A DNA stretch of 64,000 nt, taken from the IMG/VR virus record IMGVR_UViG_3300033067_001382, positions 1-64,000 of that record. The stretch is one strand, 5' to 3'. The position numbers and the translations under genes were made by a program. Below, piece after piece: positions 1-64,000 of the stretch. The notes beneath the pieces were generated by a model. The model was not told where the DNA came from and did not search any database. It saw only the letters and a list, made by a program, of their open reading frames with translations. How positions within the stretch are numbered: the first letter of the stretch is position 1; every line of letters begins with the position of its first letter. The DNA is from a virus. Taxonomy: Duplodnaviria; Caudoviricetes.

Positions 1-784
1 AGGTATCGACGTGCTGGATCAAGTCGCTTTTGAGGAACTGCTTGCGACGATAGTCGATGATGATCTGCGGGTCGAAATGTAATCCTTCAGTCCGAGTCAA
101 CGCGGCAGTCATCGACAAAGCTTGCCGAATCTCGTAGGTAGTCAGCCCTTTGAAAAGAGGCAACGAATCAGCAGGAACCACCATCTCGGTTTTAAGGGGT
201 TCTTGACCGGGCTCGATTGACTTGCGCTTGGCAGCCTTATTGAATCCTTCGCAGGTTTTTTCCACCAACTCCGCCACCTCAGTGGCGGAAGGACCCTTGT
301 CGAAGATGACTTCGATGTAGCGCTGAAGTTTCTCAGGTATGTACTTGCGGGAGCCGACGAAGATGAGAAATTTGCCGGAGAAGACGTCCTGGTTGGTCTG
401 ATGGACGACGTTCAGCACCTCACGAACCTCAGGTGTGCCGCTAAGGTGCTTCTCGCTGTCAAGAATGAAATAGAAATTGGGAGACTTGGGACTGGTCTCC
501 GCCTTGAAGATTTCCCGCATGGCGGTCGTGAACATCACCGTCGTCGGAGGTACAGCCAACGGCGCAACTCCCTTTTCAAGGCCCGCGAAGTAGTCCTTGA
601 CTTTGACCAACCCCATCGTGCTGTTGTAGACGAACATGTTCTCTTGACGCTGGGGAACTGCCGCAAGGAACTGCTTGAGAAAGCGGTCTTCCTCGTTGGT
701 GACGTAGTAAATGAAGCTCGTGTACGCCTTGACGTGCACGGCGAGCTGTTTGTCAAGCTTCTTCTTTTCCTGCGCGTCTGCCAT
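1..784 (-). CDS. Ycf46-like AAA+ ATPase, N-terminal part (runs off the left edge; not in the ORF track)
   Basis: Hand translation from ATG 784 (GGAGGAG upstream) is open to base 1: MADAQEKKKLDKQLAVHVKAYTSFIYYVTNEEDRFLKQF...FYFILDSEKHLSG...KFLIFVGSRKYIPEKLQRYIEVIFDKGP...IIIDYRRKQFLKSDLIQHVDT. This resembles the Ycf46 N-domain pattern (YPLIYIVTxEExR; LKDFH; IPxEL; Kxx.I.xSG.LE). The Walker motifs would lie beyond the edge. Confidence 0.75.
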   Translation of the reverse strand, partial: MADAQEKKKLDKQLAVHVKAYTSFIYYVTNEEDRFLKQFLAAVPQRQENMFVYNSTMGLVKVKDYFAGLEKGVAPLAVPPTTVMFTTAMREIFKAETSPKSPNFYFILDSEKHLSGTPEVREVLNVVHQTNQDVFSGKFLIFVGSRKYIPEKLQRYIEVIFDKGPSATEVAELVEKTCEGFNKAAKRKSIEPGQEPLKTEMVVPADSLPLFKGLTTYEIRQALSMTAALTRTEGLHFDPQIIIDYRRKQFLKSDLIQHVDT

Positions 785-804
785 TCGTAGTCTCCTCCGC
801 TCCT

Positions 805-811
805 CTACACC
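805..811 (-). promoter_or_regulatory. GGTGTAG motif about 20 nt upstream of the AAA gene
   Basis: One of five copies of the (TTC)GGTGT(A/C) motif that sit 10-27 nt upstream of replication-module starts. Confidence 0.4.
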
Positions 812-819
812 CCAAAATG

Positions 820-852
820 ACGAAGCCCCGAAGTAATACTTCGAGGCTTCGT
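820..852 (-). terminator. Strong hairpin between the DUF1257-like gene and the AAA gene (terminator or processing site)
   Basis: Minus strand ACGAAGCC-T-CGAAGT-ATT-ACTTCG-G-GGCTTCGT. It pairs fully, with a G-U pair, only on the minus strand and is followed by CATTTT. Confidence 0.6.
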
Positions 853-872
853 ATGATACGGTCAGAAGACAG

Positions 873-1199
873 TCAGACTGCACGGCAGAGCAGGACAATG
901 TTGCCCTGCTCATCGGTGAACTGGTTCTGCACCTGGTGGCCCTGGTCTTGGGCCTCTTTCAAGAACTTCGCCAGTGAGTAATGCTGACGAAGCAGTCCCA
1001 GCTCGGACGCCTTATGGTAATCACTGTCACCAACAATTACGCCCGTCTTGAGGTTGATGGAGAAATTCTGGCGACCTCCACCCTTGTTCACGTAGAGGAC
1101 ATCGTCCTGCTCCGTGAAGGAGAGCTTGGCGTTGGTGAGCGCCGCAATGGCGATCGACTTGTCGGTCATTTCGGATTGAACGGTTACACGGTGAGACAT
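873..1199 (-). CDS. DUF1257/Ycf35-like protein (108 aa)
   Basis: Start placed at ATG 1199 (AGGAG upstream): MSHRVTVQSEMTDKSIAIAAL...RQHYSLAKFLKEAQDQGHQVQNQFTDEQGNIVL. This matches the DUF1257 pattern MSH.T......D...L..AL / Q.Y....+...A...G..V......G.I.L. Confidence 0.72.
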   Translation of the reverse strand: MSHRVTVQSEMTDKSIAIAALTNAKLSFTEQDDVLYVNKGGGRQNFSINLKTGVIVGDSDYHKASELGLLRQHYSLAKFLKEAQDQGHQVQNQFTDEQGNIVLLCRAV

Positions 1200-1233
1200 A
1201 CGATTGGCTCCTATTGGATTTGAGGAATGTTCA

Positions 1234-1413
1234 TCATTCCGAAGTGATTTCGTGGACGGGCCCACACTCCGGGCCAATCTCTTCGTCAGAGAGTGTGGTA
1301 CCCAGCTTCTGTGTGACATTGTAGATTGAAGAACAGAGGTGCTCGCCACGATCAACGACCTCGACGACTGTTTGCCCGTCCTTCTTGATGACGACCTTGT
1401 ATTCCATCCCCAT
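1234..1413 (-). CDS. DUF2997-like small protein (59 aa; below the ORF-track cut-off)
   Basis: AAGGAG RBS, then MGMEYKVVIKKDGQTVVEVVDRGEHLCSSIYNVTQKLGTTLSDEEIGPECGPVHEITSE*. Pattern I..DG.V.+EV....G..C...T..LG; lies next to DUF1257-like and Ycf46-like genes. Confidence 0.7.
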   Translation of the reverse strand: MGMEYKVVIKKDGQTVVEVVDRGEHLCSSIYNVTQKLGTTLSDEEIGPECGPVHEITSE

Positions 1414-1437
1414 ACTCCTTCTGCGTGTTCTCTGTTC

Positions 1438-1444
1438 TTACACC
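1438..1444 (-). promoter_or_regulatory. GGTGTAA motif upstream of the DUF2997-like gene
   Basis: Same motif, about 25 nt before ATG 1413. Confidence 0.4.
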
Positions 1445-1445
1445 G

Positions 1446-2039
1446 TCAACCACCCAGTTTCACCCGGCCCCCCGGCTTTACGATGGGTGCATCTGACGGG
1501 GCGGGGGCTTGCCATGCGACCTTGCCCCCCGGTTTCGTTAGCGGAACCCCGCCTTGCAGCATTCGCCCCGGCTGTGCGGGGGTGTTCATCAGCAGCAGAT
1601 TCCGATGCAAGGTCGTCGAAGGTACCTGCTCTGTTGCCTCATCTGAAGGAGCTTCGGTCGGGTCCGGTACCACCAGTGCAGCGGCTGGAATTGGAGCAGC
1701 TTCTTCCTTGACCGACGCCGGAGCACCTTCGGTCGAAACCCCAAGGTCCGGCATATCCCACCCTGAAGTTGTCACGGAACCCAGTGATGGTTCAACCATG
1801 AAGAACTTCTGTGCCTGAATCTTACCAAATCTAGGATCCGAGGGCTCCATCCGAGGAACCTCGGTGAAGAGTCTTTCCAGCCATGTTGAAACTCGCTGGT
1901 CGAATCCGGCAGTCCCGTACTGACTTCGGGTACACTCCGGCTGCTGGCAACGACTACAGAACTGCTCACCAAATTGGTCAAGCGGAACCGCATACTCGTT
2001 GCACTCTTTCAGGTAGTCTAGTCGGCGCTTTTCAGGCAT
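1446..2039 (-). CDS. Hypothetical protein with N-terminal Cys cluster and Pro/Ala-rich linker
   Basis: 197-aa ORF filling the gap after polA; CX14CX2CX4C near the N-terminus. Confidence 0.75.
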   Translation of the reverse strand: MPEKRRLDYLKECNEYAVPLDQFGEQFCSRCQQPECTRSQYGTAGFDQRVSTWLERLFTEVPRMEPSDPRFGKIQAQKFFMVEPSLGSVTTSGWDMPDLGVSTEGAPASVKEEAAPIPAAALVVPDPTEAPSDEATEQVPSTTLHRNLLLMNTPAQPGRMLQGGVPLTKPGGKVAWQAPAPSDAPIVKPGGRVKLGG

Positions 2040-2057
2040 CTCTCTAGAAGGGTCGCA

Positions 2058-4916
2058 TCAAAGGTTTCGCTCCCGAAGGTACTTTGAGAAAGCCTCCGGG
2101 TTGACCAGGATACTCAATGCCGGGTCAACTAAAGTGTTGCCGTAGGCGTCCACCACGTGGAGGATGTGTCCCTTGACCTCGTCTTCGGTATCCACAATTG
2201 CCAACCGAATGGTCTTGATCGTGTTTTTTGTCAAGATGACAATCGGCCGAACGAAGACTTCTCGTTTGGGTCCGTCTGTTGGCACGGGGATTGTAGACTT
2301 GGGTTGCGATGGAGTCGAGGCCTCAACCGCCGCGGGAGGAACCGAACCGGAGCTGGTGTTGTACCGATTCTCAACGCCCGGCTCTGGCTTGGTGGCAATC
2401 TTGCCGGTCCATTCAGGACAGACAAAGGATTCCAACCACTCCGGTACCCGATGGTAGACCCTATCTCCCACTCGGATCTCGTAGCTCTTGAGCTTCTCGC
2501 CTTCCTTCTGGGCCTTCTGTTCACCATGGTGGATGAGTTCCCAGTTGACATTGGCATCCCAGGTCCTGCCGATCAGCGGCTCGGTGACTAGCGGAACCGG
2601 CCAATCCTTGACCATTCGACCGGGCGCAGTCATTCCATCAACAATGACCGGAACGATCTCGCTCATCATCGAATCACGGACCTCGAAGACAATTTCGTCG
2701 TGCACGCTAAGGAGCAGACGAACGTCCTGATTCTGAATCCAACCCCGACGGAAGAACTCCTTGTGGAGGAGCACCATCGAAATCTTCATGATATCCGCGC
2801 CAGCTCCCTGAACCGGGTAGTTGATCGCGTATCGCTTGGCGGCTGACTGGATCATCCGATCTTCGGAGTCGATCTCCGGGATGGCCATCCAGCGGCCAAA
2901 AGCGCTATAGACACCCTTGTTGGCCGTGACAAAGTGATGCTGCTTCTTTACCCAGAGGGAGAAAGTCGGGAGAGCCTTGTCGAAGGCTGCCTTTCGGCGA
3001 GCGCCTTCCTGCTCAGAGCAGCCCGTCGCACGAACAATCGCTTGTGCCCCACCCCCGTACACTAGCGCGAAATTGGCCGTTTTTCCCTGCTGCCGTTCCT
3101 GCTTAGTGACCTCGGGCTTGTTGAAGAAGGCCCGAGCAGTAATGCTGTGGAGGTCTCCGGTGCCCTCCATGAACTCCTTGATCCAGACCGGCTCCTTGGA
3201 AAGGTTGGTGACGACGCGAAGCTCTTCGGCCGCGTAGTCGACCTTGACCATCGTGTAGCCCGGACGGGCGACGAAAATCTTCCGAAGGCTAGTAGCGACC
3301 TTCGGCTTCTTGTCATCGTAGGTCGCCGGAATACCGTGGATCGGAACCCCACCGAAACCATGTTCCGGTTGCCCGGCGGGAGCGGCGAATCGTCCGGTCG
3401 GTGCTCCGGTCTGCTTGAACTGGACTCGGATCTGGTCTTCCTCATCGCAGTTGTCACGCAGGTTCTCCAGGTAGGTCCCGATGACCTTGTCGATCTGGCG
3501 GAACTTGACGAGCTTGCCGAGGATAGCGTTGTCCGAGTTTTTCTCGAACAGGGCTTCCAACGTATCGGCGTCAGTCTTGTATTGGCCGCTCGCTTCATTG
3601 CGTTCAGGTTTCGGAGTAAGGTCGAGCCACTTGTCCGAGAAGAGGAACTCGGACAGCTTCTTGGAACTTCGGAGGTCGAGGTCCGGGTAGCCGCGGGCGC
3701 GGGCGATGTCTAGGATCTCAGTCTCATAGCCCTTAGCCTCGGTACCAGCTTCCGCGAGCAACTCGATGACGTACGCCTTGTCGATCTTGACGCGATTGCG
3801 CTCGACGACGCGAACCACCTGTGCAACTTGCTTTTCCAGGCGGTAGGTGTTGGCGTACTTCTTGTCTTTGTAAAGTTTCTGTGCTTCATCCCCATCGCAG
3901 ATGAGATAGGTGCAGATAGCATCGGAACACGCGTAGTAAAGACCCTCTTCCGGGGTGAGCTGGTCAAAGTGGATCCCCTTGCGCCCTTGGATAAACAACT
4001 CCTTGAGTTCGATCATCTCGTACGGGACTTGCTTGCTCTTCCAGAGCTTGGGGTTGTCCACGGGGTAGTCGTGCGGCCACCATTTCCGAGCGCGCTCCGC
4101 CTCGATGGTGGTAGTGAGTAGCTCGCGTGACTTTGCCTTGAGTCCAAGATTCTTGTCGTTGCTGTACTTGCAGTAGTACAGTAGGTTGCCATCTTCGAAG
4201 CTGTCCGGGTGCCACCAATCGAGGCCACAAACAGGGAAGAGAAACTCTTGATCGAACTTGGCATTCCAAAAGTAGATGATCACCTGAGGCTTCTCGGCAA
4301 TCATTGCCGAGGCCAAGGGGTCCTTCCTTAGGCCCTCTTCGGTCAACTTGGGTTGAGAGGCCAAACAAAGTCGACGGATCTCTGCCTCCACCTCATCGTT
4401 GGGTAAGTTAACTGATTCCGCGGGCTTATGTCGAACCGGAACGTAGTAGCCCGTCTTGCCGTCGACCGAGAGGCAGTAGCCAACGATCTTGTGTCGAGTC
4501 TGGGGTTTACCGTCTTTCCAGTCGATGCGACTGTCGAGACCTTGAGTTTCAAGGTCGAGTGCGCAGCGGCCATGTTTCAACGCATGATCGACAATACTAC
4601 GGAGCTGTTCGATGCTGCTGACCAGCACGAACTGGTGGTTCTCCATCCAGGGCTTCCGGATGTCCGCCACCGAAGCGTCTCGGCTGAGACCCAAAGTCTC
4701 CATGAACGTGGAGGGGTCATCCCCGTCATCGTCTTCATAGGAGGCCGGCGGGGTAGAGATCGCCGCGATGCTGACCGGGATCGGAGCAGGAGGAGGTGAG
4801 GACGGGGCCTTCGACCCAGTGTCGACCCCCGTTATGAAAGACGCGGTATCGTCGTCCGAATCATCCATTGAGAGGTTAGTCGTAGTGTCAAGATCGTCAA
4901 GAGATTCTGATGTCAT
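2058..4916 (-). CDS. polA: Family A DNA polymerase with 3'-5' exonuclease; no 5'-3' exonuclease domain
   Basis: ExoI ALDLETQG, ExoII FWNAKFD, ExoIII YACSD; TGAPTGRF; motif A DYAAEELRV; motif B RQQGKTANFALVYG; motif C VHDEIVFE. Confidence 0.96.
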   Translation of the reverse strand: MTSESLDDLDTTTNLSMDDSDDDTASFITGVDTGSKAPSSPPPAPIPVSIAAISTPPASYEDDDGDDPSTFMETLGLSRDASVADIRKPWMENHQFVLVSSIEQLRSIVDHALKHGRCALDLETQGLDSRIDWKDGKPQTRHKIVGYCLSVDGKTGYYVPVRHKPAESVNLPNDEVEAEIRRLCLASQPKLTEEGLRKDPLASAMIAEKPQVIIYFWNAKFDQEFLFPVCGLDWWHPDSFEDGNLLYYCKYSNDKNLGLKAKSRELLTTTIEAERARKWWPHDYPVDNPKLWKSKQVPYEMIELKELFIQGRKGIHFDQLTPEEGLYYACSDAICTYLICDGDEAQKLYKDKKYANTYRLEKQVAQVVRVVERNRVKIDKAYVIELLAEAGTEAKGYETEILDIARARGYPDLDLRSSKKLSEFLFSDKWLDLTPKPERNEASGQYKTDADTLEALFEKNSDNAILGKLVKFRQIDKVIGTYLENLRDNCDEEDQIRVQFKQTGAPTGRFAAPAGQPEHGFGGVPIHGIPATYDDKKPKVATSLRKIFVARPGYTMVKVDYAAEELRVVTNLSKEPVWIKEFMEGTGDLHSITARAFFNKPEVTKQERQQGKTANFALVYGGGAQAIVRATGCSEQEGARRKAAFDKALPTFSLWVKKQHHFVTANKGVYSAFGRWMAIPEIDSEDRMIQSAAKRYAINYPVQGAGADIMKISMVLLHKEFFRRGWIQNQDVRLLLSVHDEIVFEVRDSMMSEIVPVIVDGMTAPGRMVKDWPVPLVTEPLIGRTWDANVNWELIHHGEQKAQKEGEKLKSYEIRVGDRVYHRVPEWLESFVCPEWTGKIATKPEPGVENRYNTSSGSVPPAAVEASTPSQPKSTIPVPTDGPKREVFVRPIVILTKNTIKTIRLAIVDTEDEVKGHILHVVDAYGNTLVDPALSILVNPEAFSKYLRERNL

Positions 4917-4947
4917 GCAGCCCTCACGGAGGATATGACACCGAACC

Positions 4948-5373
4948 CTACTCCCGAACTACGATAATGTAGTTGCCTTCGCGCCAGAGCTGGATAACGG
5001 TTGCCAAGCGCTCCCTGACAACTTCGTCTTCTCCTCCGGCGGGCTGAAAACACCAGGGCATCTTCGGGTGCGTCGGAACGCACTGGCGAAGGTCGAAGAG
5101 CTTGCAGGTCTTCCGCTGATTACAGACTTGGTCAATCAGAGGCAACTTCCGAATGGCTAATTCCCCATTGAGTCCTAGCAACTTGACTAGCGGTAAGGTG
5201 TACCCCCGAAGGGCGGCTTCCATCAGATCCTTGTCCACTTTGGTCAAGATGGAACCCGCCGGATTCTTCTGGAGGGCAGCCCACTCGCCTTCCCACTCGC
5301 CTTCCTTTTCGTAAATGAGGTAGAGCCGCAGCTCACCCAACTCCTTGGTGGCGATCTTGAGTTGACGGGGCAT
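4948..5373 (-). CDS. Hypothetical Cys-rich protein (CX5CX7CX9C)
   Basis: 141-aa ORF coupled (TAATG) to the primase zinc-finger gene. Confidence 0.75.
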   Translation of the reverse strand: MPRQLKIATKELGELRLYLIYEKEGEWEGEWAALQKNPAGSILTKVDKDLMEAALRGYTLPLVKLLGLNGELAIRKLPLIDQVCNQRKTCKLFDLRQCVPTHPKMPWCFQPAGGEDEVVRERLATVIQLWREGNYIIVVRE

Positions 5374-6023
5374 TAGTTTGACCTTTCCTTCTCGCCTATC
5401 TTATCAAGGATTTGTCGCATCTGAGCCTTGAGTGCCGGCGGGTCTCCCAGTCGTGAATCCAGGTGGTACCGGATACGATCTAGTAACGAGCCGATTACCA
5501 AGTAGCCTTGCATCGCAAAGGCATGCTTGGCATGCCGGAGTCGGGTCTCACAGGTCCGGTAACTTTGCTCCAACTCATCAAACTCTCGGGTATCCGGAAC
5601 GACACGCTCGCCATAGCTTCCTGGCTCGGGACCCTCCGGTACCGACAGGGCAAACTCCTTCTCAAGTTGGAAGAGCAGAGCGGTGAATTTGGTGTCTTCT
5701 TGACCCTTGAACTTCTTCCAAAGAGCAAAAATGTCCCATCGCTCGTTGCATACGAAGCACCAAACATGTGACCCACTCCGAGCATCACTCGGGTAGACAC
5801 GGGCCGAGGGTTTGGTGTCCTCACCGTGGAATGGGCATGAGAATTGCTCCTCATGGTCATCTCCGGCTTGGCGGAGGTTGACTCCGAAATGCCGTAGAAT
5901 TTGATGGGCCGAAATGGCATCCCGGGCCACCGCGATGCGGGCTCGAACCCACTCCCGCATGACATCGTTCCGCTCGTTTTGCTCTTGACCTTCCCGTAGG
6001 AAGTTGCGCTTCTTGTCGGACAC
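5373..6023 (-). CDS. CHC2 zinc-finger (DnaG-type primase Zn-binding domain) protein without a TOPRIM domain
   Basis: FSCPFHGEDTKPSARVY...VWCFVCNERWDIF matches the CHC2 signature. The remaining ~100 aa look helical and show no TOPRIM acidic motifs. Confidence 0.85.
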   Translation of the reverse strand: MSDKKRNFLREGQEQNERNDVMREWVRARIAVARDAISAHQILRHFGVNLRQAGDDHEEQFSCPFHGEDTKPSARVYPSDARSGSHVWCFVCNERWDIFALWKKFKGQEDTKFTALLFQLEKEFALSVPEGPEPGSYGERVVPDTREFDELEQSYRTCETRLRHAKHAFAMQGYLVIGSLLDRIRYHLDSRLGDPPALKAQMRQILDKIGEKERSN

Positions 6024-6038
6024 TTGGGACCTCTAACT

Positions 6039-6075
6039 AGAAGGGGCCCTGAACCTTACGGCTCGGACCCCTTCT
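6039..6075 (-). promoter_or_regulatory. GNRA-tetraloop hairpin upstream of the primase zinc-finger gene
   Basis: Minus strand AGAAGGGGTCC-GAGCC-GTAA-GGTTC-A-GGGCCCCTTCT; the wobble pairs favour the minus-strand RNA; no U-tract. Confidence 0.55.
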
Positions 6076-6081
6076 CAAAGA

Positions 6082-6267
6082 CTAACGAAAATATTGGTCG
6101 TTGTATTGGCGTTCCGCATCGATGTAGAGACGGCGGGCCTTCGTGCGACTGCGCTCCTCCACCCAAGCTCGAACTTGTCTCTCCACCAAGATAGCAATGA
6201 CCCCAGGGCTAACCAGGGAGGCGACGCACCCACCAATCGCCCAACCCTCTGCTACGGTAAACAACAT
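6082..6267 (-). CDS. Small hypothetical membrane protein (61 aa)
   Basis: Hydrophobic N-terminal stretch (WAIGGCVASLVSPGVIAILV) followed by a basic tail; preceded by GGGGA and a GGTGTAG motif. Confidence 0.55.
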   Translation of the reverse strand: MLFTVAEGWAIGGCVASLVSPGVIAILVERQVRAWVEERSRTKARRLYIDAERQYNDQYFR

Positions 6268-6293
6268 AGGATAGGAATCCCCTCTTCCGTGCT

Positions 6294-6303
6294 CTACACC
6301 GAA
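6294..6303 (-). promoter_or_regulatory. TTCGGTGTAG motif upstream of the 61-aa gene
   Basis: Same motif, about 27 nt before ATG 6267. Confidence 0.4.
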
Positions 6304-6307
6304 TGGC

Positions 6308-7795
6308 TTAAGTGGCCCAAGGGGTGTCTGTCAAACTAATACCCGTCATCTCTTTGCCGATGCTTCGACGGTCATCAACCGAGATACCTTGACCATCGCT
6401 ACCCGCGAACGGATCTAGATTTTTGATATAGCGGCTGTCGAAGTTGACCTGCGCGTCGAAGGGGTTGAATTGCGGGTTGTCTCGATTCTTGAGGTTGCAG
6501 AACCGAGTGGTCTTATTGGCCCGATGGTCCGGATTGAGATAAGTGGTCGTGATGATGTCCGCCGAACGCTCTGCTTCGTTGGCGTACGCGAGCGCCTTCA
6601 TCTCATACCGACCTTCGTTCTTGTTGGCTTCGTCTTTGCCTTGACGATTAATCTGAAATAGCAGCAGGAGCGGAATAGATTCACCGTGGTTGAAGTGGAG
6701 CGCCAGCTTCTTGAAGTCACGGATGACGCTGTTCAGCTCGACTCCGAAATCTTTGTTGCGCTTCTTTTTTCGGGGCTCTACGAGACCGCCGTGGTCAACC
6801 ACCAAGAGACCAATCTCGTTGTTCTTGTGCTGGAGTTCTGCCTCCATTCGGATGTCGTCGGGCGAGACGTCATCGTCCGGAGCCCAGACATCGAAGTGTC
6901 CGTAGTCCGGATTGGTGCAGAAGTCCTCGATAACGATCTGGAAGAACTTCTCTTCTTCAGGAGTCAACTCGCCGTCACGCACCTTGCGGTAGTCGAGGGG
7001 TTTGTACCCCTGTAGTTCCCACTTCTTGTTGGTCGTGTGGATCGTGTAGATCAGCTTCCGGATGTGCTCGTACTTCATCTCCAGCGAGGCATAGAAGACG
7101 TTGGTCCGGTAGCGGGTTATCAGATTGTAGCACCACGTTGTGGCAAACGTGGTCTTGAGTTCTCCGGCATAGGCCGCGTGCATCCAGAGTTCGCCGCGCT
7201 TGATGCCGTGGCAAATCTTGTCGATCTCATTAAGGCCTGTGAACTTGCCCCAAGTGAGTCCCTTGTTGTTGCGGGCCTGCTCGTATTCCTTCCAGACCTG
7301 CTCACCGTCGGCGCGGAGGTTACCTCGAATCTGAGTGCTAGTCTCAGAAGTGATGAGCGTATTGGCACTTAAAGCGAAGTGCTTGAGACCATCTCGGACA
7401 CCACGCTTGACCTCACCCTCGATGGTGAGCCCCTTGTGAATGATGTCCTTGCTCTCCTGGAGGAGTGCGATGGCCTTGAGCTTGTTCTGGTCGTCGACGA
7501 GCTGGCTGACAAGGTGAGTGAAGTTGGTTCGGATATACGCCTGAGCGGACTCAATGTCCTTGAGACGCTCCATCGTCTCTTGGTCATTCTGCTTTTCGAA
7601 GTAGTCGACGATGGTCGCCTTAGCAGGTACCTCTAGGCGCGTGTGGAAGTACGTCTTGACAAAGTCGAAAACCTTCTTGTCATCCGGCCGAGTCCACTCC
7701 AATCGCGAGATGATAAGCTTCTGGAGATTCGCACACAGGTTGTCCTGGGTGATAGACCCATCAAAGTCAAGAATAGAGCGGAGAACTCTTTTCAT
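6308..7795 (-). CDS. dnaB: DnaB-like (SF4) replicative helicase
   Basis: TGLNEIDKICHGIKRGEL; atypical P-loop AAYAGELKTT; LLVVDHGGLVE; LLFQINR; ERSADII; KNRD. Confidence 0.88.
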   Translation of the reverse strand: MKRVLRSILDFDGSITQDNLCANLQKLIISRLEWTRPDDKKVFDFVKTYFHTRLEVPAKATIVDYFEKQNDQETMERLKDIESAQAYIRTNFTHLVSQLVDDQNKLKAIALLQESKDIIHKGLTIEGEVKRGVRDGLKHFALSANTLITSETSTQIRGNLRADGEQVWKEYEQARNNKGLTWGKFTGLNEIDKICHGIKRGELWMHAAYAGELKTTFATTWCYNLITRYRTNVFYASLEMKYEHIRKLIYTIHTTNKKWELQGYKPLDYRKVRDGELTPEEEKFFQIVIEDFCTNPDYGHFDVWAPDDDVSPDDIRMEAELQHKNNEIGLLVVDHGGLVEPRKKKRNKDFGVELNSVIRDFKKLALHFNHGESIPLLLLFQINRQGKDEANKNEGRYEMKALAYANEAERSADIITTTYLNPDHRANKTTRFCNLKNRDNPQFNPFDAQVNFDSRYIKNLDPFAGSDGQGISVDDRRSIGKEMTGISLTDTPWAT

Positions 7796-8697
7796 CAGAT
7801 GCCACCCTCACCACCAGAACCCCAACGCTTTTTCTTATTCGCCCTCCATTTGCCCTTCGCATCATCGAGTCCAGCCATGTCCATACTAGATCCGGTGACC
7901 GAAGGAGGTGGGTCACTCCGCGGCCGGGCGGGTGGCCGTGATTGAACCATCGGAGTAGTATCAATACCCATAGAGAGGTTACCTTCCTCATCTACTTGTT
8001 CTGACAACAACTCCGCCAGGGCGGCCTTTCGGCCAGCTTCGGTCTCCTTGATGCGGATGATTTCGTAATTGTTATGGGCCAGATACGAGTAAACATCGTC
8101 ACTGTAAGCGAAATGACCCGGAACAAAGGGGTTACCGGGTTCGACGATCAGCCAAGTCGGCACTCGGGCAACTTGCCGAAGCATCAGTGCTTCCTTGAGT
8201 ATCCCGGGCATTGCGATGTTCTTGTACCCAAGATGCCCCAAACGGATAACAAGAAGATGGTAGTTTTCTCCGATAAGATCACCCAGGGAATTGTACGTGG
8301 CGTCGTCATCTCTGTTCTTCTTCGGACGGGAGTTGTACTTCTCGTTGCCCAACCAAACATTCTTGAGCTTCTCGTCCGTGACTATCTTGGAGAAGAACTT
8401 GAGACCCTTCGCGATCAAAGCCCACTTGATGTGGGGAACTATGTCATACCAATTGCCCTGAATGATTAGGTTCTTAGAGGTCTTGTCAACCGCCGGGGGG
8501 TCATTGCGCTTTTCCCCGTCAATGTATAGAGGGCTACCGTCAAGCATCGGAGCGCTAGCGATCTCCGGGCCCAAGTGAGCCACCAAGGCTCTCATGTAGG
8601 AACACTTGCAAAAACGCTCGGTCAATTCATCAACTGAGATGGACCCCGTCCCTTTACAGAGTGGACAGTCTGGTTTCGGGGTGCGCTGTTCCATCAT
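7795..8697 (-). CDS. Degenerate DnaC/DnaI/IstB-like helicase-loader homolog with Zn finger
   Basis: CPLCKGTG...FCKC zinc knuckle; NLIIQG without a GKT; LLVIRLG in place of LLILDDLG; LKEALMLRQVARVPTWLI resembles the II..R....PT++T segment. Coupled to dnaB. Confidence 0.6.
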   Translation of the reverse strand: MMEQRTPKPDCPLCKGTGSISVDELTERFCKCSYMRALVAHLGPEIASAPMLDGSPLYIDGEKRNDPPAVDKTSKNLIIQGNWYDIVPHIKWALIAKGLKFFSKIVTDEKLKNVWLGNEKYNSRPKKNRDDDATYNSLGDLIGENYHLLVIRLGHLGYKNIAMPGILKEALMLRQVARVPTWLIVEPGNPFVPGHFAYSDDVYSYLAHNNYEIIRIKETEAGRKAALAELLSEQVDEEGNLSMGIDTTPMVQSRPPARPRSDPPPSVTGSSMDMAGLDDAKGKWRANKKKRWGSGGEGGI

Positions 8698-10439
8698 TCA
8701 CCATTACCCCGAGCACCATTCAGTACTTGCTGAAAAAGGTCTTTGACTGCGGAATCCTTCGTGAAGGTCAACGCACCCACCGCCGCTTCTCCGATGATTT
8801 TCTCGATGAAATCCTGCTTCTTCTGGAGCAGCTTGAGAACGTGGTCATCGATGGTCTTCTGCTCCTTCCCCTTTCGTGGTCGACGGGCGACCAGGTGGAT
8901 CGCGTAGACGTTCGGGTGCGGTGACCCGATACGAATCGGACGACCAAGGAGCTGCGCGTAGCCTCCGTAGCTGTATGGGGAATTCATAAAAACAAGCGCG
9001 ACAGCCGCTTGAAGGTTGATTGCTTCCGACCCTGCGTCGGTGATAAAGATAACTTGCGTGTCGCTGCTGAGATTCTGGAAGGCATCTTGAGCCAACTTGC
9101 GTTTGGCCTCGTTTTCCTTGCCGGTCACACGGACGCTCTTGATACCTGCCTTCTCCAAGAGCTTCTGCAACCGACCGACATGACTTTCGAACTTTGTATA
9201 GACAATGACTTTCTCGCCTTCGAACTCCTCAGTCAAGAGATCCAGGAGTGCCTGCTCCTTGGCGCTCATCTCCTTGAACTCAAGGTTGACTCCCTCGATG
9301 TGGTTCTCATGGATAACATCGCCTTCCTTGAACTTGAGAAGCGCCAATGAGTCTGCAATCTGCTGACAGTAGATTAGGCTCGTCAGGACCTTGGTCTCCT
9401 CGTAGTCCTTGACCTCGCCGTCACCCATCTCCAAGATACCCTCAAGAGCTTCGCCATACTTCCGGTCTTCGGCGGGTGATAGCTCACAGAGAATTTCTCG
9501 CGTGGTCAACTTGGGAAGCTCGGTGGCGACGGCGTGCTTTGGGCGGCCGTAGAAATACGGATCGATGGTCTGACGGAAAGCTTCTAGGTTCTTGTACCCA
9601 ACGATGATGGGTATTTGCCGACGACTCCCCTTGACCCGCTGCATTTGCGTGTAGCAGTAGTCCTTGATGAACTGGGCCTTGCTGGTGAAAACCGCCGGCT
9701 GGATGACCTTCATGATGTAGAAGCCCTCCTCCAGTTTGTTCTTGAGCAGGGTGGCGGTCAGTCCGTAGCAGCGATGAGAAATGTCCGAAAGAGCCTTACA
9801 CACTTGCCATGTCTTGGTCTGACCGTTCTTGAATGCCGTGCATTCATCGTAGACAGTCACTAGGGACTTGATTTGTCCAAAGATATCCTCTAGAAGGCCA
9901 GGCACTGGCTTGGCTCCCGGTATAGGTTTACCTCGACTGTCAAGTGGAACTGGCTTGAATCCATGTTGCCAGTCTCGAATCAAGGTATGGTAGTTCATCA
10001 CCATGACGATCTTGGGATCGTCCGGGCCCGTAGGGGCCGCGAGGAACTCTCTGTAGGTCTCTTCACGCTGTTCGACCTTCCCCTTGGGAATCAGGACTCG
10101 AATGCCGTTGGTGAAACGCTCGAACTCGGAGCCCCATTGGCGAATGGCCGATTTCGGGCACAAGATGAGGGTCTTGTTGTCTGGCTCGGTCGGGTAGAGG
10201 TAGCAAAGAGCCCCGATTGTCTGACAAGTTTTTCCCAAACCGGTACCATCACCAAGAATCATACGCTTCATCACCAGTAGGTGAAAAATGCCTTGGCACT
10301 GGTAATAGCGGAGCTTGAAAGGTATCTTTGACCCATCTAGTCCCGTAATCTCTTCGCGGAGCATCTTCGTCGGCTTTAGCGACAGAGTCGTACTGGTCCG
10401 AATCGACTTGAGCTGGTCGTAGGCTTTTTTGATATCCAC
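8694..10439 (-). CDS. SNF2-family (SF2) helicase/ATPase
   Basis: LGDGTGLGKT; VYDECTAFKN; GLTATLLKN; KVIVYTKF; DAGSEAINLQAA; QLLGRPIRIG. Confidence 0.93.
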   Translation of the reverse strand: MDIKKAYDQLKSIRTSTTLSLKPTKMLREEITGLDGSKIPFKLRYYQCQGIFHLLVMKRMILGDGTGLGKTCQTIGALCYLYPTEPDNKTLILCPKSAIRQWGSEFERFTNGIRVLIPKGKVEQREETYREFLAAPTGPDDPKIVMVMNYHTLIRDWQHGFKPVPLDSRGKPIPGAKPVPGLLEDIFGQIKSLVTVYDECTAFKNGQTKTWQVCKALSDISHRCYGLTATLLKNKLEEGFYIMKVIQPAVFTSKAQFIKDYCYTQMQRVKGSRRQIPIIVGYKNLEAFRQTIDPYFYGRPKHAVATELPKLTTREILCELSPAEDRKYGEALEGILEMGDGEVKDYEETKVLTSLIYCQQIADSLALLKFKEGDVIHENHIEGVNLEFKEMSAKEQALLDLLTEEFEGEKVIVYTKFESHVGRLQKLLEKAGIKSVRVTGKENEAKRKLAQDAFQNLSSDTQVIFITDAGSEAINLQAAVALVFMNSPYSYGGYAQLLGRPIRIGSPHPNVYAIHLVARRPRKGKEQKTIDDHVLKLLQKKQDFIEKIIGEAAVGALTFTKDSAVKDLFQQVLNGARGNGE

Positions 10440-10448
10440 GGCGTATGC

Positions 10449-10458
10449 CTACACCGAA
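10449..10458 (-). promoter_or_regulatory. TTCGGTGTAG motif at the head of the replication operon
   Basis: Exact copy of the 6294-6303 decamer, about 10 nt before the SNF2 start. Confidence 0.42.
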
Positions 10459-10522
10459 GACAGGGGCTTTCTGGCCGACCCGAAAAGACTTATCGAACCC
10501 CTCGATTGAGTAAGGAAACGCG

Positions 10523-11161
10523 ATGCCCGGTACCAGGGTTCCCAACAGGACAACTGCTACAACGCCAGAAGAGGCACTCTTCGCGCTCGACCAAATCTGG
10601 ACACAGGTTGCGCGCTACAATATCTCGTTGTCCCCACTTGCCGATATGTCGTCACTTGGTATTCTGATTTCCCAATGGGCCGTTGAGACCGACTGGGGAC
10701 TGAAGATGTTGAACCATAACTGGCTCAATGTGCCGAAGGACCCCGAAGACCTACACAACTTCACCACCCGAGTAAGCAAGCAAAACTACAACGGCGCCCT
10801 ACTGACAGTCCGGGATGAAATTCGCTCCTACGACACCTTAGCGGAGGGCGGCCTGGACATGATCCTCTGGCTGGCTAACAACAAGTATACAGCCGCTTGG
10901 GCTTTTGTGGTCGACGGGGACTGTAGAGGGTATCTGAACAAACTAGAAGAACTAGGTTTCTTTGGAATGCGTGCATCACACAACTACAAGTACTCAGTTT
11001 GCCATATCGCAGACCGAATCCGCTGCGAACACCCTACCCGACCAGACCTGCAACTACCAGGGGATTCCGTGGAGGAGCAGGAGCGATTCAACCGTCAAGA
11101 ACGCGACTACCTTCTCAACCTTGTAGCAATGTCTCTTTGGAGTCTTTCGGGAAGGACATGA
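10523..11161 (+). CDS. Divergent GH73/FlgJ-like (glucosaminidase/muramidase fold) peptidoglycan hydrolase
   Basis: ISQWAVETDWG...NHNWLNV resembles AQAALESGWG...NNLFGIK; RSYDTLAEG..D...L...KYTAA resembles Y.S..ES..DY..L...RY..A; AAGGA upstream. Confidence 0.55.
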   Translation: MPGTRVPNRTTATTPEEALFALDQIWTQVARYNISLSPLADMSSLGILISQWAVETDWGLKMLNHNWLNVPKDPEDLHNFTTRVSKQNYNGALLTVRDEIRSYDTLAEGGLDMILWLANNKYTAAWAFVVDGDCRGYLNKLEELGFFGMRASHNYKYSVCHIADRIRCEHPTRPDLQLPGDSVEEQERFNRQERDYLLNLVAMSLWSLSGRT

Positions 11162-11718
11162 TTTCAGTAGACTGCTATCTACTTGCACCTACATTGCTCT
11201 GGGAACGACTGCTTCGTCGTTACAGTGCAGGTTCGGAGAACAACTGCACTGGTCCCTTAGGGTACCATGATGCAGAGGCTTCGTTAAATTGCGAAGAGTT
11301 CGTCGACCAGCCGAATTGGGGACAGTTCTATTTTCGCGATGACTCACGATGGCCCAAAAAATGCAAAGCGTGCGGAAATCCATTCACTTCGGAGGATGAA
11401 TGGCAGGTATTCTTCCGGCGCTTCTACAAGCGTCAGGACACCCTGGAGCTAATAACGCTCGTCGAGGCGACCTATGGGGCAATGTGGCGCAGTTACGATG
11501 CCGAATTGGGCCACGACGTTACGATGATCAAGACACCCCTTGGGGACATCAACCTAGATCGGCGCATGCACTTACTACACGGGGAAGTCGTCGGGGAGGC
11601 ACCAAAATTGACTTGTAGTCGACGAATTGAGGGAATCCGTCCTCATGATGGCGCTTCATTCCGACTATGGGTACGAAACGGGGTTCTGCTCTACGGGCTG
11701 CCTCACTCAATTCCGTGA
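11158..11718 (+). CDS. Hypothetical protein (186 aa) with CxxC
   Basis: Start placed at ATG 11158 by the ATGA overlap with the upstream gene and a GAAGGA RBS; WPKKCKACGNPF motif. Confidence 0.65.
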   Translation: MISVDCYLLAPTLLWERLLRRYSAGSENNCTGPLGYHDAEASLNCEEFVDQPNWGQFYFRDDSRWPKKCKACGNPFTSEDEWQVFFRRFYKRQDTLELITLVEATYGAMWRSYDAELGHDVTMIKTPLGDINLDRRMHLLHGEVVGEAPKLTCSRRIEGIRPHDGASFRLWVRNGVLLYGLPHSIP

Positions 11719-11970
11719 CGTTGAGGTGCGGCGCTTTCGACGCTCAGAAAGCCACCAATCCGTGTTCCGGATGCTAGCGCTGACGATCAGCGGCGTAACG
11801 CTTCCATGTAAAACCAAACGGCCGACAAAGTGTGGCCCAAGATGCTTGCGCTCGATAGATTCGACAAGCATCTGATGATTCCCGTCCTCCCGGAACTCGA
11901 TGATTTTCCCGATAAACCAGGTCGGATGGTAGTAAAGATTTGACCGCCGTCGTGAGTTGGTGGCTTTCAT
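11707..11970 (-). CDS. Hypothetical basic protein (87 aa)
   Basis: ATGA overlap with the upstream gene; overlaps the plus-strand gene convergently by 12 nt. Confidence 0.55.
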   Translation of the reverse strand: MKATNSRRRSNLYYHPTWFIGKIIEFREDGNHQMLVESIERKHLGPHFVGRLVLHGSVTPLIVSASIRNTDWWLSERRKRRTSTSRN

Positions 11971-12368
11971 TGTCCGGGCTTCCACTGGGCACGCTGCTCC
12001 CAGTATTCCTCGCGGTCATCGTAAGTCTCCATCAACTCTTCAATACGATCCTGGAGAGAATCACGCCAGTTCTGTGTGCGCTTGACGATTTCTAGCTTCC
12101 CTTTCATCAAAGGGCGCCCTCCATCCTCATAGAGTCCGATTCGCATCGGGTCTACACCCTTGCCGGCACCTTGGTCGGTGCCCACATGGATGGACGTCCA
12201 TACCAAGATGTGCACATTGTCACTCATCATCAACTTGAAGCAATACTCCCCGTTCCTGGTAATCTTCGTGGGCTTGAGAGCCCGGAAGCCACGCTTCAGG
12301 AATAGTTCAACTTCAGCCATCGTGATCGGAGTAAACCGGGCTCCGGCGGCAACTTTATTCTCTATCAT
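11967..12368 (-). CDS. Hypothetical protein (133 aa)
   Basis: TGATG overlap with the UvrD stop; globular alpha/beta composition (FTPITMAEVELFL...ILVWTSI...DPMRIGLY...VKRTQNWRDSL). Confidence 0.75.
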   Translation of the reverse strand: MIENKVAAGARFTPITMAEVELFLKRGFRALKPTKITRNGEYCFKLMMSDNVHILVWTSIHVGTDQGAGKGVDPMRIGLYEDGGRPLMKGKLEIVKRTQNWRDSLQDRIEELMETYDDREEYWEQRAQWKPGQ

Positions 12369-15300
12369 CACTTCCACTCACTCTTTTGGGCGATGCGTGT
12401 TGCTACACGTTCCGCAAGGTCGACCGCCACTTCGGAGGCCGGGGGTACCGGCGGGAGAATTGACTTAACTGGTTCAATGACTTCCGACGCAACAACGTCG
12501 AAGTCCTGTAAGTACGCGCCGAGGTCATCGGAGAACTCCTCTGATGCGGTCTTGACCACCTCGTGGGTGCCTCCAACACCCACGTTCTCGCCTTCTTTCA
12601 AACCCGCTTCGATGACGAAGGGACTCATACCGGCGGGCTGGTTATTGACCACTTTGGGACAAACCACCGTAAGGTTCTTGATGGCACGCGTCAATGCAAC
12701 ATAACCGAGCCGACGCTCGCTTTCGAGGCGTTCCGCCTCTGCCATCAACGGAATCTCTGGAACGTCATTCTTCTTCGCCTTCTTGGGCTTGAACTCGATG
12801 GGGAAGCGACCCTTCGGCATCAAGGTGGTGACATCCTGCCACTCGGCACCCTTGACGCTATGAACGGTTCCCAAGTAAACACCCGGAGGCTTCTCACGCT
12901 TGTCGAGCGGAAGCGCTCGCTGCTCCTTCTCCCACTTGCTGGGATCGATACGGAGGTCCGTCGCACGAGCCTTGAAGCGGTCGATCTTAATCCGGAAATC
13001 GATTGGCTTGCTGGGATCGAGATCCAATTCAGTCGGGTCGACCTCCATCATCGCATAGAAGAATGCGAGCGCGCCGAGAGGTTCTTCGCCCTCGGTACTG
13101 GAGTCATCCTCTTCTTCGTCTTCATCGGAGACCTTGCTGGCGAGCTGACGGACGATCTTGTCCTTGAGCGTAATGGGCTTGCGCACCATACGACCCTTGT
13201 CATCGAGCACCAACTCCATGCCCTCGATGGAGAGTATGTCGTTCAGGAGATCTTTGGTCGTATACCCATCCTCGGTGACCTTACCTCGAAGTTCTGCCAA
13301 GGTGCTCAGAAGGTCAGTAAGTTGATCCAAGTCCTTCTCAGCTTTCCACTCCTCACCTGGTCGAAGGGTCGCGCCCGTGATGGCCTTGACCAGGTCAAAG
13401 CCGAACTCAGAATCGTTCATCAACGCCACAAGGGGATTGAAGTCCTTCTTGTCAACCCGATTGGCCATGCAGTAGCGGGTGAACACACCTTTGAGAGTGT
13501 TCTCGAACTGGTCAGGGCTCCCCTTGATGAGGAAACGACTGGAGTGGTAAATCACCTTTGCGAAATTATCCTGCATCACTTCGTTGCTGTCCGCCGTGGC
13601 GAAGTCGATGAACGACATAGCCACCTGCGATTCGTAACTGCCAAGGAATGAACTGCTGTTCTTCCGGACGTACGGGATGCCTCGAATGATGCATCCCGTC
13701 TCAAAATCGTGAAGCTCTGCGTTGGTACGTGCCAAGACAGCAAACTCACAAAGCGGGTCGCCAGCCAACATTGCCTTCTTGACACGAGCCCCAAAGCTGA
13801 TAGCCGCGCTGGCGGTATCCTCGGGAGACTCGACCAAGATCGACGCCTTTCCGTACGGTTTCTCAGGGTTGGCCCGAGCCACCATCTTGATTTGGTTCTC
13901 ATTGTGGGCGATGAGCTGGTTAGCACACTCTACAATCTCGGGAAGGCTACGAAAGTTCGTCTCCATGAGACGGTTCTTGAAGCCTTCCTTCTCCTCCAAG
14001 TCCTTGAATTGTTGAGGGTCCGATCCGCGGAACTGGTAGATCGACTGCTTGTCGTCGCCGACCATCCAGAAACTACGGTCGGTATCGTCAGTGCTGATGT
14101 GTTGAGACATCATCTTGAACACCTCGAACTGGACTGGGTTCAGGTCTTGGCACTCATCGACCATGATGTGCTTGAATGTGCCCTGGAGCGTCTTCCGAGC
14201 CCCTTCGTTACGGCGAAGGATGTTGCGGAAGACAATCAGCATATCGCTGAAATCCGCCACCCGACTCTTGCCGAACTTGACTTCCTTGACAAACTTGTCA
14301 TAGGCGCGAGGCGCTTCTTTGCAAAGACGAGGACGCCAGTTGGGTCCGAGTGCTCCCTTGAAACCTTCATAAAGCTCGTAAAACATGACCGCCTGGATCC
14401 ACTCTGGAGGCGGGGCTCCTTGTGACTTGGCCCAGACTTGAGCTTCTTTGAGTGACCAACCTTGACCTTGGAACTTATTCAAGTAGGCCTTCATCCGACG
14501 AAGCTTGGGAGGCATCTTCCAGAGATCCTTGTCGGCTACCTCAGCACCATCAGGGGGAGGCGGGAAGCATTCCTTCCAGGCGCGCATGACTGCACCCATG
14601 ATACGCGCATCACTTGTCAACCCGCCACCCTGAACTTTCTCCTTGGGGTTTCGAGGGTTCGGGATCGAAACACTCCGGAACATCTCCTTCTCGAATGACT
14701 CACCAAACTCGTTGATGAATCGAAGGAACGTCCCGTGCATCGTTCCGATGGTCATCGCCTGCGCGGCCGTGTTGCCGATCGCCTTTGCGATCTTCTCACG
14801 CAATTCGTCGGCGGCCTTCTTGTTGAAGCTGGTCGCCATGATACTCTCAGGGGCAACCTTGCGATTCTCCAAAAGGTAGCGTACCCGGGCCACCAAGGCG
14901 GTGGTTTTTCCTGACCCAGCACCAGCGGCCACACGGACCTTGCCATCTGACAAGATAGCGGCTCGCTTTTCTTCCGCGAGTCCCTGCAAAGCACGAGGCA
15001 AGTTACTTTCAAGACTCGGGTCCGACATCGCAGCAACGGCGGCGGCCGTCGCAATGCCGATAACCTCGGACTTGCTCGGCGGGTCATCACTCAGCTTCGC
15101 GGTTTGGAGCGTCTTTCGGGCAGTCTCTTCAGCTTCACTCTGCACTCTTGCCAGAATGGCATCTTGCCTCTGACCAGCATTAGCTCCATCAATCGAAGTT
15201 ACTGAGCCGCCACTCTGAACAACCTTTTCCTTGAGAAGCTCCTTGACATCGTCCGAAACACCAGCTTGGGTGGCGGCCGTCAAGGCAGTGGGTGGTGTTC

Positions 15301-15853
15301 CGGATCCGGCCGATTCGGCGGCGCGATCGATCCAGTTACGCAACCTGACGTTCTTCATCTGGATGACGGCGAACTTGTCAAGGGCGGCGTCGGCATCATC
15401 GATCATCGCAGCGGCGATGGCGGCGCGGACGTTGAGCAGGGCCTTGTTGGTCTCGAACACCGCACGCATGGTGGGCGACCCACCTCGGCTGAGCAGGAGT
15501 CGGAACTGGAGAGCGCGACGTGGCGCTCCCTTGGCGTTGGATGGAATCCGAAGAGCCTTGGCCAACATCTTCCGATGAGTGTCGGAAGGCAAGTTAGTCT
15601 TGAGAAACGCTTCGATGGCATCGATGTGGAGGCGGTCAGCTAAGCGCAGAAGCTGGATGCCATCCGTCGTCACGTCATCAAGCTTGTCTTCTCCGACGGT
15701 TTCCGCCAGGTAGCGCATGTAAGTATCCAGCGCCAAGAGGAAAACGATGTACTCAGAGATTTGCAGCTCTCCGAAGTTTTTTTCTTCGGTGAGGGCTGGT
15801 TCAGATTGCGCCGGAGGATCGGTGGCGACGGGTGCTCGGAAGTAGTCTGACAT
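12368..15853 (-). CDS. uvrD: UvrD/PcrA/Rep-family (SF1A) helicase with long N- and C-terminal extensions
   Basis: VAAGAGSGKTT; SFNKKAA; DECQDLN; VGDDKQSIYQFRGS; NFRS; VLARTN; TVHSVKGAEW; ERRLGYVALTRA. Confidence 0.95.
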   Translation of the reverse strand: MSDYFRAPVATDPPAQSEPALTEEKNFGELQISEYIVFLLALDTYMRYLAETVGEDKLDDVTTDGIQLLRLADRLHIDAIEAFLKTNLPSDTHRKMLAKALRIPSNAKGAPRRALQFRLLLSRGGSPTMRAVFETNKALLNVRAAIAAAMIDDADAALDKFAVIQMKNVRLRNWIDRAAESAGSGTPPTALTAATQAGVSDDVKELLKEKVVQSGGSVTSIDGANAGQRQDAILARVQSEAEETARKTLQTAKLSDDPPSKSEVIGIATAAAVAAMSDPSLESNLPRALQGLAEEKRAAILSDGKVRVAAGAGSGKTTALVARVRYLLENRKVAPESIMATSFNKKAADELREKIAKAIGNTAAQAMTIGTMHGTFLRFINEFGESFEKEMFRSVSIPNPRNPKEKVQGGGLTSDARIMGAVMRAWKECFPPPPDGAEVADKDLWKMPPKLRRMKAYLNKFQGQGWSLKEAQVWAKSQGAPPPEWIQAVMFYELYEGFKGALGPNWRPRLCKEAPRAYDKFVKEVKFGKSRVADFSDMLIVFRNILRRNEGARKTLQGTFKHIMVDECQDLNPVQFEVFKMMSQHISTDDTDRSFWMVGDDKQSIYQFRGSDPQQFKDLEEKEGFKNRLMETNFRSLPEIVECANQLIAHNENQIKMVARANPEKPYGKASILVESPEDTASAAISFGARVKKAMLAGDPLCEFAVLARTNAELHDFETGCIIRGIPYVRKNSSSFLGSYESQVAMSFIDFATADSNEVMQDNFAKVIYHSSRFLIKGSPDQFENTLKGVFTRYCMANRVDKKDFNPLVALMNDSEFGFDLVKAITGATLRPGEEWKAEKDLDQLTDLLSTLAELRGKVTEDGYTTKDLLNDILSIEGMELVLDDKGRMVRKPITLKDKIVRQLASKVSDEDEEEDDSSTEGEEPLGALAFFYAMMEVDPTELDLDPSKPIDFRIKIDRFKARATDLRIDPSKWEKEQRALPLDKREKPPGVYLGTVHSVKGAEWQDVTTLMPKGRFPIEFKPKKAKKNDVPEIPLMAEAERLESERRLGYVALTRAIKNLTVVCPKVVNNQPAGMSPFVIEAGLKEGENVGVGGTHEVVKTASEEFSDDLGAYLQDFDVVASEVIEPVKSILPPVPPASEVAVDLAERVATRIAQKSEWK

Positions 15854-15865
15854 CAGCTTACCTTG

Positions 15866-16465
15866 TCAAAAAGAGAAATAGAGGCCCACAGAGGGGTTGT
15901 GCCGCCACGAACCCCAGGTGAGTCCGTAGCCTGCAAAGGCTCCGAAGTTTTTGGTGAGATCGGCGCCCACTGAGACACCGACAGAACGAACTCCGAAGGA
16001 GGCGTTCAAGTTGAACTGCTTAAAGTAGGCAAGGTCAGCCATGAAGGCAACATCCACGCCATCTGTCACTTTGGGTTGCTGGGCGGCATCCAACACGAGA
16101 AGACTCGCACCGAACTTGGGTCGGAAACGAAAACCCCACTCGCGATCAATGTGCTGTGCAGCCACCAACGAGACCTTGCCGGTTCCGTCAAGAGTGTAGT
16201 TGCACCACTCCATGTGGAATTTGTACGGAAGAGGTTCCGCACCTGAGGTATAAATGCGGCCATCCTTGTCCACCGCGATCGTCACCGAATCAAGTTGAAG
16301 CCTTGGAGATGTCTCTTGACGGCACTTCTGATCCCGAGCTAATTGGACAAAGGTCTTTAGGTCTGTCTCCGCAACACAAACTCCCTCGTTGCACTGTTGC
16401 GCGGCGACGCTCGGAGTAAAGAGGGTTGTGAACAAGAGGGCCAGGAGGCAGAGAAACTTCTTCAT
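15866..16465 (-). CDS. Secreted protein with a C-terminal amphipathic beta-strand array (putative outer-membrane protein)
   Basis: Signal peptide MKKFLCLLALLFTTLFTPSVAA; alternating-hydrophobic strands (FNLNASFGV, SVGVSVGADL, FGAFAGYGLTW); ends GLYFSF. Confidence 0.7.
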   Translation of the reverse strand: MKKFLCLLALLFTTLFTPSVAAQQCNEGVCVAETDLKTFVQLARDQKCRQETSPRLQLDSVTIAVDKDGRIYTSGAEPLPYKFHMEWCNYTLDGTGKVSLVAAQHIDREWGFRFRPKFGASLLVLDAAQQPKVTDGVDVAFMADLAYFKQFNLNASFGVRSVGVSVGADLTKNFGAFAGYGLTWGSWRHNPSVGLYFSF

Positions 16466-17001
16466 AGGTTTCCATATTTAGCGAGCAAATCATCGATCTT
16501 CTTCGCGTCGATACCAGAGCTATCCTTGACTGTGATGGCATGGATGCCAGGAGACACTATGACGACTTTGTCGACGTCCTTGCTAGTAACACCGTCCGGC
16601 AGAACAATTTGGATTGGCTTGTCCGCGTTCGGCGGAGTGAATGTCACTACGCTGGGGTCAGAGAAAAGCCCAGGCTGGTTGATCGGTACCACCTGAACTT
16701 GGGTGTTACCTTGACTGTCCGGTTGATTGATCGGAATGACTTGGCCATTCTTGTCGATACGATTCGAATCAATTGAATTGATGATATCGATGTTCTTCTT
16801 GAGATCGTCGGTCGTGCGTCCAAAAAGTTTGCCAAGGAGTCCTCCGATTTGCAACTCCTTGAACCCCATCGAGACAAGCACGACAGCAACAACGATAATG
16901 ACAATAGCCACCACCGGAGCGAGCAAGTTCTTGCCCGCCCATCGAAGGACTGTCATGATACGGTCCCCGACTTCTTGCCAGAAAGTCTTGACGTCACTCA
17001 C
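16462..17001 (-). CDS. Single-pass membrane protein
   Basis: One transmembrane helix (LLAPVVAIVIIVVAVVLVSMGF); GTGA/ATGA overlaps with both neighbours. Confidence 0.75.
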   Translation of the reverse strand: MSDVKTFWQEVGDRIMTVLRWAGKNLLAPVVAIVIIVVAVVLVSMGFKELQIGGLLGKLFGRTTDDLKKNIDIINSIDSNRIDKNGQVIPINQPDSQGNTQVQVVPINQPGLFSDPSVVTFTPPNADKPIQIVLPDGVTSKDVDKVVIVSPGIHAITVKDSSGIDAKKIDDLLAKYGNL

Positions 17002-17429
17002 CACGGGTGCTCGTTGGGCGGAGCGTCGTCCGCTTTCGCTCCGCCCTTGGGGAGAGTCGGCGGAGTAAATGGAAGATCCGGTTTCTCACCAGCTTCGGTA
17101 GCCTTCATCCAGCTTCTAAGACGATTGTAGGCCCAACCACTTGCGAGGCCGCAGATCATCCCGTACATCAAACGAGCCGACAGGGCCGCGTGAGCAGCTC
17201 CTTCGACGATAACCGGCCAAGGGAACTTGACTGCCAAGATCGCCAGAATCGCGCCCGTACCAATGGGGCCGAGCGGCAAAAACAGCTCCGTCCACCACTT
17301 AGATTTCCTGGCGTTGGGAAGGGCAAATTCCACCACCGTACGAATGACGTAAGTGATGACATAGATGCCCAAACAGAGCACGGCAGTCTGCCAGCTCATG
17401 AAGACTTGAAAAGCTTGATCAAAGTCCAT
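16998..17429 (-). CDS. Holin-like protein (about three transmembrane helices, charged C-tail)
   Basis: 143 aa from ATG 17429; three hydrophobic segments and a hydrophilic Pro/charged C-terminus; located at the end of the tail operon. Confidence 0.55.
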   Translation of the reverse strand: MDFDQAFQVFMSWQTAVLCLGIYVITYVIRTVVEFALPNARKSKWWTELFLPLGPIGTGAILAILAVKFPWPVIVEGAAHAALSARLMYGMICGLASGWAYNRLRSWMKATEAGEKPDLPFTPPTLPKGGAKADDAPPNEHPW

Positions 17430-17462
17430 AAGAAACCCTCTCAGCAAGAGAGGGTTTCTTAT
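17428..17462 (-). promoter_or_regulatory. Perfect 15-bp hairpin covering the RBS and start of the holin-like gene
   Basis: ATAAGAAACCCTCTC-(5 nt)-GAGAGGGTTTCTTAT; the 3' arm on the minus strand contains GAGAGGG and the AT of the ATG. Confidence 0.8.
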
Positions 17463-17469
17463 AGGTTTT

Positions 17470-17694
17470 TTACTCGTCCGAAAGCGGAACTGTCTCGTCG
17501 AGATCGACCGTCTGAGCTTCTCCGCCTCGCTCCCAAACTGAGAGTTCGTTGAGTTGCGCCTGGAGAACCGCGGTTTGCTGGGTAGTCAAGAAGGGGTTAC
17601 TAAGAAGTTGGCGGATTCGTTGTCGAACCCGCGCAGCCCCTTCCTGACGGACATCTTGAGGCAAGTCCGAAGCCTTACGAGAACGAATCCCCAT
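17470..17694 (-). CDS. Small hypothetical protein (74 aa)
   Basis: TGATG overlap with the upstream structural gene. Confidence 0.6.
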   Translation of the reverse strand: MGIRSRKASDLPQDVRQEGAARVRQRIRQLLSNPFLTTQQTAVLQAQLNELSVWERGGEAQTVDLDETVPLSDE

Positions 17695-20600
17695 CACTCA
17701 GCTCGCCGAGAAAGAACGATGTTATCCGGATTAACCTCGTAGTTGAGGTTATCGTTGACCAGCGGATGTCCATCAAGGCGGTAAAGATCCGAAGCCGCGT
17801 AACCTTCCTGAGTACCGTTCGAGCTGATCAATGTGAAGTTGTCAACCTGATTCTGTCCCGGACCAACTTGGTGAACGTTAGTGACCACCAGCATCATTAA
17901 CTCGTCTCCGGCCGAAACCTCAGAAGCTCCAACATTAGCAACCGTGTTCCGGACAAGGTAAACCTTGCCTGTCAGCACGTTGGTGTGACTGTTAGGGCCA
18001 TAGACCTCACCGTAGGCCGAGTGGACTTCACCGCCCGGGTAGGTCCCTGAGCCGCAAAAGGCCGAGCCACCTCGATTGGTGCGATACTGGCTATTGACCG
18101 CGTAGTTGGCAATAGCACCGTCCATATGAACGATGATGTCACCGGGGGCTCCGCTGGCCTGGCTAGCACCCGACAAAGCGACTTCCTTGTGCTCAGCGCG
18201 CGACGTCGTCGCCAAACTGGGAACGAAAGAACCGAGGCCCTGCTCTTCGAGGAAGAGGAGCTGTGAACGGTTTCCGAGGCCGTTCGAAACGGGTTGGAAA
18301 CGACCCCCTCGGAAGTCCTTGTCTCGGAAAAAGGCCCCCAGTGGAAGACGTTCCGTGCAACCAAGGTACTGGGTGTTGACTTCGCCCTCTGTGGACGAAA
18401 GCGCTCCGACCGCTACGACCGGACGACTTGTGGTTGAACCGCCACTGATTGCCGTTGGCGGAAAGACCGTCGGTTGAGTCGTGTAGTCAAGTGCCTCGTA
18501 TCCGACATTTCGGAAATCAAGTGCTGTGTTGCTGACCAGATCTCCGGAGAGTCGACCGGTACCCAAGGTAGTCGAAAACGACAAGGATGCCAAGACTTCA
18601 ACTGCACGTTGGTTGACCCGAGTCAGATTCAGCTCGTCCAGAGGGTTCGAGACGACCGAGTACGCTTCCGCGCTGGTGATTGCGCCGCTCCGGTGACCGA
18701 GGTCGACCGTCTGCGCGCCGAAGGCACTTCCCATGTAGGGTGTGCGGCTGTAGTTGATGACCGCCTGATCCGAACCCTGGAGAGGTGCAGGGATGATGCA
18801 GGTCGGACCATCTACCTTGGCATCGACTCCTGCCGCTCCAAAGTTGTCCGCACGCGTCGCACTAGTGGCTCCTGTACCGGACAGACGCGAGCGGTTCAGC
18901 ACGAGGCGGAATGGCTTGGACTGATCGAAGCTACCGCGGTCAAAGCCGAAGACGCTGGCTTCGATGACGTAGTGAGCCGAGGTGAACGAAGAAATCGCGT
19001 TGGGGCTCTTAGACAGATCCAAAGCCGCCGCGTTGATAACGAAGGTCGAATCACCATCGACATCTTGTTCGATCCAGAAAGTCGCACCATCGAACTGCGT
19101 CCGGAGCAGGTTGGTTGCTCCTGCACCCGAGGCAATACGATCTGACTGACCAAAGGCCGATCCGTTAGATACGTAGTCAGCCGCTTCGTAGACCGCAAAG
19201 AGGCGCGCGATTCCGTAGAAAGGAGGTAGCTCCAAGCCCGTGCGGCCACGACCATCATCAAAGAAGCGTGTACCGGCGTAACGGATACCGTTACCCGTCA
19301 CGAACGTGTACTGAGTATTGAACACCGTTGCGGTCGACACCGTGTCAAGTTGACGCGTGGAGAATGCCGCGTAAGAGAATGAGTTGCCCGTGCTGTAACT
19401 GACGTACGTCGGGTTGTGAGACTGGGTTGTTGGCGACGCTCCCGACTTTGACATCAACAGGAAGTTGACGCCTCGACTAAAGTTGACTGCATCCACCGGA
19501 AGAATAGGAACACGAACTTCACCCCAACCTGGAATCAGGTGACGTGGCAGAGTCACGTAGAGGTTCTTGGTGGCCGTCGCTGGATCGGTGGTGCCCGAAA
19601 AGAGTCCAAGGGGGTCGGTGGTTGTCCACTTGGACGTGACTCCGTCCGGCTTGAGCAGAGGCATCAAGCCCTGTGAGTGACGAACTTCATAGGTCGGGGT
19701 ACCCGTGGGAACAGCGCGATCCAAAACTAGTTGCGTGATATCTCCAAGCGGAGCTACCTCAACAACCGTGAAGGTGCCCGTGATAGGTGCGTTGAAGGTG
19801 ACTGCATCACCCTCAACCACTCCTACCAGAGTGAAATTCTGCAACAGATCTGTAATGGTCGTAGAGCCCGTCGTGGTGGCTGTACCTGAAGCAAACGCTG
19901 CCCCAGAGCGAGGGTTAGCAACCGTGCCATCCTGAACGATCAGCTTCTGTGGGAAACCAACACGGCGGAAGGGAGTCAACGCGATAGTTTTGCTGCCAAG
20001 ATCCGCAAAACTTTCCGCCGTCACTGGGAGGTGCGTTTTGTAAGTAGCACTCCGGTACTTGCTCCAAAGCGGAGCCCACGCAGTGCGAAGAGGCGTGTTC
20101 TGGGTGGGAGTGAATGGGGTCGCCGACGGCTGGAGCAGTAGTTCGTTGCTGGTGTTGGTCAGCAACGCAATGCTGTGAATTGAGTCTGGTCGACGCGAGA
20201 GTCCACGTCCACCGCCGTACTGGATATTCAGTGTTATATAGACGTTACGCTGGTCAACCTGAGGAAATCCGGATAACAGCGTAATGGTTAAATCATCCGT
20301 CGGCAAGGGGTTCGTGGGGGTCACCGTAAACAGTGATGAATCCACCGGAACCTCTTCACCATCGAGGCGAAGCGTCACCGCATTGACGATACCGTTGTTA
20401 ATAAAGCGAACCTGGTCACCATCGCCTGCACCGACCGAGTTCTTGAACTGGGCCACGGGGATGATGATGTTGTCACCAGCATTGAACTGATTGGCACTCC
20501 CTTGCGCGGTCGTATTGGCCGTGATGGAAAGAGAGAATGAAGTGTCCGGAGTTCCGTTCAGCGGTTGAGAACCAACCAAAACAGCCGAAGTGAACGGCCG

Positions 20601-22073
20601 AACGATGACTTCAACTTTCTGCTGGACCGCAGCATCGCTCCAGACCATGCGGATGTTATCCGGGCCGTCCAGCTTCGTGATCTCCGGGCTGGTCACCGAG
20701 CCAGCGATCTTGTCTTGATATGCCAGGAAAGGACCCTTGGTGCTGGTGCTTGCGCCCCGCTTCCAGGTACTCCGGAGCTTACCGGAGAGGAGTTTATCGA
20801 CGTTGTTCCTAAGCAGCGTCTCGTAGTCGAACCCATTGGGGTTGACAACGTGCCGGGCATCAAGGATGTCATTCGCAGCGATCTGATCCGCAAACAGGCC
20901 ATCGGGTCGACCTGCAAGAATAACAACTGACTCACCAGCCTTGTGGGTTTGCTGGGTCGTGCCATGAGCACCACGAACCAGACCAGAGATATTGCCACCA
21001 GTGATGGCCGTGTAGGTTACAATCTCATCGCCAATTTGAACCGTACCTCCCGTCGTGGGCAACGGGATATCAACCGTGCTAGAAAGTGCCGCTGTCGTCG
21101 CCGATGCAGTGAGATCAGCAAGTAGTGTTGGGACCGTCAGGAACGCTTTGGCGCTCGCACGACTCGTCACGGTTAGCTCACGACGATTGAATGACCCATT
21201 CAGGTTCGGGGAAGGTTCGCCATTCCACGCTGTCGAATTGCGACGAAAAACGTGGCAGATCGGGATGGCATACGAGTAACCATCCACAGTGTTAAGGGTG
21301 TTCGCCGTTCCGTCACCTGCGCGCCATAATCCCGGATCACCGAGGTTCGTACGCATATTGACAAAGCTAAAGGTCGTTGCTGTCTCGCTATTGAGGTAGT
21401 CGTAGGCTCCTTTGGCCTTGACCGACGTCGAGCTAAATCCATCCGCGGCTGTCAGACCAACGACTCGGATTCGGTACTGGACCTGAATCCGCTGAGTGGT
21501 CTCGAATCCCATGTCAGGATCTTGAGTGTCATCATTAAGGTACGAATACCCACCCTCGATGTTGCCATAGCGGTAAACCGCCGACGTGCTCGGCTTGTTG
21601 GTCTGCGCGTTCGGGGCGACTCGGGCGATCCAGACTTCCAGGAAGACGAAGTCGACCCGGCTGTCACCAGACGTCGAAGGAGGCGGATCCAGAAAAATCT
21701 TGTTCCACGTGTCGCTGTTGTTGGCCCCTCCTGGAGGAGTTCCAGTGCGAGTTCCGGTAACCGGGACCATCCAACCATTGACCACAGCCCACTGAATCGA
21801 ACGCAGCTCATTGGCGCGCTGACGGCCGAACTGGAAGAAGTTCGACCACATGGGGTTGGTGAGATAGTCCTCACCAGGGTTGGTCTCATTACCAAGCCAG
21901 CCAGAGGGCGTATTCCGAAGGAGAAGCTGCTGACGCCAGTCATTCTCCAGAGCCTGGATAAGGTTGAACTCGCTATCGAGCGGTGGCTTGCCTTCTTGCC
22001 AGATGACCTGAAGGAAGCTCGCCTGCTTCGGGTCCAGAACCCTCGAAACTCCATTGCCGAGATTGTCCGCCAT
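17694..22073 (-). CDS. Large virion tail/baseplate-associated protein (paralog of 27957-30491)
   Basis: 1459 aa, T/S/G-rich beta composition; N-terminal QEGKPPLDSEFNL, FVFLEVW, QVQYRIRVV, DPGLW, YAIPICHVFRRN shared with the paralog. Confidence 0.75.
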   Translation of the reverse strand: MADNLGNGVSRVLDPKQASFLQVIWQEGKPPLDSEFNLIQALENDWRQQLLLRNTPSGWLGNETNPGEDYLTNPMWSNFFQFGRQRANELRSIQWAVVNGWMVPVTGTRTGTPPGGANNSDTWNKIFLDPPPSTSGDSRVDFVFLEVWIARVAPNAQTNKPSTSAVYRYGNIEGGYSYLNDDTQDPDMGFETTQRIQVQYRIRVVGLTAADGFSSTSVKAKGAYDYLNSETATTFSFVNMRTNLGDPGLWRAGDGTANTLNTVDGYSYAIPICHVFRRNSTAWNGEPSPNLNGSFNRRELTVTSRASAKAFLTVPTLLADLTASATTAALSSTVDIPLPTTGGTVQIGDEIVTYTAITGGNISGLVRGAHGTTQQTHKAGESVVILAGRPDGLFADQIAANDILDARHVVNPNGFDYETLLRNNVDKLLSGKLRSTWKRGASTSTKGPFLAYQDKIAGSVTSPEITKLDGPDNIRMVWSDAAVQQKVEVIVRPFTSAVLVGSQPLNGTPDTSFSLSITANTTAQGSANQFNAGDNIIIPVAQFKNSVGAGDGDQVRFINNGIVNAVTLRLDGEEVPVDSSLFTVTPTNPLPTDDLTITLLSGFPQVDQRNVYITLNIQYGGGRGLSRRPDSIHSIALLTNTSNELLLQPSATPFTPTQNTPLRTAWAPLWSKYRSATYKTHLPVTAESFADLGSKTIALTPFRRVGFPQKLIVQDGTVANPRSGAAFASGTATTTGSTTITDLLQNFTLVGVVEGDAVTFNAPITGTFTVVEVAPLGDITQLVLDRAVPTGTPTYEVRHSQGLMPLLKPDGVTSKWTTTDPLGLFSGTTDPATATKNLYVTLPRHLIPGWGEVRVPILPVDAVNFSRGVNFLLMSKSGASPTTQSHNPTYVSYSTGNSFSYAAFSTRQLDTVSTATVFNTQYTFVTGNGIRYAGTRFFDDGRGRTGLELPPFYGIARLFAVYEAADYVSNGSAFGQSDRIASGAGATNLLRTQFDGATFWIEQDVDGDSTFVINAAALDLSKSPNAISSFTSAHYVIEASVFGFDRGSFDQSKPFRLVLNRSRLSGTGATSATRADNFGAAGVDAKVDGPTCIIPAPLQGSDQAVINYSRTPYMGSAFGAQTVDLGHRSGAITSAEAYSVVSNPLDELNLTRVNQRAVEVLASLSFSTTLGTGRLSGDLVSNTALDFRNVGYEALDYTTQPTVFPPTAISGGSTTSRPVVAVGALSSTEGEVNTQYLGCTERLPLGAFFRDKDFRGGRFQPVSNGLGNRSQLLFLEEQGLGSFVPSLATTSRAEHKEVALSGASQASGAPGDIIVHMDGAIANYAVNSQYRTNRGGSAFCGSGTYPGGEVHSAYGEVYGPNSHTNVLTGKVYLVRNTVANVGASEVSAGDELMMLVVTNVHQVGPGQNQVDNFTLISSNGTQEGYAASDLYRLDGHPLVNDNLNYEVNPDNIVLSRRAE

Positions 22074-22105
22074 TACTTTACATCCTCTACGAAGGGTTCA
22101 ACTCA

Positions 22106-22723
22106 TCAATAAACCACCGACCAGCCACCCAAGAAAAGGCGGCGACCAGGGCTTGTGATATTGGTGAACTTCAAGATCATCTGGTTGCCCTGGTTGGCTC
22201 CGGGGACACTCAAGAGAGAATCCTCTGTCACCGTCAGGAACGAAGCTCCATTGTCGAAGCTAACTTGACAGGTAATGTCAAGAGGGGTAATAGGAATTTC
22301 CTTGTATGTCCGGTCGAATCGACCCGTGGCTGGATCTGTGTCCACAACTTCAAAAACTTCAAAGTTCACAATAGCCTGAGTGGCGGTCGTGGCCAACGGA
22401 GTCATGTTGGTCTGCAAAACCCCATTCGGAAAGAGCGAGAGAGAACCTCTCTTACCCAAGCTACATCCTGAAGTGGCCCCGGCATTAATACCGGTAGCAT
22501 CCAAGAGGTCATCGAATTCCTGGTTGGCGAATCCACCGTGATTCGCGAAAATCGCATCGTACTTCTGAGTGAGAAGAGTCGCGAGCGTAGTAGGGTTCTG
22601 TACCGAGACTCCTTGGGGTACCCGAACGACATAAGTCCCCACCATAGGAACTTGCCCGTTGGGTGGGGTTTCGACACCGTTGATATTGTCGTCAAAGAGG
22701 TCAATCATGTAGTAAGTTGACAT
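22106..22723 (-). CDS. Putative virion structural protein (205 aa)
   Basis: Beta-rich ORF inside the tail operon, ending GGWSVVY. Confidence 0.7.
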   Translation of the reverse strand: MSTYYMIDLFDDNINGVETPPNGQVPMVGTYVVRVPQGVSVQNPTTLATLLTQKYDAIFANHGGFANQEFDDLLDATGINAGATSGCSLGKRGSLSLFPNGVLQTNMTPLATTATQAIVNFEVFEVVDTDPATGRFDRTYKEIPITPLDITCQVSFDNGASFLTVTEDSLLSVPGANQGNQMILKFTNITSPGRRLFLGGWSVVY

Positions 22724-22735
22724 GTCAATATCCTC

Positions 22736-25735
22736 TCAGACTAACCACCAGCTAGTACCGTCTGCTAGCATGGTAACAGACCCATACGGAGAAGAGATAT
22801 CAAAACTTGCTAGGGGAACTCCATCTACGGGAACTCCGAAACCCGTCCAGAGGGTGATAGGGTAAATATCCGCATTACCCGAAATATCCTTGACCGTGAC
22901 TTTCCGACCTGACTTTGGTTCAGGCATATAGACTTGAACAGTCCCGGTGTGTTCCACGAATGCTGTTCGGACATCCGGCTCGAAATAAATTTCGGTCCCA
23001 TTACCGACAGTAGAGTAGGTTCGGAAAGATTCCCCAGCCGTAACCTTACCAGGAACCATTTCCCTGGAGTAATGCGGAAGAAGAGTCCAGGTAGCACCGC
23101 TAATCGGATTAGTGACATCCAACTCATCGAGTCCGCCTCCAAGCGCAGCAACAGTGAGCTGAGTTTCGCTGTCAACCGATTGAACCAGTCGAACGTATTG
23201 AAGGTCGGTACCTCCAACATCCCGAAGGATTAGTCGATCTCCGACACCTATTTGAGGGACTCCTGTTTGAAGAAGAGACCCCGCATCCACTGTGATAATG
23301 TTGGAGTTCATCGGTACGGAAGCAGCAGTTCCGGTTCGAAGAGGACCCTCTACACCAAGAGTGTCAGATCCATTTGCAGTTAGAACTTGCAATTCCTCGT
23401 TCTTGAGTCGAAGAAGATTGCCACGACCACCAGAAACTTTATCCCAAACCTGAGTGACTTGATTCCATTTCAGGTTTTGCCCGACTTCCCAATAGCTCCC
23501 ACTAAGAGGGAAATCCTGACTAGCATACATCTGAGTCCCACTGAAAACCTCGGCGTCATAGATGCCGAGAGTAGGGATCCGCTTAATGCCCGCAAAGGTT
23601 CCTGTTTCAACCTGGATCAAGATGCGAGACTGAGTCTCCACGGGATTCTTCATCCCCCCGCCAAGATCAATCGTTCCCGTGCTGAAAGTCGGCTGAGGAA
23701 GAGTTCCGTCCGGATCTTCCTTGCCGTCCGCACGTTCGAGGAGAAGCGATGGCTTGGTCCCAAAACCCGTGGGACCAGCGGAGAGAACAGGGTTCTCGTT
23801 GGTATAACCCAAGTTCGAACCGGATGTCGGTAAGAAGCGCTGACGGAAAGAAGTACTACGATCAACCTGGTAGGTCGGCTTAAGGAAGCCTGCTACTGCG
23901 GTGACTTGAATCCTATCTATGTAGAACTTTGTTCCAGTAGTGCTATACTGGCTGGAAGCGGAGATCCTAACCGAGATTAGCTTAATCGCATCCGGCGGCG
24001 AGTTGATTACATTAGAGTAATCAACTCGACCCGCATTGGTACCATTGAGTGAGATGACCGAGATAGTGTCCGTGTTGGTCGACCCATCAAAATGCAACCA
24101 AGTAAGGTTGACTTGTAGGGTTCCGATTGTAGCAGCGGAGATTCTTTGATATGTCAGGTTGACCCGGAACTCTTGATTGCCCGAAACGGTCGCCCATAGG
24201 TACTGAATGATTCCAACCGTGTTTAAGGACGTATTTGGGGCAACGTAAGATAGCCGGGAGGTTCCAAATCCGCTGGTGCGATCAATTCGCAAAGAGTTAT
24301 CAGGAGTACCGGAAATCGCCCGCCAAGCCGCGGACGCGTCGATGTCCTGTGTCTCCGGATAGGTGAGCACCGACTCAAAATGAGGATCCTCTAGTAGCTG
24401 GACCGGAGGATTGTTGATAATCTCTAGCAGGTCTCGAAGGTGTGTCCGAACATCAGTACCGGGCAAAGATGTTGGTTGGCTGTCAATTGGAGCCATTGTG
24501 ATGGTCCAACTCTGAGTTCCAGTGTTGTAAAACACTCGACCTGACTCGAACGAAACTTGATTGTCAGTGTCCGAAGTCTGAATCGACCAAAGCTGTTGGG
24601 CGGCACCCTTGACGAGGGTGGTATCGAAAGCCCAGAAGACCGCATAGAGGTTGAGTCGTCCACCGGAGGCAACGCCTTGATTGCCCGTCGAAGGCTTGAA
24701 CGCATCACCGGCGCGAGGAGCAACCGAGAGACGAACCACACCAGCCTTGTAATCAATGGTGTAACGTTGGTCATTACCTGAGGCGATTGTACTATCGATA
24801 GCCGGAGTGAACGATGTGATTGGCTTTGTGAGATCCGCCGCACCTGATCCGTTGTCCGGATACAGAATAACCCGATAGCCGAGCTTGCTTCCAGCTTTAC
24901 CCACGCCGGGGAATACCGCATCAGCTCGATTGACGTCGAGTGGAGTCAGGTCACCCGCATCAGGATCAGGACCGAACTCAGGTGGGACAATTCCCTGTAC
25001 CCGAGCGCTGCTGATTTGCGCGGCCGTGGGGCTGACAACCGTATGAATCGTTGAGGTGGGGTCTGCAAAGAAGAACGATTGCTCACGACCGGCCGGACCT
25101 GAGAACGGGATTGCGGCGAGACGGGCGGCCCCGGGTCGCAAGATCACCCACCAATACTGGTCACTGGAAACTTCTAGTTGTGTGACCGTGGTGTTGGTTG
25201 GGTTATTGATCGCCAACAAATTCAGTGTGTCACCACCGGTCACCGAGTTAATGACCGCGGAAGCCCACTTGTTCTTACTGATACCTATGCTAGAAGGAGT
25301 CTGCCCGGTAATCATAAGGATGTCGCCACTGACGACTCCCGCAAGACTTGCTCCAGCCCCAACCTGGAATTGAGTAAGACCGATTGCCGACCCTTCAACG
25401 CTGGAGTTGGGAATGGTACCATCAACCAACAAGGTAGGGCCGTACCAACGAACCGTTTCCGAATTGTTAGGGTAAACTGCCGTCAGGTACCCTAGTCCGG
25501 TACCGGGAGTCTTAGGCGGCGTTCTGAGTTGGACATCATCCATCGTCATCGTCGGAGCCGTTGAGTACGGCTCCGTCAAGATGTTTCCGATGCCCGTGAA
25601 GGTCTCCCCGGCAGAGCCCGAGTCACCACGCGTTAGCGCACGACCGCCTGCGAAGAAGTCCGCCTTGCGAAGCTGTTCCAACTCCAACCGTGTAAGGTTG
25701 GAGATAGTTCCTGTGCTAACGAATGATCCTGACAT
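22736..25735 (-). CDS. Tail fibre/appendage-like protein
   Basis: 999 aa, beta-rich; C-terminus VTVKDISGNA..PITL...ISSPYGSVTMLADGTSWWLV is typical of fibre-terminal domains. Confidence 0.65.
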   Translation of the reverse strand: MSGSFVSTGTISNLTRLELEQLRKADFFAGGRALTRGDSGSAGETFTGIGNILTEPYSTAPTMTMDDVQLRTPPKTPGTGLGYLTAVYPNNSETVRWYGPTLLVDGTIPNSSVEGSAIGLTQFQVGAGASLAGVVSGDILMITGQTPSSIGISKNKWASAVINSVTGGDTLNLLAINNPTNTTVTQLEVSSDQYWWVILRPGAARLAAIPFSGPAGREQSFFFADPTSTIHTVVSPTAAQISSARVQGIVPPEFGPDPDAGDLTPLDVNRADAVFPGVGKAGSKLGYRVILYPDNGSGAADLTKPITSFTPAIDSTIASGNDQRYTIDYKAGVVRLSVAPRAGDAFKPSTGNQGVASGGRLNLYAVFWAFDTTLVKGAAQQLWSIQTSDTDNQVSFESGRVFYNTGTQSWTITMAPIDSQPTSLPGTDVRTHLRDLLEIINNPPVQLLEDPHFESVLTYPETQDIDASAAWRAISGTPDNSLRIDRTSGFGTSRLSYVAPNTSLNTVGIIQYLWATVSGNQEFRVNLTYQRISAATIGTLQVNLTWLHFDGSTNTDTISVISLNGTNAGRVDYSNVINSPPDAIKLISVRISASSQYSTTGTKFYIDRIQVTAVAGFLKPTYQVDRSTSFRQRFLPTSGSNLGYTNENPVLSAGPTGFGTKPSLLLERADGKEDPDGTLPQPTFSTGTIDLGGGMKNPVETQSRILIQVETGTFAGIKRIPTLGIYDAEVFSGTQMYASQDFPLSGSYWEVGQNLKWNQVTQVWDKVSGGRGNLLRLKNEELQVLTANGSDTLGVEGPLRTGTAASVPMNSNIITVDAGSLLQTGVPQIGVGDRLILRDVGGTDLQYVRLVQSVDSETQLTVAALGGGLDELDVTNPISGATWTLLPHYSREMVPGKVTAGESFRTYSTVGNGTEIYFEPDVRTAFVEHTGTVQVYMPEPKSGRKVTVKDISGNADIYPITLWTGFGVPVDGVPLASFDISSPYGSVTMLADGTSWWLV

Positions 25736-25782
25736 TCTACATCAATCCCTTGCCAAAGGAAGTGAAAAAGGAGTTTCTCGAC

Positions 25783-27957
25783 TCAAGTTACCGACCAGCG
25801 CATTGAATTGAGTGATAGGGCGTTACCCGTAACCGTATTCAAGAAGGTGATTCGGACAAAGAGGGGGATATCTCCGCCTGCGGTTCCAGTCGTTCCTGGG
25901 GAAGGAAGTGTGTAAGGAAGAACCAACTCACCAGTCACACCATCCGTCACTGGAGACGCCACTGCCAAAGCACCGTTGCCTGTACCGAATGGGCGCCCCA
26001 TGTCTTGCCAGGTCGCTCCGTTGGTGGCTGCTCGAATTTCAATAGCAGCACCCCCAGGATGGTCGGTGAAGAAGTTTCCAGTAGTAGTATCAACCGCATC
26101 AAATGAAGTAAATGCCAGTCCCGTGATTCTTAATGTGCCGCTCTGACCTCCGTTCGTTTGGAACGCTCGGACGTAGTGGCGCATAGTAACACCAATTGTA
26201 TCCCCCAATGTCGAGTAGTTTCGACCCGCCGACTGGATCGGACGGATTGCCGAAGCCAGGAAGTTGTCTTTCGGATACACGAGCTTGCCGCCCATGACCT
26301 GGAGGTCTCCCGCATTGGCCACGGGGGCGCCGAGAGCTACCGTGCTATCATAATCACCTGCCCCACCACCGTTTAGGGATGGATCAATACGCGCTGTTGC
26401 GCTGGGGAGCGAGAAGCCGTAGAGATAGCGGTAAGTCTCATCACAGAAAGACTCGAACTGGTTTGTCGAGGGGCTATCAGTCGGGGTTGAGCCAGTCCAA
26501 GCCGCCAAGCCGGAGGGCATGTAGAGATACTGCGTCGAGTCAATAACCGTACTTGACTGACTGAAGGGGGCATTCCACGTGATCTGAACACGGTGGTTGG
26601 GATTACGGGGGTCCGGGATACCCAAGGCCGGGCCAGGATGCGTCGCGTGCCGAAACTTGGCAACCGTTGCAATCAGAGGTGGGTTAGCGATAAGGCTGAA
26701 CGCCACATCGCTCGTATCCGTGATCCGAGCAGGTGAGCCATCAAAGAGGGGGTATGAGACCGAACTACCACCAAAAAAAGTGGTGTTGACAACAACCGGA
26801 GCCACCGAGCTTGTGAAGCCAGAGGGGACCGAGACCGACGCAACTGTGTTGGTGACGAACGAGTTCTTGAAGAGGTTCGTCGCCGTTGCAGTGATATCGA
26901 AAGTCAGACCGGAACTGTAATAGGTAATTCCAGACAGGATTGTGGTTGACGGGGTCCCGGCGGGAGACGAGGTGAAGGTCCCGCCCGTAGGTCCCGTTCC
27001 GGAGTCAGAATCAACATAGACGTTGAGGCGACGTACGTTGTCATAGAAGGTACCATCCGCCGCAGAAGCGGAGTACATGTTGCCTGACACCAAACCCGCC
27101 GCTAGGGCCGCTGGTTGAATGGCCGTCAGCGAAGTTGCGTAAGTTTCCTTCCAGTGTACCAACTGATAGCTATCGTTGATACCCGCCGAAAGAGGCAACT
27201 GATAACTGTACTTGGCGAGCTGGTAAGCCGAGAAGTTCGAAGGGAATGGGGTATACTCCCCCCCACCGTAAGTAGACTGATAGGGGAGACGAGCTGTCAG
27301 AGCAAAAAGGTCAAGACCACCACCAATTGGATGGTTCGCCTGACCTGTTGCCCGAGTGGCTTCCACGAAAGCCGCATCAGGAATACCGACCGGAGAGGGG
27401 CTTGAACCTAACCATAGCGCAGCCACCAGGGTGGTCTGACTGGCATTGGTGAAATCCGGATTGGTAGAACTGGTAGTACGGTAGAGCGCCAGGACACCAC
27501 GGTCTGCCGGGTAGAGAACACCGTTGACGTTCTGAGTCGTTGCTGCACTCAAGAGGTTCTTAGTGGGGATTGCTTGAACATTCGTGAATCCACCCTTGGT
27601 AGCTGAGTCGAGATTCGCACCCCAAACCGGGATACCAGAGTTGGCCACCGCATTGTTGAAGCCCAGTCGGTCAGGCTTAACCGGAAGCAAGTCCTTAAGA
27701 CTCGTCAGTGCATCAAGTACCGACTCACCGTCGTAGGGACCACCAGCCGAAGCCAAGAGTGGATCGCCCGTGACAGGGTGAACCGGAGGAATTCCAACGG
27801 CACCAGCCATGTGAGCATCTACTGGATCCGCAATATGGTTCTGAATATCGCCACCTCCCGTGAGGGGGAAGGTGAGCGCAGAGGAATCAACCGAATTCGC
27901 CGGAATGCGACCAGGCCCGACGTTTACAGATGTGATTGGATTCTTAGGTGACGGCAT
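25783..27957 (-). CDS. Virion structural (fibre-like) protein
   Basis: 724 aa; HIADPVDAHMAGAV motif often seen in phage fibre proteins; coupled to the upstream gene. Confidence 0.65.
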   Translation of the reverse strand: MPSPKNPITSVNVGPGRIPANSVDSSALTFPLTGGGDIQNHIADPVDAHMAGAVGIPPVHPVTGDPLLASAGGPYDGESVLDALTSLKDLLPVKPDRLGFNNAVANSGIPVWGANLDSATKGGFTNVQAIPTKNLLSAATTQNVNGVLYPADRGVLALYRTTSSTNPDFTNASQTTLVAALWLGSSPSPVGIPDAAFVEATRATGQANHPIGGGLDLFALTARLPYQSTYGGGEYTPFPSNFSAYQLAKYSYQLPLSAGINDSYQLVHWKETYATSLTAIQPAALAAGLVSGNMYSASAADGTFYDNVRRLNVYVDSDSGTGPTGGTFTSSPAGTPSTTILSGITYYSSGLTFDITATATNLFKNSFVTNTVASVSVPSGFTSSVAPVVVNTTFFGGSSVSYPLFDGSPARITDTSDVAFSLIANPPLIATVAKFRHATHPGPALGIPDPRNPNHRVQITWNAPFSQSSTVIDSTQYLYMPSGLAAWTGSTPTDSPSTNQFESFCDETYRYLYGFSLPSATARIDPSLNGGGAGDYDSTVALGAPVANAGDLQVMGGKLVYPKDNFLASAIRPIQSAGRNYSTLGDTIGVTMRHYVRAFQTNGGQSGTLRITGLAFTSFDAVDTTTGNFFTDHPGGAAIEIRAATNGATWQDMGRPFGTGNGALAVASPVTDGVTGELVLPYTLPSPGTTGTAGGDIPLFVRITFLNTVTGNALSLNSMRWSVT

Positions 27958-30491
27958 CAGACGCCTCGATTTAGCAAGTGACCCTTGAGTCGGAATACAC
28001 TGGCGGACGTGTCGTTGGGAGTAGAATCCTCAAAAGCGACGAAGTTTTGATCGTCGAAGGATGCCCAACGCTGCAACATCATGAGAAGTAGAGTGCCCTT
28101 CCGCGCATAGGTTGTATCGGCGGTCAGCTCGACAATAACCGGCAAGAGCACCTTGTGGCGCTTGGGGTAGCTGAGCACCTGACCGAAGGCGGAAGGTTGG
28201 TACACCGACGAGAGCGCGTTGGGAAAGAACGTTCGACCTTCTGCATCGACGTCTCCAGAGATCCGCGTGAAACTGACTTCTTCCGAATTGGGCGTGTAGG
28301 GCACATTCGCAAGAATTTTGAGGAGACCTGTCGTACCGCTGAAGTCCGCAATCGAGACCGTTGACGTCCCATTGAGTCCGTGCTCACCCGAGAAGGAGCC
28401 GGACGCTATACCGCCCGTCTGAACGTACGCCTGAGGGAATGGGTAGCCTTCGTCAGGCGACCCGGAACCTTGCGTGAGGACATATAGGAAAGGGGAAATA
28501 TAGCGAGGCCGGACGCTCAACGATGTACCCAAGTTGGCACTGCGAAGAGTCTGTTGCGCGAGGGCCTCGTAGTACATCGTGACCTGCACGGTGTTCTCCG
28601 GAATGGGCCGCAGCGCCTTATAAGTTATCGTCAACGTTTGACTAGGCGATGTCGACCCGGCATTCAACGTGATGGTGCGACCATCCGTCGAGATTGAGAA
28701 CGATCCACCGTAAGGAACTCCCGCAATGATAATCGATGAAACGCTGTGAGCCCGCTCAGGAAGCCGGATTAGGTTCGTTCCTACGCTAGACTCAGAGGAG
28801 AGTGACACCGTGATATTGCTCGTCCGGTACATCAATTCCACTTCACGGTGGGTTGCATCGATGTTGGCTGTCAAAGGGACTAAAGGATCGTAGAAGTGCG
28901 GAGAAACTTGAGGAAAGGACCCTGGGTTGTTAATCTCGAAAGAATCGGCCCCGAAAGTCCGTGACGGAGTACGGATCAACCCACTTCCCGGAGGGTATGC
29001 CACCAGGATGTCGATGTAGAGTGTTTCGTCGGTGATGCTAAGTGCCGTGACGGTTCCGAGCGACAAGGTGATTGTCGACGGAGTATCATCGACAAGATTT
29101 GTAATAGATGCTATTGGGGCGGCGACCCCCTGCTTAGCCCCAGTGGTTCCGGCGAAGCGAGCCCCAACGATGTCAAGGAACTTTGTTCCAGTTGGTGCGC
29201 GGCTCCCGAACGGAACTCCCGTATAGGGGTAGATGTTCATGTTCGAAAAGCTGATGACAACATTCTCGCCGTTTGTCCAAGTCGGACCCGCTGGGGTCCT
29301 GGTGATCGTGATGACCTCGTAAGTCGCACGATCACTGAACCGACGCCGACCGGCATCGAACTGGCCGATGAATGCAGCTCCGGTACCACTAGGCCCCGTG
29401 TTGATTGAGTCTCCTGGAGAGAGTCCGGCTGCGTCGGCCATAAAAACCGTGTGGCCCTTATAGCCGCCGGCATCACCAAACGACTCCCACTCGGTTCGAA
29501 GATTGTTGTCCAACAGTAGTTGGACATTCTTCTCCAGAACTTCCCGGAAATCCCACCCATTGAGCGAAACTCCGCGGCGAAGGTCAACAATGTCCTTCGC
29601 TTCCACGAAGTCATGCGTGGCACTATCCGGACGAGCCGAGCCACCATTGCGATTCAGACGACGATCGAATGCCGCTTGGTTTCGACGGAAGACCGCCACC
29701 AACGGAACCGCATACATCAGATCATCAACCGTACCCAACCCCGGATCGGAAGCAACCCAGAGGCCGGGGTCAACCGGAGAAACCGTGTAATTGACTGCCG
29801 TGGCGGTACCGTTAGGTAATGCGGGTGCCGACGGAACAGTATGGGCAAACACATTGACATGGTCAATGCCCATGGGGTTGGTAAAAAGATCGACGTCCTG
29901 GATGACACGAAGTCGGTATTGAATCTGAACGCGCTTGGTCGACTCGATCCCGAGGGTGACATCCTTGATGTTATCTATCAGATTAAGTCCTTCATCGACC
30001 GCATCAATGGCAACGTTTCCGTTCCGCCAAATCTTCTGTGAGTGGCTCTTACCATTGGCATCAGGTGATGCTGCAATAAGCCTTCGCCAGACTTCCAAGA
30101 TGACCAAATCCGTTCGAGGATTCGTACCTCCGCTGACCGGAGCCGCTCCAAGGTCAACCGTATTATAGGTGGCTTCACCGGAGTTGACCACGTCAACAAC
30201 CCAGCCATTGACATACGCCGTCAGAGGCGGCATGCGCAGCTTATTAGCTGAAGGGGCCGAGACAAAGACTCCCGCAGCATGGCCAGAATTGCCAAGGAAA
30301 TCATCCGATAGCCAGCCCGAGGGGACCGCCTTCCGACCAAGCAGACGTGTCATCTCGGTCGAGATGTCGCCTACCAGATTCAGCTCCTTATCGAGAACCG
30401 GCTTCCCCATCTGGAAAACCGTCGTCTCGAACGCGTAATTGTCCGGGTCTAGGTAGTTGGATACAAGCGGGCCAAGGTTCTTTTGAGTCAT
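27957..30491 (-). CDS. Virion tail/baseplate-associated protein (paralog of 17694-22073)
   Basis: 844 aa; QMGKPVLDKELNL, LVILEVW, QIQYRLRVI, DPGLW, YAVPLVAVFRRN. Confidence 0.75.
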   Translation of the reverse strand: MTQKNLGPLVSNYLDPDNYAFETTVFQMGKPVLDKELNLVGDISTEMTRLLGRKAVPSGWLSDDFLGNSGHAAGVFVSAPSANKLRMPPLTAYVNGWVVDVVNSGEATYNTVDLGAAPVSGGTNPRTDLVILEVWRRLIAASPDANGKSHSQKIWRNGNVAIDAVDEGLNLIDNIKDVTLGIESTKRVQIQYRLRVIQDVDLFTNPMGIDHVNVFAHTVPSAPALPNGTATAVNYTVSPVDPGLWVASDPGLGTVDDLMYAVPLVAVFRRNQAAFDRRLNRNGGSARPDSATHDFVEAKDIVDLRRGVSLNGWDFREVLEKNVQLLLDNNLRTEWESFGDAGGYKGHTVFMADAAGLSPGDSINTGPSGTGAAFIGQFDAGRRRFSDRATYEVITITRTPAGPTWTNGENVVISFSNMNIYPYTGVPFGSRAPTGTKFLDIVGARFAGTTGAKQGVAAPIASITNLVDDTPSTITLSLGTVTALSITDETLYIDILVAYPPGSGLIRTPSRTFGADSFEINNPGSFPQVSPHFYDPLVPLTANIDATHREVELMYRTSNITVSLSSESSVGTNLIRLPERAHSVSSIIIAGVPYGGSFSISTDGRTITLNAGSTSPSQTLTITYKALRPIPENTVQVTMYYEALAQQTLRSANLGTSLSVRPRYISPFLYVLTQGSGSPDEGYPFPQAYVQTGGIASGSFSGEHGLNGTSTVSIADFSGTTGLLKILANVPYTPNSEEVSFTRISGDVDAEGRTFFPNALSSVYQPSAFGQVLSYPKRHKVLLPVIVELTADTTYARKGTLLLMMLQRWASFDDQNFVAFEDSTPNDTSASVFRLKGHLLNRGV

Positions 30492-30510
30492 TCCAAGTTC
30501 TCCGCTATGA

Positions 30511-31215
30511 TCAGAAGGTCAACCGCCAAACAATTTGAAGGGTCGATGTAGCTGGTTTGTTGATGACGGCGAACGTTAAGTAATTGACCAGTGTCTCCCG
30601 AGTGGTAAGGTCTACGAGAGGGTTGTAGGCCCCGTTAGGAGGCGTGACCGGATTCTTGACAGCAAGATTTGTGCTGATGTTGCCGCCGATGATTCCCATT
30701 TCAACGAGCGGGCCGACGGCCTCGGACTCGGTGAAAGTCGCGGTGAAGTCCACCACGTTGGTCGGAATCGCCGAAGGGGCTCCACCGCTGTCAACAAATT
30801 GAGTCAACGAGAAGGTTTTTCGGCTCAGCTCAGAGTAGAGCGAACGCTGCGTGTTCGTAGCGGCCGGAGGCGACATCGGATTCCAGGGTCCATCTCCCGT
30901 CCCAACTGCCAGAACGTAGCAACTTTTTGGGGGTTCTTGGCTATCCTTCATCAACCGAGCAATCAAAATACTCGCGTCTTTGACAATCAAGTTCCTTTTT
31001 TCACGGTAATCAAGAACCTCTTGACTCCTGGAGTCCCGAACGGTGATGAAGACATCTCCACGGATACCAACGCGGGCATCCTCGTGGTGGGTGGCTGTCA
31101 AGGCCGACTTCGAATCTGATGAAACTTGACCATAGAATTCTTGATAGGCCGCACTGCATGCCGACTTGACACTTGCCCCTACACGCCCAAAGACATCTCG
31201 AATCCTCATGCTCAT
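30511..31215 (-). CDS. Tail-fibre attachment/baseplate-proximal domain protein
   Basis: RNLIVKDA...AVGTGD...TQRSLYSELSRK...FTATFTESEAVGPLVEMGIIGG...INKPATSTLQIVWRLTF, a pattern seen in stand-alone fibre N-terminal domains. Confidence 0.7.
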   Translation of the reverse strand: MSMRIRDVFGRVGASVKSACSAAYQEFYGQVSSDSKSALTATHHEDARVGIRGDVFITVRDSRSQEVLDYREKRNLIVKDASILIARLMKDSQEPPKSCYVLAVGTGDGPWNPMSPPAATNTQRSLYSELSRKTFSLTQFVDSGGAPSAIPTNVVDFTATFTESEAVGPLVEMGIIGGNISTNLAVKNPVTPPNGAYNPLVDLTTRETLVNYLTFAVINKPATSTLQIVWRLTF

Positions 31216-31252
31216 CTCCTAGTTTCAATTGGGGAGAGCATAAGTAGAACCG

Positions 31253-32077
31253 TCACGGTTGTAGCGGGATTATAACGGTCGAACCCGGCGGAATCGGTCC
31301 AGCGATATTGGCCGTGATGAAAGTCCCAAGGCTTCCATTCCCATTCAACGTGTAGAACGGGTTGTTGAGGTAAGATACGTAGTTGGGGTCGAACAACTCG
31401 TTCAAGGTTGCCTGCGCGAAGGTGTTGTCGATGGCACCCGCATATGTATCGTTTCGGAGGTCTTGAACCACCACTTGTGCTTCCGCAGCGATTCCGAGTG
31501 GGCCATAGAGCACTGCCTGATTGAGGTAGGTCTGAGGCACTGGGGGCCCGAAGGTGTGTAGAATCTGGTTTTGCGTAATTTGCGGCGGAAGCTGATAGAC
31601 GTCGTAAGCTCGGGTGCACGCCGACGCCGAAGTCAATTCGATCGAGGAATTGGCTGTAGGGGTCGTCAATGCCGGCGAGAAGAAGAGCAAACCGGACGAG
31701 ATCCCATAGAGCCCACCTGAGACCTCCCCAGTAAACCGACTGGAGGAAACAATAGCCGACCGAAGTTGACCCGGCCAAACGAAAGTCTGAAGGGCCGGAG
31801 TGTAAGGACTCGCCAACGTAGTGATGACTGCACCACTGAGCGTCAAGTGATACGCCAAGAGTGGGGTAATCGGTGTGCCAGAGTCAAGTGTCAAGCTGAC
31901 TGAGCGGATCTGAGAAGCGGACACCACCGAAACGGAAAGAACCGTCAGGGTGTTTCCATCATCATCGGTCAGTGCATAACTACTCGGGTCGACCAACGCA
32001 CTGTTGTTCGCAGCAGGGTCCGAAAAAACAAGGTGGATTCGAGTAGGACTATCGCCACGAACGATGTAACTCGGCAT
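31253..32077 (-). CDS. Virion structural protein with N-terminal Ig-like domain
   Basis: IHLVFSDP...VDPSSYAL...LTVLSV...SVSLTL...YHLTLSG resembles a bacterial Ig-like strand pattern; TGATG coupling. Confidence 0.65.
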   Translation of the reverse strand: MPSYIVRGDSPTRIHLVFSDPAANNSALVDPSSYALTDDDGNTLTVLSVSVVSASQIRSVSLTLDSGTPITPLLAYHLTLSGAVITTLASPYTPALQTFVWPGQLRSAIVSSSRFTGEVSGGLYGISSGLLFFSPALTTPTANSSIELTSASACTRAYDVYQLPPQITQNQILHTFGPPVPQTYLNQAVLYGPLGIAAEAQVVVQDLRNDTYAGAIDNTFAQATLNELFDPNYVSYLNNPFYTLNGNGSLGTFITANIAGPIPPGSTVIIPLQP

Positions 32078-32415
32078 CACTCACCCCGCTTTTTGATGAT
32101 GTTACGATAAAGCTGCTCGTTATTGGGCGCTGGAGGTTCTAATCGCTTTGGTTTTTGTCGAGTTGGAGGAAGTAATACCAGCATGTTGCCATTAAGCCTA
32201 CCCTCTCCAATCAATTCTGCTTCCAGTACGTAATCGGCCTCGAATTCAGCCAGAACCTCGGCGTTACCCTCCAAGAACGCGTCAAGCGGTTTCTGGATCA
32301 AGAGGTAGGCAGTCATCTCCCCAAAGCCCTCAAGGACAGCCGACATAGAAAAGTCCTCGTCATCCAAGGCTCCCCCATATTCCGACGTTCCAAATTCTTT
32401 GGTGCCGTACGACAT
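32077..32415 (-). CDS. Acidic hypothetical protein (112 aa)
   Basis: ORF inside the operon with a GGAG RBS. Confidence 0.65.
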   Translation of the reverse strand: MSYGTKEFGTSEYGGALDDEDFSMSAVLEGFGEMTAYLLIQKPLDAFLEGNAEVLAEFEADYVLEAELIGEGRLNGNMLVLLPPTRQKPKRLEPPAPNNEQLYRNIIKKRGE

Positions 32416-32421
32416 AACTCC

Positions 32422-35400
32422 TCAACCATCCACGAAAAATGAAACGGTACCTGCTGTGGGGTCTCTCACGAGTCGGTACTGATGTGGTAGATTGTCGAGG
32501 AAGTCGAATAGCACTTCCGCGAGCGTGTCTCCAGACTGCATGTCAAGGAGCCGCACAACACGATCACCGTAGGGGTCGGTGAGGAATGCAAGTGCGGCAG
32601 TCATCCCGAAAGCGCTAAAACCAACCCGAACCCCCGTGTCGCCCGTTCCACCGCTAGAATCGGTGAGAACCTTAAAGGTGAACTTGACTTCGGTCGGAAG
32701 GCTCGTTGCTGAAGGCAAGGATGTCGGGTTGCGGTATATAGTGGTGGTACTCCCAGTGGTTGAATAGGTCAATACCCCTCCGAAGGATGTCACTTGGACA
32801 TCGGAAGGCGAGACCGAGTTCAGACTCCAAGGAGTCGGTGCATTGGAGTCCAATTCCGGGAATGTCGCTCCATCGTAATGCAGGCAAACATCCTTCTTAA
32901 ACGATATAGACCCAAGCCCGACCGGTCCCAGGGAGTCATCCATCGGATAGAGGAGGTCGGTCTCGCCTTCACTCCGCTCGGTAACTTCGAGAGAGTTGTA
33001 AAGGACATCGTTCGGAACCAACAGCCGAACTCGGGTTTTAGCATCGTTCAGCACGAAATCTGAGTCACTGTTGAGCACATCCTCAGGCCGATTAAGCCCC
33101 GAAAGCGACTCAAAGATCGGGGTGGGCTTCCGCACTTCGGATGTCTGAGTTTGCGGAACAAGCGGTGTTCCCTCGTTGAGCTTGGTGAATGCTTTGTGGT
33201 TAGCATCATCGTACAGCTCCTTAAGCGGAATGCCTGTCGAGCTGGACCAGAAATTCGTGTGGCGGTGCGCGACCGACGTGAATAGATGGTCCGGCGACGC
33301 CATGATGTTGCGCTGGTTGAGTACCATGTGATGGGGCACGATTCGCTGCTCACTGAGAGAGCGAGTGATTCCGTAGCGGACGAAGTCCCAACCGCTTTGG
33401 GACAAGTTCGTTGGGTCAAATGCACCAAAGACAATCGAAGGAACTCCGTTGGTAAGCTGACGCCAGAGTCCCACCGAGTTGGACGGAAGGTCGGAGTCAT
33501 ATTCAAGATCAATCAGCACTTGGGAGTCAACGCTGAGCTTGATGTTGCCGGAGCGATCTCGAACGAGACGGTAGTTGTGAAACTGCGTCCAATCAACTTC
33601 ACGAGGAACACGATATAGAACCGGCACCGCAGGAACAGGGAAAGGCGTGGTCAACGTCAGAGTGGTGGCGTTGACCCGAGCAGCAACGTCATATACTCCT
33701 CGGTTAACTCCACCGTCGACGATGATGACATCTCCTGCATCGACGTCATTGATAACGAATGACCCACCTGCATCGGTCAAGGTAGTAGAGTCCAGTACCA
33801 TGCCAGTACGGTCACGAAGCTTGGTCGGAAGATGGTAACCCAACAACGAGTCAGGATCATGCCCTCGCCAGACTCCCAAGTACTTCTGCACTGAGACGTC
33901 AGCTACCCGCCATGCATTGACATACGCCCACTCAGTGTCACTCAGAGCACCAAGGCTCGACCCATCAGGAGTTGCGGTCCCAAAAGAAACCGTGGGGTTC
34001 CCTGCCGAGGTCACGAATGCTGAATAGGCTACCGACCCGATGAAGAGGGTGTCGACAAACAGGGTGACTAAGTCACCCAAGGTGTTCTTAACAAGACGGT
34101 AGGTGTGGAACAACCCATCGTCCCATGCGAATTGGAACTGGACGGGGTTGGAGGGCATCCCGAGGATGACCCCATCTGAGTGGAACGCAAGAGTTGTCCC
34201 CAGCAGAGGGTCTTCTCGAAAGAGAAGACCCAGGGTCTTGACACCATCGAAAATGTCCGCCGTGACTCCTGCAAAGCAAGATCCGTTCAGACCCGTATCG
34301 GTTGCGGTAAATGAATTGACCTTGACTCGGAATTCCAAGATGTAATCAAGAGTCGTTTCAATGACGCGGTCTGGAGTGACTCCAGCCTCAAAGTCATTGA
34401 CGTGGTAGACCACACCGTCCGAAACGATCGTATCTTCGATATGAAGCGCTCGTCCAAGCATGCTAGTGGTGATACCTGGAAGCGTCGTGATTGTGTTCCG
34501 CTCCCAGCCGACCGGAGTTGCGTTCTCCGGCAGGACTCGACCACCGTAGCTAAACTTAGGTGAAGGATTCTTGGCAAGCATGCTGACCTGAATCAGCTTC
34601 TTTCCATCATCCATCGCGAGAGTCATTGCATTTGGAGCAATTCCCTGCGTCCACGTCCGAAGCTGCATTTTCCAATCAACCGCCGCATCCGCGGCAGCCG
34701 TCAGTAGCGGCTCAAATCGAACCAGACCTCGAAAATCACCGTCGACCAGACCCACGAGTGCGCTGGTCATTGCATCGGTGGCGGAGGTGCTATCAAGCAC
34801 AAGGACATCACCTCCCGAAATAGTTTCCGTCCCGTGGTATCCAACTGGAGTCCACGGATTGAAGTCACGTTCCGGAAGAGTGTTGCCCTCATAACTGACA
34901 AAAACTGCCGGAGCCGACTGAATGGGGTTAGTTGGAAGAATAAGGTAGCGGTAGAAGTCCCAATCCGAAGAACTGGTGGCTTCCCGACTGAGACTTCCGA
35001 AGTAAGCCCCTTGGATCTGATCAAAGGGATCATTCAGCTCATACAGGAAAGGCAGCTCGTCCTTGGTGATGCGCAGGATCTCAATGACCCCACCATCCAC
35101 AAAGAGCTTGACAATCCCATCTCGATCCTGGAAAAGACGGTAACTGTGAGGGATTGTTACATCAAAATCCTGTGGGAGTCCCGTGGGTTCATTCGATTCG
35201 TTAATTGCACCTGTCCAGGCGGCCATTGGGGCAGGGTTGTCCCCGTACCCCTGACGAAGGAAGCCAATTTTGTAGGTGGAGCCATCCTTGAGATACCCCA
35301 CCACAACGGCCTTTTCATCATCTGACCAGCCGGCTGCAACTCCGGAGAAGACTCCATTGAGCACCGGAGTATCAGTGAGTGACATACGCCAAGTTGCCGC

Positions 35401-37821
35401 AAAGACGTGAGGGTAGGTAACGTCGATCGAGCGAGTCCAAAAAAGTGGAAGTCCCGTCGGAAAGTTGCCAGAGGAAGTATCATTGACCGAAAGCGTTCCG
35501 GACGTGACCGAATAGGTTCCATTGCCTACGCGAGTCCACGCCGGAAAACTCGACTCTGGAAGTGTGTCAGCATTGTATTGTACTGAGATCGTCTCGATGG
35601 GGCGCGAAAGTGGTGCGTCAGCAATTCGGTGAATGGGGCTATTGAGTCGCAGTAAATTGGGATCGTTGAGAACTGCCGTGTACTTTCTCTCAAAAGCTCG
35701 GTAGAAGAGCTGGCGCTCCAGAGGCTGTGCCAATACCGATTGACAATCGTCGGCCACATAGCCACTAGGCTTGACCAGAACATTGTTGTAGCGGTAGTTG
35801 TGTTGGTTCGGGTTCGGAATCTGCCTATTGTCACGGTTCCAGTTATTAAGCACAAACTCCCGCGAATTCAAGCGACGGATATCAATGGTCGGGTTCGACA
35901 CCCAGTGGTAATCCACCTTGACATCGTCATCTTCTTCCGGGGCAGCGGCAAGCACAATCTGCCCCATAAGTCCAATGACCGCCACCGGCTCAACCGGAAC
36001 ACCGTTGACACGAACTGTAACATCACTCGGGTCGTCGGCAATCTGGCCATTACGCGGATCAATGACCGACCAGTTTAGGTTGGTAGCCGTCTGAAGAGAC
36101 CCTTGCACGCGAAGACTGGTTGACGTGAGAAGCGCGACAATTCGGTACGATTCCCCCGCTAGATTGAGGTACTTACCAACCACATCGGATGAGAAGTTTG
36201 CACTTGAACAAATCACATCAGTAGGGTTGATTACCGTGCCATCCACACCACTAGATAGGGTGAGCGGAGGCTTGGAAATGGGACCTCGATCAGTAAAGAT
36301 CGACCGCTGCGTCAGCGGAGTGCTGCTGATGAAAATTGCTTCGTTGAAGAAGGGGTTGGTTACCTGCCAATCCAACCCAATCTCAATATTTAGAGTGCCT
36401 TCAACTTGCAGAGTATCAGCAGTAGGTCGATCAACAATCAGGTATTGGTTGGAGTTCGTTCCTGACAGCGTCAGATACCGCCCAACCACCGCAGAGGCAA
36501 CAAAGGACTCCGAAGGAATCTGAACTGTCGTGCTGGTAAGCACATTAGCTGTTCCGATTCCACTATCAATAACTTCCGTGATAGGGTTACCGGCAACATC
36601 CTTGGGGGTCCCTTTCGTGTTGACGATGATTTTGAATGAACCTTTCGTCAGCCCGCGAGTTCGAAGCATGACCTGCGTTGGGCCAACCGAATCGACACTC
36701 ATGACCTCAACCGGAGTTGGGCCTTCCACACGGTACTCAGAAACGCTTGTCAATTCGGAGTCCGGACGCATCGGCTCCGAATAAGTCAGCAAAATCTGAC
36801 CTTCAGGGAGACACTCAACATTGACAAGACGAGGCTTCGCTGCTTTGGCAACGAAGCAAGTGCTGAAATCCTGATGAATCCTGAGTGTCCGCGTGTTGCG
36901 AATACGCTTGCAAGTCAACCGATAGAGGGCCCCGTTAGTGCCCTTCGACGTTGTCAAGACAACTTTACTAACTCCGGTCGTTTGCCTCCACGAAGAAATT
37001 TCATCCGAGGGGCTCAGCGAACGATCGACTCGAACCCGAGTAGGAGAAACAACCTCTTCGATTCGAACACGGGTTGTCCCTGAGCCTTTTACCTCCAAAT
37101 GAAGGAAGGAGCCAAGATCCGGTGCCGAGAAGTTCTTGTCAAGAACAATCTCATGCACTCCAGCTACCTGGCAAAGTTTACCATCGCGCAGCTCGTCAAC
37201 TATCGGAGCAGCCGAAAGAACGTCGATGGGATAGCCCTTACCCTCTGACACAATGACGTAGTTACTGGCATCCGAAAGGCCACCAAAAGTACAATCAAAA
37301 GGCAAAGTCAAGGAGAGGGTGGTCGGGGAGATAGCCTCGCAACCAAAGGTCGTGAGTTCAACAGTCTCCCCCACACGAAGACTCTCAACCGGGATATCCG
37401 GCCGCTGCGTCGTAGTTGACTCAATAGAGTCAACTACGTGGAGTCGCGGTGTTTCGGCGGGGTCACCTGGGGCTGATTCTTCCAGGTACTCTGATAGAGT
37501 AAGGAGAACTTGGAAGTGAAGATGTGACTCGTAGTCAAGCCGCTCAGAAAGATTAAGAGATTCGTCCCAGTCAACTTTGACGATTCGAGTAGCTTCGACA
37601 CCATCCTCTACAAAAAGGTCGTAAGAGTGCGTCGACGCCTGGTGGCGCGAAAAACGCGGCTGTTCGGTGAGGCGCAAAGTCTCACCGAACACGACCGGCA
37701 TAACCAGACGATCTACTTGAAGTGACTCAGATACCTTTAAACGAGAGTCAAATACATCGACCTCGATGAGATATACCTGTGGGCGTACTTCCCTGCCCGG
37801 GGGCCTGATAGGATTGCTCAA
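32422..37821 (-). CDS. Very large multidomain virion protein with Ig-like and repeated ConA/LamG-like beta-sandwich modules
   Basis: 1799 aa; four H.YRL..D..G.V.LFVD repeats, each preceded by a Y.(G/A)..LPE motif. Confidence 0.75.
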   Translation of the reverse strand: MSNPIRPPGREVRPQVYLIEVDVFDSRLKVSESLQVDRLVMPVVFGETLRLTEQPRFSRHQASTHSYDLFVEDGVEATRIVKVDWDESLNLSERLDYESHLHFQVLLTLSEYLEESAPGDPAETPRLHVVDSIESTTTQRPDIPVESLRVGETVELTTFGCEAISPTTLSLTLPFDCTFGGLSDASNYVIVSEGKGYPIDVLSAAPIVDELRDGKLCQVAGVHEIVLDKNFSAPDLGSFLHLEVKGSGTTRVRIEEVVSPTRVRVDRSLSPSDEISSWRQTTGVSKVVLTTSKGTNGALYRLTCKRIRNTRTLRIHQDFSTCFVAKAAKPRLVNVECLPEGQILLTYSEPMRPDSELTSVSEYRVEGPTPVEVMSVDSVGPTQVMLRTRGLTKGSFKIIVNTKGTPKDVAGNPITEVIDSGIGTANVLTSTTVQIPSESFVASAVVGRYLTLSGTNSNQYLIVDRPTADTLQVEGTLNIEIGLDWQVTNPFFNEAIFISSTPLTQRSIFTDRGPISKPPLTLSSGVDGTVINPTDVICSSANFSSDVVGKYLNLAGESYRIVALLTSTSLRVQGSLQTATNLNWSVIDPRNGQIADDPSDVTVRVNGVPVEPVAVIGLMGQIVLAAAPEEDDDVKVDYHWVSNPTIDIRRLNSREFVLNNWNRDNRQIPNPNQHNYRYNNVLVKPSGYVADDCQSVLAQPLERQLFYRAFERKYTAVLNDPNLLRLNSPIHRIADAPLSRPIETISVQYNADTLPESSFPAWTRVGNGTYSVTSGTLSVNDTSSGNFPTGLPLFWTRSIDVTYPHVFAATWRMSLTDTPVLNGVFSGVAAGWSDDEKAVVVGYLKDGSTYKIGFLRQGYGDNPAPMAAWTGAINESNEPTGLPQDFDVTIPHSYRLFQDRDGIVKLFVDGGVIEILRITKDELPFLYELNDPFDQIQGAYFGSLSREATSSSDWDFYRYLILPTNPIQSAPAVFVSYEGNTLPERDFNPWTPVGYHGTETISGGDVLVLDSTSATDAMTSALVGLVDGDFRGLVRFEPLLTAAADAAVDWKMQLRTWTQGIAPNAMTLAMDDGKKLIQVSMLAKNPSPKFSYGGRVLPENATPVGWERNTITTLPGITTSMLGRALHIEDTIVSDGVVYHVNDFEAGVTPDRVIETTLDYILEFRVKVNSFTATDTGLNGSCFAGVTADIFDGVKTLGLLFREDPLLGTTLAFHSDGVILGMPSNPVQFQFAWDDGLFHTYRLVKNTLGDLVTLFVDTLFIGSVAYSAFVTSAGNPTVSFGTATPDGSSLGALSDTEWAYVNAWRVADVSVQKYLGVWRGHDPDSLLGYHLPTKLRDRTGMVLDSTTLTDAGGSFVINDVDAGDVIIVDGGVNRGVYDVAARVNATTLTLTTPFPVPAVPVLYRVPREVDWTQFHNYRLVRDRSGNIKLSVDSQVLIDLEYDSDLPSNSVGLWRQLTNGVPSIVFGAFDPTNLSQSGWDFVRYGITRSLSEQRIVPHHMVLNQRNIMASPDHLFTSVAHRHTNFWSSSTGIPLKELYDDANHKAFTKLNEGTPLVPQTQTSEVRKPTPIFESLSGLNRPEDVLNSDSDFVLNDAKTRVRLLVPNDVLYNSLEVTERSEGETDLLYPMDDSLGPVGLGSISFKKDVCLHYDGATFPELDSNAPTPWSLNSVSPSDVQVTSFGGVLTYSTTGSTTTIYRNPTSLPSATSLPTEVKFTFKVLTDSSGGTGDTGVRVGFSAFGMTAALAFLTDPYGDRVVRLLDMQSGDTLAEVLFDFLDNLPHQYRLVRDPTAGTVSFFVDG

Positions 37822-37837
37822 GGCCCGACCTCAACCA

Positions 37838-38323
37838 TCATTCGCCAAGCGTAATGGTGAACTTGACTCGCAGGGTATCATTCGTGCGAAGCACACGGAT
37901 CCCTGGAAAAAGTACTTCATGAGCCATCCGGCCGCCGGTAGAGGTATCAAAAAGGGCCGCCTTACGCACCGTTTGTTCAGCTCCCGTGAACGTGAAGGTA
38001 TTCTCGACCACCGTGACATTGCTACCCGGAGAAGCGATCAATACCGTTCCCTGAGCCCGTGCTAGGCCATGCTGAGTCAGCTCAGCGCCCAAAGCAGTGT
38101 CGGCGGCATCTGGTGGGTTAGCGTCGTTGCTGAGTGCGACCCAATTGAAGCCAGTACCCAAAACCTCGCGCTGAGCCGGGGTCGCATAAGCATACTTGTG
38201 TATCGTCGCCAAACCTACGTTGGTGACAATGTTCCCAACCTCTTCGACTCCGAGGATCTCTCCGTCGCGGAGATGGGTAAAGGTTACCTTCGCTTGCGGG
38301 CCGTTCTTGATGGTCTGATTCAT
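37838..38323 (-). CDS. Fibre-attachment-like small structural protein (same fold family as 30511-31215)
   Basis: NIVTNVGL...VALSND...DTALGAEL...KAALFDTSTGGRM...NDTLRVKFTITL. Confidence 0.7.
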   Translation of the reverse strand: MNQTIKNGPQAKVTFTHLRDGEILGVEEVGNIVTNVGLATIHKYAYATPAQREVLGTGFNWVALSNDANPPDAADTALGAELTQHGLARAQGTVLIASPGSNVTVVENTFTFTGAEQTVRKAALFDTSTGGRMAHEVLFPGIRVLRTNDTLRVKFTITLGE

Positions 38324-38351
38324 TTTGTCTAAGCTCTCCTAAGAGAAACCG

Positions 38352-39173
38352 TTAGAAGTCTTCGGAATGGTCTTCATTCGAGATTGACTGGTTCACTTTG
38401 ACGCCAAGCCGATCCCGGTCTTGGACTCCCGCCCAGTAGGAGCGAAAGTCTTCGTAGTAGTATTGGGACATCTTCCAGCTCATCGCATCGACAATCCCCC
38501 CCGCGCCGTCGATATTGGGGTCCGGTTTATAAACGTCGTTGAAAATGTACCTTATCCGAAAAAGAGTGTGGGCTGGTCGGATGATGTTGAGGATCAAGCG
38601 AAGATTCGCATCAAGGGCAAAGACGTCAGGCGGAAAGGCCTCACCCGACTGAATGTCAATTTGAAATCCGAACTGATCCGAGATATCTACACCGCCGGCC
38701 CGGTTCCTCAAGAGCAGAAAGTTCTCCAGAATCCTAACATTTTCCGAAGTGAAGAGGTTGACTCCATCTCGAATTGAGGTCGGGATTGACCCCTGGAAGT
38801 ATATTTTGATAACTGAGAGGAGAAATCGACGGAACTCTACATCGTCAAATTGTGTCGCTGGAATCCGCCCGTTAAGGAAGACCAGATAGCCAACAATTGA
38901 GTATAGAAACTCCGAGCGGGTAGTGGCGAAGGATCGATCCATGTCGACGTCCTCCATAGCCAATTCAAGTCGGGAAAGCTCGACCGCTACCGCTTTGAGT
39001 TCATTGGTGTAATTGGGACCCTGAACCGCCGAGATATATCCTGACGGAAGAAGATTGAGTAGGTTGGTCAGAATAGATTGGGCGCGCTGGAGCAGCCGCT
39101 TGTTGAACTCCTTACCGACCTGTTGTGTCGTATGATTAATCCTTGTCGGATCGTCCTCAAACCGATTGGTCAT
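38352..39173 (-). CDS. Baseplate wedge protein (P2 gpI / T4 gp7-like)
   Basis: DDVEFRRFLLSVIKIYFQGS...IRDGVNLF...IIRPAHT; directly follows the J-like gene. Confidence 0.78.
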   Translation of the reverse strand: MTNRFEDDPTRINHTTQQVGKEFNKRLLQRAQSILTNLLNLLPSGYISAVQGPNYTNELKAVAVELSRLELAMEDVDMDRSFATTRSEFLYSIVGYLVFLNGRIPATQFDDVEFRRFLLSVIKIYFQGSIPTSIRDGVNLFTSENVRILENFLLLRNRAGGVDISDQFGFQIDIQSGEAFPPDVFALDANLRLILNIIRPAHTLFRIRYIFNDVYKPDPNIDGAGGIVDAMSWKMSQYYYEDFRSYWAGVQDRDRLGVKVNQSISNEDHSEDF

Positions 39174-39176
39174 GGG

Positions 39177-42100
39177 TCACCCCACCGGAGCTTCACGATA
39201 TGTGATCGTAAAGTTGCCAAGGTCAAGGAACTCCACCCCACTTGCGGTCATATCTTTGGCACCGGAATCTCCTCGAATGACATAACTGACTGCATACTTA
39301 TGATTGGTCGGCACATCCGGATTACCGCCTCCAGGAAGGCTAAGTACAACACGATTGGCGCTACGCCGAAGGTACTCCGCCAGTTGAGACTCACCTGTCG
39401 TGAACCCATCAGCCACCAGGGTCGGAGTATCCGTGTAGCCGGAGATGGTCGCTCCCGTGCGTCCAATAACGTAAGCTCGATAGGGACCAATGCAGACCGA
39501 AGACAAGTCGTCAGAAAGAGTCATAGACTCATCATTCTGGAAGACCCCACGGTGCTCCGTCTTGAATCCACCCCCATCAGTAGTAGGAAACTGGAGGGGA
39601 TTTTTCAAGATGTATGCCAAGTTACCACCAAGGCTAAGACTCGGCAGAGACGAGTAGGTCGAGAGTACGGTCTCCCGAAGTTTCCGTGAACCATCCGCGT
39701 AGGCCATTCGGGCAAAGGGAACAACCGGGTAATCAACTCCCTTGGTGGCGTCGATGGCGTGGATAATGTCGCCTTGGGCAGTGTCTTCACCGATAAGCTT
39801 CTTGTCCAGCTCTTGCGAGACCGACGAACGAATCAAGGGATCAACTCGATCCTTGCTGGCTCCTCGGGCGAGTTGCACCGTGGTTTCCAACTCAACGCTG
39901 TTCTGGACTGCCTGCTTGACAAGCACATCCGCAGTCGCGTGACGTTGGATATTTAGGGTCCTTTGTAACTCTTGCAGAATGTCATTTATGACATAGGTGA
40001 CCGTAAAATTCTCGTCCTTGACATAGTCAACCGAAACTGTTGCGCCGCTATTGATTGCTGACGAAGCCGTACGGACTATCTTGACCGGAGTGGTTGCAGT
40101 GCCCTCGACGATCTCGAAGTCAGGCGAGAGGGTGCCCGGTCCATCATATTCCGTGAGACGGTCTGCACTAAATACGCGTAGAGTCTGCTTGTCGACTCCA
40201 ATGAAGAGCAGAGGCTCTTCGACGAAGCCAATCAGAACGTGAACTTCATCACTGACCGGAATAGTATTCCCCGTCGGAATATTGTTAAACTGATTGATAC
40301 TCAAGTAGTCGGATGCAATCGTCGACTCACCATTCAGCAACGGGTCGTCGGGCTTGAAAAGGTCATACCCCTCAACCGAATCCAACGGGCCAGAGACTTC
40401 ACCGACCACCGAGACCACACGACGCACGGGCTGGAAGGAAAAGAAGAACTTGTTGGCCACTCGGAAGCGGTAGTCCGCCGCAACGATGTCATCGATAAGC
40501 GTAACCGGCTGTCCTGAGGTGACCAACTTAAAGGTCTGGTAGTCCAAAAAGGTGACACCCGTGACATTGTATTCCTCACCTGTCGTGTTGTTCTGAAGTG
40601 CCAACAGACCAATGATGGGGCTCGTGGGTGTAACCCGACTATCTTGAACTCGAAAGATCAGATTAGGGAGATCTACGATCGATACAACCACGTTCTCCGC
40701 AGAGGCGAACGTGAATGCGAATTTCTCCGAGATCTGACGCTCCCGGAGACCTTGTACCCAGACATCCACCTTACCACCGATATGCTTGTGACGAAGGTCA
40801 TCGTAGTCTCGCATCATCAAAGAGTCGCCGCTCTTAACGATTTTGCTTTTGAGAACGCCAATCTGATTGACTGTCGTGCGCGCGTAACCACCCTCGGTAC
40901 CGGTATCAACGGACTGCAAAGACAACATTGCGCGAGTAGCAAGGTCCCCGTTGCTCTCACGATCAGTACCGAAAACCGTAGCCTCTAGGTTAATGACACT
41001 CAGACCGGCAACACTCGGAGAAGACTTAATCTGCCCGGCTGGACGATTGCCGTCTTCTCCAATCGTTTCCGCTACCACGTCGACCGTGATCTCGTAGCGC
41101 TTACGGTCGAAGTTGAAGTATGCATCAGCATTCGCGGCCGTCATCACGAATGTACCACCAACTCGGAAACGAACCGCCGGAACCCCCAAATCAGAGTCAG
41201 CTTCACTAGAAACATAGGATCCAGCAGGGATCGCGATATCAAACTGAGGTCGACTTGTGGTGTAGAAAACCACTTGACCTAAGGCCGGACGTCCGGGAAG
41301 TCGAGTAGTAGTCAAGTTACCAGCAAGCTTGTCGAACTGCTGGTCGATCAAAGCCTGAACAGCAATGTCTTGTGACATACCTAAAGCAGCTTTGATGGCT
41401 TGCTTGTAAGCGCTACTGGCCACGGGATCCGAGATCCCGTCCCCGTTGGCATCGTCGATCTGGAGAAGCGTCAAGAAACTCTGACTTCGGTGGACGAAGT
41501 CAAGAATAAACCAAAGTCTCTCAGCTTCACTGCTGAACGGGTCGATCGTGACATCCCGAGTTGTCGAACCTGGAAGTAGGCTAATTTCCGCATTAGCTCG
41601 CTGAATCGCCAACACGAAGTCAACCAAGATATTCTTCTGTTTGCGGGTCGGCAAGTCACGAATAGCCGTATCGATGACCAGCGGCTGACCAACTACTTCT
41701 TGAGAGTAGGAGGATTCGATTTCGGTTGCCGACTCCACATCGTAGTAAACTGCCGTAACAACATAGTAGAGGGGATCGGCGTCGATGACATTGGCGAACT
41801 GGTCAGAGTTGATGATACCTGTTCCACCTCCACGACGATGCGTAAACGCAAGGTACTCCGTCAGGGCCACGTCATCAACAGTGCTCTTGAAGCGCAGATT
41901 ATTACTCAACGCGCTGACGTCATATTTTTGATCAAGTCGAGTGGCGATTTTTTGGCCAAAACTATCTTCCTCGGTAACCTGAACTCGAACAAAGGCTTGA
42001 TTGGTATTCGACCAAGTGGTTGACTCAGTGGCCAGGTTCTCGACAGTCTCATCGAAGTTGGCTGAGGTCTGTGTGATGATACTCTCGTTGACTTTGAAAT

Positions 42101-42605
42101 AACCTGTCGTCCCACCTCCGGCTGCGGTGGCGGCATAGACATTGATACCCACGAACTCGCCCGGAACGGCTTCCCGTTGAGCGAAGGAGACCGACGGGAG
42201 AGGGTTGGCAGCAAGAATCTGAACGGAGTCCCGCTGCCGACGAAGCTTGATGCCAGTTGGAATCTGGAAAGGGTTAGCTTCAGCCGGAACTCGGGTGATA
42301 GTTGCCGACGCAGGTGCACTCACGCTACCAACAATATCTATAGTCCGGATCAGAAATGTGTTGACACCAGGCTCTAGTGGAATGCCGGTCGGGTAGTTGG
42401 TAAGATTCGGAACCGTGAAGTTGGGTAGGTCGAACTTGACTAAAGACGGGTCTGATAGGAAGGGAGATCCATTTTGCGAGATTTGCACGTCAACCGTATT
42501 GACGTCAGCCATCCCGACCAAAACGATGCTGTCTCGATTGGTGCTCAACACGAGAGCCTGAGTTCCCGTGCCGTCTCTCAGTTTAAGTTGAGGTGCCGTT
42601 GCCAT
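39177..42605 (-). CDS. Baseplate J-like wedge protein (T4 gp6-like), extended
   Basis: GQVVFYT...IPAGSYV...ITVDVVAETIGEDGN.PAGQI...INLEATVFGTDRESNGDLATRA...GGKVDVWV. Confidence 0.88.
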   Translation of the reverse strand: MATAPQLKLRDGTGTQALVLSTNRDSIVLVGMADVNTVDVQISQNGSPFLSDPSLVKFDLPNFTVPNLTNYPTGIPLEPGVNTFLIRTIDIVGSVSAPASATITRVPAEANPFQIPTGIKLRRQRDSVQILAANPLPSVSFAQREAVPGEFVGINVYAATAAGGGTTGYFKVNESIITQTSANFDETVENLATESTTWSNTNQAFVRVQVTEEDSFGQKIATRLDQKYDVSALSNNLRFKSTVDDVALTEYLAFTHRRGGGTGIINSDQFANVIDADPLYYVVTAVYYDVESATEIESSYSQEVVGQPLVIDTAIRDLPTRKQKNILVDFVLAIQRANAEISLLPGSTTRDVTIDPFSSEAERLWFILDFVHRSQSFLTLLQIDDANGDGISDPVASSAYKQAIKAALGMSQDIAVQALIDQQFDKLAGNLTTTRLPGRPALGQVVFYTTSRPQFDIAIPAGSYVSSEADSDLGVPAVRFRVGGTFVMTAANADAYFNFDRKRYEITVDVVAETIGEDGNRPAGQIKSSPSVAGLSVINLEATVFGTDRESNGDLATRAMLSLQSVDTGTEGGYARTTVNQIGVLKSKIVKSGDSLMMRDYDDLRHKHIGGKVDVWVQGLRERQISEKFAFTFASAENVVVSIVDLPNLIFRVQDSRVTPTSPIIGLLALQNNTTGEEYNVTGVTFLDYQTFKLVTSGQPVTLIDDIVAADYRFRVANKFFFSFQPVRRVVSVVGEVSGPLDSVEGYDLFKPDDPLLNGESTIASDYLSINQFNNIPTGNTIPVSDEVHVLIGFVEEPLLFIGVDKQTLRVFSADRLTEYDGPGTLSPDFEIVEGTATTPVKIVRTASSAINSGATVSVDYVKDENFTVTYVINDILQELQRTLNIQRHATADVLVKQAVQNSVELETTVQLARGASKDRVDPLIRSSVSQELDKKLIGEDTAQGDIIHAIDATKGVDYPVVPFARMAYADGSRKLRETVLSTYSSLPSLSLGGNLAYILKNPLQFPTTDGGGFKTEHRGVFQNDESMTLSDDLSSVCIGPYRAYVIGRTGATISGYTDTPTLVADGFTTGESQLAEYLRRSANRVVLSLPGGGNPDVPTNHKYAVSYVIRGDSGAKDMTASGVEFLDLGNFTITYREAPVG

Positions 42606-42606
42606 C

Positions 42607-43764
42607 TTATTCCGTCAGGTTGAAGTTACGCAGACTCTGTCGATATGCTCCGTCGGAGGCGGTTGTCGCATTGAGAAGGTCTAGCGGCTGAGGAAGCCGG
42701 AGACCACGATCAATCTGAACCTGTTTCCCGGATCGGTTCTGTAGAGTGATATTGACAAATACAACCGTGGGGTCCTTACTGCTTTGCTCGACCGTGACCC
42801 CGAGAATCCGAGAAGGGAACTCCTCATCGCTCACAAACTGCCCAACTTGAGTCTCTTGAGCCACCTTGATTGATTGCCAACGCTGAAAAGCGGTGTAGAT
42901 GTCCTGAGTGATAAGATTCTGTACCATCCCGCCAGGAATCATCTTCTTCCCAATCTGCTCCAGCAACTGACTGCCATACCAGGGATGGAACGGATTTGAC
43001 CCGGCGACCGTGTAGATGCTCTTCTTGACTTCCTGGATGAGCAATGCCTCATCTCGAACTTCCCCGGTCGTTCCGTTGGCAGCATAACGCCAATCCTGCT
43101 CGACTCCTGTACCCCCACATCGACGACACTCCTGACGAACCGTAACGTAGTCCAGCTCGACAAAGTCATTGTAGCCCTTGAGAGGCTCATCAAAGACTAC
43201 TAACCGAAGGGGGCGATCCGTCAGACTGTCTAGGGTGTTGACTAGCGACCAACCAGGAAGAGCGCGGCGGCCTCGATATTCTCGACCAGTTGCAATGCCA
43301 ACCAGTCCACCCAATGTCGAATTTGAATCAACGAAAACCGTGGCTCCTTCTCCGGCTTCGTTGGTTCGGAATCCGAGACGGTTGTGCTTCTCGTAAAAGG
43401 TTATTCCCCGGAATCCTCGATTGAGCAGATCCGCCATTTGGGCGGCTGTCATCTTGCTACTGGAAGGAAGTTGCACCGTTTGAGGCGAACCAGAATTGAC
43501 TCGGAGTCTCAAGAGGTTATTCCCCGCGGAACCTGAAGTCGGAAGACGCACTTGAAAGGGTCCTTGCTTAGTTCCCTCAGATTGACCCGGAGATTCCACC
43601 CCAAAGGAAGGAACTTCGATGCTTCCATTCAATCGCATCACCACTGAGTCGGTGGAGGAAATTGGGCGAACCGGGCGGATAGTTTGCTGGTCAGAGTTGA
43701 GGAAGAGCAACTCCTCTCGCACCAGGTGGGGGCAAATCTGGTCAATGTGGCGATCAAAACTCAT
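42607..43764 (-). CDS. gp25/GpW-like sheath-initiating baseplate protein with N-terminal extension
   Basis: C-terminal LLIQEVKKSIYTVAGSNPFHPWYGSQL..IG...VTVEQ..DPTVVFVNITL. Confidence 0.8.
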   Translation of the reverse strand: MSFDRHIDQICPHLVREELLFLNSDQQTIRPVRPISSTDSVVMRLNGSIEVPSFGVESPGQSEGTKQGPFQVRLPTSGSAGNNLLRLRVNSGSPQTVQLPSSSKMTAAQMADLLNRGFRGITFYEKHNRLGFRTNEAGEGATVFVDSNSTLGGLVGIATGREYRGRRALPGWSLVNTLDSLTDRPLRLVVFDEPLKGYNDFVELDYVTVRQECRRCGGTGVEQDWRYAANGTTGEVRDEALLIQEVKKSIYTVAGSNPFHPWYGSQLLEQIGKKMIPGGMVQNLITQDIYTAFQRWQSIKVAQETQVGQFVSDEEFPSRILGVTVEQSSKDPTVVFVNITLQNRSGKQVQIDRGLRLPQPLDLLNATTASDGAYRQSLRNFNLTE

Positions 43765-44510
43765 GTAGAACCTTTTTCCCCAGGCAAAACCACACCATTG
43801 GCTCCACGTTCCGGACCATTCGAGGGCGGACGATCGCTTCCAGGCTCATAGATAGCAAATGGCGAGTAGGTCAACTTGCCGTGAATATCTTTGCCGCCAT
43901 CATCGTAGACAGCTCGATAACCCTTGTCGGTAAAGAGCGCCTCTACTTCCGAAATCAGCTTCTCCAAAGATCCCTTACGTTCTGCTGAAGATCGAATCTT
44001 CTCCAGAACAGCCATCTCCGCCGCGAGCTGGTCCCCGTAGTCGATTACCCTTCGAATTTTTCGTTCAAGGACTTCTCGGCGACGCGTGATGGCATCATCA
44101 GCAAAGTCACGCATCTGACTTACCAAGTTGGCTGTCACCGCGTCCCCGAGACCCTTTTGGCCAAGTGGTTCACCGTTGGACATCCGATTCGCAGCCGCGC
44201 TTTCGTCGCCACGAAGCAGGTAGACCGGATCTGTGACTAGTCGGATTTGCAAGTCATGGATTGGGTCACCTCCTAGAACCTTGTAAGCCGCAAGAAGCTG
44301 CCCAAGGTACGAGGTGTCCGAGTCAGGAACCGCATTCCCTGTGGGGTTGCCTGAGCCCGGCAAAAAACGCATCACTAACGAACCCACTCGGATGCGCTCG
44401 GCAGCCAAATGGGTCAACCTTGCGTCAATCAAAGGGATCTGAGAGCGCAGGTAAGTCGCAAGCCGGATAAACTGCGAGCGGTTAAATGTGCCTTTGAAGC
44501 TAAACGCCAC
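43761..44510 (-). CDS. Hypothetical helical virion/baseplate protein (249 aa)
   Basis: Start placed at GTG 44510 after GGAGCCGAAG (MAFSFKGTFNRSQF...). The longer track ORF runs into the endonuclease gene. Confidence 0.7.
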   Translation of the reverse strand: MAFSFKGTFNRSQFIRLATYLRSQIPLIDARLTHLAAERIRVGSLVMRFLPGSGNPTGNAVPDSDTSYLGQLLAAYKVLGGDPIHDLQIRLVTDPVYLLRGDESAAANRMSNGEPLGQKGLGDAVTANLVSQMRDFADDAITRRREVLERKIRRVIDYGDQLAAEMAVLEKIRSSAERKGSLEKLISEVEALFTDKGYRAVYDDGGKDIHGKLTYSPFAIYEPGSDRPPSNGPERGANGVVLPGEKGST

Positions 44511-45141
44511 CTTCGGCTCCGTGCTTTTCGAGATATGCTTGCAGCTTTTCCCGATGCTTTTCAAAGACACCGAGGTGCATGTTACACAGCCTACAAAGAA
44601 GTTCTCTAGGCTTGCCTGTAGTGTGACAGTGATCCGCGCACACTGAATCCTTCGTTCTTCCGGATCTGAGCATTGGCACCAAGCATATGGCACATTGACC
44701 AGACTGCTTCAACCACGCTGATTCAAACTCTTCTGGGGACCATCCCGTCGCCCGCTGGCGATTGTATGCTCGAATCTCGTCAGGCTTCTCGGCCTGCCTT
44801 CTGGCAGCCGATGCCTTTACCCTTTCACGAAATTCAGGATCACAATCATACCGATCTCGAAACTTCAAGGATGCGCACCTCTTACACTCCGAGGAACGTT
44901 GACCCCTCCGAGGGAAGTCTTCTCGGTCCTTTTCTTCGTTACATGAGCTACACACCTTCGTCAGAGAGGCGGGGTTAGGAGTTTTACCCGGACCTCTCCT
45001 CTTAACCCCCATTCGTATAAGCATGTTTCGAATCGTACCAAATGAGCACTCATACTGGTTCGATAGACGTTCCAGACTCCAACCTTGAACGTAAAGGAAA
45101 GAGATCTCGTTTTCTGGTAAAAACTTCTTAGGTGCCATCAT
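44500..45141 (-). mobile_element. Free-standing endonuclease VII-like (His-Me finger) homing endonuclease with N-terminal HTH
   Basis: CSSCNEEK..EDF...CKRC; QSGQCAIC...DHCHTTGKPRELLCRLCNMHLG (EndoVII signature); GWSLERLS..Y.CS.GTIRNML helix-turn-helix; interrupts a structural operon. Confidence 0.88.
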
Positions 45142-45163
45142 CAGTCAAGCACCAATAAGTAGT

Positions 45164-47248
45164 TCAAAAGAGAATATCCAGAGCAGTTTCGAAGGCGGTG
45201 ACATTCGGAGCCACATAGGCGATGCAAACACCTCCCGTATAGCCTCCAGGATTCTGGATAGGCTTGTTTCCTGCGTTGTCGATGGCCGAGATCCAGTCCT
45301 CAAGAGCATTCAAGCCTGTTACATTCAAGAATGAGAAGCTGATGCTGAACGAAAGAATGAGATCCAGGATTGAGACCAGGAACTTGACGAATCGCTCCAA
45401 GACCTCGATCTTCTTGATCAAAAGGTTGATAAAGGCCCCTATTTCTTCGGCGGCTCCCTTGAATGCATCCACGAGCGCGTCCACCTTGGCCAGAATTTCA
45501 TAGATGAGTGCTCCAGCCCACGGGACAACGTCCCGGAAGAGGCTGATCGAAACCCAGTCGGGCGGGTTGCCTCCGAGAGTGAACGCCTTTATAAAGTTGA
45601 CAATTGACAAGACATTTTGCCGGATGGCCAAATCCGTGTAGGCCAGCAGGGCGGTGTCGTAAAGCGCTTTGTCTCGGACAGTCTTGTAGTCCTTGGTGGC
45701 GGTGGTCATCGCCACAACCAACTTTTCGGGGGTCGTGGTGTTCCCATTGATATAACCGCCCGTATTGGTGATCGGCTTTGCAAGGGTTCCCTGCATAAAC
45801 GTACGGAAATTCAGCAGGTTTGAACTGTTCTCCAGCAAGGAATTGCCAACCGTGTTGGCCAAGGCAGCAGCACGAAACTTGACAACCTTCTGCTGCCAGG
45901 TCGTATCCGGCAACGAACCTGAGACGGCATCCTGCTCGGGTGGAGCCGTGAAGACAATTGGAATTAGATTCGATACCGGGCCAGAGATATTTGACAGTGA
46001 CCCACGGCCAACCTCCACCAATTCGGTGGGCTCGATGGGATCTCCGTTGGCATTGAACTTGGATTCCGGAGAGGGTGAGAGATGGAACCCGAGGGAGAAA
46101 CCCGCCTGAAAGATGGCCTCTAACACCTTGATGACATCGAAGCCCGCTGGGAGGGTAGGGATTCGACCGCTGAGAACCGTCGTCGGACGTCCCATCACCG
46201 GAGGATTTGAAGCACTATCCCCCGGCCAACGAGCAACGAACTCCTGATTGTTCGGTTCCTCCTTTGGACTCCAGTCAACCTTGTTGCCACTGAGGGCCAG
46301 ACCGCCGCTGAATGCGCGGACACGGTAGTAGTAAGTAGTATCCGGCTTGACGTTCTTGTCGATGTACCGGAACTTGGTCAACTGTCCGATGAATCCCTCC
46401 GCACTGGACGGCTCCATGACAATGTATTCCTGGTAGACACGAACGGGGTCACCGTACTGGTCAGTCGCTTGAACTTGCCTCTTGAGAGTCTGACCCTGCT
46501 TGTTTTCGAAGACGGTTTCCAACTCCCCAATCAGAGGCTCACCGTTGGCTACAGTGCTCTTCTCAATCAGGAACTTCTGAGGGATAAAGGTCGCACCCAC
46601 TTGGGATACCATATCGGAGAAGCCTGGGTCTGGTGGCGTGAGAGCATCCGAAAGGCCCCATTCGACTACAAGGGCCTTAGGTGGGTTAGAAAAGACATCT
46701 CGAACTCGAAGAAGTGGTTGATCCTTGGAATCCGCCATCGTGACCTTTGCATTGGTCGGAGGGCCGTATTGCGGCTGCGTAAGCTCCTTGCCGAAGAAGC
46801 GCATCAAGATACCGAGCTTCTTGAGTAGGTCAAAAACGTTTTCTACGTCAACCATCAAGATGACAAAGCCGCTTTTGTTAGCTCCCGCCAATGGCTGTGG
46901 TCGATTCGGATCTTTGGTATCGAAGAGGCTGGCCTTAAAGCGCTCCGTAAATGCTTGGAAGCCTCCTGAATTCCGATAGAAGTTCGGATCCTTCATTGGA
47001 TCCGGAATGTCGTACCAGGCAAAGAGCCCCGTGCGCTTGAGTGACTCAAAAAGACTGTTGACCAGCGCCAGCAGGGAAAGAAGAAGAGCTTTGAGAGGAT
47101 TGGGAAAGTCAATCAGAAAGACTTGAATGACCTGAAGAATGGCCTTGATGACCTCAAGGAAGATCATTAGCGTTTCGAGAATACCTCGAAGCGGCTCCAG
47201 CAGATCCTTCCCGGGGATCTCTAACTTGACTGAACTCCAATCCGCCAT
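45164..47248 (-). CDS. Virion protein with amphipathic/hydrophobic helical ends and a central FN3-like domain
   Basis: Long apolar helices at both termini; YIDKNVKPDTTYYYRVRAFS FN3 signature. Confidence 0.7.
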   Translation of the reverse strand: MADWSSVKLEIPGKDLLEPLRGILETLMIFLEVIKAILQVIQVFLIDFPNPLKALLLSLLALVNSLFESLKRTGLFAWYDIPDPMKDPNFYRNSGGFQAFTERFKASLFDTKDPNRPQPLAGANKSGFVILMVDVENVFDLLKKLGILMRFFGKELTQPQYGPPTNAKVTMADSKDQPLLRVRDVFSNPPKALVVEWGLSDALTPPDPGFSDMVSQVGATFIPQKFLIEKSTVANGEPLIGELETVFENKQGQTLKRQVQATDQYGDPVRVYQEYIVMEPSSAEGFIGQLTKFRYIDKNVKPDTTYYYRVRAFSGGLALSGNKVDWSPKEEPNNQEFVARWPGDSASNPPVMGRPTTVLSGRIPTLPAGFDVIKVLEAIFQAGFSLGFHLSPSPESKFNANGDPIEPTELVEVGRGSLSNISGPVSNLIPIVFTAPPEQDAVSGSLPDTTWQQKVVKFRAAALANTVGNSLLENSSNLLNFRTFMQGTLAKPITNTGGYINGNTTTPEKLVVAMTTATKDYKTVRDKALYDTALLAYTDLAIRQNVLSIVNFIKAFTLGGNPPDWVSISLFRDVVPWAGALIYEILAKVDALVDAFKGAAEEIGAFINLLIKKIEVLERFVKFLVSILDLILSFSISFSFLNVTGLNALEDWISAIDNAGNKPIQNPGGYTGGVCIAYVAPNVTAFETALDILF

Positions 47249-47251
47249 CGA

Positions 47252-47500
47252 TCAACCTCCGTAAGTCAACTTCTCAAGTTTCTTGCGAAGTGAGTCGATC
47301 TCACTGGTGCTGGCTTCGATTGTCTGATGGATAAGGTCTCTCATCATATGAGCAATCTTGAAACCTTCCTTCTGCTCCCAAGAGCACTTGGGCCCGGTGG
47401 ACGCTTCCTCGGCGGACTCTGCTTGGGCAGTTCCCGGGATGTCTTCCTGGGAGGTCTCGGATTCAGATGTTACCTTCTCTGGATTCTCATTTGTACTCAT
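47252..47500 (-). CDS. Small acidic hypothetical protein (82 aa)
   Basis: Tightly packed ORF with a C-terminal coiled-coil-like segment. Confidence 0.65.
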   Translation of the reverse strand: MSTNENPEKVTSESETSQEDIPGTAQAESAEEASTGPKCSWEQKEGFKIAHMMRDLIHQTIEASTSEIDSLRKKLEKLTYGG

Positions 47501-47501
47501 C

Positions 47502-50500
47502 TCATGATCCTTGTACTGCTAAGAGCTTGATAAGTTGTTTGAGAGTATCCGCCTGGGCCTTGATGCGGCGCTCGACGGCACGACTCTGCTTGAATAGAAT
47601 TCCCTTCTCCTGGTTGATCCGAGCATCGATCCAGACGAAGCGCTTGTCGTAGAGCTTCTCACTGGACTCTAGGATATTCTCCAAGTCCTTTCGATCACCC
47701 CCATCCTCAGCCGGGTTTGGACCCACCAGTTCGGTCTTCCGGTTGGTCAGCGTGATTCCCCAGCTCGTAAGCAAAGCCGTTGTCACTTCATTGGCATACA
47801 TGTTGGTATCGACACCTGAAGCGCCACGAACGCTAACTGGGCCGGTGCCGGACTGAATGCCCGTAACGGCCGCCACCATCGTGTCAATGTGAGTCAGGAG
47901 AGTGAAGAGTCCGATAAGGGTCTGCTTACTGGCTCCGAAACTCTTGACAAGTCGATATGTCACCGGATCACTGGTTGGGAAGGGAGTCTCGACGGTGACC
48001 TGTGTCCCGTTGACGGCCGTGATGGCGTAGAAGCCCTTGTTGGTACCATTGCGGACGAAGATGTAAGCCGGGAAATCCGGAAAGTTGTCGGCATCCGTAT
48101 CGATGTTCGGAGCGAAGCTTGACCCCGATGTCAAAGTGGATCCGCTGACCGTGCCTGCTTGCGATGCTGGAGTCTGGAGGTCGGTCAAGACTAGGTCGAA
48201 AAACCGCTCCAGCGCTAATAACTCGCTGGTGACCAGCGGCGAATCATTGGTCATCAAGACATCCAACAGAGTATCGACCGAACCCGCGAGGGAACCAACT
48301 CGACCGTACGTGTTGAGTGTCTTATCGATACGATACGACTGGCTCGCGATCGGTATCACTGGATGATCCAGCACCAACGAGACACCATTGACGATGCTGA
48401 CGATCTGACGGCGCGCAAGCTGGCTCGGAAAGACTACCGTGTAGCCAGGCTTGAGAGATGTGAAGTTCTGAGTCAAGTCAACCAGAGTGGAGCCTGAGGA
48501 CGAAACGTCAGTGGTGGACGTCACCAGAGCTGTCCCGGTCGTAACCGAAAAGCTGAACTGGGTATCAACGCTGGCGAAGCCGGTCGTCGATGCAACCGTT
48601 ACGCTATTGGCCGTGACTGCCGAGATAATGTACCAGTCGGTGATACCGTTGACTCCCGAAGTGATTCGAACCAAGTCTCCAATGCGTGGCACTGGAGCCG
48701 AGAAGTTGGTCGGCACCCCACCGGGAGCATTGGTGATAATTCGCTTGGTGACATCCAAGTTGCCCGTGCCTACGAAGGGATCTGTAGTCTCACTTGGAAT
48801 CTCGGTGATGGCCGTCAACGCCTTCTTGAGTTCTCCCAACTCTCCTGGTTGACGGGGAATCGGGATTGAGGTATCGCCGTCGTCATCCGTCGAGCCACCG
48901 AAGAGGGCCGGAATCTTGTCCGGTTCTGTCGAGGTCTGTGAGAACGTGATGTCCATCTGAAGGAAGTCACCCTTGTTGGGTTCAACGACCTCCAGGCCGG
49001 GAATTGTCCCGTCGAATGGTGGGAAAGGCTCGACGTAAAGGAGCTGGCCATCATCGGCATTGAGGGAGAGGTCTTTGCCGATTAGGAAATTCCTCTGGTA
49101 GGTCGTGTCCGACGGGTCGAGATACATCGTCGACCCCGCTGGAATCAACATCCCCACAGGAGCCGAGAGATTCACTACTCCGGACGCATAAGTGCTAACT
49201 ACCTTGGAACTCGCCAAGATAGTTCCCGTCGCGCTGATGAATGCAACCTTCATCGCCGCCATAAACTCCGGCGCAATGCCGTCCGTACCACCATCGGGAT
49301 CCGTAACGTTGAAGGTCGACTGACTCGGCTGAATATCTTGAGCCACCAACGCACGAGGGATGCGCTTCCGGATGTTGGAGATACTCGTAATCTTCTTGAC
49401 TCCGAGGTCCAGAATCGGGTTACCGGTCTTAGCTCCAGTGTCCTTCCCCTTGACACAGACGTTGTACTTGTTCCGGCGTGTCGGGTAGAATCGACTCCAC
49501 ACACCAGGCAGGTAGGCTGGCTGATCGGTATTGGAGAAGTTGATCGTCAGCGGCGGGAAGGTGAACGTGTATGGGAAGTTCGAGACTCGAATGACGTCGT
49601 CGATGTGGTTCGTCGAGTCCAGCAGCGGCGGGTCATCTGGGCTCGCCGGAACGATAAGGTTGGAATTCCCATCAAACTCGAAGCGACCATCCTTGTCACC
49701 AATAAGTCGACCGTCCATACTTCCCAGACAATCATCAAGGAAGTCTGTAATCTCATGGTAGAACTTGAGCGACAGCCGCGCGACGTAGTCCTCATTGAAG
49801 AGCCGAATCTCTTCGTAATGAACCGACTCTCGACCCTGTTCATAAAGCTTCGGTGCTCCACCTCCGTTGCTAGTTCGCGGGCCGCCACCGGGCGAGTTAG
49901 ATTGAGCCTCCGACCGATATTTGGCCTCCAACTCAGCCTTGAAGTTACTGAGCGTCTCCACTCGAAAGTAAAATGAATCAGGACTGAAAAGGCTGTAGTC
50001 GGCCGTCAGAGTCTGATTGGCAATACCGTTCGAGCTGTTAGGAGCGATGTCGTGAGTATACGAGACGCGAACCCGAGGGCCTGCCGCTTGGATGCGATAG
50101 CCTGTATACGATACGCCAATCTCCTCTAGCGGAAGGAGTGCTGAAGTCAAGGTGATCTTGCCGGCATCATCAACCGTGTAATCTGCCGGAGAAACCAACA
50201 CGCGACCGACTGCCCCCATCGTACGACGGTAGACCAAAAATGGTTGTGTCAAGACCGGAGTCCGAACGGTCTGTACTTCTTTCGGAGCCGATTCAAAGAT
50301 AGGTCGAATCGACCTACGCAGCACCCAAAGACTGTTCTGGTATTCCTTGACGGTACTTGTCGAGAGTGTGACTTCGGTCTGTCCGGTTTCAGGCTTGTAC
50401 TCCGAACCCAGGGCGTAGTAGAAATCGAAGCCACCTCCACCGACCAACTGCACAATGGTCCCGGTCCGGTAGCTGCTCGTCACATTCCCATTCAATTTGA

Positions 50501-53420
50501 TTTTGGTCGACCCTCGTGGAAGTGTCTCGTAGACACCTATCTCGTTGACGAAGTAGTCCGAGATGCTGACGGGTCCACTTGACAGCGCCAACTTGGGATT
50601 GGAGATCGTCTGCTTGAACTCCTGCCCGCCCGACAACGTGATGGTCGTACGGTTGTCTCCAGGGATATACGTCGAGCTGGCGATGTGGTAGACTTCCTCG
50701 TTCTCGATGCGAAGGAAATACCCTGGCAACAGCACGGAAGTTTGGTCACCTCCGGCATAGAAGAAATAGTCGTGCGTGACTGAGTCCTCAACGATACTCG
50801 GCCGGAAGTAGGCTATCGGAGGCTGGAGTATCGAAGTGGTATTCTCACCTCCGATAGCCTCGTAAATGAAGTAGTCCACATAGACATTCTCCACGGGAGA
50901 GATGACTGCTCCGTGTGGGAGCGCATCCGTGAGGAGCGCGTCCGCCAGGAACGTGACTGTCGACGTCGTTGCATTGACAACGCACTGGACTCCGAGCGTC
51001 TGCGGACGACCACCTCGGAACACCGAGGGACTCGGGTTGGTGGCAACCGTTCGACCATTGGGGTTAAAGGTCAACGAGCTGACCGGGGCCGGGTGCGGAG
51101 CAGTACGCTCCTTTCGAACCAGGAATGTGGCCCGCTCAGTAACCGGTACGGAACCATCTTTCGCGGGCTTGTAGCTCAGTTGGGCTTCATCGAAGGCGAG
51201 GAACCGCTCTTGGAACTGCACCAGACCATTGACAGGGTCGATCTTGTAGTCGACTCGATCTCGAAGCTTGACAACCGAGAAAACATCGACTCCGGAAGTG
51301 ACTGCCTGCTGGCTGAGGTTGATATTCCCCGTGTCAAGACTGATCTCCGCCGCGAATTGCGCCAAGCTGCTCGGAGTCGAGAAGGCAGAGTCGAGGTTGA
51401 CATAGGTGATCGACGTCGAGAACTGCGTCGCTCCGAAGCGCAAGCGTGTCTGACTGGCGATACTCTTGTTGACCGCGAGGCGGGGGGAGTTGCTAGCCGG
51501 GCCAAGCTTTCGGATCTTCTCAATAGACGTGTTGGGTTCCGAGAGAGTCAATTCCGAGAAAAACCGATCCGCAATAATTTCGGCAGGGCGGCGAATTTCG
51601 TAGGTAAAATCCGAGGCCGTGAACGGAGGACTCACCGTCAACGAGGGTCCTACCGTGTTGATCGTATAAACACCGTCACTCGGTTCCGAGTAGACCACCA
51701 AAAGGTCGTTCGGCAGCACTCCCGCAAAGGAGACCGATCCGTCCGATACGGTTCCGGTGGTGGCCTGTCCGGCGGCGCTAGATAGCACCTTGGCGGCCTC
51801 CGTGGCGACAAACGAAACCTGTCCCGAGTAGGGTTCAGCAATGTACTGAGTGTCTTGTTGGAGCGGCGTGTAGGCATTCGTTCCAATCCCAGTCTCCAAC
51901 TCTACAAGTAGGTTGGGCAAGTAAACCATCGCGTCGGTGGCAACCGTCGGCGTCGGCATCGGAGAGGGACTCGTGGCCGGGATGATCTTGTTGTTAATCC
52001 GATTAGCGAAGTAGAATTCCTTTTTTTCGATATCGATACGATACCCAAACCCCGACGGAGGGGTGACGCCATCTAAGCGGGGAAGAATTCCCGTAAAGGT
52101 ACCCGTACCAGAGTCAACTCGGAAAGTGACCGGGTAACCAGGAGCATCCAGCGGGATCGCAGGTAGCATAACCAGCGGGACGCCGATTATCGGACTCGCC
52201 ATGACCTGATCTTCAACCTCATAAAGCGATGAAACGTCCTTGGATGAATCCACGATTCCCTGCAAATCCACCGGAGTTCGGTAGAACCGCATCGAGATCC
52301 CTCGCTCCAACGGGAGGTCGCAGTGAATGACCTCTACCGGGAAAGCTCCCAGACTGACACGATCAGGGAGTGAGAACTGTACCGTCCCATCAGCTTTGTA
52401 CTCAACAAGACCTTGCTTGCCAGTGACGTTAAAATCCGTGACAAAACTGACAACTTCAAAAGTGCGCACCCCGGGGACTCGGAAGATGAGATCCCCACCC
52501 GCCGGAGGAACTGGACTCAGAACTCCTGGTACGTTAATGGTGCCGAAGCTCGACTGTCTAGGAAGCGCTAAGTCGAATCCGAAAAGGACACCATCGTAGA
52601 AGACAGACTTAGTCGAGTTGTTGGTTTGGTCAATCGAATTCAGCTTGACTTTGCCCGTCGAACGCGCCCAACCAATCTGACCTGAAGTGACCACCAGTGA
52701 CGCGAGGGCTGTCTCATCCGCAACTTCGACCGGAGTCAAGTGAAATCCCATTCCCAAACGGAGAAGAGGAAACTGACCCGAGCCGGGGATTGGATTAAGG
52801 AAGAGATCTGAACTGGAGACCAAGCCGATCTTGGCGGTCGATTCCTTGTCAGTGTAGAACTGTTGCCGCTGATACCATACTTGTCGACCGTTGTAATCGT
52901 CCAAATCGCTAGTATTCCAATTGAACTCTCCTGTTGACTTGTTGATCTCAACAGTGCCGGGGACCGGGGATCCGAAGCTGGTCACGACAGAGAGTACGAA
53001 CTCGTCCCCCGAGCCAACATCGCCAACCGCGATGCGATAAGGGGCAGCCGCGTCACCCGGTGAACTTGGGACTGAGCCCTTGAGGCGAGTGGAGTTAGAG
53101 TTAGTCAAGATATCGTTCGACAATCGACCAAGCAGCTCACGTGCATTGCCGCGCAACGGACGAAAGTGCCCATCGAGTCCGACGTAATCGAACCGTTGGA
53201 TGGTCTCGTTCTTGGTCCACCCGAACCGAACATCCGGTAAGTCCCCATCCGACTGGACGACGGTGAGGTACTCCGTACGAGGAACTAGCTCATCCGAGGT
53301 GTAGTGTGAGGAGTACGCAGATTGATCAACGATGATATTGGTTGGCGTGGGTGTGAACGGAGAATTGCCGGACCCTACACGCACCGGTTCAACAACGTAA
53401 CCCTTGATTGAGAATGCCAT
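47502..53420 (-). CDS. Very large baseplate/tail structural protein
   Basis: 1972 aa, beta-rich, within the baseplate operon; carries repeated ~60-aa beta modules. Confidence 0.75.
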   Translation of the reverse strand: MAFSIKGYVVEPVRVGSGNSPFTPTPTNIIVDQSAYSSHYTSDELVPRTEYLTVVQSDGDLPDVRFGWTKNETIQRFDYVGLDGHFRPLRGNARELLGRLSNDILTNSNSTRLKGSVPSSPGDAAAPYRIAVGDVGSGDEFVLSVVTSFGSPVPGTVEINKSTGEFNWNTSDLDDYNGRQVWYQRQQFYTDKESTAKIGLVSSSDLFLNPIPGSGQFPLLRLGMGFHLTPVEVADETALASLVVTSGQIGWARSTGKVKLNSIDQTNNSTKSVFYDGVLFGFDLALPRQSSFGTINVPGVLSPVPPAGGDLIFRVPGVRTFEVVSFVTDFNVTGKQGLVEYKADGTVQFSLPDRVSLGAFPVEVIHCDLPLERGISMRFYRTPVDLQGIVDSSKDVSSLYEVEDQVMASPIIGVPLVMLPAIPLDAPGYPVTFRVDSGTGTFTGILPRLDGVTPPSGFGYRIDIEKKEFYFANRINNKIIPATSPSPMPTPTVATDAMVYLPNLLVELETGIGTNAYTPLQQDTQYIAEPYSGQVSFVATEAAKVLSSAAGQATTGTVSDGSVSFAGVLPNDLLVVYSEPSDGVYTINTVGPSLTVSPPFTASDFTYEIRRPAEIIADRFFSELTLSEPNTSIEKIRKLGPASNSPRLAVNKSIASQTRLRFGATQFSTSITYVNLDSAFSTPSSLAQFAAEISLDTGNINLSQQAVTSGVDVFSVVKLRDRVDYKIDPVNGLVQFQERFLAFDEAQLSYKPAKDGSVPVTERATFLVRKERTAPHPAPVSSLTFNPNGRTVATNPSPSVFRGGRPQTLGVQCVVNATTSTVTFLADALLTDALPHGAVISPVENVYVDYFIYEAIGGENTTSILQPPIAYFRPSIVEDSVTHDYFFYAGGDQTSVLLPGYFLRIENEEVYHIASSTYIPGDNRTTITLSGGQEFKQTISNPKLALSSGPVSISDYFVNEIGVYETLPRGSTKIKLNGNVTSSYRTGTIVQLVGGGGFDFYYALGSEYKPETGQTEVTLSTSTVKEYQNSLWVLRRSIRPIFESAPKEVQTVRTPVLTQPFLVYRRTMGAVGRVLVSPADYTVDDAGKITLTSALLPLEEIGVSYTGYRIQAAGPRVRVSYTHDIAPNSSNGIANQTLTADYSLFSPDSFYFRVETLSNFKAELEAKYRSEAQSNSPGGGPRTSNGGGAPKLYEQGRESVHYEEIRLFNEDYVARLSLKFYHEITDFLDDCLGSMDGRLIGDKDGRFEFDGNSNLIVPASPDDPPLLDSTNHIDDVIRVSNFPYTFTFPPLTINFSNTDQPAYLPGVWSRFYPTRRNKYNVCVKGKDTGAKTGNPILDLGVKKITSISNIRKRIPRALVAQDIQPSQSTFNVTDPDGGTDGIAPEFMAAMKVAFISATGTILASSKVVSTYASGVVNLSAPVGMLIPAGSTMYLDPSDTTYQRNFLIGKDLSLNADDGQLLYVEPFPPFDGTIPGLEVVEPNKGDFLQMDITFSQTSTEPDKIPALFGGSTDDDGDTSIPIPRQPGELGELKKALTAITEIPSETTDPFVGTGNLDVTKRIITNAPGGVPTNFSAPVPRIGDLVRITSGVNGITDWYIISAVTANSVTVASTTGFASVDTQFSFSVTTGTALVTSTTDVSSSGSTLVDLTQNFTSLKPGYTVVFPSQLARRQIVSIVNGVSLVLDHPVIPIASQSYRIDKTLNTYGRVGSLAGSVDTLLDVLMTNDSPLVTSELLALERFFDLVLTDLQTPASQAGTVSGSTLTSGSSFAPNIDTDADNFPDFPAYIFVRNGTNKGFYAITAVNGTQVTVETPFPTSDPVTYRLVKSFGASKQTLIGLFTLLTHIDTMVAAVTGIQSGTGPVSVRGASGVDTNMYANEVTTALLTSWGITLTNRKTELVGPNPAEDGGDRKDLENILESSEKLYDKRFVWIDARINQEKGILFKQSRAVERRIKAQADTLKQLIKLLAVQGS

Positions 53421-53442
53421 CTAAATGCCTCATCTTCGAAGG

Positions 53443-54012
53443 TCAGATGACCTTTCCGATACCCGCCCCACCCCCCGGTATGATGCTTGGGGGTCCGGCA
53501 ACGACAATCGGGAACACCAGGGAGCCGAACACTTGCGAGAAAGCAGTTGTGATGGCAGTAGCAAATTGTACGGCCGAAATTCCAACACATCCCGCGGATG
53601 TAAGCCCAGCTTGTATGAACGGAAAAGCGGGAACAGGAACCAGTTTGGCGATTCCTGTTCCGAGTCCCACACCAGTATTGACCGTGATGATAAGACCTTG
53701 AAGGAATCCGAGAGAGAATCCTTGCGCAAGACCTACTGCCGTGGGCGAAGACATTACACCAAGAATTCCCGCTGAGCTGAACCCAGCCAACAAAGCTGGC
53801 AACAGCACCGAAGACGGAACCAGAAAAGGGCCAGTTCCAGCACCGACTCCGAGAGTACCCACATCCACCGAAGTAATCTGACTAGCCTGTAGCCATTGAA
53901 AAGTTCCAGTGGCCAGTCCGAGAGCAAGTTGAGGGACTGCTATTCCGATATCCCCAGCAGAAAGCAATCCAGTCATAAGAGATCCGGTCAGCCCGGGAAT
54001 AGAGATAGGCAT
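53443..54012 (-). CDS. Gly/Ala-rich hydrophobic protein directly after the spike gene
   Basis: 189 aa, almost uncharged; many GxxxG motifs; ends PGGGAGIGKVI. Confidence 0.72.
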   Translation of the reverse strand: MPISIPGLTGSLMTGLLSAGDIGIAVPQLALGLATGTFQWLQASQITSVDVGTLGVGAGTGPFLVPSSVLLPALLAGFSSAGILGVMSSPTAVGLAQGFSLGFLQGLIITVNTGVGLGTGIAKLVPVPAFPFIQAGLTSAGCVGISAVQFATAITTAFSQVFGSLVFPIVVAGPPSIIPGGGAGIGKVI

Positions 54013-54026
54013 TTACCTCATTCCTT

Positions 54027-56180
54027 TCAAAGGCTGCGTATAACCGCTGATCCTTGGAGCGGGAGTCCTGTTAACCAATCCAAACTGGGACTTCCAGGAG
54101 GCATCATTGGGATTCCCCGAGCAACGCCCAATGGAGCTACTGCGGAGCCCAAAAGAACTTGAGGAGAAGTCAAGCTAATTGCGATACCGGCCGTGATGTT
54201 GCAAGCAAGTCCTGCGGTGATCGCCACCGCACCTGCTCCGGCAGCAATCGACATCGCCCCGGCCCCAGTGGAAAGCGAAACGGCTCCCGCACCCGTCGTG
54301 ACTGAGATGGCTCCGGTTCCGACGGTGACCGAGAATGCACCCGCCGGGCAAGCAAACGACATCGCCCCGGCTAGCACATTCTGGACATAGGCCCCTGAGA
54401 GAATGTTGCCCACGTACCCACCGGCCAAGATGGTGGACAACTTACCTCCGAGCGCGATGGTCTCCACGACCTGCTGAGCGTAGTTGGCCTGAGTCTTGCC
54501 ACTGACGAGAGTATTATACTCTCCATAGTTGCCAGAAAACCCACCCAGAGAGTTGATGTTTAGCCGAGAACAGTCAATCAAATAGCCACCATCGATTCGC
54601 TTCCGGTACTTACCGGCGATGATTTTGGTCTGGTTGCCGCTAACAAACTGTTCCTTGTCACCTTGAACTTGCTCACTAAGAGCGATGTCCTCAGTGTTGG
54701 GCACGCCCTTGTAACTCGACTTAACACCAGAGTGGTAGGCGACCGTGATGGCATTGCCGTTGCTATCCGACCCAATATCGGCATGCAGACCACCCTCCAA
54801 AGTCAGATTCAAGGAAACTCCAGTAGGGTTCGCTTTTCCAATGCGAGCCTTAACGGCCCCATCAAAGTTGGCCTCCACCGAAATATTCTTGGCGTCCGGA
54901 AGATCCTCATCCTTAGACCCCGGGACATTAAGAAAGAGCTTGCCTTCCTTGTTGACTGCAACAGCGAAACTAGTATCTTCAACAGCCTTTGGAGGCCGGA
55001 TGCGGAAAACGTAGGCCGCCGTTTTTGTATTGGCTTCATCCTTCGGAGGGTCACGCTCAACCTGCTCCAACCGGAAGGAACGTGGGCGACCACGTTGGTT
55101 GAACCCATCGAAGATCCGTGGCTTCATGAGCCGCGCGTAGTTCTCCGGATCATTGAACGCGTCGTTGCCGACGTAGGTGCCCAAAACCTGCTCGATGAAG
55201 ACCGCCGGTCGAGTCATTGAGAATCCATCGATTTCTCCGCGCACTTCTTGGACCATGTCGGTCATATGGCGCAGCTCGATGCGTCGCTCTGTGTAGGCTA
55301 ACCCTACCCCACCATCCTCGGCATCTTCGAAGTTGGTAGCTGGAGTGGGGCTAGCGTAGAAGGCCGCGCGACCGGTCGCGAACACCGAGGGTGGGAACTC
55401 GTTCACATCAACGATGCGGCTAAGCGCGACACCCTGCGCGTTGGAGAAGCTCGGCCCATTCGGTCGAGGGTGCGTTTTCTGGAGAAAGGGCAGCCCGTAG
55501 TAGTTTTCTTTTTCGGTCTTGAACGTCTTTCCGTCCGCCTTGAAGATTTCGATGGGGAGATTCATGTCTCCGCGGCGGATCGCACCTGAGAAGAGGTAGG
55601 TTGCGGAGTCACTCTCAACGCGATGAAGCGCTTGGCTGACAAGGGTCCGATCTGAGTCCCTCAACTCGATGAAGTCTCCCGCTCGATTGGTGATACGAAC
55701 GTCCTTGGAAAGTACGAACTCCGAGCCTGCGGCCGACATACCCCCAACGTCGCCAGACTTCATCCGGAGGCTTTTGTAACGCTGCGTAGCCCCATAGAGG
55801 CTGAGCACGTCGTCAGCCTCCTCGGGAGAGATCTCACCAGGGTTGACCGCTGAGAAGGGGTCGAACCGCATACCACTCTTAAGGCCCGTTGGCAAGTAAC
55901 CCAGGATCATTGCTTCGGTGAGCTGCTTGTGGCGGCGACGGAAGCCCAGGATAACCATGCTGTTGACTTCAGGCACGCCGCCCCAGAAGCTGCGCGGCCC
56001 TGCCATCCCTTGAGTCAGGCTGATCTCTAGCTGTTCCGTGCCACCCGTAATGACGTGGATGTCCGCTTTCATGTGGTGATCATCCACACGAGTAATGATA
56101 CCCACCTTGAGGCTCATCTCTTGATGAGGCCCGTTGGCGAACTCCTTGTCGGGTACTTTGCCGAAGTCGCTGCTACTCAT
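54027..56180 (-). CDS. Central baseplate spike (gp5/gpV/VgrG C-terminal-like)
   Basis: N-terminal OB fold (VGIITRVD...WGGVPEVNSMVILGF); C-terminal beta-helix repeats (EQVQGDKEQFVSGNQTKIIAG; SVTTGAGAVSLSTGAGAMSIAAGAG). Confidence 0.85.
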   Translation of the reverse strand: MSSSDFGKVPDKEFANGPHQEMSLKVGIITRVDDHHMKADIHVITGGTEQLEISLTQGMAGPRSFWGGVPEVNSMVILGFRRRHKQLTEAMILGYLPTGLKSGMRFDPFSAVNPGEISPEEADDVLSLYGATQRYKSLRMKSGDVGGMSAAGSEFVLSKDVRITNRAGDFIELRDSDRTLVSQALHRVESDSATYLFSGAIRRGDMNLPIEIFKADGKTFKTEKENYYGLPFLQKTHPRPNGPSFSNAQGVALSRIVDVNEFPPSVFATGRAAFYASPTPATNFEDAEDGGVGLAYTERRIELRHMTDMVQEVRGEIDGFSMTRPAVFIEQVLGTYVGNDAFNDPENYARLMKPRIFDGFNQRGRPRSFRLEQVERDPPKDEANTKTAAYVFRIRPPKAVEDTSFAVAVNKEGKLFLNVPGSKDEDLPDAKNISVEANFDGAVKARIGKANPTGVSLNLTLEGGLHADIGSDSNGNAITVAYHSGVKSSYKGVPNTEDIALSEQVQGDKEQFVSGNQTKIIAGKYRKRIDGGYLIDCSRLNINSLGGFSGNYGEYNTLVSGKTQANYAQQVVETIALGGKLSTILAGGYVGNILSGAYVQNVLAGAMSFACPAGAFSVTVGTGAISVTTGAGAVSLSTGAGAMSIAAGAGAVAITAGLACNITAGIAISLTSPQVLLGSAVAPLGVARGIPMMPPGSPSLDWLTGLPLQGSAVIRSL

Positions 56181-56193
56181 ACTACCTTACCTA

Positions 56194-59100
56194 TTACACA
56201 TTTGACGCGCGGATATTGTCGATTTCCGCTTGCAATTGCTGAATTTGCGCGTTGGTGTTTTCGAGGGTTGCCTCTTCGACCGCCAATTGATTTTGCAAAT
56301 CGGATCGAGTGTTAGGAGGAGCTTGCGCGAGGTCACGTTGGAGTTGAGTGATGCGAGCCCGGGTCAAGTCACCCTCACGGGAAAGAGAGCGAATCTCACC
56401 TTGCTTAGCGGTGACTTGACTCTGAGCCTCTAAGTTCCGGCCGAAATTACGGAAGTCCCTACCGAGCTGGTCTGAAGCAGAGCTACCTTGTTGAGCAATG
56501 GCGACAGGATCTCCCAAGTTAGCTCGATTAATGGATGAGAACGGCGGGGTGAACTCCCCAAACTGCTCCGGCGGAGGCGAAAAAAGATCCACCGGAGACT
56601 CAAGTGGAGTATCGAGATTGATAGTAGCCGTGCCAGTTCGAAGCTCTTCCTCGAACTGGTGATGTCGGTCATCCAACACTGAGTAAAGATTGGTTAGGTA
56701 CCTTTCCACCTGATTACGGATGTCCGAAAAGTAGACCGAATTTGCCACCACCGGGCGACCATTTGGATCCTCACTGACACCTGGAACCTCTCCGGATTGT
56801 CCGGGTGAGGTTCCGTTGAAAGTCTTCGTCTCGGTCGATGATGGGTTCAGTATCTTGATTTGATAACCAACGTTAATAAACGCGAGATCCGCTCGGCCGG
56901 TCATGCAGGCGCAATCTTGAGAGTCGGTATCCTGGTTGGCAGCCGTCAGCTCCGCTAGAGTCAGCGCCCGAGAGAGCTGACTGGCTTCCACGCTGAGCGG
57001 AAGGCCTTTCTGCTCTGGTGAGCCCAAAGGAGCAGTCTGAACGAACTCGGCTTCCGTGTTGATGAACTCGAATTTACCTTCGGGAGTCTTGATGCCCGCT
57101 GTTTGCCTATCCTCAGGCATCAGGTCGGCGATGGCCACCGCGGGGTTCGGGTAGGCATTGGTAATGGTCGTCAGACCCTGCGATTGAGCCGTCAAGGTCT
57201 CCAGCAGCCCGCCAGCCAAGGCGACCTGCGCATCGATGTTGGTTCGGGTATTGCGACCTGTATCGCTGACCACCAAGGAACCATCCCGAAGAGAGATTCC
57301 TCGCCCATAACGAAAGTGGCCTATGACTTCAAACCCACGCTCATCCGAAACAGGACGGATCATGCCGCTTGCGTTTCTCACGAAGGTGTCTCTGACGGTG
57401 GCGCCCTCTTTCGTAACTGTGATGTTGTTCGTCTGAACCAGTAGAATTTGCTGGACAGCCTTCATCTTGTCGTGTGCGTAGACATAGACCCCCGCGGAAG
57501 TCAACCCGTACTTATAGCGGTTCTGGTTATAATTGGTCGAGACATTCGTGTACTTTCCAGAGAGAAAGTCTTTATTTAACTCCTGCTCGTTGGTTTCTCG
57601 ATTCTTCTTCTGCTCAGGAGTTTCCTTGACAATCTTAATGTTGACCTTCTCACCACGACTTTTAGCGTTGACGACCTGATCACTGAGAGGACGGGTGTAT
57701 ACCATCACCGCATTCGGGTATCCGACAAGCCGTCCTGTCTTCGGGTGTCGGAGAATTAACGGCTCATTGGGATTGGGCTTGCCTGCCGGAACATCAGCAA
57801 GTGATGGGATTTGAGCCGCCTCCCCGATGTCGAGATGATAACTCCCCTGTTGAAGAATCTGCGGATCAAGGTTCTTAACATTGCCATTTGGCTTAGTCAG
57901 AGTAAGACCGCCAATCCCGCGAGGCGCAATCCACTTGCATCGACGGGCAGTCAAGTCAAGAGTCGTAGTGGCACGTCCTCCGAATTGGATATTGTGCGTG
58001 ATGCCACGTACGTACCAGAACGCATCTTTGGGGGCCACGTAGACGGGGAACCCAAGGCGCAACTCAGGTCGACATGGAATGGTGATGCTGGCAGTGTGTC
58101 GACGACTGTTCTTCCTATCAAGAATGTCCATCCCATGGTAGAACATAAGAGCGGGATCACCCATGAACTCCGAGTTGTACGGCATCGGACGCCATCCATA
58201 CTTGCGAAGTAGGTGGTAATCAGTGACTGAAGTATGAGGAGTGATCTCCTCCCCGAAGCCATAGTCGATGTTGCCTTGATCGTAGCTACCTTGCATCTGG
58301 ATCTGTGTGACGACTTCGGATTCAGAGTCGCTGAACGTCCAGTCGATGATGTCGATGTCCTGAATCCAGGAGATAGGCTTGCTCGGGAGGACGTCGAGGT
58401 TATAGAAGGGCGGCTTGAAGACAATGTCTCCCGTGACGTCCATGAAGAACTCGAATCCAATGGCTTCTTTGCAGGCCATCGCCAACTCAAGCTTGGTCTG
58501 GTATTCGGACTGCCAGAAGTTGATCTGCCCAGCCTGCATGAACTGCGTTCGAAAGGCCGTCACGTTGGCATCAGTGGGGTCGAAAACGCTTTGCCCATTT
58601 GAGGCCCCACCGGCATTTCGAACGGAGCTGGATGCGAATGACCTTACGTCTTTAATGCTGTTGGCATTGCCTTGATAGTATTCGTGGAGAGATGAACCAC
58701 GGACCAAAGTCCCGTTGATTCCGTAGAGGAGTAAGTTGCTGCGGACGCGCGAGAACCTCTCATTCCAGTAGCTCATAATGTCCGTCAATGCAGCCCCAAA
58801 GACTTGCCGCTGACCGGACTCACGGAAGTTGCTTGTCAAACTACCAGCTCCGATGATTACGTCACCGAAGCTCTGCTGAGCTAATGTCCAAATGACATCA
58901 TAAGGATTCTGACCATTGAAAGTATTGCCGTAAATGTTACGACCCGTCTGACCCGGAGGAGCCGTAAAAGCAGCATTGACATTCATCCGGCAGATATCCC
59001 ACCACTTGAGAATGTCTGCGCAGTGGATCGTCACCGTATGCTCACCGCCACTATAATCATCTGTAACCTCGGTGACGATACCCCAAAAGATGGGATAGTA

Positions 59101-59427
59101 TTGCGGAAGCCCCTCAAGGATGTAGTAACCCTTGGAGAAGATTTCGATCTCCATCATCGGAGTGATGATGGGGTTGCCGTCGAAGAAGAAGTCGTCTACC
59201 GCGTGCCGAGGAATCGACAGGTTGACGCTCGCGCTCCCGGGCACGCTCTCGATACCCAAGCTGACCTGAATCGAGGTGATGTACCTCGACAGGTCGAACT
59301 TCCGCTTGCAGTCCGGGCAACCGATAAGGTCGGTCTCACCGTTGATATAGACCACCGCGTCGGGGGCCGTGACAACAGTTGGGCGGACGTTTTCCTGGAA
59401 GTTACCTTGGAAGGGACTGCGTGCCAT
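56194..59427 (-). CDS. Baseplate hub protein (gp27/gpD-like) with C-terminal extension and coiled coil
   Basis: ITSIQVSL..ESVPGSASVNL; FEFFMDVTGDIVFKPPFYN; ITIPCRPELRLGFPV...YVRGITHNIQFGG.ATTTLDL. Confidence 0.8.
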   Translation of the reverse strand: MARSPFQGNFQENVRPTVVTAPDAVVYINGETDLIGCPDCKRKFDLSRYITSIQVSLGIESVPGSASVNLSIPRHAVDDFFFDGNPIITPMMEIEIFSKGYYILEGLPQYYPIFWGIVTEVTDDYSGGEHTVTIHCADILKWWDICRMNVNAAFTAPPGQTGRNIYGNTFNGQNPYDVIWTLAQQSFGDVIIGAGSLTSNFRESGQRQVFGAALTDIMSYWNERFSRVRSNLLLYGINGTLVRGSSLHEYYQGNANSIKDVRSFASSSVRNAGGASNGQSVFDPTDANVTAFRTQFMQAGQINFWQSEYQTKLELAMACKEAIGFEFFMDVTGDIVFKPPFYNLDVLPSKPISWIQDIDIIDWTFSDSESEVVTQIQMQGSYDQGNIDYGFGEEITPHTSVTDYHLLRKYGWRPMPYNSEFMGDPALMFYHGMDILDRKNSRRHTASITIPCRPELRLGFPVYVAPKDAFWYVRGITHNIQFGGRATTTLDLTARRCKWIAPRGIGGLTLTKPNGNVKNLDPQILQQGSYHLDIGEAAQIPSLADVPAGKPNPNEPLILRHPKTGRLVGYPNAVMVYTRPLSDQVVNAKSRGEKVNIKIVKETPEQKKNRETNEQELNKDFLSGKYTNVSTNYNQNRYKYGLTSAGVYVYAHDKMKAVQQILLVQTNNITVTKEGATVRDTFVRNASGMIRPVSDERGFEVIGHFRYGRGISLRDGSLVVSDTGRNTRTNIDAQVALAGGLLETLTAQSQGLTTITNAYPNPAVAIADLMPEDRQTAGIKTPEGKFEFINTEAEFVQTAPLGSPEQKGLPLSVEASQLSRALTLAELTAANQDTDSQDCACMTGRADLAFINVGYQIKILNPSSTETKTFNGTSPGQSGEVPGVSEDPNGRPVVANSVYFSDIRNQVERYLTNLYSVLDDRHHQFEEELRTGTATINLDTPLESPVDLFSPPPEQFGEFTPPFSSINRANLGDPVAIAQQGSSASDQLGRDFRNFGRNLEAQSQVTAKQGEIRSLSREGDLTRARITQLQRDLAQAPPNTRSDLQNQLAVEEATLENTNAQIQQLQAEIDNIRASNV

Positions 59428-59433
59428 GAATCC

Positions 59434-61239
59434 TCATTCATCTGAATTATTGACTGCCGAGCTGATAAGGTTCCCGGCGGCATTGAGGGCCGTGGGGGCA
59501 TCCCCGAAGAGCTGGCGAGCTGAGCCATCGAGTTCGGCGTTTCGCGCAGCATTGTCAACCAAGACCGCTTGATTGTTTTTGACTGGAATGCTCTTGACTT
59601 GTTGCTCGTAGTTGGCGGGACGGTCAAGACGGAACCGAGCCCGGATAGTGAAAGAGAACCGGTAGTCAAGCGAGTGTGGCTTCCCATCAGTCTCGGTGAT
59701 GGAGAAGTCATCAAAAGATCCAAGGTACATGACACCATCAAAGTAGATATAGACAGAGCCAACCAAAGACAATCTGGACCTTTGCGGATCATTGGCGTCT
59801 TGTCCGATTAGGTAAACTCCCCCATTGTTGCGGTAGAGCAGATAGAGAGAGAGGAAATTCTGGTAGCTCGCGCTGTACTGGCGAGCTGTTCGACTCAGGC
59901 CTGGCATCTCCCACCGCTGCAAGTCTTGCGCGTAGAACCCACCCAAGGTTCCGGAAGCTTCAAGCTTACCTTGGTTGCTCCCCCAATGCTCGACAATGGG
60001 CCCATTACGAGTCCAATTGCCGTTGCTGACCTTCTTCTCATCCGCGACGCTGAACGACTGCGGGTTAACCAACATGCGTAGCGGCGGGGTGTTCTTGATG
60101 TCCTCTATAGCCTTCTGTGTCGCCCGGATCGTTTGCAACTGAAGTTGTAGGAATTGCTTGCCTTGGTCAGTTGATACATTGTAACCCATCTTTGACAATT
60201 TGGAATTTTGCCGACTCGCACATTGAGCATTAAGGCTACCAACAAGTTGCCAATCTGGAGTGTTGGACTGGATAGGTTCACGAATAATAGGAGACGGTCC
60301 TTGCGTGGTCGACCCCATCCGAATCTTTGCGGCATCGAGCTGTGCTTGCACTTTTGAATTGAGAGGCGGAGTTCCAACCTCTCTCTCGATATCATCGTAG
60401 GTGATATAGCCCTTTTTGTCCTTGTCTAAATGTCGATTGGCCTTATAATTAGTCTCTTGTCGGGCGCCGTTTGGGTAGCCCTTTGCAACCGCATTTCCGT
60501 CATAGATTGATCCATTTTTGTTCAACTTCGCGTAGGCATCTCCGATCTGCTTGGCTTGAATTTGTGCCGCAGTGCTACCGGGTTTGATCCGATTCTTGAG
60601 GTAACGCTCCACCCAAACTAGCTGCTCTTCCTTTGTTAGTTTTCCGTACCCTGCAAAAAACTCTTCCGCCTTCTCTTTTGCCCCTGGGGTGCTGGCGTTT
60701 ATCTTATTTGCAGCATAGTACAGACTGAAAGCCGATTCCTTCGATAGCTGATTAAGCCCGATGGCGGATGAAGTATTACTTTTTCGCGATGGGTCAAACC
60801 CACTCTCATACTGAATAACCTTTGCCAACTGATCCGGTTGAACTTTAAGGCGATTGCACATCACCACGAAGCGATCCCAGAAGTCCGTACTGGATGTCGC
60901 GGTTGCACCATTCGGTAACGATGTCTTGTTGTTGATTCCGTCTGTTCGTGGAGCAGGGTTATCAACATAGACTGTTTCGGTAGCAGCACCTAACGTTGCC
61001 GCCACTGAGGCGGAGCGATCGAGTAGTCGTCCGGCGATCGTCACCGGAGGAGGGATAAGTCCAATGACGAAAATCTTCGGGTTCGGGCGCGCTGGAGTCA
61101 GCGGTAGAAACTCGAACGACGTCGGATCGGGGTTGACCTCCAACGAAGAGAATGCCGAAAGCCGTGCGTAGACCTCCGGCGAATAGTAGTCCGATTCTTT
61201 TTCGATCTGATCAACGATTGAGGAGGTGTTATCCGGCAT
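59434..61239 (-). CDS. Lytic-transglycosylase (SLT/lysozyme-fold) domain fused to a tube-initiator-like domain
   Basis: LAKVIQYESGFDP...SAIGLNQL; NRHLDKDKKGYIT; C-terminal LRMLVNPQSFS...VEHWG...YLGSFDDFSITE. Confidence 0.78.
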   Translation of the reverse strand: MPDNTSSIVDQIEKESDYYSPEVYARLSAFSSLEVNPDPTSFEFLPLTPARPNPKIFVIGLIPPPVTIAGRLLDRSASVAATLGAATETVYVDNPAPRTDGINNKTSLPNGATATSSTDFWDRFVVMCNRLKVQPDQLAKVIQYESGFDPSRKSNTSSAIGLNQLSKESAFSLYYAANKINASTPGAKEKAEEFFAGYGKLTKEEQLVWVERYLKNRIKPGSTAAQIQAKQIGDAYAKLNKNGSIYDGNAVAKGYPNGARQETNYKANRHLDKDKKGYITYDDIEREVGTPPLNSKVQAQLDAAKIRMGSTTQGPSPIIREPIQSNTPDWQLVGSLNAQCASRQNSKLSKMGYNVSTDQGKQFLQLQLQTIRATQKAIEDIKNTPPLRMLVNPQSFSVADEKKVSNGNWTRNGPIVEHWGSNQGKLEASGTLGGFYAQDLQRWEMPGLSRTARQYSASYQNFLSLYLLYRNNGGVYLIGQDANDPQRSRLSLVGSVYIYFDGVMYLGSFDDFSITETDGKPHSLDYRFSFTIRARFRLDRPANYEQQVKSIPVKNNQAVLVDNAARNAELDGSARQLFGDAPTALNAAGNLISSAVNNSDE

Positions 61240-62177
61240 CACTCACTCCTAGTAGGGAGTCCCGGAGAAGTTTCTCCGATAGCCCTTCGGGCCGCGTCTG
61301 CTTCTTGCCCTGCGGTTTTGGCTGCAAGTCTCTCAAAGTAACGAACACTTTCCTCTTTCGTTTGTCCGGCAAGATCCAAGGATTGAGCTGCGGCTATATA
61401 CCTGGCATTAGCCTTTTCTTGCAGATCATTGGCATTACCGACCTGACCAAGCAAGTTACCCTGGCGGTCACTCTCAAACCGGTTGCCGATGCTGTTCTGA
61501 GATTGGAAGTTCGGAGGTCGAGGCTTCCGAGCAAGCTGGTTGGCCGGGATTTGCAGGATGGTCTGTTCGACTTTGAAACTCATATCGAGCTGGAAAGCAA
61601 ACGGAGATTCATCTGTCTCTTCCATCTTGAAAGTCGTGAAGTGACCAATGTATGTACCTCGGTCGTACATCAGCATGATCTTACCCTGGAGAACGACACT
61701 GCCGTAAGGGTCATAGACGCTGCCGTTATTTTCGAATAGATCCTTGAGGCCTAAATAGCGGTCATAAGCAATGGTTCGCTCACGGAGAACACTTGTAAGA
61801 CCAGTGTTGATATTCAGGAAGGATCCCGTTGATGCCTGAATGGACATGTCCGACAACTCATCACCCCAGTGCTGCTCGACATGACCCCCTCGTGTTTGGA
61901 TGCGTTCCACCTTCTTGCTCAGACTTTCATCCAAAGAGCTAGGGGAAACGTGCATAACGAGCGCGTGAGGAAGCAACACCCTTCGAAAATCGAAGGGACT
62001 CGTTACCTGAAAAGCCACCGGAACCCCCGTCCCTCTTCGAAAGAGGCCGTTGGTATCCGATGACCCCTTGTCAATTCCATGCTGATAATTAGCCGGAGGG
62101 ATAACATCCATCGGAGAGGGGGCCGATGGAATGTCTTGTTTCGGAAAGTCTTCGTAGGTAGAACGAATCCTAGGCAT
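61239..62177 (-). CDS. Tail tube-initiator / baseplate centrepiece-like protein (gp48/gp54-like)
   Basis: LVMHVSPSSL...IQTRGGHVEQHWG...YIGHFTTFKMEE..ESPF.FQLDMSF; paralogous to the C-domain of the next gene. Confidence 0.72.
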   Translation of the reverse strand: MPRIRSTYEDFPKQDIPSAPSPMDVIPPANYQHGIDKGSSDTNGLFRRGTGVPVAFQVTSPFDFRRVLLPHALVMHVSPSSLDESLSKKVERIQTRGGHVEQHWGDELSDMSIQASTGSFLNINTGLTSVLRERTIAYDRYLGLKDLFENNGSVYDPYGSVVLQGKIMLMYDRGTYIGHFTTFKMEETDESPFAFQLDMSFKVEQTILQIPANQLARKPRPPNFQSQNSIGNRFESDRQGNLLGQVGNANDLQEKANARYIAAAQSLDLAGQTKEESVRYFERLAAKTAGQEADAARRAIGETSPGLPTRSE

Positions 62178-64000
62178 TAGGTGTACTTCTCACGCTTTTT
62201 GTACTCCAGAATTAGCTTAGGCACTTCGCGCCGGAGCATCTCCTTCATGCCGTTCGTGTAACTACCGTTGAAGTTGAGTTGGATATTATCTCCACCTCCC
62301 CCACTCTTGCCTCCACCAGCCGGAACGATCGTTTCCCCCTTGCCAATTGAGGCGAGTCCTTCACCGGCGGCCGGTGAGACCACCGCCATACCGTCGGAAC
62401 CGATGCTAGTCACCACCCCACCATCAGCATTCGGCATAAGTCGACTTCGTGCATCCTGGAGTGTACCCGTCGCCGTGAAACCAGACCCGTCCTTACCTCC
62501 AATCTTCGCCATCATGTCTTGCGGCTTGATGTCCTTATACATGTAGTATTCGAACAACGCTTGACGGACCGCATCAAGAACCGACTTACCCATGTCGGTC
62601 ATCGTTTGCGGAGCCAGTGGTACCCCGCTCTGCAAAGAAGTTGCGGTTGTAGCGGTGTTGGTAGCAGTATCCTGAGTTGCACTTGCGGTCGCAACGGCGG
62701 CCTTGTTAGAAGCCGATCCCGGAGAAGCAGGTGAAGACGGAGCAGCCGACGTCACCGGAGCTGACCCACCTGGGATAGCTGACTGTGGAGCGGCGGGGGC
62801 AGAGGCTTGCATTGGACTAGTTGTGCCTGCCTTATTCGAAGAAGACACCACGGCCTTCCCGTACTCTTCCGGGTCAACGAGGTTAATAAGTTCCTTCTGG
62901 AACTCTCCGATGAATTGCTCATTGGCTCCAGCATTTTGGAGGCTCGATGTCACACCCAAACCCTTATCAAAGGAGTCAATCAGTTTTGTGATCTGATCTT
63001 TTGACATTCCCTTGGTCTTAGCCAGTTGCTCAATAGTGTCGCGGTCCCCCTTGGTGAGAGACTGATCAACCGCACCTGTAACTCCGCGCATCTGCTCTTG
63101 AAGAGCTTCCTTCTCAGCCTTGTACTTATCGCGATCCTCCTGCTTGGTATCGGAAGCATTTTGCTTTCGATCCAACTCCATGATCTTTTTTGTGGTCTCA
63201 CCGTAGCTAAGGAGAGCCTTCTCAAAGTTCTTACCTTGATCACTATCCTTGATCTTGTTCTTGAAGGTGCCCGCATTGCCATTGCTGGAGTTCCACATGG
63301 CATGAATTCCCGGATCGCGTGACTTCATGATCTCCTTCTGCATTGAGATTTCCTTCTGGCTCTTGCCACCAAGGAAGCTCGGTATAGACTTGGATAACCC
63401 TTCCCAGATATCAACAAGAATGTTGTAGATGTAGTTGAAGAGAGCATCAAAAATATTCTCCAGCTTGTCCAACATCGAGTGGGTGTTCTCTGATGTCTTT
63501 TCGGCGAAGTCTTTTTGGCGAGACCCTTCAATAAGGGCTTCTGACTCAGTATCGGTCATCGAATTAAGGATTCGATTTGTGCTGGCAGAATCTACAGCAG
63601 CAGCCATATCTTCAGGCGACGCATTGTCCTTGACTTTGATACCAGACCTCAGAAAGAGTTTGCTGTTCTTCCCATTGATCTTAAGATCTTGCTTCATCAA
63701 CTCTCGTTGAGAGTCAATGCCTGCTTCCATCTTGGCCATGGAACGGAACTCTTCTTGAGAAATACCAGTGACTTGACGGGCTGCGTAGCCCTTGATCCCG
63801 GTCATATCTTTGAGTTTATCAGCACCTCCGAACCTCTTAAGTTCAGCTTTCTTGATGTCAAAAGAGGCTCCCAAACTGGCATTAGCTGCCGCGACACCGA
63901 CACCCATTTGTCCGCCAGAGGCAAGTTCGTTCTTGTCCATCTGCATCTCCATTGCAGCTTCACGATACTTGCCTGCACCCTCTACCAAATCGTCAAGACC
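62177..64000 (-). CDS. Tape measure protein, C-terminal part (open to the right edge)
   Basis: Helical K/E/A/S-rich sequence; frame open to base 64000; C-terminal ADGGVV...GETIVPAGGG...IQLNFNG is typical of TMP ends; upstream of tube-initiator and hub genes. Confidence 0.82.
   Translation of the reverse strand, partial: GLDDLVEGAGKYREAAMEMQMDKNELASGGQMGVGVAAANASLGASFDIKKAELKRFGGADKLKDMTGIKGYAARQVTGISQEEFRSMAKMEAGIDSQRELMKQDLKINGKNSKLFLRSGIKVKDNASPEDMAAAVDSASTNRILNSMTDTESEALIEGSRQKDFAEKTSENTHSMLDKLENIFDALFNYIYNILVDIWEGLSKSIPSFLGGKSQKEISMQKEIMKSRDPGIHAMWNSSNGNAGTFKNKIKDSDQGKNFEKALLSYGETTKKIMELDRKQNASDTKQEDRDKYKAEKEALQEQMRGVTGAVDQSLTKGDRDTIEQLAKTKGMSKDQITKLIDSFDKGLGVTSSLQNAGANEQFIGEFQKELINLVDPEEYGKAVVSSSNKAGTTSPMQASAPAAPQSAIPGGSAPVTSAAPSSPASPGSASNKAAVATASATQDTATNTATTATSLQSGVPLAPQTMTDMGKSVLDAVRQALFEYYMYKDIKPQDMMAKIGGKDGSGFTATGTLQDARSRLMPNADGGVVTSIGSDGMAVVSPAAGEGLASIGKGETIVPAGGGKSGGGGDNIQLNFNGSYTNGMKEMLRREVPKLILEYKKREKYT

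Follow-up and report, generated by a model that had tools for sequence, protein, structure and literature searches.

At the end of a tail operon in a 64,000-nucleotide stretch of phage DNA (hereafter referred to as the window), we identified three co-oriented, overlapping open reading frames (ORFs), here called gA, gB and gC, whose products look envelope-targeted judging from their sequences. gB is a predicted inner membrane-anchored protein and gC a secreted protein with a barrel-like β-domain. The two are, as indicated by their constant adjacency and by their fusion into one ORF in some relatives, functionally linked, and both fall outside every Pfam, PHROG and PDB family. By analogy with the spanins, we propose that gB and gC may form a unit reaching from the inner to the outer membrane, which would participate in disruption of the outer membrane at lysis as a spanin analogue, and not as a member of a spanin family. 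We put the probability of this reading at roughly 40%.

Gene layout and genomic context

The trio lies on the minus strand, 3' of a tail-fibre gene (Table 1), and both the ORFs and the tail genes upstream agree with the initial annotation, in which three genes joined by GTGA/ATGA overlaps terminated the tail operon. The stop of gA and the start of gB overlap within GTGGTGA (with the second GTG as the start, the overlap is the 4-nt GTGA), and an alternative TTG start of gA at 17447 would give a protein of 149 aa. That the tail operon ends with the trio is supported by the tail-fibre PHROG match and by a Baseplate_J gene that likewise lies upstream of the module; a tail-fibre-like gene precedes the module also in relatives. 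These genes are not products of chance, since for gC there are 44 close homologues and, at the 50% identity level, 120 clusters, and for gB more than 214 homologues with identities of about 50-60%. A further small protein, g0, is encoded upstream of gA in most relatives (it was found in 30 of 39 related loci); it has no hydrophobic segment and is possibly a fibre chaperone or a regulator.

Table 1. Features of the module and its surroundings, in window coordinates
Feature	Position	Strand	Description
candidate endolysin	10523..11161	+	212-aa glucosaminidase-like ORF; no TM, no signal peptide
gC	15866-16465	-	199 aa; start overlaps gB stop as ATGA
gC C-terminal OMP-like β-domain	15869..16138	-	residues 110-199; six amphipathic strands
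gC N-terminal domain	16139..16399	-	residues 23-109; CxxxxC hairpin, helix 33-51, small β-strands
gC signal peptide	16400..16465	-	residues 1-22; MKK, h-region, VAA before QQ; SPase I type
gB	16462-17004	-	180 aa, GTG start; bitopic membrane protein
gB juxtamembrane motif KELQIGGLLGKLFG	16819..16860	-	residues 49-62, Gly-rich; from family alignment
gA	16998-17429	-	143 aa from ATG; holin-like membrane protein
stem-loop	17428..17462	-	15-bp stem between g0 and gA; MFE -29.5 kcal/mol
g0	17470..17697	-	75-aa soluble helical protein; overlaps tail-fibre gene stop (ATGA)
tail-fibre-like protein	17694..22073	-	1459 aa; phrog_11439 tail fiber, E 1.6e-8

The stem-loop ahead of gA may act as a terminator or attenuate translation. 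Its 3' arm contains a Shine-Dalgarno-like string (GAGAGGG) together with the ATG of gA, and a hairpin placed over these two elements speaks for a function of the module in lysis. Comparable strong hairpins ahead of gA were obtained for six of the 18 distinct related spacers that were folded (L003, L005, L006, L011, L018 and L022).

The contig from which the window comes represents about 17% of a roughly 0.4-0.5 Mb megaphage genome. The possibility that the 400-500 kb contigs of its relatives are host DNA was considered and rejected: 16S rRNA was not found in them and they carry terminal repeats, which identifies them as megaphage genomes. The sequencing runs listed as containing this DNA included no RNA run, and the further ones had only small shares of it.

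The secreted protein gC

It had been claimed from the sequence that gC is secreted in an SPase I-dependent manner and has no lipobox, and that the cassette is free of coiled coils. Both statements hold. The signal peptide ends with VAA followed by QQ, a lipobox-like string occurs in only one of 99 members of the gC family (83 of the 99 pass a simple signal-peptide heuristic), and Cys6 of gC is neither part of any lipobox nor conserved. Past the signal peptide, the N-terminal domain has Cys residues at positions 25, 30, 48 and 88, and the family alignment shows no variation at C48 and C88 and at least 90% conservation at C30; this domain is probably periplasmic and disulfide-bonded.

The family alignment, the AF2 model and the C-terminal sequence agree with the initial description of four Cys in the N-terminal half, about six amphipathic strands and a terminal YxF. 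The model has a pLDDT of 88, rising to 92-97 in the β-domain, and in the modelled monomer the six strands close into a small barrel, which the amphipathic strands at 81-102 might extend to eight. Hydrophobic residues alternate with polar or small ones in the family profile; the β-domain contains an invariant GFRFRPK sequence, its Gly, Ser, Asn and Asp residues face inward and its aromatic residues outward, and the inward face presents invariant charged residues (R113, R115, K117, D138 and D169). Variation and insertions are concentrated in the loop at residues 124-136, which comes after the first strand of the barrel. The protein ends with GLYFSF, a terminal G-x-x-F-x-F that resembles the β-signal, in which F197 never varies and F199 is conserved to at least 90%; the last residue is F or W in 63 of the 99 family members, and 30 others end in F-N. 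The features by which BAM-substrate barrels are recognized, i.e. a Sec signal, an even number of amphipathic strands and a C-terminal aromatic β-signal, are all present in gC.

Structural comparisons of the β-domain returned small barrels and outer-membrane proteins only. With VIA-align 2, our in-house structural aligner, the best match was a designed barrel (9xzt; Z 9.2, rmsd 2.4 over 79 residues), and OmpW, OprF-N, CarO, OmpA and NspA scored Z 4-5. A Foldseek search of the PDB with gC gave nothing at E <= 0.001, BFVD yielded one uncharacterised phage protein of 324 aa (E 2e-5), and a shape search of the ESM Atlas returned unnamed viral clusters at a TM of about 0.45, along with weak PagL/OMP rows. 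None of 66 family members reached the curated cut-off of the outer-membrane protein families OMP_b-brl, Ail_Lom, OmpA_membrane and PagL; the only Pfam matches were single and weak (OMP_b-brl in one of the 66 members, DUF2490 and Phenol_MetA_deg). Profile searches found no relatives in the PDB and no match in PHROG, prokaryote genome contigs contained no gC relatives and hence offered no prophage or host clue, and neither the trio nor gB or gC matched any GenBank phage in blastn and tblastn searches.

The membrane proteins gB and gA

The earlier description of gB as a protein with a single transmembrane (TM) segment and a β- and Pro-rich domain is confirmed. One hydrophobic segment spans residues 22-53, with an N-terminal tail of about 26 aa and a predicted TM helix at about 27-48, and it is followed by a Pro/β-rich domain of about 115 aa (AF2 pLDDT 73). 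The Gly-rich motif next to the membrane is the most conserved part of the family, with Q52, G54 and G55 invariant, and is retained as xN(V/I)GG(L/I)xGxLFG in remote and fused forms. A known fold and relatives in Pfam, PHROG and the PDB are absent, BFVD yielded no structural match and the feature search of the ESM Atlas no usable one, and the match obtained by VIA-align 2 is confined to the N-terminal helix. The flanks of the TM segment are balanced in charge in 53 close relatives (2.7 K/R on the N-terminal and 2.9 K/R on the C-terminal side), which counts against the lysis reading, and are N-in-like in remote and fused forms. gB has no Cys residues, and the want of partners for the intermolecular disulfides typical of spanins likewise counts against that reading, as does the dissimilarity of gB and gC to any spanin.

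For gA, the initial "~3-TM holin-like" label stands in part: there are two strong hydrophobic segments, at 14-33 and 49-70, and weak recurrent matches to holins, whereas the third segment, at about 87-101, is weaker and amphipathic. The N-terminal tail is acidic, the loop at 30-48 positive, and the C-terminal tail charged and Pro-rich. The gA of the window matches phrog_1299 ("holin") weakly (E 0.011); in the family, nine of 21 members match it, also weakly (best E 3.3e-5), and four of the 21 match phrog_1129 ("holin"). Pfam, including its holin and MotA/ExbB families, gave no match.

Linkage, conservation and natural fusions of gB and gC

The initial annotation treated the three genes as one cassette. 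It is the gB-gC pair that is kept together, and the pair, not the trio, is the conserved core, since gA adjoins gB-gC in the closer relatives only; in the remote lineages L064 and L066 it is missing from beside the pair, which also tells against the lysis reading. In each of the 39 related loci found to contain both, gB and gC are neighbours, mostly overlapping by ATGA, and they are adjacent also in the remote loci L065 and L066, whereas gA was detected by phmmer in 30 of 38 loci having gB and gC, mostly directly upstream of gB. The pair is conserved at the same position across the whole clade, down to about 25% identity. In some relatives it is split by inserted genes that together take up 0.3-1.8 kb, while in most gB and gC are adjacent or overlapping; the inserts encode DnaJ-domain proteins, GIY-YIG-like proteins and unknowns, and a search for an endolysin among them revealed no clear lysin. 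In L064 gB-gC forms its own unit behind a terminator-like hairpin.

Median identities to relatives are 52% for gB and 45% for gC, as compared with 48% for the neighbouring fibre, 56% for SNF2 and 58% for DnaB, and such core-gene-like conservation fits an essential function. Natural gB-gC fusions of 335-410 aa occur in at least eight sequence clusters; the fused ORFs of two of them, in L063 and L064, were checked on DNA. The fused forms have an N-terminal TM segment, a C-terminal β-domain and no lipobox, and most of them retain an internal signal-peptide-like segment, which is hard to square with a periplasmic gB domain and to that extent argues against the lysis reading. Stop-codon recoding and a 1-nt assembly error were tried as causes of the fusions and rejected, since the junctions have neither a common recoded residue nor the M-K/R n-region to be expected after a simple frame shift at an ATGA junction. 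A complex prediction for gC (residues 23-199) and gB (residues 48-180), both with alignments, gave ipSAE values of 0.07 and 0.00 and counts for neither side.

Lysis genes elsewhere in the genome

The cassette itself contains no endolysin, which is a point against the lysis reading. A candidate is encoded about 4.7 kb from the module, within the only plus-strand stretch of the window (Table 1); it scores 25.3 bits against PF01832 (E 2.7e-5), under the 30.2-bit cut-off, and E 7.1e-7 in the search of its own genome, and has a weak match to an endolysin PHROG. Among five near-complete relatives, Glucosaminidase matches were found in two and an Amidase_2 match in one, none of them adjoining the module, and neither Phage_lysozyme nor Rz (PF03245) had any match. 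A canonical Rz/Rz1-type spanin pair was not found in the complete relatives. The absence of such a pair from the search results and the location of soluble endolysin candidates elsewhere, as in phages with scattered lysis genes, are in favour of the lysis reading.

A strict lipobox scan of the complete 435-kb relative G003 gave spurious matches only, and a relaxed one picked out three isolated lipobox ORFs, two of them near 410.0 and 417.6 kb and the third, an internal one, near 419.4 kb. One of the three is small and Pro/Cys-rich, and no TM partner was seen beside those at 417.6 and 419.4 kb, the two that were inspected. These ORFs weigh against the lysis reading, since through them a divergent canonical spanin may exist in the clade. 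The premise of the initial annotation that i-spanins are coiled-coil does not hold as a rule, as more than 120 i-spanins were reported without a coiled-coil prediction (Kongari et al. 2018, PMC6139136).

Comparison with known systems

Like the two-component spanins (lambda Rz/Rz1, T4 PseT.3/PseT.2), gB and gC are encoded by adjacent overlapping genes for a protein with an N-terminal TM segment and an outer membrane-targeted partner, with a holin-like neighbour at the end of the late genes and a summed periplasmic length of about 200 aa. Unlike them, gC is secreted by SPase I and has a β-barrel-like anchor in place of a lipid one, gB is β/Pro-rich and without Cys, and searches of Pfam and PHROG spanin families with both proteins found no match and no sequence or profile similarity. 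The fused forms resemble the unimolecular spanin T1 gp11 in being single chains with one anchor per membrane and a β-rich middle, gp11 being also predicted to be β-rich (PMC6139136). Their polarity, however, is reversed, with the TM segment N-terminal and the outer-membrane anchor C-terminal, whereas a gp11-type protein has an N-terminal lipobox and a C-terminal TM segment in one chain; the anchor of the fusions is a barrel and not a lipid, and most of them contain the internal signal-like segment.

With small outer-membrane barrels (OmpX/Ail/Lom, OmpA-N, OmpW, PagL) gC shares the signal peptide, alternating strands, outward aromatic residues, short turns, terminal aromatic motif and charged residues inside. 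It differs from them in having six clear strands in about 90 residues (eight with 81-102) and an extra Cys-bearing N-terminal domain; besides, Lom-type genes are accessory, while gB-gC is core-like. gA is similar to class I holins of the lambda S type in its small size, acidic N-tail, positive first loop, two or three hydrophobic segments, charged C-tail, weak matches to two PHROG holin families and a hairpin over the start codon, and dissimilar in that those matches are weak, its third segment has little hydrophobicity and an endolysin gene is missing from its immediate neighbourhood. The layout of gB-gC can also be likened to that of TonB and VirB10, in which an N-terminal TM segment and a Pro-rich stretch precede a C-terminal domain in contact with, or inserted into, the outer membrane; homology to these was not detected, ExbB/ExbD-like partners are missing and gA has no MotA/ExbB match.

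Proposed function and its alternatives

According to our proposal, gB would be anchored by its N-terminal helix in the inner membrane of a diderm host, while gC would be exported by Sec and cut by signal peptidase I, so that its β-domain could insert in the outer membrane with the Cys-bearing N-terminal domain facing gB in the periplasm. gA, a putative distant holin homologue, would be translationally coupled to gB-gC where the late tail operon ends. Once the wall had been removed by the holin and by an endolysin encoded elsewhere, the tethered gB-gC would disrupt or fuse the outer membrane, acting as a functional analogue of the two-component spanins in which a β-barrel anchor replaces the lipid anchor; unimolecular spanins would have their analogues in the fused forms. 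The topology of gB, the insertion of gC in the outer membrane, their contact and the lytic activity are what we infer from the targeting signals, the structure of gC, the linkage of the pair, the holin-like gA and the core-gene conservation, all of which favour a lysis function. A bolder version, which we regard as doubtful, is that gB-gC would be the first phage trans-envelope system with a BAM-type β-barrel anchor in the outer membrane and a third spanin-like architectural class, in which fused forms are embedded in both membranes, by the N-terminal helix in the inner and by the C-terminal barrel in the outer one, and the barrel is perhaps of an unprecedented six-stranded or oligomeric kind.

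A rather unlikely alternative is superinfection exclusion or receptor masking, in which a late envelope pair keeps further phages from adsorbing or their DNA from entering, or spares progeny from inactivation on debris, like Llp of T5 and the Cor proteins. The llp and cor genes adjoin receptor-binding genes, and gB-gC always directly follows a tail-fibre-like gene; the separate unit behind a terminator-like hairpin in L064, the variable loop 124-136 of gC, as expected of a surface loop, and the dispensability of gA at this position in some lineages are all in keeping with such a role. Exclusion genes, however, are usually accessory and patchy, whereas gB-gC is core-like across deep lineages; the known masking proteins are lipoproteins, while gC has no lipobox and no PHROG match, and both the inner-membrane partner gB and the holin-like gA would be left unexplained.

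We consider it unlikely that gC has some other outer-membrane activity without a spanning complex, either as a pore or porin-like channel or as an incomplete barrel engaging or stalling the host BAM and weakening the outer membrane, with gB as a tether, chaperone or regulator. Such an activity would suit the β-signal-like C-terminus combined with only six clear strands (to our knowledge, fewer than in any known outer-membrane barrel), the invariant charged residues of the inward face and the lack of a known family, but it is purely inferred, it does not explain the fusion of gB and gC into one chain, and the six strands of the AF2 monomer close on their own. It is very improbable that gB and gC are virion or morphogenesis proteins, i.e. 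tail fibre-associated or assembly factors merely resembling envelope proteins, as their location where the tail operon ends and their core-like conservation would allow, because the Sec signal peptide, the conserved Cys residues, the OMP-like barrel with its terminal aromatic motif and the TM anchor of gB point to the host envelope, and a terminator-like hairpin separates the fibre genes from the module both here and in L064.

Implications

Little is known about how giant phages bring about lysis, and in a sizeable share of the phages that infect diderm bacteria a spanin cannot be recognised. Against this background gB-gC is a plausible candidate for a new phage route through the outer membrane. 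Even if the pair proved to be an exclusion system instead, it would still represent two new core families of envelope proteins in a large clade of uncultured phages. If the lysis reading is true, gB-gC would be a concrete, clonable candidate for the breach of the outer membrane by giant phages, and would make available a novel protein architecture with which the bridging or breaching of two bacterial membranes could be studied.

Genomic context of the module

The window is the initial 64 kb of an 81.6-kb contig (G000, 81,595 bp) estimated by CheckV to cover ~17% of the genome, so that little can be concluded about the whole genome when a gene is missing from the window. Relatives sharing the module have sizes of 416-513 kb, and three of them carry direct terminal repeats. 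The terminally redundant module-bearing genomes (435-513 kb) were found to contain no 16S or other rRNA genes, which indicates that the clade comprises uncultured megaphages; a prophage origin was rejected on these grounds.

The anatomy proposed in the initial annotation has been confirmed: three overlapping open reading frames (ORFs), encoding a holin-like protein (gA), an inner-membrane-anchored protein (gB) and a secreted, outer-membrane-barrel-like protein (gC), follow a tail-fibre-like gene and a short gene, g0 (Table). The product of g0, for which no family was found, exhibits a conserved motif L-(S/A)-N-P-x-L-T...W-E-x-G, is kept upstream of gA in most relatives, and may serve as a chaperone for the fibre or in regulating the module. 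The DnaB and SNF2 helicases of the window are intein-free, as judged by length, and those of some relatives contain inteins with LAGLIDADG domains.

Table. Features of the module, its surroundings and related loci (L, related loci or contigs; unprefixed positions refer to the window)
Feature	Position	Strand	Remarks
Tail-fibre-like gene		minus	1459 aa; directly before g0
g0	17470-17697	minus	75-aa soluble helical protein; overlaps stop of fibre gene
Upstream TTG of gA	17445-17447	minus	In frame, six codons before ATG
gA	16998-17429	minus	143-aa ORF
gB	16462-17004	minus	180-aa ORF; GTG start within GTGGTGA that contains gA stop
gC	15866-16465	minus	199-aa ORF; ATGA overlap with gB
UvrD-type helicase gene			12 nt after gC
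Plus-strand stretch	10523-11718	plus	Sole one in otherwise all-minus window
Glucosaminidase-like ORF	10523-11161	plus	212 aa; 25 bits, below Pfam cut-off
SNF2 helicase	8694-10439		Intein-free
DnaB	6308-7795		Intein-free
DnaJ-domain inserts	L005:4692-6008, L007:3527-4609, L027:3808-4965, L037:3773-4951, L038:3889-4980		L005 copy between gA and gB
GIY-YIG-like homing-endonuclease-type ORFs	L010:4318-4983, L015:3497-4255		Between gB and gC; KKRSPE-type repeats
Two-component genes	L065:5037-6453		Between fibre gene and gB
LAGLIDADG inteins	L004:10357-12537, L064:9594-12227, L065:7924-10722		In DnaB and SNF2 helicase
Lipoprotein-like ORF MKAALLFLTLVLVSC...	L061:17590-17760 (G003 ~417.6 kb)	minus	56 aa; six Cys, Pro-rich tail

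The three proteins

According to hydropathy, gA comprises two strongly hydrophobic segments, whereas the third of the roughly three transmembrane segments originally assigned to it is weaker and amphipathic; the N-tail is acidic, the first loop positive, and the C-tail charged and Pro-rich. It matched no Pfam family, and the window protein reached the PHROG "holin" family 1299 only at E 0.011. Among 21 aligned family members, nine matched this family (best E 3.3e-5) and four a second PHROG holin family, with no recurrent matches to any non-holin family, and by these profile matches gA is probably a distant holin. Between g0 and gA there is a stem-loop of 15 bp, the 3' arm of which contains a Shine-Dalgarno-like GAGAGGG and the gA start codon; of 18 distinct related spacers that were folded, 6 form a similar hairpin ahead of gA, an arrangement compatible with a toxic membrane protein being tightly controlled. 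The upstream TTG lies in the hairpin loop and its use would add MLRGFL, including one Arg, to gA. This could provide a holin/antiholin dual start, although the TTG is not conserved among aligned relatives.

gB exhibits a single N-terminal transmembrane helix, directly followed by an invariant Gly-rich motif, KELQIGGLLGKLFG, and a Pro- and β-rich domain of ~115 aa. No relatives were found in Pfam, PHROGs, PDB sequences, PDB folds or BFVD. Charges counted on the two sides of the helix are evenly distributed in close relatives; in remote and fused forms they point to N-in, and the N-in/C-out orientation is predicted as the more likely one.

The features initially ascribed to gC also hold. The protein has an SPase-I type signal peptide without a lipobox, an N-domain with four Cys (C48 and C88 invariant), and a C-terminal part of 90 residues modelled as six long strands (pLDDT 92-97). 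The chain terminates in the aromatic G-x-x-F-x-F; F or W is the final residue of 63 out of 99 members, and another 30 end in F-N. Across the family the strands cleanly alternate an aromatic/aliphatic face with one of Gly, Ser, Asn and charged residues, to which the invariant GFRFRPK motif belongs. Residues 81-102 also alternate, but with a highly charged polar face and C88 at a turn, and may therefore belong to the soluble N-domain. A barrel of six strands, one of eight and an oligomeric one are all conceivable. Structure searches returned only small barrels (designed barrel 9xzt, Z 9.2; a designed transmembrane barrel, Z 6.0; natural outer-membrane proteins, Z 4-5), and no curated outer-membrane protein family was reached.

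Conservation and fusion of gB and gC

We found 44 close homologues of gC, and 120 clusters at 50% identity, and more than 214 homologues of gB, none of them in GenBank phages or prokaryote genomes. The order in 39 related loci is g0, gA, gB, a variable insert of 0-1.8 kb, and gC; gB and gC were both detected in 38 of these loci and gA in 30 (phmmer). Genes found in these inserts code for DnaJ-domain and GIY-YIG-like proteins, with no clear lysin among them, and the boundaries within the module appear to be insertion hot spots. The DnaJ proteins (360-440 aa, J-domain N-terminal) lie between gB and gC in most of five relatives. Remote gC homologues (~25% identity) are still located between the fibre gene and the SNF2/DnaB replication genes and preceded by a gB homologue with the ATGA overlap, and neither gA nor g0 is detectable there. 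One remote relative carries response-regulator and histidine-kinase genes (Pfam Response_reg, HisKA/HATPase_c), by domain content a phage-borne two-component system adjoining the envelope module. Median identities to relatives are 52% for gB and 45% for gC, near that of the fibre (48%; SNF2 56%, DnaB 58%) and above that of gA and g0 (both 39%), which together with the remote retention identifies the gB-gC pair as the invariant unit; judged by sequence, the pair has the behaviour of a core gene.

A joint action of gB and gC is strongly supported by natural fusions. In nine clusters (335-410 aa) identified by profile search a gB-like N-half is continuous with a gC-like C-half, and a 302-aa fragment (P0216) has the same junction. 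Two fusions were confirmed on DNA, in the independent contigs L064 and L063; the former, a gene of 354 aa, directly follows the fibre gene, with a terminator-like hairpin ahead and its own Shine-Dalgarno sequence, and gA and g0 are absent from this locus. Recoded stops or simple frame slips were rejected as the origin of the junctions. Eight fusion clusters retain an internal signal-peptide-like segment without a positive n-region, and cluster P0182 (one 1.3-kb contig, protein level only) joins the domains without it. This segment is hard to explain: a periplasmic gB domain requires the segment to cross the membrane, and a functional signal peptide at this place would imply a cytoplasmic gB domain.

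Other candidate lysis genes

The module contains no endolysin. The glucosaminidase-like ORF, followed in the plus-strand stretch by an ORF of 239 aa, is a possible, sub-threshold endolysin candidate; in relatives, glucosaminidase- or amidase-like genes are present far from the module. Five near-complete relatives yielded no Rz-family gene. When the complete 435-kb genome G003 was scanned for lipoboxes, strict criteria returned spurious ORFs only and relaxed ones isolated lipoprotein-like ORFs, with no membrane-protein partner beside those whose neighbours were inspected. The 56-aa ORF among them, likewise without an adjacent membrane-protein gene, resembles o-spanins in size and composition only. 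Such ORFs make a divergent canonical spanin possible.

Possible functions

The pair would provide an inner-membrane anchor (gB) and a predicted outer-membrane anchor (gC) from coupled or fused genes, and may act as a spanin-type outer-membrane disruptor with a barrel in place of the lipid anchor. We assign this reading a probability of about 0.4: two anchors, a holin-like neighbour, a terminal position in the late operon and core-like behaviour are what such a disruptor would be expected to look like. The pair falls outside the spanin families, as the defining lipobox is absent and there is no homology. The coiled coil, regarded initially as a rule for i-spanins, is not obligatory (PMC6139136). 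The mechanism first proposed is one among several that fit. Exclusion or receptor masking, in line with the position beside the fibre gene, is rather unlikely, another outer-membrane activity, e.g. a pore or BAM interference, slightly more so, and a virion or assembly role is very improbable. In gB and gC, megaphages possess two paired envelope protein families that are real, conserved and had not been described before; their link to lysis is credible but hypothetical.
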